64,000 nt of DNA, from positions 992,001 through 1,056,000 of the forward strand of contig NC_134034.1 in assembly GCF_964204645.1 (NCBI RefSeq). The letters are read 5' to 3'. Origin of the DNA: Tubulanus polymorphus. Taxonomy: Eukaryota; Animalia; Nemertea. Shown piece after piece: positions 1-64,000 of the stretch. Below the pieces are notes generated by a model that saw nothing but the letters and a program-made list of their open reading frames with translations, was not told the DNA's origin and did not search any database. Position 1 is the first letter of the stretch. Each line of letters begins with the position of its first letter. The position numbers and the translations under genes were made by a program.

Positions 1-331
1 TCTATTCTGAGGCAAGTTTTACGGGAGGCCGGAGGTTTGGAGTTATCATGTCCTTGGGTAAGTTTTTGAAACCGTAAGAGAGGTTTTCTATCCTGAGGCA
101 AGTTTTATGGGGGGCCGGAGGTTTGGAGTTATCATGTCCTTGGGCAAGTTTTTGAGACAGGAATGAGCGCGTCTTATCAAGAACAAAACATTGAGAGAAA
201 TCTCAACATAAAATCCACCTCAAAAATTATTTGCGAAATTCTGAAAATGAATTTTCCTATCGGCAGTTAAGTCATCTTTACCGATTTGAGGTTGCCTATG
301 ACATCATCGTCGAGTTTATTATCGAACTTAC

Positions 332-490
332 CCGGGAATTCCGCCGGCTTCCATCACGTTCGCCAAGGTGACGTCGTTCGACCAGACGTCGAATTGCCAC
401 TTGCGTAACCCGAGTACGCCGCAGTGTACGCGCCCGCTGTGTATACCAACTCTCATATTCACATCTACAGCTGTAACGTCTCGTACCAAC
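332..490 (-). CDS. ADCY5: ADCY5/6-like coding exon 5 (C1a); gene continues beyond the left edge
   Basis: [53 protein letters not shown]; (gtt)n-gaag| acceptor, |gtaagt donor; 159 nt. Confidence 0.96.
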
Positions 491-1299
491 CTTCAACAAC
501 AACAACAGAGATTATGTGCCTAGGTTTCTGTGTACTGAAGGGCACCTGTATCATGAAAATTTTTTAATTTTCAGGGCTCTGCATCCAAAATATGACATTT
601 TGACGTGTTTAAAAAAAATTATTCGACTTTATCCATTTTTGATTATTCAAATTGGCCACTTTAAATTACTTCTACCAGAACATGAGATATCGACGATTGT
701 AGAATTGTTCATTATTTTGCTTTTACTGAAACATTACTGTTTTTTTTTTCTGAAGACTAGAGTTGTTTCTTCGTAGACGGAATCCAGATACATCTGTTTA
801 AACTATCAGATAAACAAACTTAGGGCATCATCAGTAATATGTGGGGATCGTTCGTCAACTTCTACACCAGGAATACCCATCAGTCTTATCAGTCTTATCA
901 TGAGTTCTACGTTCATCATAGATAATTATTAGATTTTAGAAATTCCGAAGAATATCATTAGCTCGAGAAACTCGAGTATCTGACAGCAGACTTTCCGGAG
1001 CGAAAATAATCAGTTTCCAGGCAGCCAGAGGAGGTGTCGATGTGTCTTTTTTCTAATTGCCGGGGAGAGGGGACTTAGAGAAACTGCCTGAAAACCCCTT
1101 ACAATCAGAGCGAAGCAGGTTTTCATATCGCCAGAGGTTCTACGCGTCATTTTTTCCTCGTTTTTTGCCGTAGGGAAGTTCGAAGCCGCCATCGCAGTAA
1201 CCTAACCCGCATAATATCAGACAACAAGCAAATAATAGGGTTTTTTTCTGTAAGAAGAACTTTGCACCAAGTTTCCAGAGATTTACCAGGGGGTAACCA

Positions 1300-1705
1300 G
1301 GGATTCCCAGTCTATAAAACCAGGCCTAGGTTAAAGATTTACCCCTAGGGGTTGATACTTAGTCTATAAAACTGGGTCCAGGATAACGATTTATCCCTAG
1401 GGATAACTTTGATACCCAGTCTAAAAAACCAGGCCCAGGTTAAGGATTTATCCCTAGGGATAAGTTTGATACCCAGTCTATAAAACCAGGCCCAGGTTAA
1501 GGATTTACCCCTAGTGATAAGTTTAATACCGAGTCTATAAAACCAGGCCCAGGTTAAGGATTAATTCCTTTAGGGTAAATTTGATACCCAGTCTATAAAA
1601 CCGGGGCCAAGGTAAAGGATTAATTCCTTTAGGGTAAATTTGATACCCAGTCTATAAAACCGGGGCCAAGGTAAAGGATTAATTCCTTTAGGGCAAATTT
1701 GATTT
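1300..1705 (+). repeat. ~57-bp minisatellite with TTATCCCTAGGGATAA palindrome
   Basis: About 7 units; sister array at 24140-24548. Confidence 0.88.
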
Positions 1706-1798
1706 TAAAGATTTTTAAATTTTAAAGTTAAAAGCTATAAGCACTAGACCCGAAATATGTAAATACGTAAAACACGATATTTGATATTTGATACTTAC

Positions 1799-2038
1799 GC
1801 AATAGCGTCAATCATATCGAGACCCATCTCGACGCAGCAGTGGGCGTGGTCCGGGCGCGGCTCCGGTAGACCGCTCACGCAATAGTAACAATCGCCGAGG
1901 ATTTTAATGCGTAGACAATGATTATCGGAAGCGAGACGATCGAAACGCGCGAACAGTTCGTTGAGAAGCTGCACGAGCTCCTGAGCCGTGCATTGAGACG
2001 ACAGAGACGTGAAACCACAAATATCAGCAAACAGAATA
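1799..2038 (-). CDS. ADCY5: ADCY5/6-like coding exon 4 (C1a catalytic domain)
   Basis: [11 protein letters not shown]...[30 protein letters not shown] with both metal-binding Asp; 240 nt; phase 2-2. Confidence 0.96.
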
Positions 2039-5000
2039 CTGAAAATATATATATATATATACATCATTAGACGATATCCACCTTATGACATCATCATCAA
2101 AACATTATCAGAAATCCCCTAGGACATCGTCATCATCGTGGTCAAAAATTCACCTGAGATATCATCAAAATGCCTGATGTCAAATCATTGAATTATGTTT
2201 ATTAGAACCTTAAAAATTACCATGATGCCCACCTCCTTTAATCCCCCTATGACATCATCAAATTGTCTACTAGTGATTTGATCTATAGACACTTCTAGAA
2301 AAGATGCCTGCTGCCATAAATCCACCTATGACATCATCAAATTGTCTACTAGTGATTTCATCTATAGAAACTTTTAGATGCCTGCCTTCAGGAATCCCCC
2401 TATGACATCATCAAATTGTCTATTACTGATTAGATCTATATGCACTTCTAGAAACGATATGTCTGCCTCCATAAATCCCCCTATGACATCATGAAAACTG
2501 TAGTAGTTTTTAGTCGTAGACGTCTCTCAGAACGGCTCGTCAGATCTCGATGAGTCTCACAAACCAATCAATCTTCATTTGTGAAATGACTTTCGGTAAA
2601 AACTGATAAATAGTTGATCAGCTCAGCTACAAGCGGGACTCCGAGCGCGGGACTCAGCACGGGACCCAGCGCTGTCATCAACTGCAGTTTAATTAATCGG
2701 TTTTAGTTTAATTAATTTATGCGTTGCTGGAAGATGACACTAATACACAATGAGCGACTGTAGTTTATTGTCAATAGTAATAAATATAACATAGCTGCGT
2801 GTGTTACATTGAGTATATATAGGATACAGTTCCACAGTCTAAACACAAGGCTCAGATCATTTTAGTCCAGTTTCACTATAGACACCTTAGATCAAACAGG
2901 TCTAAGCTGATTTTGGTCCAGTTTCACCATAGAAACCTAAGATCGGACCAGGCTAATAGTTTTTTGGTTGTTTAACGGTTAAGACTTAAGATAAAACCAG
3001 GCTAAGATTATTTCAGTGATTACCTCAGTTAAGACTGAAGATAGAACACATTTTGGCCCTAGAGCCGATGTTCTCCAAACAGGGAATCAGGCTCAGGTCA
3101 CGATAAACGAGCTATCAGAAACAGTGGTAGTGAAATGAACACTTGTATTTCATTCATCGGTTCATGTTAATTTCAGGTTGGATTAGTTCTGACCGAATGG
3201 GATATCGATAACTGCAATTACTACAACCTGACGACATCCGGGGTTCGGTCAGCTCCGGCGGCGTTACGAGACGACACCCGCGCAACAACGCTACAGAGTC
3301 ATGTGATAAAAACCACCTGCATCAATACAGGACAACATCGTCCGCCGCGGCACTCGCGACGACCACGATCAGCTTATAGCTCATATACAATACTGACGTT
3401 ATTGCTGATTAATACTTAATATAGACAGAGACAGAGAGCAAGATTATGAGAGAGGGATAAATGAGAGAGAGAGGTGAGGGTAGAGAGACAGGGAGAAGAG
3501 AGGGGAGTGAGAAAGAGGAGAGGGTAAGAGAAGAATGAGACTTAAGGGAAAATGAGAGAGGAAGAGAGAGAGGGAGAGGTTAGAGGTAAGGAGGGAGAGG
3601 GAGGAGAGGGGAGAGGGGAGGAAAGGGGAGGGGAGAGGGGAGAGAGGGAAGAGAGGAGAGGGGAGAGAGGGGAGAGGAGAGGGGAGAAGAGAGGGGAGAG
3701 GAGGTGAGAGAGGAGAGGGGAGAGGAGAGGCGAGGGGAGAGAGGAGAGAGGGACTTCCATTCCTTTTTTGATACCCAGAGTTTTAAACTAGTTCCAAGTA
3801 ACTGATCCGGCTTATAGTGTTGATTTTACAGTCACCAGCAGTGTTCCAGCTAAAAGGTCATTCTTACCTCAATCATTCATACAATGATCATAATCTCAAT
3901 GTTTACAAACACTAAATACCCTATATAACTCCTCCCCTCCCCCAGTGCTCACATGATTGCCAATTATAAATATGTCAAGGGTTTGACCTTCAGTTCTATC
4001 GATTCTTAGCTCTCATACTAAGGGGGAGGGGGAGGAGGGGGGATAGAAGGGGTGCTGTAGTTATTGTGCAGATCAATGCTCTATTAACCACTTGTGTAAA
4101 ATCAATGAGACTGAAATTATGTTATATCAGTTCATATACACGACGCGACTGCAACAGAAACCTTTCAAAACTGCTGTCATCGAACGTTTTTCCTTTTTTT
4201 TTCAGTAACATTTCATCGAAGACGAAAATGTTCAAATTTATCAATAATCAATATTTAGACGATCAGTAACTGAATTCATATTTCAGCAGCGCACAACGTC
4301 AAATCAGTATTTCTAAAAATAGTAACGAAATACTGACAATTAGAAATAGTCGATGATTCTGTTCCTATTAATATAGGGTGGACTTCAATGTGACGACAGA
4401 TTAGACCGGGCTTAACTCATTTCAATCCAGTTCCACAGTTGAGACTTAAGATAAGATTGGGCTTAACTCATTTCAATCCAGTTCCACAGATGAGACTTCA
4501 GATAAACCAGGCTAAACCCATTTTAGTCCAGTTCCACAGTTGAGATTTATGATAAAATCGGGCTTAGCTCATTTCGGTCCAGTCCTACAGTTGAGACTGA
4601 AGATAAGACCGGGTTAAGCTCATTATGCCGGTAGGAAGTCGAGACGTAAGATAAGACCGGACTGAGCTGATTTCGTCGGACTGGGGTTAGCCAGTTCCCG
4701 AGATCAGATCTGTGTAAGCTGATTTCTCTGAGCGCCGCTGATTGCCGAGCGTAGTATAGTGAATATGAACTGAGTTTTTACGACAGGGAAATTCAAGTGG
4801 CAGAGCAGACGTGTTCGTTGTCGCGGGAACCAATAAATCTGTCACATATATCGCGTTCTAAGAGTCACTTGCCACAGATGTAAACAGCCTAGTGACACGA
4901 ATGTAATTAAAATACGTATATTAGAATCTAGGATATTTTAAAAGAAAACGTAACCAACAACAAGAGCGTATGAAATGGTGCCTGAGGATGGTTTTTGGTA

Positions 5001-5380
5001 AATAAAAATCCCTACATCCCCTTTAGTTTGTCATTTGCCTTCTTTCTTCCTTAGCGTTCCGGTTTTTGTTATTTAATTACTTTAATCTTAATCCTTTAAT
5101 CTTTATCATTTGTCATATTCTAGTATAAATATCCTGATATTTTATTTTGTTCTCAGTACGCCTGCTGATGGCTAACAGTTGTTAGCCGAAACGTCGCTCC
5201 TCAAATATAATCATTCTGATATAGAATCTTGGCTTCGTTATTGTGGGATTTCTCTCGTCATCCCATGATCGATCTATCAAAAATTCAGAATCTTAATTTC
5301 TCAATTAAAAACCATTTTGAAGAAATGATTGCGTAGTTTTAGGTTTGATTAGTTTAAATTCTATGGAATATGAATGTAAC

Positions 5381-5636
5381 TAGGGTTATTCCATGTGAAC
5401 TGAACCTAGGGTTGGTCAGCTTGTATAACCCTAGCTGTTCCACCTCCAGACGAATAGACCTTACCCTAGGGTTAGCCCATTACTCTTCAGGAGTGAGACA
5501 GCTAGGGTCTGAACTAGCTGACCAACCTTAGGGTTATAGACTAACCCTAGGGAAAAGCCATTAGTCTCTAGAGGTGATATAGCTAGGGTTATGCTAGCTG
5601 ACAAACCTTAGGTTTAATCATAATGGGATAACCCTG
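5381..5636. mobile_element. Palindromic MITE-like element with ACCCTAGGGT sub-repeats
   Basis: AGGGTTAT.CCAT...ATGGGATAACCCT long imperfect inverted repeat; TSD not clear. Confidence 0.55.
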
Positions 5637-6011
5637 TGATTGGCCAAGAAGTGGTCACATGGCACAACATTCCCAAAACATAATTGCAATAGTTTGAAAC
5701 TTCTTTCTAGAAAGAGACATTTTTGAACTGACAATGTTTGAGCATCATATCATTAAAATCTTAGTCCCTTGCAGTCATTCAGCTATGGAGCTGATATAAA
5801 TTGACTCGCTACATCATGGAATGCTACTCTTGGTGACTTAAAAATTGTTGCAAGCTTCACCTGAAAGCCACACCAGCAAATTTTGCAATTAATTAACAAT
5901 TATTCAATTAGAGTGTGCACCACTTAATTAGGAGTTAATTACCGATGCTATGAAAATGAGTTAGAAATTAATTAACTACCAATTAATGAATGCGATCAGT
6001 AATTACCCTAC

Positions 6012-6133
6012 CTGACGTTTTCGTGTCGTTGAATGTAGATTTTATGAAACATCGTGTCACGAACTTTACCGGCGATATCGGCTTTCATCTCCATGGCAAC
6101 GTGACGCGGCAACACTGACAACAATAAACGCTC
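6012..6133 (-). CDS. ADCY5: ADCY5/6-like coding exon 3
   Basis: [41 protein letters not shown]; canonical AG/GT; 122 nt. Confidence 0.95.
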
Positions 6134-6289
6134 CTGAAAAAAAAAAATTAAAACGGAATAAACACGTTTGACTCATAGAAACACTCGCTCGCTAATTGGA
6201 TTTCTATTTCATTCACTACAACTTCCATTTATAAACCTAGAATTTAATCTTAAGTAAAAGACTTTATTCCAACTTAAAGGTTGTGATAA

Positions 6290-6565
6290 GTCGCTAATCA
6301 TAATTTACAGAATTGTTGAAGTCATCGATAATGAGAAGGTCGTCATTAGTAACTAATCATAATTTTTCTGAATCGTTGAATCATTGAGAATGAGAAGGTC
6401 GTCATTAGTAACTAATCATAATTTTACTGAATCGTTGAAGTCATTGAGAATGAGAAGGTCGTCATTAGTAACTAATCATAATTTACAGAATTGTTGAAGT
6501 CATCGAGAATGAGAAGGTCGTCATCAGTAACTAATCAAAATTTTACTGAATTGTTGAAGTCATAT
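6290..6565. repeat. ~60-bp tandem repeat, about 4.5 units
   Basis: AATGAGAAGGTCGTCATTAGTAACTAATCATAAT... Confidence 0.85.
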
Positions 6566-7517
6566 GAAATGATTTTTCTATTTATTTTGTGTTTTCACGG
6601 TGAAACTGGATGCAGCAGTAAATGCAGGTATCGCAGTAATCTCTAGTCCTCACTCGCCACAGACTCCTCTCACTGATATCGCTGATTATTTTTACGGTCC
6701 ATTCAGTAATCAGCGAAATGGTTTTTTGGTTAGAAAAATATCGTGATTGCGAGTGGTTTTATTATCGCGCTGCAGAACGCGGCACGGGACTCAATCCTAG
6801 ACGCGTTCCGGCGCTGATTAAAAATCATGTCGGCGGAAAAACATTCGCGACCGACGCACGTGACCAACGTCGACGGCAACGTTCAACAATACGAGAAATG
6901 ACGGCGCGCGGAAAACGCCGGAACGAGAAAAATAGCATTACTGTTAATGAAAAGTGAATGAGGAGATTAGGAGGGAGTGTGGATGTCACGGGGGGCGAGG
7001 GGGGATATACTACAAGAGTGTGTGATTCAATGAGACACAATAATCAGGGATATAGAGGGGAGGGGAGAGGGGAAAGGGGAGGAAGGGGGATAGGGTGGGA
7101 GAGGGGAGAGGTAGAGAGGGGAGGTAGAGGGGAGAGGAAGGGGATAGAGGGGAGGGAGAGGGGAGAGGAAGGGGATAGAGGGAGGGAGAGGGAAGGGGAT
7201 AGAGGGGAGGGAGAGAGGAGGGGAGGGAGATGAGAGGGGAGAGAAAGGAAAGATGGAGGAGAAAGAAGCATGTTTCCATGAAGTAGGAACTTCAGAGCAG
7301 ATTCAGAACCGAGTCCACCTGGAGCCACACGCTAGATAGGGAAAGCTCCCGAATATCAGGCTTTGGATTATTGGATATTATCGGAGCCACCGCAAGAGAA
7401 AGGAATCTACGGCTGAGTTCAAACTTTACTGACAACAATAACCTGGGTGGTGAACCAGCGACGCGGTTACCCGGGTGCTGGACAGGTGAAACAGCGACGC
7501 GATACCGGTTTGATTAC

Positions 7518-7667
7518 CTGTTGTTGATTCTCGCGTTGAATGGTGAGTCGAGCCTCGATGCAACGCCTCGTTTCCAGGAACGCCTGCCGCTGGGCGACCT
7601 CCGTCGGGTAGTGTATAAAAACACCCGTCAGATTCACGGCCGTAAAAATAAACGAATTCGCTACGAT
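7518..7667 (-). CDS. ADCY5: ADCY5/6-like coding exon 2
   Basis: [50 protein letters not shown]; ttttcag| acceptor and |gtaatc donor; 150 nt; this frame is not in the ORF track. Confidence 0.93.
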
Positions 7668-8116
7668 CTGAAAAATAGAAAACTTTAAATTTCAAATTTA
7701 GATATAGATATATTTATTTTCGTCAGATTTGAATGTGACAAATTTTTGATTTTCATTATTAATATTGACATAGAAATTTGTATAAGATATCAGATGATTC
7801 AGGGATGTATTTCGAGAGTGGTCTTACAGGTCCGAACCCTGCTTTCCCGTGTTGCCCTTGTCACCGAGACAAAGATTGTTAAAAATTGTAAATTTAGATT
7901 TTAAGGTTTAGATTCATGAAAAAGGTTAAGCTTAAAATGGTTAAGTTTGAATAATTTTCCTCAGTGAAAACATGAAGAAACCAATATAGCAATTCTACCA
8001 ACAATATGAGAATAACGTTTTTGTAAAATTGAACCCAGGGTTCAGTTTGATCCACAGTTGTGTGTTTATTAAACTTAGTTACTTTTCAAATGTTTTAACT
8101 TGACATTTTAAATTTT

Positions 8117-8240
8117 GATCATGAACTGGAACTGGGCCCTGTATCATGATCGGGAACTGGGCCCTGTATCATGATCGGGAACTGGGCCCTGTATCATGAT
8201 CGGGAACTGGGCCCTGTATCATGATCGGGAACTGGGCCCC
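8117..8240. repeat. 25-bp tandem repeat of a MITE terminus
   Basis: GATCGGGAACTGGGCCCTGTATCAT, about 4.5 units. Confidence 0.85.
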
Positions 8241-9059
8241 TGAAGGTCGGTTAGAATGAATAACTAATTTCAATTCTGAAACTCAGAACGGCGGAACCAC
8301 ATTCTGACAACTTGTAACCAATACCAGTTAGATTAAAATTTCTCGTGAAAGTGCGCCCTGAAGTTTGTTAGTCAAAAAACGATGCAAATTGAAAATTGAA
8401 AATAAAAATTTCTATTCGGTTTAGTCTATAGCAGCAGAACCTGATGACTTAATCTAATTCGGTGTTCAAGCACGCAACAGCAGAACAGCTGGAAATATAG
8501 AAAACAAATTTTTTTATATATCTCTCTCGAGGGCAGAGCAGCAGTAACAAGCTGAGTGTCGATGAGATCGTCGTACAATAACGATATCTGATCTATCTAC
8601 ATGATACACACGTGTATAAATGAATGTTTGATAACAACGCGAGCCTCTAAATGATATCTGAATATCATCGATCAACCAGGCACATCCGAAATACATCCCT
8701 AAAACCCCCAATTCACACGACACAGGGGAAACAGCATGGAAACAGGAGATACAAACATGTTTCCCTGTGTTGAAATACGGTTTCGGGAAACAATGTTTTC
8801 GACATCCAACAACTTTCACCAGCGCCCCCTAGCCTCACGACGAGTTATCTAATTACTGGCACTTTTACGTGTGATGCCAACCTGCGGATATACTCCCCTT
8901 TTTTGCAAAAAAACGTTCGCTGATTGGTCCATCCGATCGGGAATCCAACAGAAGCCTAAAGTCGTTTGTTACAAGCGCTGTGATTGGTACGACCGGATGC
9001 TGGTCGGCTAACAACGACTCCAACAATCACGAGGTCAAGGGGTTCGGGGAACAACTTTA

Positions 9060-9372
9060 ATACCAAATACATCATAATACATCGTAATACCTCAAACACT
9101 GTAATTCCTAATGCATTGTAATACTAAATGTACCTAATGCATTGTAACACTTATTTCACCTAATGCATTGTAATACTTATTTCACCTAATGCATTGTAAT
9201 ACTTATTTCACCTAATGCATTGTAATACTTATTTCACCTAATGCATTGTAATACTTATTTCACCTAATGCATTGTAATACTAAATGCACCTAATACACTG
9301 TAATACCTAATAGATCGTAATACCTATTGCACCTAATACACTGTAATACCTAATAGATCGTAATACCTAATA
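9060..9372. repeat. 26-bp tandem repeat
   Basis: CACCTAATGCATTGTAATACTTATTT and decayed variants. Confidence 0.85.
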
Positions 9373-9774
9373 CCAGAAGAGACATTAACGGCTTACTGAA
9401 ATCCTAATGGGATAGTCACGGACCGCACAGTGATGAAACAATCGCGACTTTATTTCCTCTATCGCCGACGGCAACAACTCGAGACCAGCAGACGTAAAAC
9501 GAATCGGACGAAATTATCGCCGCGAATATCGCGAAAATGGACGCAGAATGGACGACTAATGAAAAATGTAGACTTGATTCGTGTATGATTTACGATCAAT
9601 CAGTGATCATCAGTGATCATCAGTGATCATTGGTAATCATAGAGTTATTGTCTATCAATCATATGTTTGTGTTAAATCAACCAACGCCCGAAGATCTTAC
9701 AACTGAAATGTTTTATACTAGGAAGGGAATACTGTATTTGAAAATATCCGTAATATCGAATAGTTTTCTGTAAT

Positions 9775-9842
9775 AAAGCGCTTTGAGTCATTATGAAATT
9801 TAGCGCTGAATAAATTCTAATATCATCATTATTATTACTATT
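9775..9842 (+). mobile_element. L2/SINE-type 3' tail relic
   Basis: AAGCGCTTTGAG...AGCGCT..ATAAAT followed by (ATT)n. Confidence 0.35.
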
Positions 9843-10256
9843 GATCTGTAAGAAGCCCTGCATGTACCTGAGCTAAACCCACCGGGTGAGCAACCTTCCA
9901 CCTAAAAAGTGCCCTAATTTCTGGCCCCAATTTTTCTTTAATACATTTATAGTTTCACAGTTGCTAATAATTTTTTTTTGGATTTAAAGCTGTGAGGAAT
10001 GAATATCAGCTCAGTTTCTCGGCCGTCTGGTGACCGCCAATCTTCACTGCTGTCTGATAGAGATACCCCACACAGGTCCAGAAGACCAGGTGTCCAAAAG
10101 GAGTATTTCTCATGAAGCACTCAAGTTGGGTGGCGCCCTCAAGTGTTCGAAATTTGTTATCAAACCCAATGGAAACAATGCATGTTTTTAGAAGAGCAGC
10201 ATAAAATTTGGAGGTTTTAACCCTCTTTGACTTAACGAAATTGAACCCATTCTTAA

Positions 10257-10530
10257 CCCTTTCAGTGCGTCTACACCGCAGTGCAGTGTATAAATCGGTG
10301 ATGGATTTTGCTAGTACATCGCACCGCGGTGTATTGATGTAATTATCTCTATTGAAAGATGGCAGCACGTGTCAAACATAGGGAAATACTAGTAACTAAC
10401 GATACACCGCGCCGCGGTGTAGACGCACTATAGTGGTATTCCCATTATTCAACGCACTAGGGTGGAATTATTCAAAATTTTCAAATTATCTCCAGCACTA
10501 TATGGTATTAATTAGTCAGCACTGAAAGGG
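10257..10530. mobile_element. piggyBac-like MITE
   Basis: TTAA|CCCTTTCAGTGC ... GCACTGAAAGGG|TTAA. Confidence 0.8.
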
Positions 10531-13164
10531 TTAAGTCTCAGAGTCCAGTTAATATACCCGCGGATAAGCAGAAAACACGTACAGACTCAGCGGACTCTCG
10601 TTCCTAAAGCTAAATTCACGAAAAATATAGAACGACAATAAAATAAGATTATTACGGATTTCATTCATTTTCGTAGATGGATTTATGCGCGGCTATTTCG
10701 CCGTAGCCGTGGCGATGATACGATTATCGCGATTGCATTGTTGTCGTCGCGCGTAACACCTGGTCGAATCTCATTACATCCGACGCGTAACAAAATAATC
10801 GTAATAACGGCTTTCATCGAATATTGAATTAACCGCGACGGAAATAATCGGAAAATTCGCATCGCAAACAAATAATCGAATTTACCGGCAATTATCGCGA
10901 GTGTTTTTTTATTGTTCGGTGACAGAAATTCATCTTCGAGATTGAATCATAAAAAAAAATCCTATAACCGGTACGCAATACAGCAGGTTCTACGATCTCC
11001 TCGCAAATTCCATTTCAACCGGCAAATATAACCACACTTAAACGTGCAGAACAAATAATTAGATAAAAACCCAATTATTACAAATTAAAAATCGAGAATT
11101 TATTAAAAAAATCAAAAACACTTTTTGCCATTTTTATTTTTGAATAAATTCTTGATCTTGGGCGCTTGCTGTAGCGGCCTATTGTTTGGCCCTCATCGAA
11201 ACAGCCTTCTGAATTTTATCTTTGCTTTACTTATAAATATTTTCAAACCATGATCTCATCATATTATCATATCATACCATAATGAAATAAATTGAAATTG
11301 AAATTCGGTAGCCAGTTAAGGAGCATGGGTTCACAAGGATAGGGGCCACGACCCTGGTCCAAAATCTTGCGATGTCATCCAGCTTGAATACCGGCTGAGG
11401 GAGGAACGTGGGAGAGTCTCACGATATCATCAGGTTTGCCGAGAGGAACAGTCGCTCTAACTTTCCTTACATATTCTAACTAAACATATTTTGCAGTCAC
11501 GCATGTATTGGCATCATACACAGATGTCGTGTAGATTTTTTTTTACAAAAAAAAATGCCTGTACAGGCTTCCTCTCTCTCTCTCTCTCCTCTCACTCTCT
11601 TCAATGCACCTGTGGTACTTGATCAAAAAGAGTAAATTCAGAATATCAATACGGGAATAAAAATCCTATTAAATAAGGATTATTTCGGCTCTGGTAGCCG
11701 CGCAAGAGATTTAAGTCTGAATGTATAAAATATAAAGGTAGGAAGAAAAGCGCCGTTGTGTGATGTGGTAGAATGTAGGGGTTTTAGGTAGATCCGGTCT
11801 GTACCGTGTATGGAGTGATACCGTCAGTCCGTTGTGTATGGAGTCTATGAATTATTCGCCACACGCGACAATTGGTCAAATCATGTATTCATGCTTTCAG
11901 CCTGCGATGAATCGTAAATACGTCTCTAAAACGCTACCGGATTCCTGATTCAAGGTGATTCACGCGACGATTCAGAGACTGCGACCCGCTTCGAGATATT
12001 ATATCTATTAACAGTAGACGATAATATCAACTGAACTGAGGAACTTGAGATATGCGGTGGAGAGAAGAGAGGAGGGACGGAGAGTGGGGAGAATGGAGAG
12101 ATATCTGAGGGAAGGAGAGATAGGTAGAGAGGGAAGGGGAGGGAGAGAAGGGAGAGGGAGGGAAGGAGCAGAGAGGGAGCCACACATAGGAAAGGGAGAG
12201 AGGGACCCACAGATAGAAGAGTGAGACAGATTGAAAGACAGATGAGGTGAGTGAGGAAGGACAGAGGGAGGAGAGGGGAGCAGTAATGAGGGAGAGTTGA
12301 GAAGGGACAAGGAGAAGAGTTTCTTTCTAAATATAGTACGATGACCAATGATCACTTAATGACCATCACAGATATCTAAATAATCTGATTTTCCATTAGC
12401 CAGTTTTGATAAACTGCACCAATATATAGAGATAACAGTAAGAGTAGCAGCGACCAGGTGTCATACAGACACAATATCAGTCAGAACTCATTTCAGTTCC
12501 ATAACCAATCTAACACCTTAACACCAGCCTGCTGATTTTGGTTCTATAACCAATCTAACAATTTAAGGCGTCTTCGGTAAGAAGAGCATAATGAACTCAA
12601 GTCACGACCTAGGCCCAGGATATCTTACTTGAAACTAGGCTTACCGGTTAAGATAAACAAGTCCCCAGTTTACCTAAAACCTTCTGAAAAGGGGAAGGGG
12701 TGCATGCAGGGCCTGCTGGATCCAATATCAAAGGGTTGTTTGAGATTTAAGGGGCATTCTTAAACACCAAGGCCTGGTTTACTGGAATAGAATAAAACCA
12801 TCAAACAATTTGATTATTTACTGTATATCGTAGAAGGGTTATGAATTCACTGATATCAGCAGAATTGAATCAGTCTCAATCGTGATATATCAAACTTACG
12901 TGATAATTCACGCTGTTTTTGATCTAACACTTCGTGATGTGTGTCTAAACTCTGTGAGATTGTCCATAGTCGCAGGTGTTACCTGTCGATGACGAACACC
13001 TGAGTTCGACACACGCAGTCGTATTAACACTCCATCGCAATCATAAAATAGTTTTCAGTTGAGAAATTTGTCGACACTATTCCGCGGGACAATTTCTGTA
13101 GCCCTGACTTTATTTCATACGGAAATTTTGAAATTTCAATGGATAATTCGGGATTCTGCCTGCA

Positions 13165-13540
13165 GCAAGTGAGGATCCACCAGGTGTCGCTAGTGTGCAG
13201 TAGGATATCAACTACTGCGGCGATAAGAGGATTCCACTTGTGGCAAGTGAAGATCCACCAGGTATTGCTAGTGTGCAGTAGGTCATCGACTATTGCGGCA
13301 ATAGAGGATTCCACAGTTGTGGCAAGTGAGGATCCACCAGGTGTCGCTACTGTCAGTAGGACATCAACTACTGCGGCAATAGAGGATTCCACTTGTTGCA
13401 AGTGAGGATCCACCAGGTGTCGCTACTGTTCAGTAGGACATCAACTACTGCGGCAATACAGGATTCCACTTGTGGCAAGTGAGGATCCACCAGGTGTCGC
13501 TACTGTGCATTAGGACATCAACTATTGCAGCAATAGAGAA
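13165..13540 (+). repeat. 77-bp satellite, about 5 units
   Basis: GTGAGGATCCACCAGGTGTCGCTA...; same family as 20489-21225. Confidence 0.9.
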
Positions 13541-14830
13541 AGCGAGGTTTCACTATCACAGGTGTCACTTATCAACAATACCCACCACCCCCCCGCCATT
13601 CTATGGCAACCATTTTTGTCACTTCTAACAACGCTCCATTTCTGTTCAAATCGGACGAATTCGTTTTAAACAAATAAATAAATTATTGATGAAAACTATA
13701 CCAAATATCGAGCATATTTGGACACGGATCGAGTGGTAATGAAAACTAGAGAAAAGAAAGATGAACGTATGATGTTTGAGAAACCAACGACGACAACGGT
13801 AATAATTCTGATTTATTGCCGATAAGAATAAGTACCATAAGCAGCGTCTATTCATTCACTTATCAGTAACTTATCCTGCGAGATCGATGACCCCCGCAGT
13901 AAATAGGGATAATACGACGGACACTCCGGAACTCGCCAACGCATTGCTTATCAGTGACTTATCCTAGGAGGTTCGTCGACCTGGTGGTAAGCGGTAAGAT
14001 TCAGGCATCAGACTCTGCGGTGGCCGTCTGTGTGGGGGGTAATATATTATCACGTTCGTAAGTCTTGTGGCTGTACGATCAGTTCGACAAAGACGTAAAA
14101 TAAACCAAGTCATTAGACGTAAGACGTTCACCATTAGATATAAGACATTCTCTATAAGACATCATTTAGTGGTCCGTAGAATACTTTCGTTTTTTAGAAT
14201 TTCCCAACAGAAAGTAAGCATTCGGGATGGAAGTTTATAGAGACAAGTTTGACATCAGCCGATCTTTGATGACTCCGAATGCCAAGATTAGGATATTCGC
14301 GGAGCCACCCATTAGAGAGACAGAGTGGTGACTTCACCGAACAGACGTCATATTAACCCTCTATCATCTACCATACCCTTTACCCATTGAGCTTCGACAA
14401 ACATCAAATTAACCCTTTATCTCCGACACCCGTAACCAAATTTGTCTTCAACGAACATCATTAACCCCCTACTATTTGATATTTCACAACTGAATAAGGG
14501 TGGCCGCTTTCTGCCCATTTCTCGGCCTAAATCCCCTCAGTTATCTCTGATTTCTCCCTGAGTGCATCAGAGAAATTTCTAGGTTAAAAATGTTACAAAA
14601 TTCATTCATTTTTCCAGAGAATCAAGTGATCAATAGCGTTTTCTGAATTCCCTGAATTTTCCAGGTCTTCAGGTAAAACTTGTCAAACTCCCTGATTTTT
14701 TCAAAAATGTATTTTATCCCTGAATTCACCAGGTTTGGGGTAGAATTTGTCAAACTCACTGATTTTTTTCTGGTTCCCCGAGTTCCCACTCGGCGGCGCC
14801 ACGCTGCAAAAATAAAAAAGTTTTCCGTAC

Positions 14831-15730
14831 CTGACGATAGAGAAATTCATCGGATTGGTTGACGACTGCAGACGCCACGACGTGTATCACAGACAGCGAC
14901 ATTCCGCCGAGCACCGACAGACGCATTCTCAACGGTAACAGAGTATAGATCATATAAATAAAAAACATCGTCGGCCAGACGCCTTCGCTCGAATTCCGTA
15001 GATCCACGTCCAGCGTAATCAACGCCGTCATCGCCGCGAGTAACACTAAAATCGTATAGCACAAATAGTCCAAAAGCGGCAGTTTGAACGCGCTACGGTT
15101 CGTTAGGATTTCCAAAACGACGAAGACGACGATGACCGCCGAGAGGGTCGCCGCCGTGTAGAACCTCTCGCGGCCGTTTGCGTAATAAAACACTAACAAT
15201 ATAACCGAAACGACGATCAACTGAGCCATCATCACCGTCACGTTCGTCTGATTCAGTTTGAAGAAGTAACGCTGATACAAACGTTCAAAGTTCGGAACCG
15301 CGAATTTCTTCGACGTGAAAACGTGTACGAGCATTTTCCAGTTGCAGCACGGATGTCCGTCGTCGATGTACTCCACGGGACATCCGTCGGCGTCGGTGAT
15401 CTCGAACGTTTTAACGCGCGATCGTCGCACGTCGTTTTGGTGCTGTTCGTATTTCTCCTGCGCGCGTTCCCACGCCGATTTACGCGTCTGCGAACCGGCC
15501 GTCCGCGGTCGGGAAACCGGCGACGACGGAGGTTTCCCGAGCTGGACGACGGTCACCGTGTTCGTGCCGTTCGCGTTGTTTAATCCGAGAACGTGGACTT
15601 CGGTTTGTCCTTCGTTTCCGGGTTTCCGCGCCCCGGCCGACTTCCGCATCTCGGCCGGCGCGTCCCACGCTTGTCGACTGCCCGAGGACTGCGGGCGTCC
15701 TCCGGGCACCGGCGAACTTTCTTTCATCAT
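14831..15730 (-). CDS. ADCY5: Adenylyl cyclase ADCY5/6-like, coding exon 1 (N-terminus and most of the first TM cluster)
   Basis: ATG at 15730; F.SKKF...ERLYQRYFFKLNQ and FFIYMIYTLLPLRMR motifs; donor CAG|GTAC at 14831/14830; acceptor TTTCCAG| places the exon start at 15833 (103 nt of 5'UTR); 900 coding nt, phase 0. Confidence 0.93.
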
Positions 15731-16489
15731 GTCGACTAGCGGACGTATTTACGGTTGCTAACGGCGATGACTAGCTAGCAGACGGATCGTCGGTTGATTT
15801 CATCGCGTTATGAAATATCGCCGTCGTTCGCACCTGGAAAATATGACACATAAATCAGCGGTCAGTCATTGAAGACTTTCATTGAGTTGTAAGGAGAAAA
15901 CAAGATGGCTGAAAGTGACTTGCGTACAATAGTCGATAGTCGGGCAGCTTCGGGGCAGGGAATGAATGCGCTGATTCTGCCATTACCAGTGCAGCTCATA
16001 AAAGTTTCAAACCTTTGCTGTCATAAAAGTTGATAAAACGATCTCTCGATACTGATAGTCATCTACAGGGGCCAGTTGCACAGTCGTGACTTAAGTCCAA
16101 AAGGGGTCTTAAGTTGTTAGATTAGCGATAGAACTAAGTTGGTCTTAGACTGGTCTTAAGTCTAAGCCATGAATATGCAACCGGCCCCAGGAGTAGGCCT
16201 ACTAGTGTTATAACAAAATTATGAGATATATAAATAGTCCACAACAAAGAGACTAATTATTACACAATTTCTAACTTAAGTTGAAAATGACTTTTCGAGA
16301 GCTATCGATCTTTTTATCCGTCTGACGTCGCCTCGGTGAATGCGTCTGCTTAATTCTGGCTGATCGCCAGATTGCTGTTGATGATGTATTTATTCAATAG
16401 ATAAATATTCAACTATAAACGAGCATTTATTAATTATGACTACAGACTTTCATCAGTCGATCAAAAACTGATCTTTCCATCTCCTAAGT

Positions 16490-17020
16490 CCCACCCTCTC
16501 TCCCCCTCTCTAATTTCTTCTTACACTCCCTCTCCCTTCTCTCCTCTCATTGCCCCCTTTCCTTCTCCCTCTCTCCCCTCCTCTCCCCCTCTCCAATTTC
16601 TTCTTACACTCCCTCTCCCTTCTCTCCTCTCTCCTCTCATTGCCCCCTTTCCTTCTCCCTCTCTCCCCTCCTCTCCCCCTCTCCAATTTCTTCTTACACT
16701 CCCTCTCCCTTCTCTCCTCTCTCCTCTCATTGCCCCCTTTCCTTCTCCCTCTCTCCCCTCCTCTCCCCCTCTCCAATTTCTTCTTACACTCCCTCTCCCT
16801 TCTCTCCTCTCTCCCCTCCTCTCCCCTCTCCAATTTCTTCTAACACTCCCTCTCCCTTCTCTCCTCTCTCCTCTCATTGCCCCCTTTCCTTCTCCCTCTC
16901 TCCAATTTCTTCTTACACTCCCTCTCCCTTCTCTCCTCTCTCCTCTCATTGCCCCCTTTCCTTCTCCCTCTCCCTCCTCTCTCATTCTTCCTCTGTCCTC
17001 TATCTCAATCCCTCCCCCCT
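16490..17020. repeat. Polypyrimidine 90-bp tandem repeat; other purine-rich tracts at 3425-3752, 7048-7265, 12055-12320
   Basis: Period 90 (16591, 16681, 16771). Confidence 0.88.
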
Positions 17021-17426
17021 CTAATGTACACATTCGAAAATTCTTAATCAAACTTGCCCCCGGTGCAGCTACAGAAAACCTACGCACAGTAATTTCAAAG
17101 GCAAAATAAAAACAATTTCATAATATATATAAATAGACAAACTGAAAACATAACGAACTTCAGAGAAAAATGCATCCATCAAAATGACAACTGTCAGCGA
17201 TATTTACAGTTTATTAATCTCTCTGAAACAATATTAAAAATACCTTATAGACTTCTATACCATGCCGGCTATACATATATACAGAATATTCTTCAGATCC
17301 AGTTCTCTCCGCGCACCACCGGGATTCATAATTACTAGGTGAAAATTGTGAGGCAATTAGCAGTAGTTAAACTCTGAGTATAGGACCCCAACTGTCAGCC
17401 GCCTGCCACCCTCCCCCTTAGTGTTA

Positions 17427-17784
17427 AGCCTAGCGCACATTGACACTGCGATTGGAGACAACTAGTTGCAAGGCAGTTTTCGGCGCATGAGAGCAACTGG
17501 CTGGATACGATCAGTTGCTTGAATGTGTCGATGTGAGCGAGCTTACGATTGGTAAGCGTCGATCTATCTCCAGTTCCAGCTAGTTGCCCATGTTCTACTT
17601 TTGAGCAACTGGTTGTACTCAATCGCAGTCATATCCGTCGATGTGCGCGCTCTGGATCTCGACGATCGACACGCGCCATGCAGTTGCTGCAACTGACCGG
17701 TTGTAACTTGATTTCGATGTGCGCGGGGTAATCGTTCGGTAGCAACTAGTTGTCTCCGATCGCAGTGTCGATGTGCGCTAGGCT
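17427..17784. mobile_element. PIF/Harbinger-type MITE, copy 1 (358 bp)
   Basis: About 43-bp TIR AGCCTAGCGCACAT...; TTA TSD on both sides. Confidence 0.88.
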
Positions 17785-18789
17785 TTAGGACACATCAGGT
17801 TGACAGTGTAACTTGTTGTTTATGTCATTGTAGTTGGGAGGGTCATTGTTGAAGCCTTCGATGAAAAAATAGATAAAAATTGTGATGAATCAAAACTTGA
17901 GATGGCTTAAATCAAAATTTTCTGCTGAAATCAATATCACAACTAAAACAGTTCTAGAAAATTCAGGGGGCTGGTTCCATAGTCGAGACTTTAGTCCGAA
18001 AGTGATCTTAAATCTTAAGACTGGTCTCAAGTTGATAGATTGGCTATAGAACTAAGTTGGTCTTAGACTGATCTTAAGTCTAAGCCATGACTATGGAACC
18101 GGCCCCTGGTCACAACAGGTAAAGGACCGATGTAGTAGCCTACTTTACAAGTACAAACTATAGACTAACATTTCTAAATAGCCCTATTTCTCCAATATGA
18201 GAAGTTTAAAGCATTTTGCTCAAATCAAAAAGAGTTTAAAACACCTTTAAAAGCATTTTTGGTTTAGCAGAAGTTTTTGAAGAATTAAGGAATCGTACGA
18301 CCCTGTAGAAAAACACTACGAGAAGAATATAAAGTAAATTTTCCAAATATTTCCCGGATAAGAGATTAGATTGTCCCGTAGACTCCTTACCTGCGAACAA
18401 AATACACCATTGTTGATAACGCACCCTCTCCCTGTAGATCCTGGTTTATAAAAGCAACTACTCGAATTCAAAATGAATTGTGAAAGTCGATATTTTGATG
18501 ATTACGATTTCGAGAGTCGAATCTATATTTATAAATGTAAGTACGCGTACGCAGAGTGCTAATTTCCTCTGATTTACTTACAGTCGTCATGGTGACGCAA
18601 GAACACTGAAATAATGTCATATGTTTACAATAAACTAATATTACAAACCGCGTGACACTGGCGCAGGTTACCGGTAATATCGGGTAATACCAGTCGCGAG
18701 GTTTGATTAGAATCTAAATAATTCATACACAAATCACGAATTTGTCAGCTTTCCACAGAGCTATCAATCTGTAGCCCTTCAGACATTTA

Positions 18790-19420
18790 CCCCGTTGGAG
18801 AGAAGCGTGGATAAAATAAATATCTAATGTCTGGTGTTTTTAGTTCATTTTCAATAAAAAAAATGTCTCAGGTTAAGTTCTGAACACATGTGAAGTGTGG
18901 ACGATCAGTTTTTGAAAGTGTGATGATAAAATGTCTAATATCTGGTGTTTGTAGTTCATTTTCAATTAGAAATGTCTCAGGTGAAGCACTGAACACATGT
19001 GAAGTGTAGACGATCAGTTTATGAAAGTGTGCTGATAAAATGTCTAATATCTGGTGTTTGTAGTTCATTTTCAATTAAAAATGTCTCAGGTGAAGCACTG
19101 AACACATGTGAAGTGTGGACGATCGGTTTTTGAAAGTGTGCTGATAAAATGTCTAATGTCTGGTGTTTGTAGTTCATTTTCAATAAAAAAAACGTCTCAG
19201 GTTAAGTTCTGAACACATGTGAAGTGCGGACGATCAGTTGTTGAAAGTTTTGCTGATAAAATGTCTAATATCTGGTGTTTGTAATTCATTTTCAATAAAA
19301 AACGTCTCAGGAAAGTTCTGAAGACAAGTGAAGTGTGGACGATCAGTTTTTGAAAGTGCGCTGATAAAATATCAAATATCTGGTGTTTATAGATTAAAAA
19401 TATCTCAGATGAAAGGTCCA
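18790..19420. repeat. ~110-bp tandem repeat, about 5.5 units
   Basis: CTGATAAAATGTCTAAT.TCTGGTGTTTGTAGTTCATTTTCAAT recurring every 108-112 bp. Confidence 0.88.
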
Positions 19421-20488
19421 AGCTCAGTGAGATTGAAAAACTAGTATATCAATAAACTAACTTCAGATAGACTAGTCTTAGAATACATGTCAGAGCTTCG
19501 CGAAAACCAGACGATACTTCCAAATGAAACCCTTCAAGCTGCAAATAATTATTCATTCCTAGCTGATATTGGTTATTTCCGAGACGAGATTTTTCTCCTC
19601 TAATCCTCGCTGAGCGCACGTCGGTTTGACCACAGGCCAGAAACAACGAATCAACATCTGATTGCCTCAATTATTGCGGCTTATCACCACGGTGACCTAC
19701 TACTGCGGGCTATTGTTAGCTGATTAGCTTGTCCAGTTTTCAGTTCGCAGTCTGGATGGAGTCAAGAATTCTGTGTAATCAGCAAGAGTAAAATGGCCTA
19801 CATCTAAGACCAGTCTAAGCTGATTCTAGTTCAATAACCTTTCTAAAAACTTAAGATCAGCCTAAGCTCATTTTGGTTCCATAAGCAAATCTAACATCTT
19901 AAGATCAGTCTGAGCTCATTTTGGATCTATAGCCAACCTAACAACTTAAGATCGCTCTCAAGATTTAAGAGCACTTTTGGACTAATGACTTTACCACTGG
20001 GCTCTCGTTAGGTAATCAGCAATGCAAAAATAAGCCTAAGATTTTAAACATAGATTCCATGGCGAAGACCATTATTGTTTTTGGTTTGAGCCCACGCAAT
20101 GTCGTTAATGGTTTATTGCTGTTATTTCCGATATAGAAATTATGTCGGGCAGAGACTACAGTTATTAACGGCACGTTTCAACACTGGAAAAACCGGGTAA
20201 TTTCTGCGCAGTTTGTTGACTTTACGTTTACCACTGATCGGATATTGCTATCACTGCTGCCTGCCGCGCGTAAAGTGGTAACGCAAAATGTCTTTTCAGC
20301 GACACGTCTTTATTTCTACGATCACGAACACGACTTAAAATCCCGCCACCAGATGGCATGCATAACAGTAGGACAAATCGAGTAAAAAGAATTTAAATCC
20401 AGTTTCGGTTTTTTTTTACATCCACCCCATAGGAAATAATTACCCAGCTCCTATCCAAGTTAAGTTTGACAAGCTAAAATCTAGCCCA

Positions 20489-21225
20489 TATCCTACTGCA
20501 CAGTGACACCTGGTGGATCCTCACTTGAAACTAGTGGAATCGACTATTGCCGCAGTAGTTGATGTCCTACAGCACACTAGCGACACCTGGTGGATCCTCA
20601 CTTGAAACTAGTGGAATCGACTATTGCCGCAGTAGTTGATGTCCTACTGCACACTAGTGACACCTGGTGGATCCTCACTTGCCACAAGTGGAATCCTCTA
20701 TTGCCGCGGTAGTTGATGTCCTACTGCACACTAGTGACACCGGGTGGATCCTCACTTGCCACAAGTGGAATCCTCTATTGCCGCAGTAGTTGATGTCCTA
20801 CTGCACACTAGTGACACCTGGTGGATCCTCACTTGAAACTAGTGGAATCGACTATTGCCGCGGTAGTTGACGTCCTACTGCACACTAGCGACACCTGGTG
20901 GATCCTCACTTGCCACAAGTGGAATCCTCTATTGCCGCAGTAGTTGACGTCCTACTGCACACTAGTGACACCTGGTGGATCCTCACTTGCCACAAGTGGA
21001 ATCCTCTATTGTCGCAGTAGCCGATAGCCTACTGCACACTAGCGACACCTGGTGGATCCTCACTTGCCACAAGTGGAATCCTCTATTGCCGCAGTAGTTG
21101 ACGTCCTACTGCACACTAGTGACACCTGGTGGATCCTCACTTGCCACAAGTAGAATCCTCTATTGCCGCAGTAGTTGATAGCCTACTGCACATTAGCGAC
21201 ACCTGGTGGGATGATTACTTGCTAC
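20489..21225 (-). repeat. 77-bp satellite, about 9.5 units, inverted relative to the 13165 array
   Basis: Period 77 (20511, 20588, ...). Confidence 0.92.
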
Positions 21226-21528
21226 AAGACCTCAACTGCCACAGTCGACTAGAGAATCCTCTGTAACCAGGCACAAGTATTCACTCACTTCCACGTATTT
21301 GACTCAACCAGGAGTCGACGATAAAATATCGATAACCAACGATAGCCATTGTTACAGTTGTCGACGGCAACAATTGATTATTTGAATGGAATGAATACAC
21401 GTATTTTTAGCAGAGGATTGATTATTGATTTTTCTATTCACGTATAAATATATATTTGAATAGTTAGTTGAGTTTGAAGTGTAGAATATTGTTATTATAG
21501 ATGCATCTGTGAATTCGAATAACACTGA

Positions 21529-21855
21529 CAACCGTGGTTCAGGAATACTGGCATTAAAGGCCGACCTGGGCAACCATGGTTCAGGGAATCCAGCATTAAA
21601 GGCAGATCTAGACAACCATGGTTCAGGAATACTGGCATTAAAGGCAGACCTGGGCAACCATGGTTCAGGGAATCCAGCATTAAAGGCAGATCTAGACAAC
21701 CGTGGTTCAGGAATACTGGCATTAAAGGCAGACCTGGGCAACCATGGTTCAGGAATACCGGAATTCAAGGCAGAGGCCTGGGCAACCATGGTTCTGAGAA
21801 ACCAGCATTAAAACTAGAGGCCTAGACAGCCGTGGTTGAGCGGTACCAGCATAAA
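21529..21855. repeat. 42-bp tandem repeat with alternating A/B units (84-bp dimer)
   Basis: CAACCATGGTTCAGG(GAATCCA/AATACTG)GCATTAAAGGCAGA. Confidence 0.88.
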
Positions 21856-21941
21856 AGAGGGATGGTCAAGTGGCTTGAATTCTGAGGCTGGTTGGACAGG
21901 CTACTTTTGAAGACCTGTCAAAGTTCCTTTACATTCTGCAG

Positions 21942-22140
21942 CCAATCTAACAACCTCAGACCCTCTCAGTTTTATAACCAATCTAACAACCTCAGACCCT
22001 CTCAGTTTTATAACCAATCTAACAACCTCAGACCCTCTCAGTTTTATAACCAATCTAACAACCTCAGACCCTCTCAGTTTTATAACCAATCTAACAACCT
22101 CAGACCCTCTCAGTTTTATAACCAATCTAACAACCTCAGA
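21942..22140. repeat. 36-bp perfect tandem repeat, about 5.5 units
   Basis: CCAATCTAACAACCTCAGACCCTCTCAGTTTTATAA. Confidence 0.9.
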
Positions 22141-22502
22141 CTGGTCTTAAGAATGAAGACCATAGCTCATAGTAAGTGATGGTCAGTGGTCATTCAAATC
22201 ATTCGAACAAAATATAAATAATTTCTATCAATTGGATTTAAACCTTAAGCTAAAAACAATTAAAAATTACTCAATGAAACTAACTTACTGTTTAAATCGT
22301 TTTCACCGTTGTAAGACGAAAGGTTTCATGCTGTATGATTACAACACATACAAAAGCACTCAGGTAACAAACACTATAGTGTTAATTAATGATATTCACC
22401 TCAGTGTGTACGATAACCAGGGCAAAATTAGGTCACTAAATATATGAATAAATTAACTTACATCTCACAGATTCAACTTGAGCAAAGGCCTACTGCGCCT
22501 TC

Positions 22503-23022
22503 AAGATCTGACTTGAGCGGAGTCTACTGTACCATCCAACTCAGATATCACTCTCAAGTCAAAAGATCAGACTTGAGCGGAGTCTACTGTACCATCCAAC
22601 TCAGATATCACTCTCAAGTCAAAAGATCTGACTTGAGCGGAGTCTACTGTACCATCCAACTCAGATATCACTCTCAAGTCAATAGATCTGACTTGAGCGG
22701 AGTCTACTGTACCATCCAACTCAGATATCACTGTCAAGTCAAAAGATCAGACTTGAGCGGAGTCTACTGTACCATCCAACTCAGATATCACTCTCAAGTC
22801 AAAAGATCCGACTTGAGCGGAGTCTACTGTACCATCCAACTCAGATATCACTCTCAAGTCAAAAGATCCGACTTGAGCGGAGTCTACTGTACCATCCAAC
22901 TCAGATATCACTCTCAAGTCAAAAGATCAGACTTGAGCAGAGTCTACTGTACCATCCAACTCAGATATCACTCTCCAGTCAAAAGATCAGACTTGAGCAG
23001 AGTCTACTGTACCATCCAACTC
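22503..23022. repeat. 60-bp tandem repeat, about 8.7 units
   Basis: Each unit carries the inverted repeat TGACTTGAG...CTCAAGTCA. Confidence 0.92.
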
Positions 23023-24139
23023 TCATTCAAGAAGTTACAAGCGCTCGTTTTGTGACAAATTTTACCAGAGTGTGACAAGATTTTAATGATTACTGGCCAC
23101 ACGCAAAGGTGTCATATAAAGTTCATTACACGCACGCTCCAGTCAAGACTGTCCAAGTGATTACAGGAAATTACTTATTAGCAATTTATACACAGCACTA
23201 ATGAAGGTAGGACGTTTTACTGTAAGAAGGCTTGGGCTTCTAATCTCCTCTCATCATTGATTGGCACCTTACAGGCCGATATAAGCGGCTACAGATCTGT
23301 CTGCTGCGTTTATTAAAAGGGTATCCGTACATCAAATCCGCATCATAAATAGAGCTCTATGAAATCATTGTTTTACCGTCCCTTGCCGGATATAGAAGCT
23401 GCAGCGCTGTGTCTGTGTTAGGGGAACTAAGAACACGGTCACCTATTAAAAGTAGCCAGGTTTTAACGGTAACCCATTCGTATACTACACAACTGAAGCT
23501 GAAGTCTTGTTTTCCTCGTGATTTACGGAAATCGGGATCCAGTTAAAAAGGCGTGAGTTCGAGTTACCTCAGAGAATTTGAGACTCAACTTAACACTTCG
23601 AAACTGGCTCTTTTGTAAAATTAAGTCATTTTCAATGAGTTAGCTCCAAGAGTCAAATCTGAACTCACTACTGCGGAACTGGGCCCTGCAGAGCTTCATT
23701 AGAATAAAGCAGGGCCACTGGTTCCGAGATGGCTTAGACTTAAGACCAGTCTAAGACTGTCTTAGTTCTGAGCCAAATAACAATTTAAGACCAGTCTTAA
23801 GATATAAGACCACTTTTGAACTGAAGTCTCGACTATGGGACCGGTCCCTGGATTTAGCAGTTGTTTCTGTTCTCAAACTCTGAATCGTAAATGCATGTTT
23901 TAGTTACACGAGTAATGATGACATTTAAAAGAAGGGAGGAAACTGCCTCGAGGTAAGAACCTCATTTCCTCACATCTCGAACATGCCCCCCTCTCCCTCC
24001 GGGGTGTTAATAACTGGGTAAAATGAATTACCTCACATGTATCTTGTTACAAGCCGAGTCCCAATAATTACTGGTTACACGGTTCCTATACAGGTTATAT
24101 TACATAATTTCTGAATCTGAATTTTTATGGCAGCCAGCT

Positions 24140-24548
24140 TCTAGGTTTTATCCCTACTGATAACTTTGATCCAAAGTCTACGAAACAGGACCCAGGTTAA
24201 GGATTTATCCCTAGTGATAACTTGATACCCAGTTTATAAAACCAGGTCCAGGTTAAGGATTTATCCCTAGGGATAACTTTGATACCCAGTCTATAAAACC
24301 AGGTCCGGTTAAGGATTTATCCCTAGTGATAACTTTGATACCCAGTCTATAAAACCAGGTCCAGATTAAGGATTTACCTCTAGGGATAACTCTGATATCT
24401 AGTCTATAAAACCAGGTTCAGGTTAAGGATTTACCCCTAGGGATAACTTTGATACTGAGTCTATAAAACCAGGCCCAGGTTAAGGATTTACTCCTAAGGA
24501 TAACTTTGATACCCAGTCTATAAAACCAGGTCCAGGTTGAGGATTTAT
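24140..24548 (+). repeat. ~57-bp minisatellite, same family as 1300-1705
   Basis: About 7 units, same orientation. Confidence 0.88.
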
Positions 24549-26249
24549 ACAAAATTCATGCCCTGAGAATGAGTTTGTCTGAGAAAGCAAATATCACACT
24601 TTCCATTCCTGAATTCGAAATTATTTCGATAGACAATATTTCATTCACGCCGTCTGCATTCATTATTGATAAAGCAAATATTTAAATGAAAGGTCCTCCC
24701 TTCCGGTGTCATGCGCTGAATTTAAATTACTTTTGTATCTCGTCAATGGGATAAATATGTACCTATTCGCTTGCTGTTTGATTTAAAAATACACGACAAA
24801 CAAATTAAAGGAATTTCGATTGCACAGGTACCAATAGTTGAAATAGAATTATTGATTTAGAATATCATTTTAAAATCCCACGCTAAGTGAATTTATTGAA
24901 AAGAGTCTGAAATGTTTCGTTCAGCCTAGTTTATTCAACGTTTTCTCTTTTCTTCTAGAAGCCTGCCGTCCAATATTCCTAGATCCACTGCCCTCCCAAC
25001 CTGTATAACTTGCTCTACAAGAAAGCACAAGCGAGTGTTAATGACAGCACAAGTGATCTAAGTGTTGTATGTGCGTTGACGCGGTCATTGTTAGAATGTG
25101 TATAATTAGTAATTAGAACTACAACACTAACGAACAAAATGCGCCACTAACGAGCCAACAGCATGATCACGGCCATAATAAGGCCAACCCAAACCTTGTA
25201 TCCTACTTTCTTGGTTTCCCGAGGAGACTAACCTCCTATTGAATCGTTCATTTAACCGAGACGATAGAATTTTTTCCAAAGAGTTTAAAGATGAAAAATA
25301 TTCTTTTCTCGAAAGACGAATTTCTATTTTTTGCCTCTTCTTGTTTGAATCCGCGATGAAACCCAAAACTTCCGCGATGAAACATTTTTTTTTTTTTAAA
25401 TTGATCTATCTAGCTTTGTTTAGCGCGCTGAGAACTCGGGACCTAGATAAACAATACCAGCGGTGAGTCAATTCAATAACTCGAAATTGTGTATGTGTGG
25501 ACACCTGCAGCCCACATTGGACACCTGCACTTCAGCCATGAAGGGGTCCACTCCACTTATATGCAAATTTCCTCTATGGCCAGATGCTTGGGCAGCTCAC
25601 TGAAATATTTGATCAAATCAACCATGTTTCACAATGCACATAACCCTGGCCCAATTTCACAATCATTCTTTAAATATTGATTTTAAAATTCTTTGTCTCT
25701 GAACAATTCACTTTTTTTCCAGTTTTGATTATGAATTAAGAGGTTATTAATTCTAAGCAATTGGATCCAGTACCCAAGTTGGGTATTGGTCAGAAATTCA
25801 GTAAATGTTTTTGGTTCAAAAACATTTTTATACCTAATTTAAAAGAAAATATGTCTTCTGTTTTATCCAGAATTAGTTTTGATTAGTATTGATGCTACAA
25901 AAAATCAGATGCCAAAATTTGTATTGTAAACATTAAAGTGAACCTTTAGTTGTATATGTTCATAATTACTCTAATTAATTGATCACTGTAATTAATTATG
26001 TATTGTTTATTATTTTGATGAACTTAGTAATTAATTAAAACAAACTTCATCAAAATGATTTTTCTTTGGGACTTTGTTGTATTAACTGGGCAGCATTTAT
26101 TGAAAAAATTTAAATTAGTTTGGACACAAGATTGAAATCATCATCTCATCGAAATCCAGATTTGAAACTTAATTCCTTTCTAATCTAAGTCTGCATGTAA
26201 AAAAAAAACAGGAAGTTTCGACGACAAAAAAACCGAGGAAGATACTTAC

Positions 26250-26620
26250 GAAAATATATCCGAACCGGGCCGCCGGCTCTACCCTAAAACATAGCTCATT
26301 CATTCATAAAGGGATTAATGCAGCCTCTGAGAACCGGTTGCCGTTCACCGTTCAAATCTAGCGCACAAAACCACTATATAATCCGAAACGGGTCATATCA
26401 GGTTCCTATTGATCGGTTCTATCCCGTAGAGCTCCAATTCGGCGATGACAACTCCTAGAACGACGCGTTGGACTGAACTTTCAGAAGGTTTGTACGCTCT
26501 ACGCGATGTTACTAAGGGATGGACGCCGCGCTAATGCAGCGTATGTACGTACACTACTGAGAGTATATACGCGTGCCGTATCGATTATCCAAGGTGGCAG
26601 CACTCGACGGTCGATTGCAT
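26250..26620 (-). promoter_or_regulatory. Probable promoter and non-coding first exon of the adenylyl cyclase
   Basis: Consensus donor |gtaagt at 26249-26244, CpG-rich segment, just downstream of the NDUFA10 3' end; coding exon 1 has an acceptor so an upstream exon is required; upper boundary approximate. Confidence 0.45.
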
Positions 26621-27333
26621 CCTCAGCAACAAAAGATGCGGGCATCTCAATCGCAATTTTACTCTCAAAATAAAACATTCATTTTACCAACAAATTTCAA
26701 CAAATTTTAACATCCTCCTCTGCAAGGTATCCAGGTTTATGATATTGCAAGATTCTGCTACCGCGGCCCAGGCTCAGGAACTCAAAATTTTTTCTAGAAA
26801 ATGCTTAAATGATCTTATAACATTTTTTCCTCCGCGCGCAGGGATTCGAACCTGATCGAATTGTCCGACTCGCACCACGGCCTAGACTCAGCAACTCAGA
26901 CCTAGACTCAGCAATATGAGACATCCTTCCAATTGTCGATGGCCTCATCAAAGAATTGTTTTCAACTAAAAATTCCAAATTTTCCTCGAAGAAAATCCTC
27001 TTTCCTTCGACATTTATTTCAAATTTGTAATTTTTGTTAAAAAAACCGAGAGAGAAAATAATTTCAAGAGAAGACCAATAATGTTTTTTTATGCAATAAA
27101 CAATTATACTTTTTATTCAATGCTTTCTTTACTGTTTCCAGCGACGCCCATTATAAATCCATTCGGTTAACACTAAAACACGGTTATAATCCTAGTAACC
27201 GGCTGAATCTTAACCGCTCAAAACAAAAAATACAATATAAGTTATCAATATTCACATCAATCTACGACTAAAAACCGATACAATTTCATTCGTTTCTTTA
27301 AATCTAAATTTTTTGGTTTTATTAACTACGGAT

Positions 27334-27429
27334 TTATTTATTGACGGGACTTTTGATTCCTAGTAAGATGTTGGAGAGGCTGGCTCCACGTTTCGGATTG
27401 AATTCGGCTACATACTCCAAATGTGGATG
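27334..27429 (-). CDS. NDUFA10: NDUFA10 exon 7 (last)
   Basis: HPHLEYVAEFNPKRGASLSNILLGIKSPVNK*; total CDS 1239 nt = 412 aa; AATAAA at 27117-27112. Confidence 0.85.
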   Translation of the reverse strand, partial: HPHLEYVAEFNPKRGASLSNILLGIKSPVNK

Positions 27430-27561
27430 CTGAAAAAAATTAGGAGAAAGTAAATTAATTTTTAGATCGATCCCGGTTTATGACCCGGGCCGGGTTTCAC
27501 GAAAAAGTGGCGCCACCGCGAATCACCGGAACCCGCCCGCCGCAGTAAGACTCCTCATTAC

Positions 27562-27789
27562 CCGCATAGCCGCCGTATTTCGTTCGTTCAACTGTTCAAT
27601 GTTAGCGATCATTTCGGGCGCGTCCCACGGGCCGTCCATCAGCCCGAACAATCTCATCATGTGCTTCTCGCTGCTGAAGTATCGCCGATGCCACGCCCAT
27701 TCCTGTTCCTCGTTCGCGTGCCAGTCCTCGAATTTCGTTTCGTCCTCCGGGTCGAGTTCCAAGTTCAAACGTTCGATATCCTCGACTAT
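27562..27789 (-). CDS. NDUFA10: NDUFA10 exon 6
   Basis: IVEDIERLNL...PWDAPEMIANIEQLNERNTAAMR; 228 nt; canonical sites. Confidence 0.9.
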
Positions 27790-27980
27790 CTGAAACAACA
27801 TACGAACAACATCGCAATAATTATTGAAACCATTGAGAGAAGAGGAAGGTGCAGGATGGGCAGAGAAAAACAGATCAGCATTTTCCATATGCTGGAAATA
27901 GAAAGGGGCTGCATTCATAGTTCAGCGAATGACATCGTAGCTGCCGAAATAGCAAAACTTTCAATCCCCCAAAAATACAG

Positions 27981-28088
27981 GGTCCAGTTCCACAGTTCTG
28001 AGTTAAGATTTCACCCTGGGTTAAAACATTGAAAATGAATTGGTTTTAACTCAGAGTTAACTCTAACTCGCAACCGTGGAACTGGGTC
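27981..28088. mobile_element. ~110-bp GGTCCAGTTCCACAG MITE family; relatives at ~8036-8140, ~23535-23685, 50670-50850, 51700-52000
   Basis: CCAGTTCCAC...GTGGAACTGG TIRs with CAG/CTG flanks. Confidence 0.7.
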
Positions 28089-28129
28089 CTGAAAATAAGC
28101 TAAATTTTGGTTTTATCTTTTTCACATAA

Positions 28130-28280
28130 GGGATCATTCATTTATTACGTACGCATAAAATTTGAATTTAAATAAATCCCCCTCGCGCCCTGTACGCAAA
28201 ATCGGCCATTTTTGCAATTTCGGCAATTGCACCGACCCCTCCCCCCTCCCCTAATGCGTACGTAATAAATGAATGACCCC
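28130..28280. mobile_element. Harbinger-type MITE in NDUFA10 intron 5
   Basis: About 27-bp TIR GGGATCATTCATTTATTACGTACGCAT; TAA TSD. Confidence 0.82.
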
Positions 28281-28644
28281 TAAGCTCGATATATTTCAAA
28301 GCAATTATCAGCATTGATAGCATATTGTGACATCCACTCTGGTAGGAGCAGCAGATAGTTTGTAAGGGGTTGCTGATTTTTAGAGGGGTGGATGTAAAAT
28401 TGAAAGGGATTGCCAATCCCCTCTAAAACACTGATTAGATTTCAAAATATTTTTAAAATGGAAATATCAAGTGGAAATTTGCCAAGCATTTCCTGATTTC
28501 CGAGCACTGTCGAGCGTTAACACCTGACTTTTGAGTCAAATCAATGAAAAATTGATGCCTTCTTTTCCTATGATTAAATTATACCGAAATTTGATCAAAG
28601 ATTTCAGCTGATTAAAATTGAAAGAGTTCTTAAGTTTAACTTAC

Positions 28645-28699
28645 AACTTCCCAATCTTCCAGATCAGTGGCATCGTAGGTCAACACTTCACCATACCTC
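28645..28699 (-). CDS. NDUFA10: NDUFA10 exon 5
   Basis: RYGEVLTYDATDLEDWEV; 55 nt; restores frame (phase 2-0). Confidence 0.9.
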
Positions 28700-28867
28700 C
28701 TACATAAACAATCAAACAACAGTTACTGACAGCACAACAACAACACATCTGCCTCTACAGATCCCCCTATGACATCATCAAATTGGCTACTATTGATTCG
28801 GTCTATAGACACTTCTAGAAAAGATGTCTACCTCCATAAATCACCCTATGACATCGTCAATTCTTAC

Positions 28868-28956
28868 CTCATTTCTGGCAAGAAGTTGTTCTTGAAACCA
28901 TGTTCTAAACGCGATAGATATTCATCAGTTAGAACCTTTGAGTTCACTTCATCGGG
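28868..28956 (-). CDS. NDUFA10: NDUFA10 exon 4
   Basis: PDEVNSKVLTDEYLSRLEHGFKNNFLPEM; 89 nt. Confidence 0.92.
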
Positions 28957-29469
28957 CTGCAACAAATAAAACATAAACAACTTAAACAGAGTATAGAATC
29001 CAGAGGTCGGTTCACTCAAAACCAGCTGCAGTTGCAGATAAGTTGGTTCAAGATAACCGGTGCATAGTTGATATAGTAACAATTCGAAGTTCATTGTAAC
29101 TATGGTATTTATCCACTGGTTACTAATGAGCACTGCAGCCCCTGTTCGACAGTTCTGACTTCAGTTCTTAAATATTAAAAATTGAACCGTTTGGAAATGA
29201 ACTAATTTGAAAAGTTGAGGCCCAAATTTAACCAATAACTATTGAACTGGATACAAACTGTGAGGACTTATAAATACTATGGATAAAAAGATCCAATTCA
29301 ACGTGTCTCCTGGCCAAAATCAGACTCTAAATGAATTAAAGTCTTCAACTAAAAACATTGAAAGTGAACTAATCTAAGTGCGAACATAACCAAACACTCT
29401 TGATCCTGGATCCAAACAATGAGGACTTCGAAAATAATGGATAAATCGACGAGAATTTGAATGACTTAC

Positions 29470-29591
29470 GTTGTTGCGTTTAGTTATTTGGGCGCGGACG
29501 TGTTCTAACGGAGCGTCGAGATAGATAGTCAGGTGAGGTTTCCATAATTCACAGATAGTGTTCACACGAACTCGATTATAGAAACTTAAAC
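29470..29591 (-). CDS. NDUFA10: NDUFA10 exon 3
   Basis: GLSFYNRVRVNTICELWKPHLTIYLDAPLEHVRAQITKRNN; 122 nt. Confidence 0.93.
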
Positions 29592-29609
29592 CTGCAGTTA
29601 AAACATCAC

Positions 29610-30015
29610 ACAATGACATCATCATTATCATCAAATAACACTTCAGATAATTCTAGAAAAGATGTCTGCCTTCATAAATCCCCCTATGATATCATCAAAT
29701 TGTCTACGTGTGATTTGATCTATTAACACTTCTAGAAAAGATGTCTGCCTTCATAAATCCCCCTATGACATCATCAAATTGTTTCCTACTAGTGATTTGA
29801 TTTATAGACACTTCTAGAAAAGATGTCTGCCTTCATCAATCCCCCTATGACATCATCAAATTACCTACAAGTGATTTGATCTATAGACACTTCTAGAAAA
29901 GATGTCTGCTTTCATCAATCCCCCTATGACATCATCAAATTGTCTACTAGTGATTTGATCTATAGACACTTCTAGAAAAGATGTCTGCCTTCATAAATCC
30001 CCCTATGACATCATG
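29610..30015 (+). repeat. 79-bp satellite filling NDUFA10 intron 2
   Basis: About 5 units occupy nearly all of intron 29592-30023. Confidence 0.9.
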
Positions 30016-30023
30016 ATACGAAC

Positions 30024-30110
30024 CTCTAGGTTTGATATATCCGCATGCTCTCATGGCATCAGCGTAGACACTGTCTCCAAATACCGACCGGTCACAAACC
30101 ACACCTTGAC
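30024..30110 (-). CDS. NDUFA10: NDUFA10 exon 2
   Basis: GQGVVCDRSVFGDSVYADAMRACGYIKPR; 87 nt, phase 1-1. Confidence 0.93.
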
Positions 30111-30159
30111 CTAAAATAACAAAACGTTTAGAAAATCTAAATACAAGCCCAAAATCAGT

Positions 30160-30760
30160 TTAAACCAGTCTTATCTTAAGTCTCACCAGTAGAACTGGAC
30201 CAAAATGAGCTTAGTCCGATCTTATCTTAAGTCTCAACTGTAGAACTGGACCGAAATGAGCTTAGTACGATCTTATCTTTAGTCTCAACTGTAGAACTGG
30301 ACCGAAATGAGCTTAGTCCGATCTTATCTTAAGTCTTAACTGTAGAACTGGACCAAAATTACCTTAGTCCTGTCTTATCTTAAGTCTCAACTGTAGAACT
30401 GGACCAAAATTACGTTAGTCCTGTCTTATCTTAAGTCTCAACTGTAGAACTGGACCAAAATGAGCTTAGTACGATCTTATCTTAAGTCTCAACTGTAGAA
30501 CTGGACCGAAATGAGCTTAGTCCGATCTTATCATAAGTCTCAACAGTAGAACAGGACTAAAATGAGCTTAGTCCGATCTTATCTTAAGTCTCAACTGTAG
30601 AACTGGACCGAAATGAGCTTAGTCCGATCTTATCTTAAGTCTTAACTGTAGAACTGGACCAAAATTACCTTAGTCCTGTCTTATCTTAAGTCTCAACTGT
30701 AGAACTGGACCAAAATTACCTTAGTCCTGTCTTATCTTAAGTCTCAACTGTAGTACTGGA
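30160..30760 (+). repeat. 51-bp minisatellite filling NDUFA10 intron 1; reverse-oriented relatives at 2825-3050 and 4400-4720
   Basis: TTATCTTAAGTCTCAACTGTAGAACTGGACC.AAATGAGCTTAGTCCGATC, about 11.5 units. Confidence 0.9.
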
Positions 30761-30810
30761 TAATAGTTAGTTTTTTTAAAGTCTTATCTGAAATCTGGGT
30801 CATATTTTAC

Positions 30811-31372
30811 CTGTATTTAAAAGATGTTTCAGCGCATTCGTGTATTTTAAGAATCGTGCCAGGTAGAAGTCGAGTTGTAGCCGGCCGGGTACGCCGGACT
30901 GCGGATTGGCGTCGTTATAAAACCGTTTCAAGTCGTAAACGCGCGAGTTTTCGCTGACCATGAAATCCAGATTGCGTTGATCGCTGGCGTGAGCCTCCGA
31001 GCGATAGACGTCGTCGCACGTCGCTTCCGACAAATAGTGAAACCCGAGCTCATTCGCGAGCGATTCCGCGAACGCCGATTTTCCGACCGCGGGCATCCCC
31101 TCGACGACGATGATTTTGCTGTTCTCGTCTAAACGAGCCTCCGTCGAGTCGACGAACGACCACAACAGATTAAACTGACGCTGCTCGTAAGGCCACGGTT
31201 TCGGTTTCGATTTCAGTGAACCCTGATCGGCGTGGCTCAGATGAGACGGTGCGGTTATTTTGGCAGTTTGATTCACGACGACTGGCAGCAGGTTTTTCGA
31301 TCTGACGATGTTTCCTCGCATGCCAGCGGTTGACGCGGCGCCTAAACGAGCCCCTAAAGCGGCTAAAGCCAT
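30811..31372 (-). CDS. NDUFA10: NADH:ubiquinone oxidoreductase subunit A10, exon 1
   Basis: Arg/Ala-rich mitochondrial presequence, RLDENSKIIVVEGMPAVGKS dNK-fold P-loop, ALKHLLNTG; donor at 30810; 562 nt. Confidence 0.95.
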
Positions 31373-31800
31373 CTTGATTTGTCTAATGTCAGTAAAACCG
31401 ATCGAAACGCCTTCAGTTCATCAGATTTACACGGTTTTTTAGGTGAATTCGGGGAAATCTTAGGGAAAAATTGATGACTTTCGCCAGATGGCGCTGCGCG
31501 TATGGACACGGATCCGGACTTTATTTCTTGTCGATAGACGGCGGTGTTAAAGCGGACGCATGGTCGGACGCCAGAAAACAATGCAAACAAAGTTTATTGA
31601 TTAAAGCGGGCCGTGCGAGGACGTATGGATAGTTTTCGCATTAATATCGCGATAAAGTGTATTTTTGTCTAACTGAGAACTGCAAGGATTCGACAAGAAT
31701 TATTTTCGAATTTATGTAGACCTATTAAGTCGACTAAAACCTCTTCTTAATGAATAGTCATTTCTATTCAAATTCCACCAGATGGCGAATACGTCGGCCT
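31373..31800 (-). promoter_or_regulatory. NDUFA10 promoter region with two CTCF-like motifs and a YY1-like motif over the ATG
   Basis: CpG-rich; CGCCAGATGGCGCTG near 31482 and CCACCAGATGGCG near 31775; CAAGATGGC spans the start codon. Confidence 0.45.
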
Positions 31801-32544
31801 CAATGCGATAAGCATGTGTCGTACAGGCGTTTGTGGCATTTGTCACGATGAACCCAGTCGTTGTGCGGTAGGCAGGCTGTGACCGCGTGAGTTATCTCGG
31901 TTAATCTGTCTTTGGAAACCAAAATCAGAACGATGTGAAGCAAAACCGATTCAAAATCGGCTCATAGAAATTAGTGGAAACGTTACCGCTGACTCATTTG
32001 AAAATGGTACGGTAAAATTGATCCTAAGCGAGTTAGTCTGAATCGGCCGAAACGTTTGTAAATCAGAAAATGATTTCGGTTTCTTTCAGTTGTATTTCGA
32101 AGTATCGACTATATCGATAATGGTCATCTTCAGGAATAACGAATAAGGAATTATGTAAATTGAAACGTTACCCTTGAAGATAACTAGGCCTATAAGGATA
32201 TAGTCAGAACTCACTATAGCTAAAGCAAACATTTTTCTTGTGGGATTCTATCGGGTATTTTACAGATAGTTGGGGCCGCGAATGTGGACTATGTTCATGT
32301 ATCTGAGTTATCACTAATTGCAAGCTCATGCTTATAAATAGGTTAAATTAAGGACTCTTCGTTTTAGAGTCCAAAGTTCGACGCGAACGTGGAAAAAGAC
32401 ATTATAATGTTGGGCGGTTGTGATCAATCATTTGTCAAATCGCTATACAATTATCAGATGTTTGTTCATTGAGTGACCTTTGAAGTTTAGATAGTTAAAC
32501 CAGGTCGTTCACGATTGGTAGAACACTATATCCGTGTTGACGCG

Positions 32545-32747
32545 ATGAGGAGAGAATCCCACAATGATAATAAAAGTCCGAAAATGAAACTTCGAGATAG
32601 TAGTTTATTTCAACGTTTCGACTATATCCTAATAGTCCATTATTCCTGAAGATGACTATTAGGATATAGTCGAAACGTTGAAATAAACTACTATCTCGAA
32701 GTTTCATTTTCGGACTTTTTATTATCATTGTGGGATTCTCTCCTCAT
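32545..32747. mobile_element. Penelope-like pseudo-LTR relic in inverted arrangement, carrying a hammerhead motif
   Basis: 93/94-bp arms (32545-32637 and 32654-32747); relatives ending in TGTGGGATT at ~5155-5260, 32100-32250, 35090-35285, 57850-57945. Confidence 0.65.
32643..32682 (+). ncRNA. Minimal type I hammerhead ribozyme motif
   Basis: ttc-CTGAAGA-t-GACTAT-taggat-ATAGTC-GAAA-C-GTT-gaa. Confidence 0.55.
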
Positions 32748-33339
32748 AAACCAAATCGTGTTCGCGCTTAGAGCTGGCGTATAAGTAGTTGTTGCTCTGT
32801 TGTCTGGGAGGACAATTACTTCCTGCCTCCACTATACAGGTGTTTGCGTCGGCTTATGGCGGAGTCAAAGGTTTTGCAAACTGAATTCCGATACACTGGC
32901 AGCAGAGTAGAGAGAAGGTCGCGGAGGTTGAGTGCTTGCGTACGAAACCTCGATTCTCAGAATAGCTCCATGATTAATGGTACGATTGCTAGGGATGTAA
33001 GACGCCGGTTTTAGGATCGTGTGCTGCTGACTGCTGGAAATGCTGCACTGCTTTCCGAAACTAACCTGTACGCAATCGAGTATCTCAGGTCTATGATAGT
33101 TTCCCTTCCTAATTACTTTTTTGTATCTCGGTCATCACGCGGCTGTGGCCAACGGATCCATTTCCCTAACCCCTGCTGACCAGAGTCGAGGAATGTATCA
33201 ACTCCTATTCAATGTCCATTTAGACAACCTACAGTTTGTATCAATTCAGTTCGTCTGTACTTGGATAAGACTGATAAGACTAGTAGATCGATAAGACCCC
33301 ATAAATCGGCGAGCGGTAACTTTCCACAGCACAGTTCCC

Positions 33340-33652
33340 GCGCAGACGCACCAATAGGATTTATCCGAGCACGCGGTGTTCACGTGATGCGCTCGGGCTT
33401 GGCGAAGAGCCAAATGTGCGAATGAGGCCTCGTTGAGATAAGAGCCAATCAGCGCGAATGCTCACGGCTGGTATAAAAGGCGCGCAGATGACGCGCGATC
33501 GGGATTGCAATGAGAGGTAGTGATGGTTTGAAGTACGGCTGGTCGTCTGCTTCGTGTGGTGGAAGAGCGCGCACGATTGAACGTATCGGCGCCGTGTGTA
33601 GTAGCGTCGTGAAGGCGAGGGCGGTTAGAGCAACTTAAATCAAATCGCTACG
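33340..33652 (+). promoter_or_regulatory. TATA/CCAAT promoter and non-coding first exon, probably of the PHD-finger gene
   Basis: CCAAT at 33351 and 33445, CACGTG at 33381, TATAAAA at 33472, CpG-rich, donor CG|GTAGGT at 33652/33653; the large exon has an acceptor at 40973. Confidence 0.6.
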
Positions 33653-34835
33653 GTAGGTTATTTTCAAAACAAATAGCATGTTATCGCTTATTAGTATTCT
33701 AAAATGATTTTCCGTCGCGAGGCCCGCGGTTTTCATGAGCTAAATATCGATAAACTGTAACTTGTGCCGTCGCTGCAAGATATCGTGGCTGCTGGAGAAG
33801 CGATTGTGAAACCAGCTCTCAGCGGGTGCCCGGTTGACTGCAAGATAACGCCTGTGAATATGAATACCGCTGAGAATGTTTTCAAGTACTATGAGGAATA
33901 AGCTGGCTGGAAATAAACCGCTCGCGAAAGAATTTTAAGTAAAATGTTGATATTCCGCGAGAGATATCGTTGTCGTTTTAAATCCACTCGTGTGATGTCG
34001 GTCGCCCGCATGAAAACGGTGCCACAAATTGAAGATTGTTTTATTTTTTTCTCGATGTGAATCGCTAGCTCGGAGATCGATCGGATACTTTCCGAGATTA
34101 GCCGGAAATTTCCGAACACGGCGGCCGTGGGTTTAGTGCGTTTATCAGCGATGAAACGAAACTACGATATGACCTCACATGCCGATACTGACACTGATCC
34201 AGGGTACTCATGCGAAACGGATTATGAAGGGGAGATATGTGGAATTTTGGACTCGGGGACGTGAAAAGCGACGGAAGATCAAAGGGCCCAGTTGACATTT
34301 CTGGCGTGTTCATTCACGATTTTGCACTTAAATTGAAATTGTGATTGTGGATAATGATAAATGTATCGATTATTCACGTGTAGCATCAGCTGCTGATTAT
34401 TGGTAGCAAATTAATCACTGGAATTAGTTTTAGTTTTGGTTTTCGAGATGATGAGGATTGTTCGATTATGGTACGGGAACAAAGACTGCACAGACGCCCA
34501 TAAATAATTCTTAATGGGCGTCATCTCACAGGCTCGATTGTGTGACAGTAAACAGCACACTCGCTTATTTCTAGTTAGTTTGGATCTGGCTTGTTAATTC
34601 GGCTGCAAACACATCCCGAAGATCGTCGTCTTACTGTTTTTAAAGTAAATAATGTTATTTCTTCTGTTATCGGATGCATGACTTCGAATCCCGAACTCGA
34701 TAGAGCCCAATGTCCGACTTGTCTGAGTGGATAAGGGTTTTTTTTACAAAAAGTGGCACAAAAATTGATATTCCCAAAAACATCCGACTCGAGCGGAGTT
34801 TATTGTAATATTATTTCCTTATGATCAAATGTTAA

Positions 34836-35055
34836 GGCTAAACAAAAATGATACCTTGTTTCTCCGCAGCGGCCGGGTCATTTTTGTAAAATATGATAAA
34901 ATTTATAAACAGTTCATTTCTATACCGGCCGGGTCTGTTACGTTAAAATTGATCACGATTTTAAAAAAAGTAATGTATAGGGTAGATAGGCGGCCGGCCG
35001 GGTCAACATTTAAGCTCAGCAGAGCGGAGAAACAAGGTATCAATTTTTTTTAGCC
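34836..35055. mobile_element. Harbinger-type MITE
   Basis: TIR GGCTAAA.AAAA.TGATACCTTGTTTCTCCGC; TAA TSD; a degenerate relative lies at about 37400-37690. Confidence 0.8.
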
Positions 35056-36234
35056 TAACACTGTGAGTCCGTGTTGTATCCCGATATCTATAGAGAATCC
35101 CAACACTGATAAACGAGAAAGATTAAGTCCAAAAAGATTCATTCAAGCTGATGATTTATTGACTCTTTCTTCAACGTATTCTTGTAGATGACTTTAAGGT
35201 TATAGTCGAAACGTCGAATGAATAAATTATTAACTTCAAGGAAACACTTTTTAGCTTAATCTTTATCATGTGTGAGATTTACTATAAATTATCAAATATA
35301 TTGTATTGTGTTATGTAACTATAAGTGTCAAATGGTCATTTGTTTGTTTTTGAATAATACGAAGAAAACAAACATACCCCTCTCCAGGCCAGGTGTTTAC
35401 GGAAGCCCCGAGGGTCCGTAAGAGACAATAAATCCTAAAACAACCAGGTCATCTCTGCACAGGTCAAAGATCACTCGTGCGTTTGTAATCTTCCTCTAAC
35501 CCGGGGCAGGTCGTGTGCTTTACGTAATAACCTAAAGAATGAGCCTTAAATTATTCTAAAACAATACTGTCAGAAAGGGTCGTTACACGTGACTGCTGAT
35601 GTGGTCTTAATCCAGAACAGGCGTGGTGGTCAGTCGTTCGGCGCCATACATTTTATAAACGTTTAGAAACTTTGATTACGGGATTAAGCCGGCGTCCTCT
35701 GTTATAATCCCTCGACATCTGCGCGACGCTCAATCAAGAGTCTATTGTAATAAGATAAAATAACCCACTATCTACAGATTAAAAGCGCTCAAAACCGTAA
35801 ATAGTGGGTTTTTATCTCATTATCCGTTCACCACGTTTGAGTGTGGTTATCGTTCTAGAGTCTGTGGTGGGGTGGAGTATATAGTTAGACAACGTTTAGG
35901 TGACTCGAGTGGTATATTTGATTGACGGCGTGTAAGTGATAGACGTTATTAAACCATTCGGTCTCGCCGAACCCTCATAAACCGATACTCAACACCACTG
36001 AAATACCGGGCGGATATAATTTAAACGATTCTAGGGTATAAACTATACGTAGACCTGTAGAATATAATAAGATCGGGTTTTGAGTCGGGAGACGGCGTGT
36101 AGAATTCGTAGAATGGCGGTCCTCCGTGGAATCGAAGGTCGAGGTAGGTCAGAGTTTATGAGGTCACTCACATCTCGTATATAAACGCGTTCGCGTATTA
36201 TAGAAAACGTGTGAAATTTTATTCTTTGCTCGAA

Positions 36235-36465
36235 CAGGGAAGTGTGATGAGATGGAATACGGACGCTATTGTGCAGCTCTTGTCGAATGTGCGTTGTAAT
36301 TGCCCTAAAGCCGATAACGGTTCGTCGGCGAGCGCTTTGTTACGTAACGCGCCGATAAGCGATAACCAGCGAGATCGGGAATCTCCGTAATAATTCAGTT
36401 GTTTCCGAATATCGGTTTTTCATCCCATAATAAACTTATATAAAAATTCTCATCACACTTCCCTG
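36235..36465. mobile_element. Non-autonomous P-superfamily-like element
   Basis: 18-bp TIR CAGGGAAGTGTGATGAGA; exact 7-bp TSD GCTCGAA. Confidence 0.8.
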
Positions 36466-38430
36466 GCTCGAATCAGTATTAGTTGAGACAAATAGTGCTT
36501 TGAAGGTATTAGTTTTGAGCTTTCGCCTTTAGTACGCCTTTTCGCCTTCATCGTGCCCCCCCCCCCCCCCCGGTATACTATATACTGAGTGAGAATAACT
36601 ATTAGGATAACGGTCAAGAGAACAAATTGCTTGGTTTTCATCGAAGTTTTGAACTGGTTTTTATGGAATTTTTAAACTGTTTTTTATTAAGTTTTGATCT
36701 ATTTTTTATGGAAGTTTTCAACTGGAGTCAGGATTGATAGTAGTTTGTTGTGAAAGGAGGAAACGGATTATTCAGTAATTTCTCGGATAGTTCGCTCATA
36801 AACCCGTTATTTTCACGGCCCGCCGTGAATCAGAGCGCGCGTTCACAGTAACCCATTCCACACTCACTCGATATACCGAAAAATGCCAAACGCAATCGGC
36901 CCGTTCTAAAATTTCGCTCGGGCCTGCTCGGATAGTTTTGATCGGCCCAAACGCACAAGGGTCCATATTTGGCACCGTGTGAACAGTGTGTTGATGTTCC
37001 GAACCAAATTTGAACCAAATTTGGCCCGGACCTAAAAACGATCGTGTGTGACCGTGGCTTATGAGTATGTATATATTATGTGTATTGCAGTAGCGATGTT
37101 GTATATCAGTTGATAATAATTGCTTTTGCTAATGTCACCAGCCCGGTCGTTATCATTTATCACAATCCATAATTTATTCATAATTCATCGTCGTTGTCTG
37201 TTTAAGTTAATTTATTCATGCAGTTTTGTGCGAATAACATTAAATTAACCTAATGAAAAATACGCCTTGTGTTTCACAACGTATCAATCTACCGGTTACT
37301 ATGTTATAATGTAGGTTACAGATTGTTTATCAAAGTACGAACTTGTAGCTATAAAATGTAAACTTGTAGTAGTAGCTCCTGCGGGTCTTTTGGCAAAAAA
37401 ATTGATACAAATTGTTTCCCATTTCTGTGAGCTAAAAAGTTGACCCGGTCGGCCGCCTAGCTAATACCATGTACATGACAAAGCTAACAATAACCCACGA
37501 GCAATTATCTAATTAGATAATTGCTCGTAGCAATTATCTAGTTAGATAACTAGATAACTTATCTAACTAGATAATTGCTCGTAGCAATAAAAGCCTCGCA
37601 GCTATAGAAATGAACTGCAGTTTACAAAATGACCCGGCCTATTGTAAGGCGAACCCGGAAGGTTAAAAAAGGTATCACTTCATATAGCCGTATTTGAAGT
37701 TGTTTTCAAAATAATGTCCTAAATAAGATTAATGATCTAAATTAGATCCCAACAATTAGGACATTATTTAAAAAAAAAAAATAGAAAATTAAAGAAAATC
37801 GAATGCACTGTACATATGACTTATTATAAGTCATATGTAGTCAGATGAATTAGACTAATTCATCGGCCATATTACTATCATAATAAATGTCACGAAATGT
37901 TTGTTGGGATCATGGACGTATAAACTAGTTTATACGTCCATGTTTGGATCTATTCTTTGTGTTACTACTATAGGGCTTAATGGCACTAAACGTGCGGGAC
38001 GACTCATTCACGATATCTGTATAGTAATAGTAATAGACTGATGAAAATTAATGTGCAAATTGCTATAAAGCAATTCAGAGTTATCTATTTGAAATCTCTC
38101 ATCCGTGTTAGATTAATGTTTATGATAAAAACATAAAGCAAAGCGGCTTAAATCTTCTTTGATGAACCGACAAAAGCTGTTGCCCTGAAATACCAAAAAC
38201 TACTACTACATAGTTGACCACCGTTGACATATCGAGAGAAAAATAAAAAATATTTTAAAAACGTAACAAGGGTATTTACAATATATACAAATACAGTGTA
38301 CTATTTACAATTGACAGACTACAGGAGGGATCTATATACATCTAAACCATCTTTTATAAAAAAAATGCGCCCGACTTGGGACCGATACCAGATGTGGTAG
38401 CGTCGAGAAAAAAAAATATTTCGACAAACA

Positions 38431-38508
38431 TCTGAGTTGAATGGTTATCTCTGAGTTGAATGGTTATCTCTGAGTTGAACGGTTATCTCTGAGTTGAACG
38501 GTCATCTC
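38431..38508. repeat. 19-bp tandem repeat, 4 units
   Basis: TCTGAGTTGAA(T/C)GGTTATC. Confidence 0.85.
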
Positions 38509-40175
38509 CAGATCCGAACGGAGGCCCGTTATTAATTCGGCTCCCGGGGATCCGAATCCGAGTGGAGTAGGAAGAATGGTGTCATCAATTATAGTAATGG
38601 CGATACGGGGATTATGACCATTATCGAGTCCGGACTTTGACTGATGTAATTATCGTTAATGTGTATATTAGTGTAACACGGGAGACGAGGGGATGCTATT
38701 GTTAAATAGTATATATATATTTGAGATATACGGGCTTTCGCTACTGACAGTAGCTCCATTTGGTGAATGAGTGTGCCGAGACCGATGAGTGGTGACCAGG
38801 GATTAAGTAAGTACAGTATATGTAGAAGCTAAATAGAGGATAGTCTGCAGCCTGTTGCTCTGAAAGTTGGTTAGACTTAACACAGTTGACATAGCGACAA
38901 TTAAAAGTCATAGTATTTCAAATTTTCACCAACTGCAGCCCCTGATATGTAGAAGATGTATTGAATTTCATCGAGAGCTAACAAATTTGCTAAATCTATC
39001 TCAAACTCAATGGAAATACCATTAATGCCAGTTTCGTTTTAACGCCAGATTGTTCATCAGTCCTAGCAGTCCTGGTAACGGTGGAATTGATGATTGCGTG
39101 ACCTGCTATCTTTGAATAAGAGTAGAACTCATTGTAATTCGGATTACTAGGGTCTGAGCGGGACTGCCCCCCAGATTTCTCAGAATTAAGTAAAAACCAA
39201 ATTATGAATAATAGTTTTAACGGTTCCAGGTTTAAATGGACCAAATATTCCATATCCGAACTCGACGAAAATCCCGACTGCAAGTTCTGCTGTATATATT
39301 AGTGTATGCTACAGGCGTACGGTTATTAGAATTTTTTATGGCTCTCTCGCGGGTAACATTACCGGATGATGTGAACGCCACGGAATAATATATCCATAAA
39401 TCACTCCTCTCGTAAACGTACGGCGCGCGCATTCTAATTGCATTTGCATATGGAAGCTGTATCGCCCCCCGAGCTGCTTTCAGAAACTTTCATAATTTGA
39501 CTAGAGTATTTTTGGGGAGTTGAAAAGGGTTATCAGTTTATAATGACTAGGTCTTGTTAAACAGAATTGTGGTAAGCACTGTGATCTTAGAATTGTATAT
39601 TCTGGACATTGAAATAAAAAGTGATATTCATTTCCAATTACATTTTGGTTGCATTTTAAACAAAATCTCTGGTTTTGAGGTGTATTACTTTATCTACCGG
39701 TTTCAATCGGTAGTTTGTGATTACTACATCTAAACCGGCACAATGTGCGTCGCAATGAAATAGGGAGGTCATGCAAATATGGTTCGAACTTTAGTTGCTC
39801 CTCGATGCGCGATGTAATTCAGGCTAAGGTATACAATACCGCTTATAGAAAATGGGTGAAAACATCGTGAGTCGTCTTTATAAAATGAAGCGTTCGTTTT
39901 CTCGGATACAGGCGATCACAGAGCTGCTTGAAATCATTTACCGCGTAACAACAGTTCAGTTTTTTTTGGATCCAGGAGCTGCACAGCTCGGAGTTAAGAA
40001 GACTCCACTCGTATAGACTTTACTTAGTTCTAGTGGAAATTGGCGCGAGCTATTTTGATCTATAGAGTTAACACGCTAAACTGTTTAACCTGAATAATCT
40101 AGCTCTGATTTTTGCGAGCTCAATTAATGGTCGTCGACCAACAACTCTCCTTTATCCTTCCCCACATGTGACCAG

Positions 40176-40313
40176 GGGCCGGTTCCATGGACAGGGTTTA
40201 GACTTAAGACCGGTCTAAGACAAACGTAGTTCTATAGCCAATCTAACAACTTTAGACCAGTCTTAAGGTTTAAGACCACTTTCGGTCTTAAGTCTTGACT
40301 ATGGAACCGACCC
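40176..40313. mobile_element. ~140-bp GGGCCGGTT MITE family with CWG TSD; other copies at 16069-16187, 17967-18105, ~23713-23847
   Basis: GGGCCGGTTCCAT...ATGGAACCG(G/A)CCC termini, CAG/CTG flanks, internal CTTAAGAC sub-repeats. Confidence 0.8.
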
Positions 40314-40981
40314 CAGAGCTACAACACAACTCCCCAATCTCGCGCGCATCTAGGCCTCTAGTATCGACACGATAACCTTAAAAGGGCAGTTTTTACCCTC
40401 CAATGTGTGTTACTGTGAAAGTATTTGCGGAATTCTCATCTGTTTGTTTATATACGAGCAGCCGATAAAATCTACTCGACGTATCCGTTCAACTCGGTAC
40501 TAGAAAATAAAGTGATTAATGATCACGGTGCTATGTTAACAGCCGCATGTATTATTCCCTGCAACGATTATCGGCCGAACATAGACTAACACTTGACGCT
40601 TAGCCTGCCATCTATCGGAAGTTCGAACAAGTGGAATTGATATAAATGCGAGTTCGCGCGCTTGCTAAAAATGGACTTATCCCAATATATAACATCACCA
40701 TAGCGGAGTGCTCGTTGACTAGTCAACTGACTGACCGTATATTCGAGGATGGATTTACATATCATTTTGGGTTGGACCGACATGCGACTAGCGTGCCATC
40801 TATCTGGCATTCAATCAACTATAATACACGCACGCAATTCGTTATCACGAGTGCATTTATAATTCATAATTGTTTATCTTGAAGAGAATGTTCTGTTCAC
40901 CAACGCCTTCCTTTGTGAATTGCCATCGATGTATATGATCTATCATGAATTTGTATGTTTCGTTTACTTTCAGAAATAAAG

Positions 40982-43900
40982 ATGGCGTTCGCGTTCGAAA
41001 ATGAACCGGATCATGATCCGTTTATCGACTCTCTGCTCGACTTCCAACTCCGAACGAAGCTATCGACTGAACGAAACCAAGCCGTCATTGAACACCGCCG
41101 ACAAATAGAATTCATACTATCTGAGAATAAGAACGCGGCCAATCTAGCCTCCGACCGTAAGGTGTCGCCATCTAGTTTCACCGCGCGTCGCGATCAGGAT
41201 ACGGATAAGGACTTGGACGTGCGGTCGGGTTCGACTAGCCCACCGACGTCAGCGTCACCTGGCGTCGATTTTCCAAATCATCGACAGAAGTCTATCGATA
41301 TTGTGCGGCAGTATATGGCGCGGAATGAATTGGACCCGGCCATCGAAATTCTCCATTACACGTTGCCGAACGACGCGACCAGCAGAAATCTCCTCAGCAC
41401 GATATTTTTCACCAAGGACGCGACGACGATTCCGAGAAACCGAAAGAACATTTGCTATCACGCGATAAAGAAACATTTAGCGCGGGAGGACCCGTCATCG
41501 AGGAGCAGTTTGGGTTTCATCGTCGAAAATTACGTACGGTTGACGACTGATAAATCGATGATACAAAGACCCGTAAGCTATCCGCCTGCGAGATGCCGCC
41601 CCAATGCTCGTCAGTATCCGCCTGCGACTCAGAGTCGTCCCAATAATGGATTGCCTGTTCGTCAGGGTCCGCCTGCAACTCAAAGTCGTCCCGATAATGG
41701 ATGGCCCGCTCGTCAGTGTCCGCCTGCAACTCAGAGTTATCCCAATAATGGATTGCCTGTTCGTCAGTGTCCGCCTGCAACTCAAAGTCGTCCCGATAAT
41801 GGATGGCCCGCTCGTCAGTGTCCGCCTGCAACTCAGAATCATCCCAGTAATCGATTGCCTGTTCGTCAGTGTCCGCCTGCAACTCAGAGTCGTCCCGATA
41901 ATGGATTGCCTGTTCGTCAGTGTCCGCCTGCAACTCAGAGTCGTCCCGATAATGGATTGCCGGTTCAACAGTGTCCGCCTGCGACTCAGAGTCGTCCCGA
42001 TAATGGATTGCCGGTTCAACAGTGTCCGCCTGCGACTCAGAGTCGTCCCAATAATGGATTGCCTGTTCATCAGTGGAACGGAACGGCGTCATCTAGCGGA
42101 AAAGTTCTCAATAACTTCAACACCTCACTGTCCGATTCTGGAATCCCACAACAACGCCACCAGCCACCAGTGTCGAGGCCGCCACCATCCACGGTGCGTA
42201 TTGGAAATCCAGAAACCAAGTCGCAAGAGAATGCATCCGTTCCGCTAGCAGCACCAACATACATCGGACCGTCAACCGCTTCTCGACGGGTTCTTCAACC
42301 AAACGTAGATCACCATTCAGCAGCGCGGGCAAGTTTTCGGACGGCAGAATTGGATTGGAGTTCTTCGTTCTGGTCACCTGCCACCGTACACGCTAAATCG
42401 GTACCAGTTGCATCCGCAACAAAACCTCTATCAGCTACACATACTGCGACACAGTCAGCTGCATCTAAAAGTGTACCAGTTGCAGCCGCTACTAGACCTC
42501 TATCAACTACACATTCTGCATCACAGTCAGCTGCATCTAAAAGTGCTCCAGAAGCAGCCGCTACTAGACCTCTATCAACTACACATTCTGCATCACAGTC
42601 AGGATCACCTAAAAATGTACCAGTTGCAGCCGCTACTAGACCTCTATCAACTACACATTCTGCATCACAGTCAGCTGCATCTAAAAGTGCTCCAGAAGCA
42701 GCCGCTACTAGACCTCTATCAACTACACATTCTGCATCACAGTCAGCTGCATCTAAAAGTGCTCCAGAAGCAGCCGCTACTAGACCTCTATCAACTACAC
42801 ATTCTGCATCACAGTCAGGATCACCTAAAAATGTACCAGTTGCAGCCGCTACTAGACCTCTATCAACTACACATTCTGCATCACAGCCAGCTGCATCTAA
42901 AAGTGCTCCAGAAGCAGCCGCTACTAGACCTCTATCAACTACACATTCTGCATCACAGTCAGGATCACCTAAAAATGTACCAGTTGCAGCCGCTACTAGA
43001 CCTCCATCAGCTACACATTCTGCATCACAGCCAGCTGCATCTAAAAGTGCTCCAGTTGCATCCGCTACGAAACCTCTACCAGCTACACATTCTGCATCAC
43101 AGTCGGCTGCATCTAAAAGTGTACCAGTTGCAGCCGCAACTAAACCTCAATCAGCTACCGATGTACCGCATTCTGCGACACAGTCAGGATCACCTAAAAA
43201 TGTACCAGTTGCAGCCGCTACTAGACCTCTATCAACTACACATTCTGCATCACAGTCAGGATCACCTAAAAATGTACCAGTTGCAGCCGCTACTAGACCT
43301 TCATCAGCTACCGATGTACCACATTCTGCGACACAGTCATCTGCATCTCAAAGTGCTCCAGTTGCAGCCGCGACGAAACCTGCAATTTCTACTGAGGCAC
43401 TGAAACGTGAAGCACCTAATGCAGCTACTGCTGCTGCATCTAAAAGTGCTCCAGTTGCAGCCACGGCGAAACCTGCAATTTCTACTGAGGCACTGAAACG
43501 TGAAGGACCTAATGCAGCCACTGCTGCTGCTGCTGGTGCTGTTGTACCAAAACCAGCAGTTTATTCGGAACCGGCTCCAAAAACTGAACTACTTTACTTC
43601 GACGACTTGGTCCAGTCTGGTTTACTGAACCGATTAGATATCCGTGACGTAGACAACGAACCCGAACCCGATATAGACGTGTGTAGTATAAACACCATCG
43701 ACGAGATTGACGGGCTCGTCATCAAAATCGAACCGCCAGACGATAACGATTCGACGACTCAACCACTAGACGACGCTTTCGATACACCAGAGGGCGCTCA
43801 CGAATCCGTATCGACAGAACTCGAAGTGGACGACGGTTTATTTTCGTTAAGCTGTTTGAATTCGCAGTTAGTTGTTGCTCCCGAAATTGCCGTTTTCACC

Positions 43901-44461
43901 GTTGATGGAGAAACTAGTTGGCTCGTTTGTAAAGGTCAAGGTTGTTCGTTTACGACGACGTCCGCGGTTGCGATGGAAACACACGTGATTGTTGCGCACG
44001 GTATGGTCGATACACGTGATTGTAAGATCACCGTTCCTAAACTCACAGTCCGTGTGACGCGCATCGATGACAGTAATCTTCGGCGTATTTCCGCTTCCGG
44101 TGGCGGCTATGATTGCGCGGATGGTGATGTCACTGATGTACGCAGTTCAACTAACGACGACATTACTGGTGTGCGCATGCGCGATTCAGCAAACGACGAT
44201 ATGACCGATGTGCGCATGCGCAGTGCAACTGACGACGATACCACCGATGTGACTGATGTCACCGACACCGATCTATGTCCAGGCGATGACGATGAAGGTC
44301 ACCTGCCAGCGTCGAGAAAGAGGAAACGTTCGACAGACGACGAGGAGGAGGAGGAGAAGGATGAACCGAGACGAAGAAGGAAAAAGCTAAACTTGCGGTT
44401 CCGGCTCGATCTAAACGAAGAGTTTATAATTAATCGACAATCTGAGGACGATTACGAGGAC
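40982..44461 (+). CDS. Uncharacterised repeat-rich C2H2/PHD-finger nuclear protein, main coding exon
   Basis: Acceptor tttcag| at 40973, ATG in aagATGG context at 40982 (the ORF-track start at 40955 is intronic); 17-aa and 22-aa tandem repeats, C2H2-like CKGQGC...HVIVAH, basic NLS-like clusters; donor GAC|GTAAGT at 44461. Confidence 0.85.
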
Positions 44462-44807
44462 GTAAGTTACAAATATGTCTGTCTCCATTAATCCCCCTAT
44501 GACATCATCAAACTGACTACTACTGATTAGATCCGTGTAAACCTAGGCTTTAGAAGCGATGTCTGCCTCCATTAATCCCCCTATGACATCATCAAACTGT
44601 GTGCTAGTAATTTGATCTACAGACACTTATAGAAAAGATGTCTGCCTCCATTAATCCCTCTTGGATGTCATCAAATTACCTACGTATTGTAGCGTTTCTA
44701 TCTACGAAAGACCCACCACAAAATGGCTACCTTTAAAAACCCCTCCTATGACATCATCGGTTGGTTTAGTGTTGTTACAGTGTGTGTTTATTTGTGTCTG
44801 GTTTCAG

Positions 44808-45035
44808 GATGAGTCGTGCGGTAATTGCGGTAAACAGTTCGACGTGATGGATATAGCGATCGATCCATGGATCCAGTGCGACCTATGTGACGTGTGGTTC
44901 CACGGATCGTGTCAACGTCTGTCTGCCGATGCAGTTCGTCTGCTCGGGCGCACGTCGATACAGTTCAAATGCAGCCGATGCACGCGACTGGCTAGAAAAT
45001 ATCAGAGGAAGCGTTATCGACAGTTCGTCAAATAG
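44808..45035 (+). CDS. PHD-finger exon (last) of the same gene
   Basis: CGNC...WIQCDLCDVWFHGSC...FKCSRC = C4-H-C3; gtttcag| acceptor, phase 0; total about 1235 aa. Confidence 0.9.
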   Translation, partial: DESCGNCGKQFDVMDIAIDPWIQCDLCDVWFHGSCQRLSADAVRLLGRTSIQFKCSRCTRLARKYQRKRYRQFVK

Positions 45036-46156
45036 CACCACCTGTCGACCGATCCGTGGATTCATCGGATGGCACCACCTGGCGTCAGCAGCTATCGAAG
45101 TCCACCTGGGCCAAATTCGGTCTACTCTAGCGCACCTGGTGGCAGAACTGTAGAACAATATGCAGTTAACACGTCATGTATACGTGATCAAACATTATAC
45201 AGTAGCGCATCCTATGATAATCGATTTTTTCCTTTTATATAATATTTACTTAGTTTTGAATACGTGAATTTTATACGTAGCATTTTGTTTATTTTAACCT
45301 TTTAATTTTCTTAAAGAATTATTTGTAAATGTGTAAATAAGTAAATAAGTATACGTGATTACGTAGCTTATGTAGTTTGTCTGCAACCTCTGTTGGCCGA
45401 TTCTAGGCGCCACTGCGTGTCCTAGATTGCCAGGGGTTGTGTTGTCGTGTTGCGGGCTCGCTCAGTTCGCATTGGTGGCCGGCGGGTGATTTTACGCCTG
45501 CTGCCCCCTGCCGAGTGAAAGAGCTGAGCCGCAGCGACGACCGAATCGACGAACGGGGAGACTCCCGATTAACGCAATGCCCAAAAACCTATTCGTTCCA
45601 ATTTGAGAAAAGAAAAAAATCATTATTTTGTACAAGAAAATTGAATGAAACCGCCGATCCAAAACATATTTAATCTTGTTTCGAAATCCAAACGTTTGAA
45701 TTTTTGAATGATATATTTCTCTTTCTAAACGCAATGATTTAGATTAAAAGATCGATTTTCGATATTCGATTTAATAAATTCCCAATCAATTCGGAATCAT
45801 TTTCGTTAGAAAACAAATGAGTGATTTTAAAGAATAAAATCAAGACGAATTTCGTGTATGGCATTTGTAAGTTGAGCGGTCGAGCCTCCCCTAGTAGATC
45901 GAGTGTTCTGTGCTGGAGAGCTGGTTATTAGTGTAAATATGACTCTTGTAGATAAACCAGCGTCAGCAATGAAGTATACTAAAATTGGATTTATTCAGAA
46001 AAGTAAGTCGTGACGATCTGTCTGATGTCTTTAGTTGGAAGAAGGGCACGTCGGTGAATGTCACGATTTAGTTTTTTGTCTGATCGGTTTACTGCCCGAA
46101 ATGGACCCGGCATTCGCGGTGATTGGCTACGAGCGTGCCGGGTCCAGCTGGGATCG

Positions 46157-46290
46157 CTGATTGGTAAAATGAATGCTTCAAATTGAGGTTGCAAGTCGCT
46201 GATTGGTAAAATGAATGCTTCAAATTGAGGTTGCAAGTCGCTGATTGGTAAAATGAATGCTTCAAATTCAGGTCGCAAGTTGGTGATTGG
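46157..46290. repeat. 42-bp tandem repeat, about 3 units, each with CTGATTGG (CCAAT box)
   Basis: CTGATTGGTAAAATGAATGCTTCAAATTGAGGTTGCAAGTCG. Confidence 0.85.
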
Positions 46291-47535
46291 TTAATTGAAT
46301 GTTTCAAATCGAAGTTTCGAATTCAATCTTTTATCACGTTTTATTTTCTTATCTAATCCGATATGATACGTATTACATTAAACATGTAGCGATTGTAAAT
46401 ATGAATACTTTTTTTGTGATTTGCTAATCCAGTGGATTATAGACGATGGATTAACGCGTAGGATTAGAATGGGATTGGTCGGTGAATTCCTATGGAAACA
46501 ACCAGAGGCGTCGCGTCGCCTTCTTGTAAATAATATTGTAAATTATGATATGCATGTTCAACTCTACGAAGAAAGGAATTGGTATTGTTATTAATGTATG
46601 ATGCTTGTATTAATGATTCATGGTGAATAGAATTCGTTTTAAGAAAACAGGAAAAAAAAATTTAAAATAGAAAATGAAACAAAAAAATTTTAAAAATAGA
46701 AAATGAAAAAAAAAAATTTTTTAAATAGAAAATAAAAAAAAAATAGAAAATGAATAAAAATATTATAAAAAATAGAAAATAAAAAAATCAAATACTGTAA
46801 ATATGACTTATAGAAATGGAAAGTTTATGAATGAATTTCGCAATGCTTTAACGATGATTTGAAAGTACAGGATCTGCTTCCAGAGAACCGGCTCCAACTG
46901 TAGGAGTAGAGTGGTTTTAAGACTGTAATGTAATGAATTGAATGTCAATGAAAGAGCGTTTTAAATGAGGAAAGCGATGTTCTGAAGTACAGAGTATTTA
47001 AAACTTTGTAATACATTTATCGTGAATAAAGACAACTGCATGTTTAAAATGGAAAAAACTGTCTCATTTGAGTGTGTTTTGAGGTTGATGCGGAACTCCT
47101 GACCTGGAAAACATCAGAAAAATCTAGAAAAACATCAGGCACAACTCGCAGGGGAATTCTGACTGCCATCGCGCACGCGTATCTTAATCGACGTTATTCG
47201 TGAAAAAATGAATATATCGCAGGCAATATCTTCATAACCCTGCCCTTGATTCACTCAGGGAATTATCTGTTGGAGAACTGAGGGAACTTGTGTAAATTGG
47301 GATAAATTTTCAGGATTGAAACTGACCAGTAATTTCCGTTTCAAACATGGAATAAGTGGATGATTTTACAGAGTGCAACAAGTTCAGTAAACCTCGACCT
47401 CTGTATCTGGAAAACTGCAAAGCCGGGTGCGATGCCCGAGATCAGAGAACATTTTAAAAAAATGATTTCGTTTTTATTTGTCTCTGGTCAAAATAAGTCC
47501 GACGTTTGAAACCATATCCGCCTGCTGTTCAAACA

Positions 47536-47699
47536 CGGTGGAATCTTGTTACGGCGAACTTCACGGGACCAGAAAATCTGTTCGTTATAACCGATAGTTC
47601 GTTATATCCAACATGAAATTAATTAAATTTTCTTACTCGGGAGGAAATTCTATTCCGAAGAATCGTTGTATCCGAGTTCGTTATAACGAGGTTCCGCTG
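47536..47699. mobile_element. Degenerate Tc1/mariner (pogo/Tigger-like) MITE
   Basis: C.GTGGAA.CT.GTTA / TAACGAGGTTCCGCTG|TA termini and internal GTTCGTTATA repeats. Confidence 0.55.
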
Positions 47700-48087
47700 T
47701 AATTATCACCAGTTAGATATCTCTGAATTCGGATGATCGGAAGTTTGTCTAGTTGAACTGAGGAGAACAGCATCTGATGGTTCTTAAAGGTTCGATCTGT
47801 TGTCTGCGCTACTAATAATCATCCTCGCTTTCCAGGGTTTCCTTACCGCTACTGATTATACACAGAAATAAGCTCGAAGTTGCTACTCACCCCCTCTCTG
47901 GTAAGTAGCACAGTTTTCTTGGCTCTGCATCAATTCCGGTGTTGCTTCTACGCAGAGGAAATCAACCACAACAAACGCATTAACATCTCACGGATAGGAA
48001 AAGATGGGATCACTGGTAGCGTTACGATCGTAGGTCGTAACGAAAGGAACCCAGATTTCTAGAAATTTATCGAGCACTTTAATCGCT

Positions 48088-48095
48088 ATGGCCGG
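48088..48095 (+). CDS. Ankyrin repeat and SOCS box protein (ASB-like), start exon (MAG)
   Basis: ATG GCC GG|GTAAGT; phase 2 matches the next exon; upstream UTR exon donor at 47900. Confidence 0.6.
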
Positions 48096-48613
48096 GTAAG
48101 TTCTTTTTCGTTAACATCGAATTTAACTTGATGGTTCCACGTACGTAACTTACAGACGTAATTTTGCCCATTGTCAAGGTCATTTATAGGCAAAAGACGA
48201 TCTCCCTCACTTCCCAAAGCGATTCAGGGGGTGAGACTGTGTACCGAGTTCCCTTTTTCGTTGAGGATATTTGGTCATTTCTTTGGGAGTGAAATTGCCT
48301 TTTGGACATCAAAGGGAATCTTAACTGATGTCAAAAGAGTCAAAATCAGCCACTCGGAATAGGTTTGCCTAATATTGCCTTTTTGAAACGTCCTTTAGTG
48401 CAGGTTTGCCTAATATTGCCTTTATAATGTCCTTTAGTTGTGTGACCAGAGCTTTTCAAAATCATCCCTTTTGAGCAGGTTTGCCTAATATTGCCCTTTT
48501 TAAACGCCATTTTAGATGTGACAATTAAGTCCTTCAAAACCTGTCCCTGGATCCGGCCCTGTTTAGGATACATTTCAACTAAATTTTCTATCGAATTTTT
48601 CGAACGATTTCAG

Positions 48614-48792
48614 AGTTTTGTATTCGGTGAGTAAGAATTCGCCCGACGAACTGAACAAGCATCTACGATCCAAGAGTCTTCACAGTCAGGTGTTACTTAG
48701 TCGAGCTATTCTACTGGCAGCAGAGAACGGGTACGCGGAATGCGTATCGCTACTGTTACAGGCAGGTACACCGGCAGATACTCATACTGCAG
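48614..48792 (+). CDS. ASB-like coding exon 2
   Basis: AILLAAENGYAECVSLLLQAG ankyrin repeat; tttcag| and |gtac; 179 nt. Confidence 0.85.
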
Positions 48793-48943
48793 GTACTTCA
48801 TCGGCTCCCCTTCGAAAATCCCCCTATGACGTCATCATTCGAATTGTGACGCTATACATCCACCATAAATCCCCCATATGACGTCATCAACTTCATGGTT
48901 TATCAGACCGACCTACATTGATCGGTTGATTCTTATCGTTCAG

Positions 48944-49075
48944 GAGGGTATGCGCCGCTCCACCTAGCGGCCAGGGCTGGCCACGCTGACGTCATCAAAA
49001 TTCTCGTCGATGCCAACTGCAACAAAGAGCGACGCGTTTACCGTACCTTCGCTACAGCGCTACACTGGGCGACCG
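48944..49075 (+). CDS. ASB-like coding exon 3
   Basis: GYAPLHLAARAGHADVIKILVDANCNKE...TALHWAT; 132 nt; not in the ORF track. Confidence 0.9.
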
Positions 49076-49291
49076 GTAAGAGTAGTGGGAGAGGGGAGGG
49101 AGGGATGAGTAGGAAGAGAAGGTGAGGGGAGGGAGGCTGGCCCAGAGTTTTTGAAAACATGGCAGTTATCATTTAACAAACACTTAGCACATTTTTTTGT
49201 TCAAAATCTAAGGCATTTACATTGTTTTAATTGATGGCGGTTGAATTTCAATTTGCGGAATAATTCCCGTTTATGAATTTCATGATTTCAG

Positions 49292-50457
49292 CTCGTGGAC
49301 ATGTTGATTGTATGCAGGTGTTATTGGATGCTGGATGTTACATCGACTCGCGAACCGTCCACCAACAAACACCGCTGATGGTCGCCGCCATCAACGACGA
49401 GGTCGACGCCATGAGACTGCTGATCGGACGCGGCGCCGGACTAGAAGCGGTCGATTCGAACAAGGCCACGGCGCTGCAGCTAGCCGTTAAAGAGTGTAAT
49501 CTAGATAGTATGGAATCGTTGATCGAATCGGGGGCCGATATTAACCATCAGGATCGGTATTATAAAACTCCGTTGCACGAGGCTGCACGTGCCGGGCACG
49601 CTTACATCGTGCGCGGGTTATTGCACGCCGGCGCATGCGTACTCAGTATGGACGCGTACGGAATGACCCCTCTGCACTACGCGGCTCATTTCGACAATCC
49701 GACCGTAGTCCGCGTGCTCATAGACGAGGGCGGCTCCGACCCGAAACTCGTAACCAGCCCTCGGAAATACTGGGAGCCCATCCCGTTTTTATTCGATAAC
49801 CTTGAAGAACGGTTCGTACGCGGCATGACCGCGGTGATGCTAGCATGCCAGGCCGGGGCAGTCGCTTCCCTGGGCATCCTTCTCACCTATAATGACGTTA
49901 TAACTTCCGCCAATGATATCGATGATAACGACATGAACGCGTTATTGTACGCATGCGCGGAAGGGAACGCCGAATGCGTAGATATGCTAATGAGGTTGAC
50001 CGATGTTGACCCCGATGGACCGTTCGGTTACGACCATTTAATCACCCCGTTAAACCTGGCGATCGAAAATTCTCAGCTCTCCTGTGTTAGGAGTCTCATT
50101 CGTGCGAATTGCACGATCATGCAGGATCACGTGAGGAAGGCTGTCGTCTGCGGCGGCGCGGAGACCCTCGACGCCGCTCGTCTGCTCGTCCTCGCCATGC
50201 GGTCACCGGTCTCTCGTGACTTGCTGCTAGTGATGACCACCGACCCGGCGTGTCTTACGCAGAAGGATTTCGATGAGTTTCTCGTCTGGGCTGAAGAATT
50301 CGCGGCTCCACGCTCGCTGCTGCAGAGCTCTCGAGCTATCATTCGCGATAGCCTCGGTCGTCGAGTCCTCAACCCGTGCGCTATCGCCACACTTCCGCTT
50401 CCGGCACAGCTTCAACGATATTTGGAACTTACCGACTTGAAATATTTATTTTCGTGA
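49292..50457 (+). CDS. ASB-like coding exon 4 (ankyrin repeats and SOCS box)
   Basis: TPLM/TPLH ankyrin repeats; C-terminal PRSLLQSSRAIIRDSL...LPLPAQLQRYL SOCS box; total 494 aa. Confidence 0.92.
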
Positions 50458-53179
50458 GAAAGATTCGTTGAAATAACGCGGTTTTCTGTGATAAATCTTA
50501 AAAACTTCTCTTTTTGATATAAGAATTGCAAGGTGGGGGTACTGGCGATGATCCCAATATTGACGAGTGAGGATCTGCCTGGTGCACTAGTAGTTAAAAC
50601 TAAAAACACAAAAAACTATATGAAAAACTTTAAGAAAAACTTCGCCAATGTCCACATTCATGAATTAGAGTGAACTCTGAACTCAGGATCCAGTTCCACA
50701 GTTCTGAGTTAACTCTGAACTCGGGATCCAGTTCCACAGTTGTGAGTTAGAGTAAACTCTGAACTGAGGATCCAGTTCCACAGTTGTGGGTCAGAGTTAA
50801 CTCTGAACTCAGGATCCAGGTCCACAGTAGTTAGGAGTTAACTCGAGTAACAGGTTTTTTTTTCATTTGGTCAACTCATTGCGTCAAATCTCACAAGAGA
50901 TCATCATCAGATGTGATCACACATGATGATGATATCTGTATATAGTGGGTTTTCGTCTTATTACATGTAAATATTAATCGGATTTTTAGGTGATTTAGTT
51001 TATTTCAAGAAATTGATAGTTTACGTCACGAAGAACGAGTTTATGAACTTGTTTTGTTTTCTAAACTGTTGTCGTTTGTATCACGAGTTTTGGCACCTGG
51101 TTTGAGTTCCTTAGAAAAGAGCAGTGGATCTAAACGAAATTGAATTCTGAATAAAAGAAGTAAAGATTCGTCTGATTTTATGCCGAGATAATAGTAATAG
51201 AAGTAATTTATTCTTTATCTAAGTGTGTACGACACTTGCACGACACTTGCACGACAGATAACAAAATTTCAACAGAATAATCTAATACAAAATTACATAT
51301 TGAAAAAAACAAAAATATCAATTTGACAGAGTGACGGCAATAACGGTAATGATGTCACCGGGCACCGGGATGGTTCCGTACTGTTGGCAGAAAACCCAAT
51401 CAGTGAATCAATGTGTACTTCCGCAACGGAAATTAGAACGATGAACACGATGGCGACGGATTTGGAAACTGCCATAAAATGACCACGATCATATAAGCGT
51501 TGACAAAAACGTATAAGAATTTATTAGCTCCCATACACTAAGGAGTTACTCAGTAACAGCTTTTTCCACAACAACCAAATTTTTCATACACTGGCAGCTG
51601 GCTACCACTGAGGGACACTGGCCATTCGCCAAATAAACCTAACATTCATACATGTACTACACATATTAAATAAACAATTAGGAACCCTCACACCAAGTTT
51701 GACTCTGGATCCAGTTTCGCAGTTGTAAGAGTTTAATTTGACTTTGAACTCAGTTCAACAGTTGTGTGGGTTTAATTTGACCCTGGATCCAGTTACAGTT
51801 GTTGTGTGGGTTTAATTTGACTCTGAACTCAGTTCAACAGTTGTGTGGGTTTAATTTGACCCTGGATCCAGTTTCACAGTTGTTGTGTGGGTTTAATTTG
51901 ACTCTGAACTCAGTTCCACAGTTGTGTGGGTTCAATTCGCTCTGGATCCAGTTCCACAGTTGTGTGGGTTTGATTCGTTTCTGTGTGACTCTGGATCACT
52001 TTTTGCGAGAGCCACTATCATCGAGGAAGCAAAAACAATTACGACATGTTTTTCCAAAAAGGCTACTTAGATACTAGCACATCAAATTAACAGGTTTAAT
52101 ACGTCTATTTTTTTTGTTTGCTGATACGAGCATTTCAGTATACAATTATAATATATTACAAATACTATCGTTACTTGTTGATGAGACATGTCATTTGCGA
52201 TATCTTTATTTCTATTTCGGGATTCATTCATTAGTTAGGTCTTCCTTAATACTTCCTTTCAAAAAAGCGTGGCTGCATTTTATGAAATAAATCAAATTCG
52301 ATTATATGTTTCCATGCCTAAAACAGAGATTATTATCAGATCAGCAAAAAATCAAGGATCATCATATGGAGTGGTATTATCTTTAACCCGGGGACTAACT
52401 CAATTCATTTACAACTGAGTAAACCCCCGAGTTAAAGTTAATACCAGTCTTTAAAACGGGCATAAGATCTGTAGTAATGGAAAAACAAAGAGGATATTGT
52501 GGTACATTAGAAACATGAGTCACTGTTCTCTGATTAAACTTGATAAAGAAGACTTTTTGCGTGTAAAATGACAATTTTGAGGTATTAGGTACTCAGAAAA
52601 TTAAGCGAAATTTAAAGTAAAAAGAAACCGGCCTACTGACATGCAATAAACCTCTCTATTTGGGGGTTATCAAACGGTTAATACGGAAATTCGGTTTGTA
52701 CGATGATTTTCGCTTTTTCCGACTGTACAACGTTCGATCATCCGTCTGGATGAGCTCAGACCACTATTCCAAAATCTTCTATATCCTATAGTAAAAACAA
52801 GAAATTCGAGAGTTTAGTTCATACATAAGCGCGTAAATTCAGGGGAAATCCTGCTTATGACTCATAGGCCAGCATCTTAGCTACGCGCATTGAAGTGGTT
52901 TTCGCCCCACATACCCAAACTAAATTTTGAAATAATCAAACCTTTAGAAAGAAGGGGTATCCCAGTACAGGTATGCGAGTACATCCCATCGAATATCTAA
53001 GGGAATCCCCCACCGTGTTTGGTACATTTACTCCAAGCAAAAAAGTCCTGGAAATCCCTTATTTCATTAATTATCAATCTGTCTCTCAGGATCAATGGAT
53101 TTCATGCACATAACCGAAATTCGTTACCTATCCCATTCGCAGAATTATGGCAACAAGTATGGGGGACCTCTTCTTCACT

Positions 53180-54334
53180 CTAGGTACTATTTTTGTAGTC
53201 CGGCCGTACGCATGTCGCTGTCGGATCTTGAGGAGATGACTTGCACCGGTTCGGTTCCGCATTGATTGAGTCGCCGCTAGATGTCGCCTGCTTACGGCTG
53301 CAGACGAACGCCCCAAGAAACACGCGTCTGAACTCTTCCCCGGTCAGCAAATAGATTACTAAATTCAAAGCATAATTCAACGACCTAACGATATGTAGAT
53401 AGTCCATCGGAACAGACAACCACGGCCGCCATTTTGGATAAATTAAGATCAGAAAAACGGTTATAGCTAAGGGCCCGGTTAGCAACAGGAACGAGATCGA
53501 TAGTGTTAACAACATGGCCGTCGCTTTACGGAGCCTTCGCGATTTGACCGAGCTGCCGCTTTGGACGCGATCCCGCGACCGACGTATGTACACCAAAGTG
53601 ACGACGTTGAACGCTAAAACGATCAGACCCGGACCGTACGAGATCATCGGGTTACCGTAGACCGTACGCACGAAGTGATGACGTTTCGTGTAAAAACAAC
53701 CGTGACGCTGATCGTAGTCGACGAAAACGAAGATGAAAGAACTCGAAGCGAAAATCGATACGAGGAATACTAGCGCCACCACGCGGGCTTTGGTAACAGT
53801 ACAGACGCGAAGTCCGAGAAAAGGGAAACGCACTACGATAAATCGCTCGACGGACACAACGGCAACCATCCACGAACTGTAGATAGCCGCTGAGAAATAT
53901 ACGTACTCGCTGACCTTACAGGCGTATTTAGACTCGATCGATATTAAGATCACGTGGTCGGTAGTGCCCAGAACCGAGTATTGATTGATGAGCGATAGCA
54001 GGCGCGGTAAAAGAGCGACGAAATCAGCGACAGCCAGCGCCCCCAAGTAGACGCTGTGGGCATGTCTGCGCAAACGCGTCGACGTCATAATTATGAGTAT
54101 CACAGGGTTTCCTAGGAAACCTAATAAATTGATGATGGTATAGCAGATTACGATGTACCACCTATCGGCGCGATTTGCAATGCTAAACGGAAATTTTTCG
54201 ATGAGACCGATCCATAACGGCGTCATGAGGTCTTCAACGAGCCCGGCTGCTGTTGTTGTAGTGGACGAGGATATATCAGAAACAGTAGTTTCCGTAGCGT
54301 TGGTGATTGTTGCGTTTACGTGTGTCCGATCCAT
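53180..54334 (-). CDS. Class A (rhodopsin-like) peptide GPCR, FMRFamide/sex-peptide-receptor-like clade, single coding exon
   Basis: Seven hydrophobic segments, GN in TM1, LAVAD in TM2, VERF at the DRY position, NYALNLVIY in TM7, N-terminal N-glycosylation sequons; acceptor 32 nt upstream of the ATG (exon starts 54366). Confidence 0.92.
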   Translation of the reverse strand: MDRTHVNATITNATETTVSDISSSTTTTAAGLVEDLMTPLWIGLIEKFPFSIANRADRWYIVICYTIINLLGFLGNPVILIIMTSTRLRRHAHSVYLGALAVADFVALLPRLLSLINQYSVLGTTDHVILISIESKYACKVSEYVYFSAAIYSSWMVAVVSVERFIVVRFPFLGLRVCTVTKARVVALVFLVSIFASSSFIFVFVDYDQRHGCFYTKRHHFVRTVYGNPMISYGPGLIVLAFNVVTLVYIRRSRDRVQSGSSVKSRRLRKATAMLLTLSISFLLLTGPLAITVFLILIYPKWRPWLSVPMDYLHIVRSLNYALNLVIYLLTGEEFRRVFLGAFVCSRKQATSSGDSINAEPNRCKSSPQDPTATCVRPDYKNST

Positions 54335-55014
54335 GGTTCTTTATAAATAGCGGGGTTTTTTTATACCTGAAAATAGTTTATTTAAATCATTCATTCTGGA
54401 AAAGGTCGGCGACCATGACATCTAGCTGCAGTTCCGGTCGTGACAAACTGTTTCCGCCTTCTGTGTCATGACATTCCTGTAACTGACCCGTGGTATCGTG
54501 AAAATACAATCAATCCCAAACAACCTTTCTAAGAACCGTGGGATTTTTCATTTTAAAGTAGGGATTGACCCTTTATTTAATTGGTTGGTAGATTTCGTTT
54601 GATTTGTATTGATTGTTGTCCCTTGGAAACCCAACACACCTGTCGGGAGTGAAACAGGACGAACCGTGTTATTAAACTCAAACTGATGATATGATTTCAA
54701 CATAATGTCGATAAAAAGCCTTCGAGCTGGGCCCCTCGTCACTGTAAAGCCTTATTTAGATATTCGCTCCTTTTTTCTGCAGTCCTTCCACGTAGAGAAT
54801 ACTCAATTAATAAAACAAATTTTAATTTTTTCCCCGTTCCCTTTCATTTTCAAACGCCTATAATAGAAAATAATTTACCCATTCAAGTTTTTGCTCGCCA
54901 TCATCCTACTTTTTCCTTGAAAACAAAATGCTGTACTCTAGGTAATTCTGAAAGGCCTTTCTAATGAAAATGACGAACAGTTAAGAATGAGTTTAAAATG
55001 CATTGAATACTTAC

Positions 55015-55421
55015 TGACAATCCAAACCTCGAAACTAATGAAAATACGAAACCAATGAAATGTCGTCTTATTGAAACTGGTCCGGTATCAAAGCATGTAT
55101 TACTTATCAATTCTGTTCTGATTCCCAGAAATGTTGTTACGCCACTATCGCGTCCTTCAGAGCGACGAAATTATAAATTCACATACACATTTGTCGGACG
55201 TTATCACAAACAAAGTCCACAACCGCGATTTTAAGTTTTCGTACGTACCCGAGGTGAATATATCCCGGCTCGGATATCCGAATACGGCAAATGCGGGTGA
55301 TATTTTCGGTGCAGTCACCACTGTGGAGACTTACCGCAGAAATGAACGTCAACGATGGACAGTAGAACTCAATACTACTGCACCGCGGCGGCTATTCGTG
55401 ACGTCACTCGACGCTGATTGG
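55015..55421 (-). promoter_or_regulatory. GPCR promoter (CRE and CCAAT) and probable non-coding exon
   Basis: Palindromic GTGACGTCAC at 55398-55407, CCAATCAG at 55421-55414, donor |gtaagt at 55014. Confidence 0.5.
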
Positions 55422-56439
55422 TTAAAATCCCTCTGCTTGTCGTGCAATGCGCACGAGACTACCGTTGAGAATACCTTGATTCTTCAGCCCAAAGTTTAAA
55501 TCTCATCTTTAAAAAAAAGCAATTGATTCAGCCCCAAACCAACCCCATACCGCACTTACCCCCCCCCCCCCCACCCCCACTTGACCATATGGGATGATTG
55601 GCGCTGAGGTAATGGGGGCTTGCAATTGAGGTCTGATTTGAGGCGGGATTTCTATGATATTCTAGCAAAGCTATTTTCGGTCCTATTCGTGAAGAATGGT
55701 CGACGTCGGAATTACGGAACAGAGCGAAGAGACTGAGAGTTAACTAACAGTTCGTAATACCAGAACTGGAAATAATTTATTTTTACACACGAACTATTCA
55801 TATTCATTGAGATACGAGACGCGGTGTGGAGACATGGAAAATGATACGAAAACAAAGGTGACGAGTAGCGACATGACAGAGAGATAAACAACTATTAACG
55901 CATTAAACACAGACAAACCGTCTCAAGAAACAAAGAGCTATTACACGTAAACATATAAACATTAAAGGAATATAGATGAAATATATACGACAATTATCAT
56001 GGACATTTAGTGTTCTTAAAATATCCGATCTTCGGTGGTTCTAGGAATTTCATTCCGCGGATTATAAATGCCTCCCCTTTTCCAGAAGTTACGGATACCT
56101 GTCCTCGTGGGAAGCCGTCCGTACGAGTAAAGCGCGTGGAGCGTTGCCCCGCTGGAACTCTATTGGTCCCATTAGAACACTGTATATTCAATCAGGATAT
56201 AATATAGATACTGTTCAATAACAGTGAACTTGGATCTTCATTTGGCCGCCATGTTTCCCCTAGGTAAATCGGATTTCCATAGCTATTGTTATGTGACTTA
56301 CACAAACCCATCCGCATCTGTCGGGAACGAAACAAGGGGTTTGTTTTTGGAATCGGAAATCGAAGTACAGATTGGATGGTCGATCGTATCACGGACGTAT
56401 TATCTACAGGCGCTGCAGTTGGTCATAAGTTGGTTAGAG

Positions 56440-56470
56440 CAGGGAAGTGTGATGATGTCACACTTCCCTG
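56440..56470. mobile_element. 31-bp TIR-only relic of the 36235 family
   Basis: CAGGGAAGTGTGATGA-TG-TCACACTTCCCTG; exact 7-bp TSD GTTAGAG. Confidence 0.8.
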
Positions 56471-56813
56471 GTTAGAGTTAACCAGCAGCGGCGGATATTT
56501 GACAAAAGTGACAATTAACTGTTCTTTGTTTCTATGGTTTCTATCCGCTGGTTGTCTTTAATCAACTTTTCAGCAACTGACTCTACGGTGTCGGTCCTAA
56601 GTCAAGCACCTTTTCGGAAAAAAATGCTCCGACAAAAAGAAATCATTATTAATTTTTACCAAATCGTCACCGATTGTGCGGTAGATGTATTTGATTGCCA
56701 AATGCCCAATTACGCCCACGGCTTAGCTTCAATTGTTGTTACTGATTTACATCCTTATTAGGCTCGGGGATGTTGAGTTTTGAAAAAGTTGCGTCAATTT
56801 ATGGAACACTCTC

Positions 56814-56940
56814 GGGCCTGTTGCTCAAAAGTTGTTTAGAGTTAACCAGCAGATAGTTGGCAGAGTGACAATTGAAAGTACATTGTTACTATGGTATTTA
56901 TTGGCCAGTTATCTTTAACCATCCTTTGAGCAACAGGCCC
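56814..56940. mobile_element. ~127-bp GGGCCTGTTGCTCAAAAG MITE; relatives at ~29000-29142, ~38848-38943, ~56410-56580
   Basis: 18-bp TIR and shared interior GTGACAATTGAA. Confidence 0.75.
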
Positions 56941-57298
56941 CTGTAGTTTAATCAACACGTCCATGGTCAAATTTACAAAACATTCATGTATTACTCATGA
57001 ACCTATTTTAGGCAACACGCCCGCATCGACACGATTTAAGATGGACCAATTAGTCAGGATAAATTATTGACTTAGGACTGAATAGAATGATATTACACAA
57101 AGTATTTCAAATTTCATACATCCCCGAAGCGGGTAAACGCACTATTAAAATGCGCGCGCGACCCGCTGATAAGCAGCTACAACACGAACGCTATATTTAA
57201 CAGTTCATTGTTATTCGTGTAGCTATTATAGTAGTTCGTTTAAACTGATGCGCGCACTTCCTCCACGTGAGAGCGATAATGACAGGCCTTCGTTATTG

Positions 57299-57329
57299 CA
57301 GGGAAGTGTGATCTCATCACACTTCCCTG
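57299..57329. mobile_element. 31-bp TIR-only relic of the 36235 family
   Basis: CAGGGAAGTGTGAT + CTCATCACACTTCCCTG; exact 7-bp TSD GTTATTG. Confidence 0.8.
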
Positions 57330-57482
57330 GTTATTGGCAGGTATGTGACTGGTGAGTTGGTTCGCGTGGGACAAACCGAATAACTTGATAGAAATCAAGT
57401 CGGTGTAGTAAATAACAGGGAAAAACATCCCTTGATTTCGAGATGAGTACGAACATTGGAATGAACGAATTTGGTGTCAAAC

Positions 57483-57821
57483 CATCCTCCCCCGACAGGG
57501 ATTCGAACCTGATGGCATCGAGATTGCCACGGCACGAAACCCTGCCATAATCGACCGTGTGCGCAGATACATGCGCAGTTCAGATGATGTGATTTTTAGC
57601 CAATCAGAAATCCCGTTTTATTTTAGCCCGGGTTTTCCCATTTATAGTTCATCCTTGAAATTTGCCTCAACGATTATACAACGAGCGATCTGATTGGTGC
57701 CGCAAGTTTTCGTTCGTAAAGCTGCGCATGTACCTGCGCACCCGGTCTACTGATGCAGGGGTTCGTGCCGTGGCTGAGTGTAGCGATGCCATCAGGTTCG
57801 AGTCCCTGCAGAGGGAGGATG
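57483..57821. mobile_element. 339-bp MITE with ~100-bp imperfect TIRs, copy 1 (MULE-like)
   Basis: CATCCTCCC...GGGAGGATG; flanks gtgtcaaac/gagtcaaac (8 of 9 match). Confidence 0.75.
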
Positions 57822-58237
57822 GAGTCAAACTAAACCGTTTGTAAACAGTCGAAGAAATCCCACAATTCGAATTTTATACGATATGATTTATCAAAACGAA
57901 ACCGCAACGTTTCTGCTGTTGACTAACAGCCATCATCAGGTGAAATGTGACCCGTAACAGAAGTAGCATATCATATGAACTTACAGGACGTAAACAAATG
58001 CTATATGCGTCATAATTAGAATTAACAGAACAAGCGACCATTTAAACCGAGTATGATAAGTCTTCCTTACTCGGTATATGTTATGCCAATCTCAGTCGCA
58101 GGGATTCGCATCCGATGACATCGTCGCAGGCTGTTGATTGTATCAGAATTATAAATGGTACCTACAAGTCACAATCTCCTGGATTTGAATCTGAGAGTAT
58201 CATCGTGCCTGTGTTTCTATACTTGATTATTGGGTGT

Positions 58238-58296
58238 AGAGGGGATAGCGCGTACGCAGTCCCCCACTACCAGAAATTGTACACCCGAGTCTCCCA
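58238..58296 (-). pseudogene. 3' fragment of a second U1 snRNA gene (half of SL3, Sm site, SL4)
   Basis: 58/59 identical to 60101-60159, with a different downstream flank. Confidence 0.93.
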
Positions 58297-58947
58297 GTCT
58301 AACTGCTAACCAACGTGAAAGTGTCATAAAAGCATGGAATAAGTTGGATCCACATGATGGGAACATCCAACGGTTTGATAGCCTATACACTTCACGCTGG
58401 GGAAATACGTTGTTTGGTAGAACGAAGGGAGACCCCGAGGACGCATCAGTGGTGCAGAAATTAAAATTCGGGAAAAGATTTGCACCTGCACACCTCGTTG
58501 ACTCGCGAAAAAATCGTCTGATGTACTGTATTATCAAACAGCTGTGGCTTCGTCGTCAAGAGAGAACTGCTCGGATTTCCCCACAAAAACGGATCATAAC
58601 AAATGTTTACCAAAGGCTGCAGCAGCGAATTACGGTAGATGACCCAGTTCTGAGCAAATTAGCAATTCTTTTATTGAAAATAAATACAAAACCCGTCTCC
58701 GAGTTCATTCGACGACAGGAAGCACTAGCAGGTAAGAATATAACTGACCAAGGTTTATCAGTACTGAAACGGTATGAAATTGTTACCAGCGCTGAACAAC
58801 CACCAAGTAATGAATTACCGGAAAAACGACCACCAAATAACAGACCCCAAACCGAATACACAGATGCAGTCAACATGTCTGGCACACGACGGGGACTCAA
58901 AGTTCGTCGGGATTACTTAGTTGAGCCACCATCGAGCAATGAAAACA
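58297..58947 (+). mobile_element. Transposase fragment, probably the C-terminal region of a Dada-type element
   Basis: LT..QR..V..AWN....HD...QRFD.LY...WGNTL..RTK, QR.Q.RI.V.DPVL.K..I.L.KINTK.V..FIRRQE; resembles, from memory, proteins of snRNA/tRNA-targeting Dada transposons; abuts the U1 fragment; no search run. Confidence 0.6.
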
Positions 58948-59286
58948 CATCCTCCCCCGGCAGGGATTCGAACCTGATGGCATCGAGATTGCCACGGCAC
59001 GAAACCCTGCCATAATCGACCGTGTGCGCAGATACATGCGCAGTTCAGATGATGTGATTTTTAGCCAATCAGAAATCCCGTTTTATTTTAGCCCGGGTTT
59101 TCCCATTTATAGTTCTTCCTTGAAATTTGCCTCAACGATTATACAACGAGCAATCTGATTGGTGCCGCCAGTTTTCGTTCGGAAAGCTGCGCATGTACCT
59201 GCGCACCCGGTCTACTGATGCAGGGGTTCGTGCCGTGGCTGAGTGTAGCGATGCCATCAGGTTCGAGTCCCTGCAGAGGGAGGATG
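58948..59286. mobile_element. 339-bp MITE, copy 2, truncating the transposase fragment
   Basis: About 5 substitutions relative to copy 1; no matching TSD. Confidence 0.75.
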
Positions 59287-60100
59287 GTTATACACCCAAC
59301 GTTCATTCCAATATATCCTATAATCCTTCATCAACTTTCATCACAATATCTGAACTGCTGTAATTTCCATTTTTTTTGCCTCAGATATTGCCATATGTAT
59401 TGAAAGCCTAAAATTTTAAATGATGAGCTGTAGTAATTAGAGAGAGATCGACTATGTCTAAAGAAAAGATTTCAAATACGTATATTTAATTTTAGTTGAC
59501 GGCTGATATTTATTGAGAACTAAGAGCTGAGGATTTTTACACCAACATCTACCCGAGGAAAGGCTACAATAAACATTCGGACTATTTACACGTGGAAAAC
59601 GACCAAAAAAATGTTAAAAATTGACAAAATGATCTTCAACCTTGTAATATAGTTATTTCCTAAATCTTGATGTATTAAATTAGGCAGCCAACTAAATTAA
59701 CCCCAATCAGTCGCTTGCCGGTTCAGACTGCTTGGATGATTGTTTGAATGAACCGGAACCGAAAATTTCAAATTATGTACTTCGATTTAAACAAAAAATT
59801 CTGTAAACTCGAAAAAAAAAAGCAGTGAAAATGAAGATGATTTGATATGGCAGTCGTTTTCATATCCTAAATATTGGATATGATAGTCCTACATCATTGG
59901 GTTTTGTTTTTGCTTGGGGTTAGTTTCATTTGGATTCTGAAGGGTTAGTTTCCTGTTGTTTTGGGTGTGTGCTGCAAGAAAAGGGACATTGTAATGGTTG
60001 AACAGTTAAATAATCTTCTGCTTTCCGTCTCGGGGAAGAACATCTGGACAGTAATTAAGAGGTTTGTTTGAATTAACCGTTCCATTTTTCGTTTGTTCAT

Positions 60101-60264
60101 AGAGGGGATAGCGCGAACGCAGTCCCCCACTACCAGAAATTGTACACCCGAGTCTCCCACATTTGGGGAGATCGTATGGGTCAACCAGTCTTTGTGCAAT
60201 GACAGGCCTCGCCATAGAGGCACCGCCTTCCAGATCACGGTGGACCTCTGTGCCAGGTAAGTAT
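60101..60264 (-). ncRNA. RNU1: U1 spliceosomal snRNA gene, apparently intact
   Basis: ATACTTACCTG 5' end, SL1 loop GATCTGGAAG, SL2 loop ATTGCAC, SL3 CCCCAAATGTGGGAG, Sm site AATTTCTGG, SL4 GGGGACTGCGTTCGCGCTATCCCC; 164 nt. Confidence 0.97.
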
Positions 60265-60831
60265 GCTTACGTAATGTCCGCCATTTTATATATACGACTG
60301 ACCCGGATATTATCTGACCGGTGTTTAAATTATATCATAAATATATCAATATTAACATTGATCTGACTATTTTCCTTATAGTATACACTTGGCAAATTTA
60401 AAAAGTATTTTTAAGTGTTTGATCAGAAATATCGAATCGATGTTTTCATTGTACAGCGATACCCGGTATTTAGATAGAAAGAATACACAGTTGCTGATTA
60501 TCAATATTGACGCTACGTGGCGCCACTGACTAGTCAAAAGTCGCAAGTATCCGGCTCGAACCTGATGCGAAAAAGATTTACCAATAGACCATTTCACACC
60601 AATAAGCTTTTTTCTGCCCGCCTAGACAGCAGCTTGACAGGTGTAAAGTTACCCGAGTTAGCATTAGCCTAAATACCTAACCCATAAACCTCCGTCGTAT
60701 CTAAGTTAATTGTGGGGCAACTTTTCATACCTGGGTATATCAAACAGCCCTATGTGGCTCAGTGGGATATGTATATGTTGTCGCATTCACGGTCTGTACC
60801 GCCGAGTGACTAGCGGGTCCCTGCAGTCTTA

Positions 60832-61181
60832 AGCCTAGCACACATCGACACTGCGATTGGAGACAACTAGTTGCTACCGAACGATTACCCCGCGCACATC
60901 GAAATCTAGTTACAACCGGTCAGTTGCAGCAACTGCATGGCGCGTGTCGATCGTCGAGATCCAGAGCGCGCACATCGACGGATATGACTGCGATTGAGTA
61001 CAACAAGTTGCTCAAAAGTAGAACATGGGCAACTGGCTGGAACTGGAGATAGATCGACGCTTACCAATCGTAAGCTCGCTCACATTCGAGCAACTGATCG
61101 TATCCAGCCAGTTCCTCTCATGCGCCGAAAACTGCCTTGCAACTAGTTGTCTCCAATCGCACTGTCGATGTGCGCTAGGCT
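60832..61181. mobile_element. Same Harbinger-type MITE, copy 2 (350 bp, opposite orientation)
   Basis: Near-identical to 17427-17784 apart from an 8-bp indel; TTA TSD. Confidence 0.88.
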
Positions 61182-62083
61182 TTAAATTGCTGCTGGCTGC
61201 TTACAGTGTGGGGCCATGTTCCCATCGTTAGGTCAAAAAGACAATCCAATATCGATTAGTCTTGTGGGAAACCAAGAACCGAATAACATAAGAGAAAAAC
61301 GCTTTTATTTAAAATCGATATTTACTGTAATTATTTCCAGTATTTGCATAAATTCTACATCTTTTCCGTCAGATGATATTTTATACAATTAGAAACGTCT
61401 TTAATAAATACAACGCACAGTACATATACAAACATACTCATATTTTACAAGAAATGTCAAACTTTTTACAATAATGTGGCTTTTTGGTATGAAAAAGAAA
61501 TCCCTCCTTATAATACCATATACAGTAATTTGATGATGTCATAAAGACGATCTACGTAAGCAGCCATCTTTTCTAGGTTGTGAATAACAAGACGATTTGA
61601 TGATGTCATAGGGAGATCATCTTTTCTGGGTTTTATTTTGACGGTTGGTGAAAAACAAGATGATTTGATGATGTCATAGGGGGATTTATTGAGGAGTCAT
61701 CTTTTCGAGGTTTTATTTCAGACGGTTGGTGAAAAACAAGATGATTTGATGATGTCATAGGGGGATTTATTGAGGAAGTCATCTTTTCAAGGTTTCATTT
61801 CAGACTGTTGGTGAATAACAAGATGATTTGATGATGTCATAGGGGGATTTTTGGAGTCGACTTTCATTTCGAGGAAGGTCTAGAGAAACTTTTCGAGCGG
61901 TCGATTTGATGATGTCATAGGGGGATCTATGGAGACGGCCATGCTTGAGAGGATGACTAGAAAATTTAAATATCGATGAGATAAGGCAACACTTATTACA
62001 AAATACAAATATGAAACGGAGTGAAGAAAAAAGTAGAAAGTGTGCACGGCGCGAAATGAGCCAACTAATACCGCCTGCTTAGA

Positions 62084-62698
62084 GCAGACGGAACCTGGTC
62101 ATAGTCTGCCACTCGCTGTTGACAGACGGAACCTGGTCATAGTCTGCCACTCGCTGGTGACAGACGGAACCTGGTCATAGTCTGCCACTCGCTGGTGACA
62201 GACGGAACCTGGTCATAGTCTGCCACTCGCTGGTGACAGACGGAACCTGGTCATAGTCTGCCACTCGCTGGTGACAGACGGAACCTGGTCATAGTCTGCC
62301 ACTCGCTGGTGACAGACGGAACCTGGTCATAGTCTGCCACTCGCTGGTGACAGACGGAACCTGGTCATAGTCTGCCACTCGCTGGTGACAGACGGAACCT
62401 GGTCATAGTCTGCCACTCGCTGGTGATAGACGGAACCTGGTCATAGTCTGCCACTCGCTGGTGACAGACGGAACCTGGACATAGTCTGCCACTCGCTGGT
62501 GACAGACGGAACCTGGACATAGTCTGCCACTCGCTGGTGACAGACGGAACCTGGTCATAGTCTGCCACTCGCTGGTGACAGACGGAACCTGGTCATAGTC
62601 TGCCACTCGCTGGTGACAGACGGAACCTGGTCATAGTCTGCCACTCGCTGGTGACAGACGGAACCTGGTCATAGTCTGCCACTCGCTGGTGACAGACG
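62084..62698. repeat. 38-bp near-perfect tandem repeat, about 16 units, downstream of the CCDC47 stop
   Basis: GACAGACGGAACCTGGTCATAGTCTGCCACTCGCTGGT. Confidence 0.93.
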
Positions 62699-63054
62699 AC
62701 CATCTACTCACTTGCCCCTCCTGCTTCTCGAACAGCAGCAGATGATGAAGTGCGTCTGTGAAGAGCGGGAAATAATGAAATTTGAAAACACAACAAAAAT
62801 CCGAGTGAGAAGAATCAATGGACGCCATGCTCTTTCGGTGAAATGCTTAACAATTTCAATATTCAACAGCCTTCAGTGAACAGATACACAACTATCAATG
62901 GAACTTGCTTGGAACTGAACGCAATAATAGAACTTGCCATAAGAATTGGGCCAGTTTTTTTTGGCTGAAGATTTGTCTAGGGTAGAGATACATTTACATA
63001 TATGTATAAAACAAGAATCGTCTTCAAAACTTCTAAAATTAACTTAATTCCGTC

Positions 63055-63121
63055 TACAGACGGACGGACTAAAAGTGAACGCAATAGCCAGCTGGGACTA
63101 AAGTCCCAAGAGGGTAAAAAA
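63055..63121 (+). mobile_element. Helentron/HINE-like 3' end relic
   Basis: ACAGACGGACGGAC microsatellite, GCAATAGCC, hairpin TGGGACT-AA-AGTCCCA, then an A-run. Confidence 0.4.
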
Positions 63122-63320
63122 GATACCACAGTGTTTTTTATGTTTTTCGGAGGTCCCCACCACCGATATCTATGTATATAAGTGTTGACTTAGGTGGAGT
63201 GGAGTGGATCCAGCTTGCAGGAGGTTGACGTCTGCTATGCTGTAGGGGGGTAGAGGTATTCGCGCACGTGTATGCTGTGGTCGTGTGGTGGGTGTTTTTA
63301 TTTTCGCGAGTATGAAATTT

Positions 63321-63560
63321 TTACATGGCTTTCATTTTCATCATTTTCATGCGCGGTTGTTTACGTTTCATCTCTCTCCTGTTCTCGCGATCCTCCCACT
63401 TCCTCTGTTTGTCCGGATCTTCTTCGTTCATCATTTTCTCTTTCTCCGAACGTTTCTTCTCTTCACGTCGAGCCTGTGCTGCCTCCTGGCGGGTAGAATG
63501 CGTAGCTTTCAGGTAGGATTCCTCGATCTTCTGTCGGTTCCTCTCGGCTCTCTGTTTAGC
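63321..63560 (-). CDS. CCDC47: CCDC47 (PAT complex subunit) last coding exon; gene continues beyond the right edge
   Basis: [56 protein letters not shown]...MKMMKMKAM*; ttttacag| acceptor; not in the ORF track. Confidence 0.95.
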
Positions 63561-63579
63561 CTGTAAAATATCAAAAATT

Positions 63580-64000
63580 TCATAGGGGGATTTATGGAGG
63601 CAGACATCTTTTCTAGAAGTGTCTATAGATCAAATCACTAGTAGACAATTTGATGATGTCATAGAGGGATTCATGGAGGCAGACATCTTTTCTAGAAGTG
63701 CCTATAGATCAAATCACTAGTAGACAATTTGATGATGTCATAGGGGGATTCATGGAGGCAGACATCTTTTCTAGAAGTGTCTTTAGATCAAATCACTAGT
63801 AGACAATTTGATGATGTCATAGAGGGATTCATGGAGGCAGACATCTTTTCTAGAAGTGTCTATAGATCAAATCACTAGTAGACAATTTGATGATGTCATA
63901 GGGGGATTCATGGAGGCAGACATCTTTTCTAGAAGTGTCTTTAGATCAAATCACTAGTAGACAATTTGATGATGTCATAGGGGGATTCATTGAGGTAGAC
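63580..64000 (-). repeat. 79-bp dispersed satellite; also at 2080-2495, 28748-28862, 29610-30015, 44475-44760, 48818-48892, 61525-61940
   Basis: Unit CCCCCTATGACATCATCAAATTGTCTACTAGTGATTTGATCTATAGACACTTCTAGAAAAGATGTCTGCCTCCAT.AAT. Confidence 0.92.

What the first reader, a model, noticed from the sequence alone, without database searches (positions are those of the whole stretch)
58238..60264. Broken U1 snRNA gene fused to a probable Dada (snRNA-targeting) transposase relic, beside an intact U1 gene
Seen: a 59-nt 3' piece of U1 (58238-58296, minus) with its own downstream flank runs directly into a stop-free ~215-codon plus-strand reading frame, and an intact U1 lies about 1.8 kb to the right. 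The ORF-track 261-aa ORF is a chimera of antisense U1, this frame and a MITE end. Established: Dada DNA transposons insert site-specifically into U1, U6 and tRNA genes. Inference: the peptide (WGNTLFGRTK, DPVLSKLAI.LLKINTK.V.EFIRRQE) matches my recollection of Dada C-terminal regions, so this would be a U1-targeting element inserted antisense to U1 and later deleted at both ends. That would point to a U1-specific DNA transposon family in this invertebrate lineage.
Basis: partly seen in the sequence, partly recalled or inferred. Interest (0 to 1): 0.8.

Follow-up and report, generated by a model that had tools for sequence, protein, structure and literature searches.

The report
Dead U1-targeting Dada transposon fragment
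A 651-base dead fragment of a Dada-type jumping gene, from the branch that in fish inserts only into U1 snRNA genes, is fused to the tail of a broken U1 gene in the ribbon worm Tubulanus polymorphus; this extends that branch beyond fish, but it is otherwise an ordinary transposon relic.

Summary
Window 58238-58296(-) is the last 58-59 nt of U1. It abuts a stop-free 217-codon frame (58296-58946,+), and an intact U1 lies at 60102-60264(-).

The peptide is 56-60% identical (E about 1e-70) to fish proteins that match the published Dada-U1A_DR transposase. The matching region lies between its catalytic core and its C-terminal zinc finger.

In the carp Cirrhinus, a complete element of this kind splits a U1 gene with the transposase antisense to U1. 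The window shows the same arrangement. However, the worm junction lies 10-16 nt beyond the canonical insertion site and in mid-coding sequence. The original terminus and target duplication are therefore gone.

The right end is cut at a MITE that has no target duplication. The genome holds only one other copy of this lineage (contig C4). It is decayed and has no U1 within about 10 kb.

Verdict: this is a dead relic of a U1-targeting Dada lineage. I found that lineage described only in ray-finned fish, so this is a new member of a known kind. Specificity for U1 in this worm is inferred, not shown.

Earlier scan notes on this genome describe tRNA- and U6-targeting Dada elements, but none of the U1 lineage.

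The parts
58238..58296 (-). 3' piece of a U1 snRNA gene (U1 nt about 106-163, C10-type variant), broken 10-16 nt 3' of the position that matches the fish Dada-U1 target
58124..58237 (-). the broken U1 gene's own 3' flank; unlike the intact gene's flank, but of the same style as other C10 U1 loci
58297..58947 (+). relic of a Dada-U1-lineage transposase gene (217 codons read from 58296), covering the region between the catalytic core and the C-terminal CCHC finger; no DDE domain, no zinc fingers and no termini
58230..59015 (+). mechanical 261-aa ORF: a chimera of antisense U1, the Dada relic and the MITE end; no ATG start
58948..59287 (.). 340-bp MITE-like element with 38-bp terminal inverted repeats; it truncates the relic, and its two flanks show no target-site duplication
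57482..57822 (.). second copy of the same MITE (98% identical), flanked by GTCAAA on both sides
59365..60089 (-). 5'-truncated non-LTR retrotransposon fragment with a poly(A) tail and a TSD of about 10 bp (AAAAATGGAA), carrying a nested 289-bp insertion (59529-59817); inserted 22 nt downstream of the intact U1
60102..60264 (-). intact U1 snRNA gene, identical to two other C10 copies

Best explanation
A Dada DNA transposon of the U1-targeting lineage (relatives: zebrafish Dada-U1A_DR and U1B_DR) once inserted into a U1 gene of the contig-C10 U1 cluster of Tubulanus polymorphus. It went in the usual orientation, with the transposase antisense to U1. The copy then died and was cut down on both sides. 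One deletion removed the 5' two thirds or more of the element, including its terminus, N-terminal zinc finger and DDE core, together with 10-16 nt of U1. That deletion joined mid-coding sequence directly to U1 nt 106. On the other side, the C-terminal zinc finger, the 3' terminus and the U1 5' half were lost at a MITE that has no target duplication, probably through recombination or deletion at the MITE. What remains does nothing today. Shown: homology to Dada-U1, the orientation, the breakpoints and the scarcity of copies. Inferred: the original targeted insertion and the two deletions.
For: (1) The peptide hits fish proteins at E = 1e-70 to 1e-76 and 56-60% identity. Those proteins match Dada-U1A_DR in Kojima & Jurka's Dataset S1. 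Of the families aligned there, only U1A_DR and U1B_DR carry the FIRRQ motif.
(2) Other Dada families of the same genome (tRNA- and U6-associated) match a profile of this region at 12 bits or less. In the N-terminal region they are at most 36% identical, against 49% for the C4 sister relic. The relic therefore belongs to the U1 lineage and not to the resident families.
(3) In Cirrhinus, a complete element of about 11.2 kb lies between reverse-complement U1 164->89 and 96->1. The two pieces overlap by 8 bp (CTGCGAAT), and the transposase is antisense to U1. The window has the same half of U1, on the same side, in the same orientation.
(4) The U1 breakpoint (105/106) lies only 10-16 nt from the equivalent of the fish TSD (nt 90-95).
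(5) The genome holds only about 26 U1 places and two relics of this lineage, so direct abutment by chance is very unlikely.
(6) In the C4 sister copy, DUF6729 (the Dada N-terminal region) lies upstream and coding sequence continues past 58947. Both window ends are therefore truncations.
(7) MITE copy 2 lacks the TSD that copy 1 has.
Against: No transposon terminus, sub-terminal repeat or TSD survives, so targeted insertion cannot be read from the junction. The U1 break is not at the canonical site. The only sister copy (C4) has no U1 or other small-RNA gene within about 10 kb. The U1 genes of this cluster read GACCCATACGATC where the fish target reads GACCCCTGCGAAT, so the fish recognition sequence is not conserved in the U1 type that flanks the relic. 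I could not compare it with Dada-5S, the sister lineage of Dada-U1, at protein level.
Confidence: 0.8

Rival explanations
1. Secondary juxtaposition. A Dada-U1-lineage relic happened to lie near a U1 gene in this U1-rich, transposon-rich region, and an unrelated deletion fused them. The element never sat inside this U1 gene.
For: The junction is non-canonical and needs a deletion in any case. The C4 sister relic is not near U1. Contig C10 between 0.7 and 3.4 Mb carries about 21 U1 places, several of them disrupted by other elements.
Against: The orientation, the half of U1 retained, and a breakpoint within 16 nt of the canonical site all fit a targeted insertion. The relic belongs to the one Dada lineage known to target U1.
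Confidence: 0.12
2. The relic comes from a lineage with a different target, for example Dada-5S (the sister of Dada-U1), and its contact with U1 is incidental.
For: Kojima 2022 (PMC8869645) places Dada-5S next to Dada-U1 and notes that their target sequences are similar. I could not compare Dada-5S proteins, because the supplement holds DNA only.
Against: The relic is closer to fish U1A (56-60%) than the U1B-like protein is to U1A (43-47%). It physically abuts U1. No 5S gene lies near either relic.
Confidence: 0.05
3. The open frame is a domesticated or expressed host exon derived from Dada, comparable to dDada in carps.
For: The frame has 217 codons without a stop, while the C4 copy carries frameshifts and a stop.
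Against: There is no ATG, and the frame starts in antisense U1 and ends in a MITE. No catalytic or zinc-finger domain is present. The differences from C4 run 15 non-synonymous to 8 synonymous, which is near neutral.
Confidence: 0.02
4. A retrotransposon-mediated chimera or processed retrocopy joined U1 RNA to a Dada transcript.
For: Non-LTR retrotransposons with poly(A) tails do disrupt U1 genes in this genome, and one lies 22 nt from the neighbouring intact U1.
Against: The relic has no poly(A) tail. U1 and the coding fragment are head to head and not co-linear. The apparent 'intron' in the C4 copy has no GT-AG ends and is a later insertion. The same region is also uninterrupted in Micropterus.
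Confidence: 0.01

Closest known systems
Dada-U1A_DR and its relatives (Danio, Cirrhinus, Micropterus; Kojima & Jurka 2013, Kojima 2022)
   Same: They share 56-60% amino-acid identity over all 217 codons. The conserved blocks are the same (WNKLD, RWGN.LFGRT, DSRKNRLMYC, TVDD, EFIRRQEAL). The position in the protein is the same, after the DDE core and before the CCHC finger. The element is antisense to U1, with the U1 3' part on its 5' side.
   Different: The host is a nemertean, not a fish. Only 651 bp survive. There is no DDE domain, zinc finger, terminus or ATTCGC TSD. The junction lies 10-16 nt off the canonical site. The relic falls outside the fish U1A clade, whose members are 74-82% identical to each other.
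Dada-U1B_DR (zebrafish) and the U1B-like metagenome protein P0006
   Same: The region is homologous, carries the FIRRQ motif and belongs to the same U1-targeting lineage.
   Different: Identity is only 44%. The relic is nearer to U1A than U1B is.
Dada-5S (goldfish, herring)
   Same: The literature describes it as the sister lineage of Dada-U1 with a similar target sequence (PMC8869645).
   Different: It targets 5S rRNA genes. No 5S gene lies near either relic. It was not compared at protein level here.
The 8.26-kb tRNA-targeting Dada family of the same genome (C8, C6, C19)
   Same: It belongs to the same superfamily, has a DUF6729 N-terminal region, inserts site-specifically into small-RNA genes with a 6-bp TSD, and forms tandem copies.
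   Different: Its copies are at least 99.8% identical and intact, so it was active recently. It targets the tRNA A box (TAGCTC/TAGCGC). Its C-terminal region is barely alignable with the relic (no more than 3-12 bits against the profile).

Membership tests
Dada superfamily | Protein homology to described Dada transposases | tested here: met
   E = 1e-70 and 56-60% identity to fish proteins that match Dada-U1A_DR in the published alignment.
Dada superfamily | DDE catalytic core with a DxxH motif | tested here: not met
   This is absent from the window. tblastn with fish proteins, including the N-terminal part, finds only 58296-58955. The fragment is a truncation and was never a complete member.
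Dada superfamily | N-terminal CCCC and C-terminal CCHC zinc fingers | tested here: not met
   Neither finger is in the window. The C4 sister relic keeps the N-terminal DUF6729 region. Fish relatives P0006 and P0007 carry the CxxC...H...C finger downstream of the region.
Dada superfamily | Insertion into a multicopy small-RNA gene with a 6-7 bp TSD | tested here: inconclusive
   The relic abuts a U1 3' piece, but at nt 105/106 and not at the site equivalent to the fish TSD (nt 90-95). No TSD can be read.
Dada superfamily | No terminal inverted repeats, but short sub-terminal inverted repeats that are also present in the target | not testable with these tools
   Both termini of the element have been deleted.
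Dada-U1 lineage | Closer to U1A/U1B than to other Dada lineages | tested here: met
   FIRRQ occurs only in U1A_DR and U1B_DR in Dataset S1. The resident tRNA- and U6-type Dada elements barely match the profile. In the tree, the relic lies between U1B-like and fish U1A sequences. Dada-5S was not included.
Dada-U1 lineage | Transposase antisense to U1, with the U1 3' part at the element's 5' side | tested here: met
   The Cirrhinus element L067 has reverse-complement U1 164->89 on the left, the transposase on the plus strand, and reverse-complement U1 96->1 on the right. The window has the same left-hand arrangement.
Dada-U1 lineage | Other genomic copies also lie in U1 genes | tested here: not met
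   The only other copy (C4:19074850-19079832) has no U1 within about 10 kb at Rfam E <= 1 or by short-word BLAST. Its ends are decayed.

The most novel reading that the evidence does not exclude
Dada-U1 is an ancient bilaterian lineage that died out in this worm after the main U1 family (contig C10) changed the recognition motif through a compensated stem substitution. C10 U1 genes read GACCCATACGATC, whereas the minority C3 U1 genes keep the fish-like GACCCCTGCGATC. That would be target escape by a multicopy RNA gene. The alternative is that the relic records a horizontal transfer between marine animals and fish: the nearest relative (61%) comes from a TARA ocean metagenome.
Probability: 0.1. 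Interest if true: 0.6.

Novelty: new member of a known kind. Interest (0 to 1): 0.35.

Why it matters
The papers I could search describe U1-targeting Dada elements only in ray-finned fish (PMC3706591, PMC8869645). Only the U6-targeting lineage was known to span several animal phyla. A U1-lineage relic fused to U1 in a palaeonemertean suggests one of two things: U1 targeting is very old, like U6 targeting, or it has moved between distant animals. The finding adds a data point. It does not add a mechanism, because the copy is dead and its informative ends are gone.

Tried and rejected
- Pfam on the peptide gave nothing. The family is recognisable only through homologues and the published alignment.
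- The processed-retrocopy idea was rejected. The 2.2-kb interruption in the C4 copy lacks GT-AG ends, and Micropterus has no intron there.
- I looked for continuation of the Dada coding sequence, or a CCHC finger, to the right of the MITE (59288-60101). tblastn, a regex search and Smith-Waterman against C4 found none. That stretch is instead a truncated LINE plus the 3' flank of the intact U1.
- There is no U1 or other RNA gene around the C4 relic.
- There is no U1 in the metagenome contigs of P0005, P0006 and P0008, or in the Micropterus locus. These are short or decayed and therefore uninformative.
- I looked for further copies of the U1 lineage among the 36 DUF6729 matches in the genome. 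Only C4 qualifies.
- The supplement of the 2022 paper holds DNA only, so Dada-5S proteins could not be compared.
- A protein-atlas look-up for taxonomy was uninformative. The species came from a 100% protein match.
- I did not run the large representative-protein search, because the family question was already settled.

Full report
**Observation.** Rfam finds one complete U1 gene in the window, at 60102-60264 on the minus strand (139.4 bits, full model). The stretch 58238-58296(-) repeats the last 58-59 nt of that gene with one mismatch. The match stops sharply at ...CCCCAAATG|TGGGAG, which is U1 nt 105/106. Beyond the U1 3' end, the fragment has a flank of its own. It is unlike the intact gene's flank but of the same style as other contig-C10 U1 loci, so the fragment comes from a real second U1 gene. 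From 58296, the plus strand reads 217 codons without a stop. The 261-aa ORF in the mechanical list is a chimera of antisense U1, this frame and the start of a MITE.

**What the frame is.** Pfam gives nothing for the peptide. The word search finds 11 proteins at E = 1e-27 to 1e-76 with 45-66% identity. They include uncharacterised proteins of Danio rerio, Micropterus salmoides, Cirrhinus mrigala and Tetraodon. The Danio protein carries DUF6729 in front of the matching region.

The full-length alignment of Dada transposases published by Kojima & Jurka (PMC3706591, Dataset S1) contains this region in Dada-U1A_DR. It is nearly identical to the Danio protein and shows the same blocks as the window peptide. 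The motif FIRRQ occurs only in Dada-U1A_DR and Dada-U1B_DR in that alignment. The region lies after the DDE core and before the C-terminal CCHC finger. The longer relatives P0006 and P0007 show that finger.

The N-terminal part of the Danio protein matches the zinc-finger region of Dada-U1A_DR. DUF6729 is therefore the N-terminal region of Dada transposases. As an independent check that DUF6729 marks real Dada elements in this genome, I examined an 8.26-kb family with copies at least 99.8% identical. It sits in tRNA-Met and tRNA-Lys genes at the A box, with 6-bp duplications, and once as a tandem pair.

**Lineage.** Within the genome, the 217-aa peptide finds only one other place: C4:19074850-19077532. 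That copy is 90-93% identical in DNA, carries a stop, frameshifts and a 2.2-kb insertion, and has a decayed DUF6729 region 1.6 kb upstream. The resident tRNA- and U6-associated Dada elements match a profile of this region at 12 bits or less. In the N-terminal region they are at most 36% identical to the zebrafish U1A protein, against 49% for the C4 relic.

In a small tree, the window peptide falls outside the fish U1A clade, whose members are 74-82% identical to each other. It is still nearer to that clade (56-60%) than the U1B-like sequence is (43-47%). Its nearest relative (61%) comes from a TARA ocean metagenome. The relic therefore belongs to the U1-targeting lineage, with one reservation: the sister lineage Dada-5S could not be compared.

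**Relation to U1.** In Cirrhinus, the gene for P0007 lies in an element of about 11.2 kb. It is flanked on the left by reverse-complement U1 164->89 and on the right by reverse-complement U1 96->1. The two pieces overlap by 8 bp (CTGCGAAT), and an intact U1/U2 array follows. The transposase is thus antisense to U1, and the U1 3' part lies at the element's 5' side. The window shows the same arrangement.

The junction itself is not the original one, for two reasons. The coding homology begins within one or two codons of the U1 piece, at roughly the last quarter of the protein. And U1 is missing nt 90/96-105 relative to the canonical site. A deletion must have removed the element's 5' part together with 10-16 nt of U1.

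On the right, homology to the C4 copy ends exactly where a 340-bp MITE starts. This MITE copy has unrelated flanks (GAAAACA and TTATAC), whereas its twin at 57482-57822 is flanked by GTCAAA on both sides. That points to a deletion or recombination at the MITE. Nothing Dada-like follows the MITE.

The stretch between the MITE and the intact U1 consists of 74 nt of flank, a 5'-truncated poly(A) retrotransposon with a TSD of about 10 bp, and 22 nt of U1 3' flank. With the later insertions removed, the relic lay about 100 bp behind the intact U1. The picture is two tandem U1 genes, of which the second was hit.

**Weighing.** Four independent features fit a targeted insertion: direct contact with U1, the correct half of U1, the correct orientation, and a breakpoint within 16 nt of the known site. 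This holds in a 268-Mb genome with only about 26 U1 places and two relics of the lineage.

Three points weigh against it. No terminus or TSD survives. The C4 relic has no U1 or any Rfam match within about 10 kb. And the C10-type U1 reads GACCCATACGATC where fish U1 reads GACCCCTGCGAAT; only the C3 U1 variants keep GACCCCTGCGATC.

I put the identity as a Dada-U1-lineage relic at about 0.97, and the claim that it originally inserted into this U1 gene at about 0.8. Domestication is unlikely: there is no start codon and no domain, and the differences from C4 run 15 non-synonymous to 8 synonymous. A retro-chimera is also unlikely, because there is no poly(A) tail and the two parts lie head to head.

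**Species and novelty.** An ankyrin-SOCS protein encoded in the window is 100% identical to a protein of Tubulanus polymorphus, so the host is a palaeonemertean. In the searchable literature, Dada-U1 is described only from ray-finned fish (five orders). Dada-U6 is the one lineage known from four phyla. No paper links Dada with nemerteans.

Earlier notes of this scan describe tRNA- and U6-targeting Dada elements elsewhere in this genome. I saw the tRNA cases independently. None of the notes mentions a U1-lineage copy.

The finding is a new, dead member of a known kind. It modestly widens the known range of U1-targeting Dada elements and raises, without settling, the question of ancient descent against horizontal transfer.

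Noticed in passing
G000 C10:2391186-2398751 (L025/L026) and C10:2099185-2103237 (L027/L028); window 59365-60089: A low-copy non-LTR retrotransposon (ORF1 with a CCHC knuckle, RT with zf-RVT, poly(A) tail) splits two U1 genes at the same 3' junction (U1 nt 74), with TSDs of 15 and 8 bp. An older 5'-truncated copy lies 22 nt behind the window's intact U1. Only six copies of its 3' end were found in the genome, so three of the six are in or beside U1. The two split loci may be duplicates of a single event.
   Followed up: partly
L023 (C10:1354205-1355500) and L024 (C10:1832303-1833565): Two more U1 genes are split at nt 22-36 by poly(A) insertions of about 1.1 kb with a TSD of about 15 bp (CCACCGTGATCTGGA). 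The inserts have diverged from each other, so this is probably an old duplicated event.
   Followed up: no
L025, about 35 nt inside the 7.4-kb insertion next to U1 nt 88: The 5' end of the full-length retrotransposon copy begins with an ATG followed by codons that read MSGRGKGGKG and then a stop. From memory this looks like the start of histone H4, which could mean 5' template switching or a captured leader.
   Followed up: no
window 58948-59287 versus 57482-57822: These are two 98% identical copies of a 340-bp MITE with 38-bp TIRs. One has a GTCAAA target duplication and the other has none, which suggests a deletion or recombination at the MITE that truncated the Dada relic.
   Followed up: partly
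U1 loci L007-L022 (C3 versus C10): There are two U1 families. Most C10 copies read GACCCATACGATC, while three of the four C3 copies read GACCCCTGCGATC or GACCCTTGCGATC (the fourth reads GACGTCTGCGATC) at the position of the fish Dada-U1 target. The difference looks like a compensated stem change.
   Followed up: partly
L060/L061 (C8:13360000-13379999), L064, L062, L063: An 8.26-kb Dada family with copies at least 99.8% identical lies in tRNA-Met and tRNA-Lys A boxes, once as a head-to-tail pair. The flanking hexamers do not always match (TAGCTC on one side, TGGCGC on the other). Other agents of this scan have already reported this.
   Followed up: partly
P0004 (Danio XP_009298892), Pfam DUF6729: The annotated zebrafish protein is a gene model of a Dada-U1A copy that skips the DDE core. 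Pfam DUF6729 corresponds to the N-terminal zinc-finger region of Dada transposases, a link I did not find stated in any paper.
   Followed up: partly
L066 (C9:11297000-11306999): A DUF6729 (Dada) coding region on the minus strand lies about 1.4 kb from a tandem array of intact U6 genes (period 1286 bp) on the plus strand. This is consistent with a U6-targeting Dada element.
   Followed up: no
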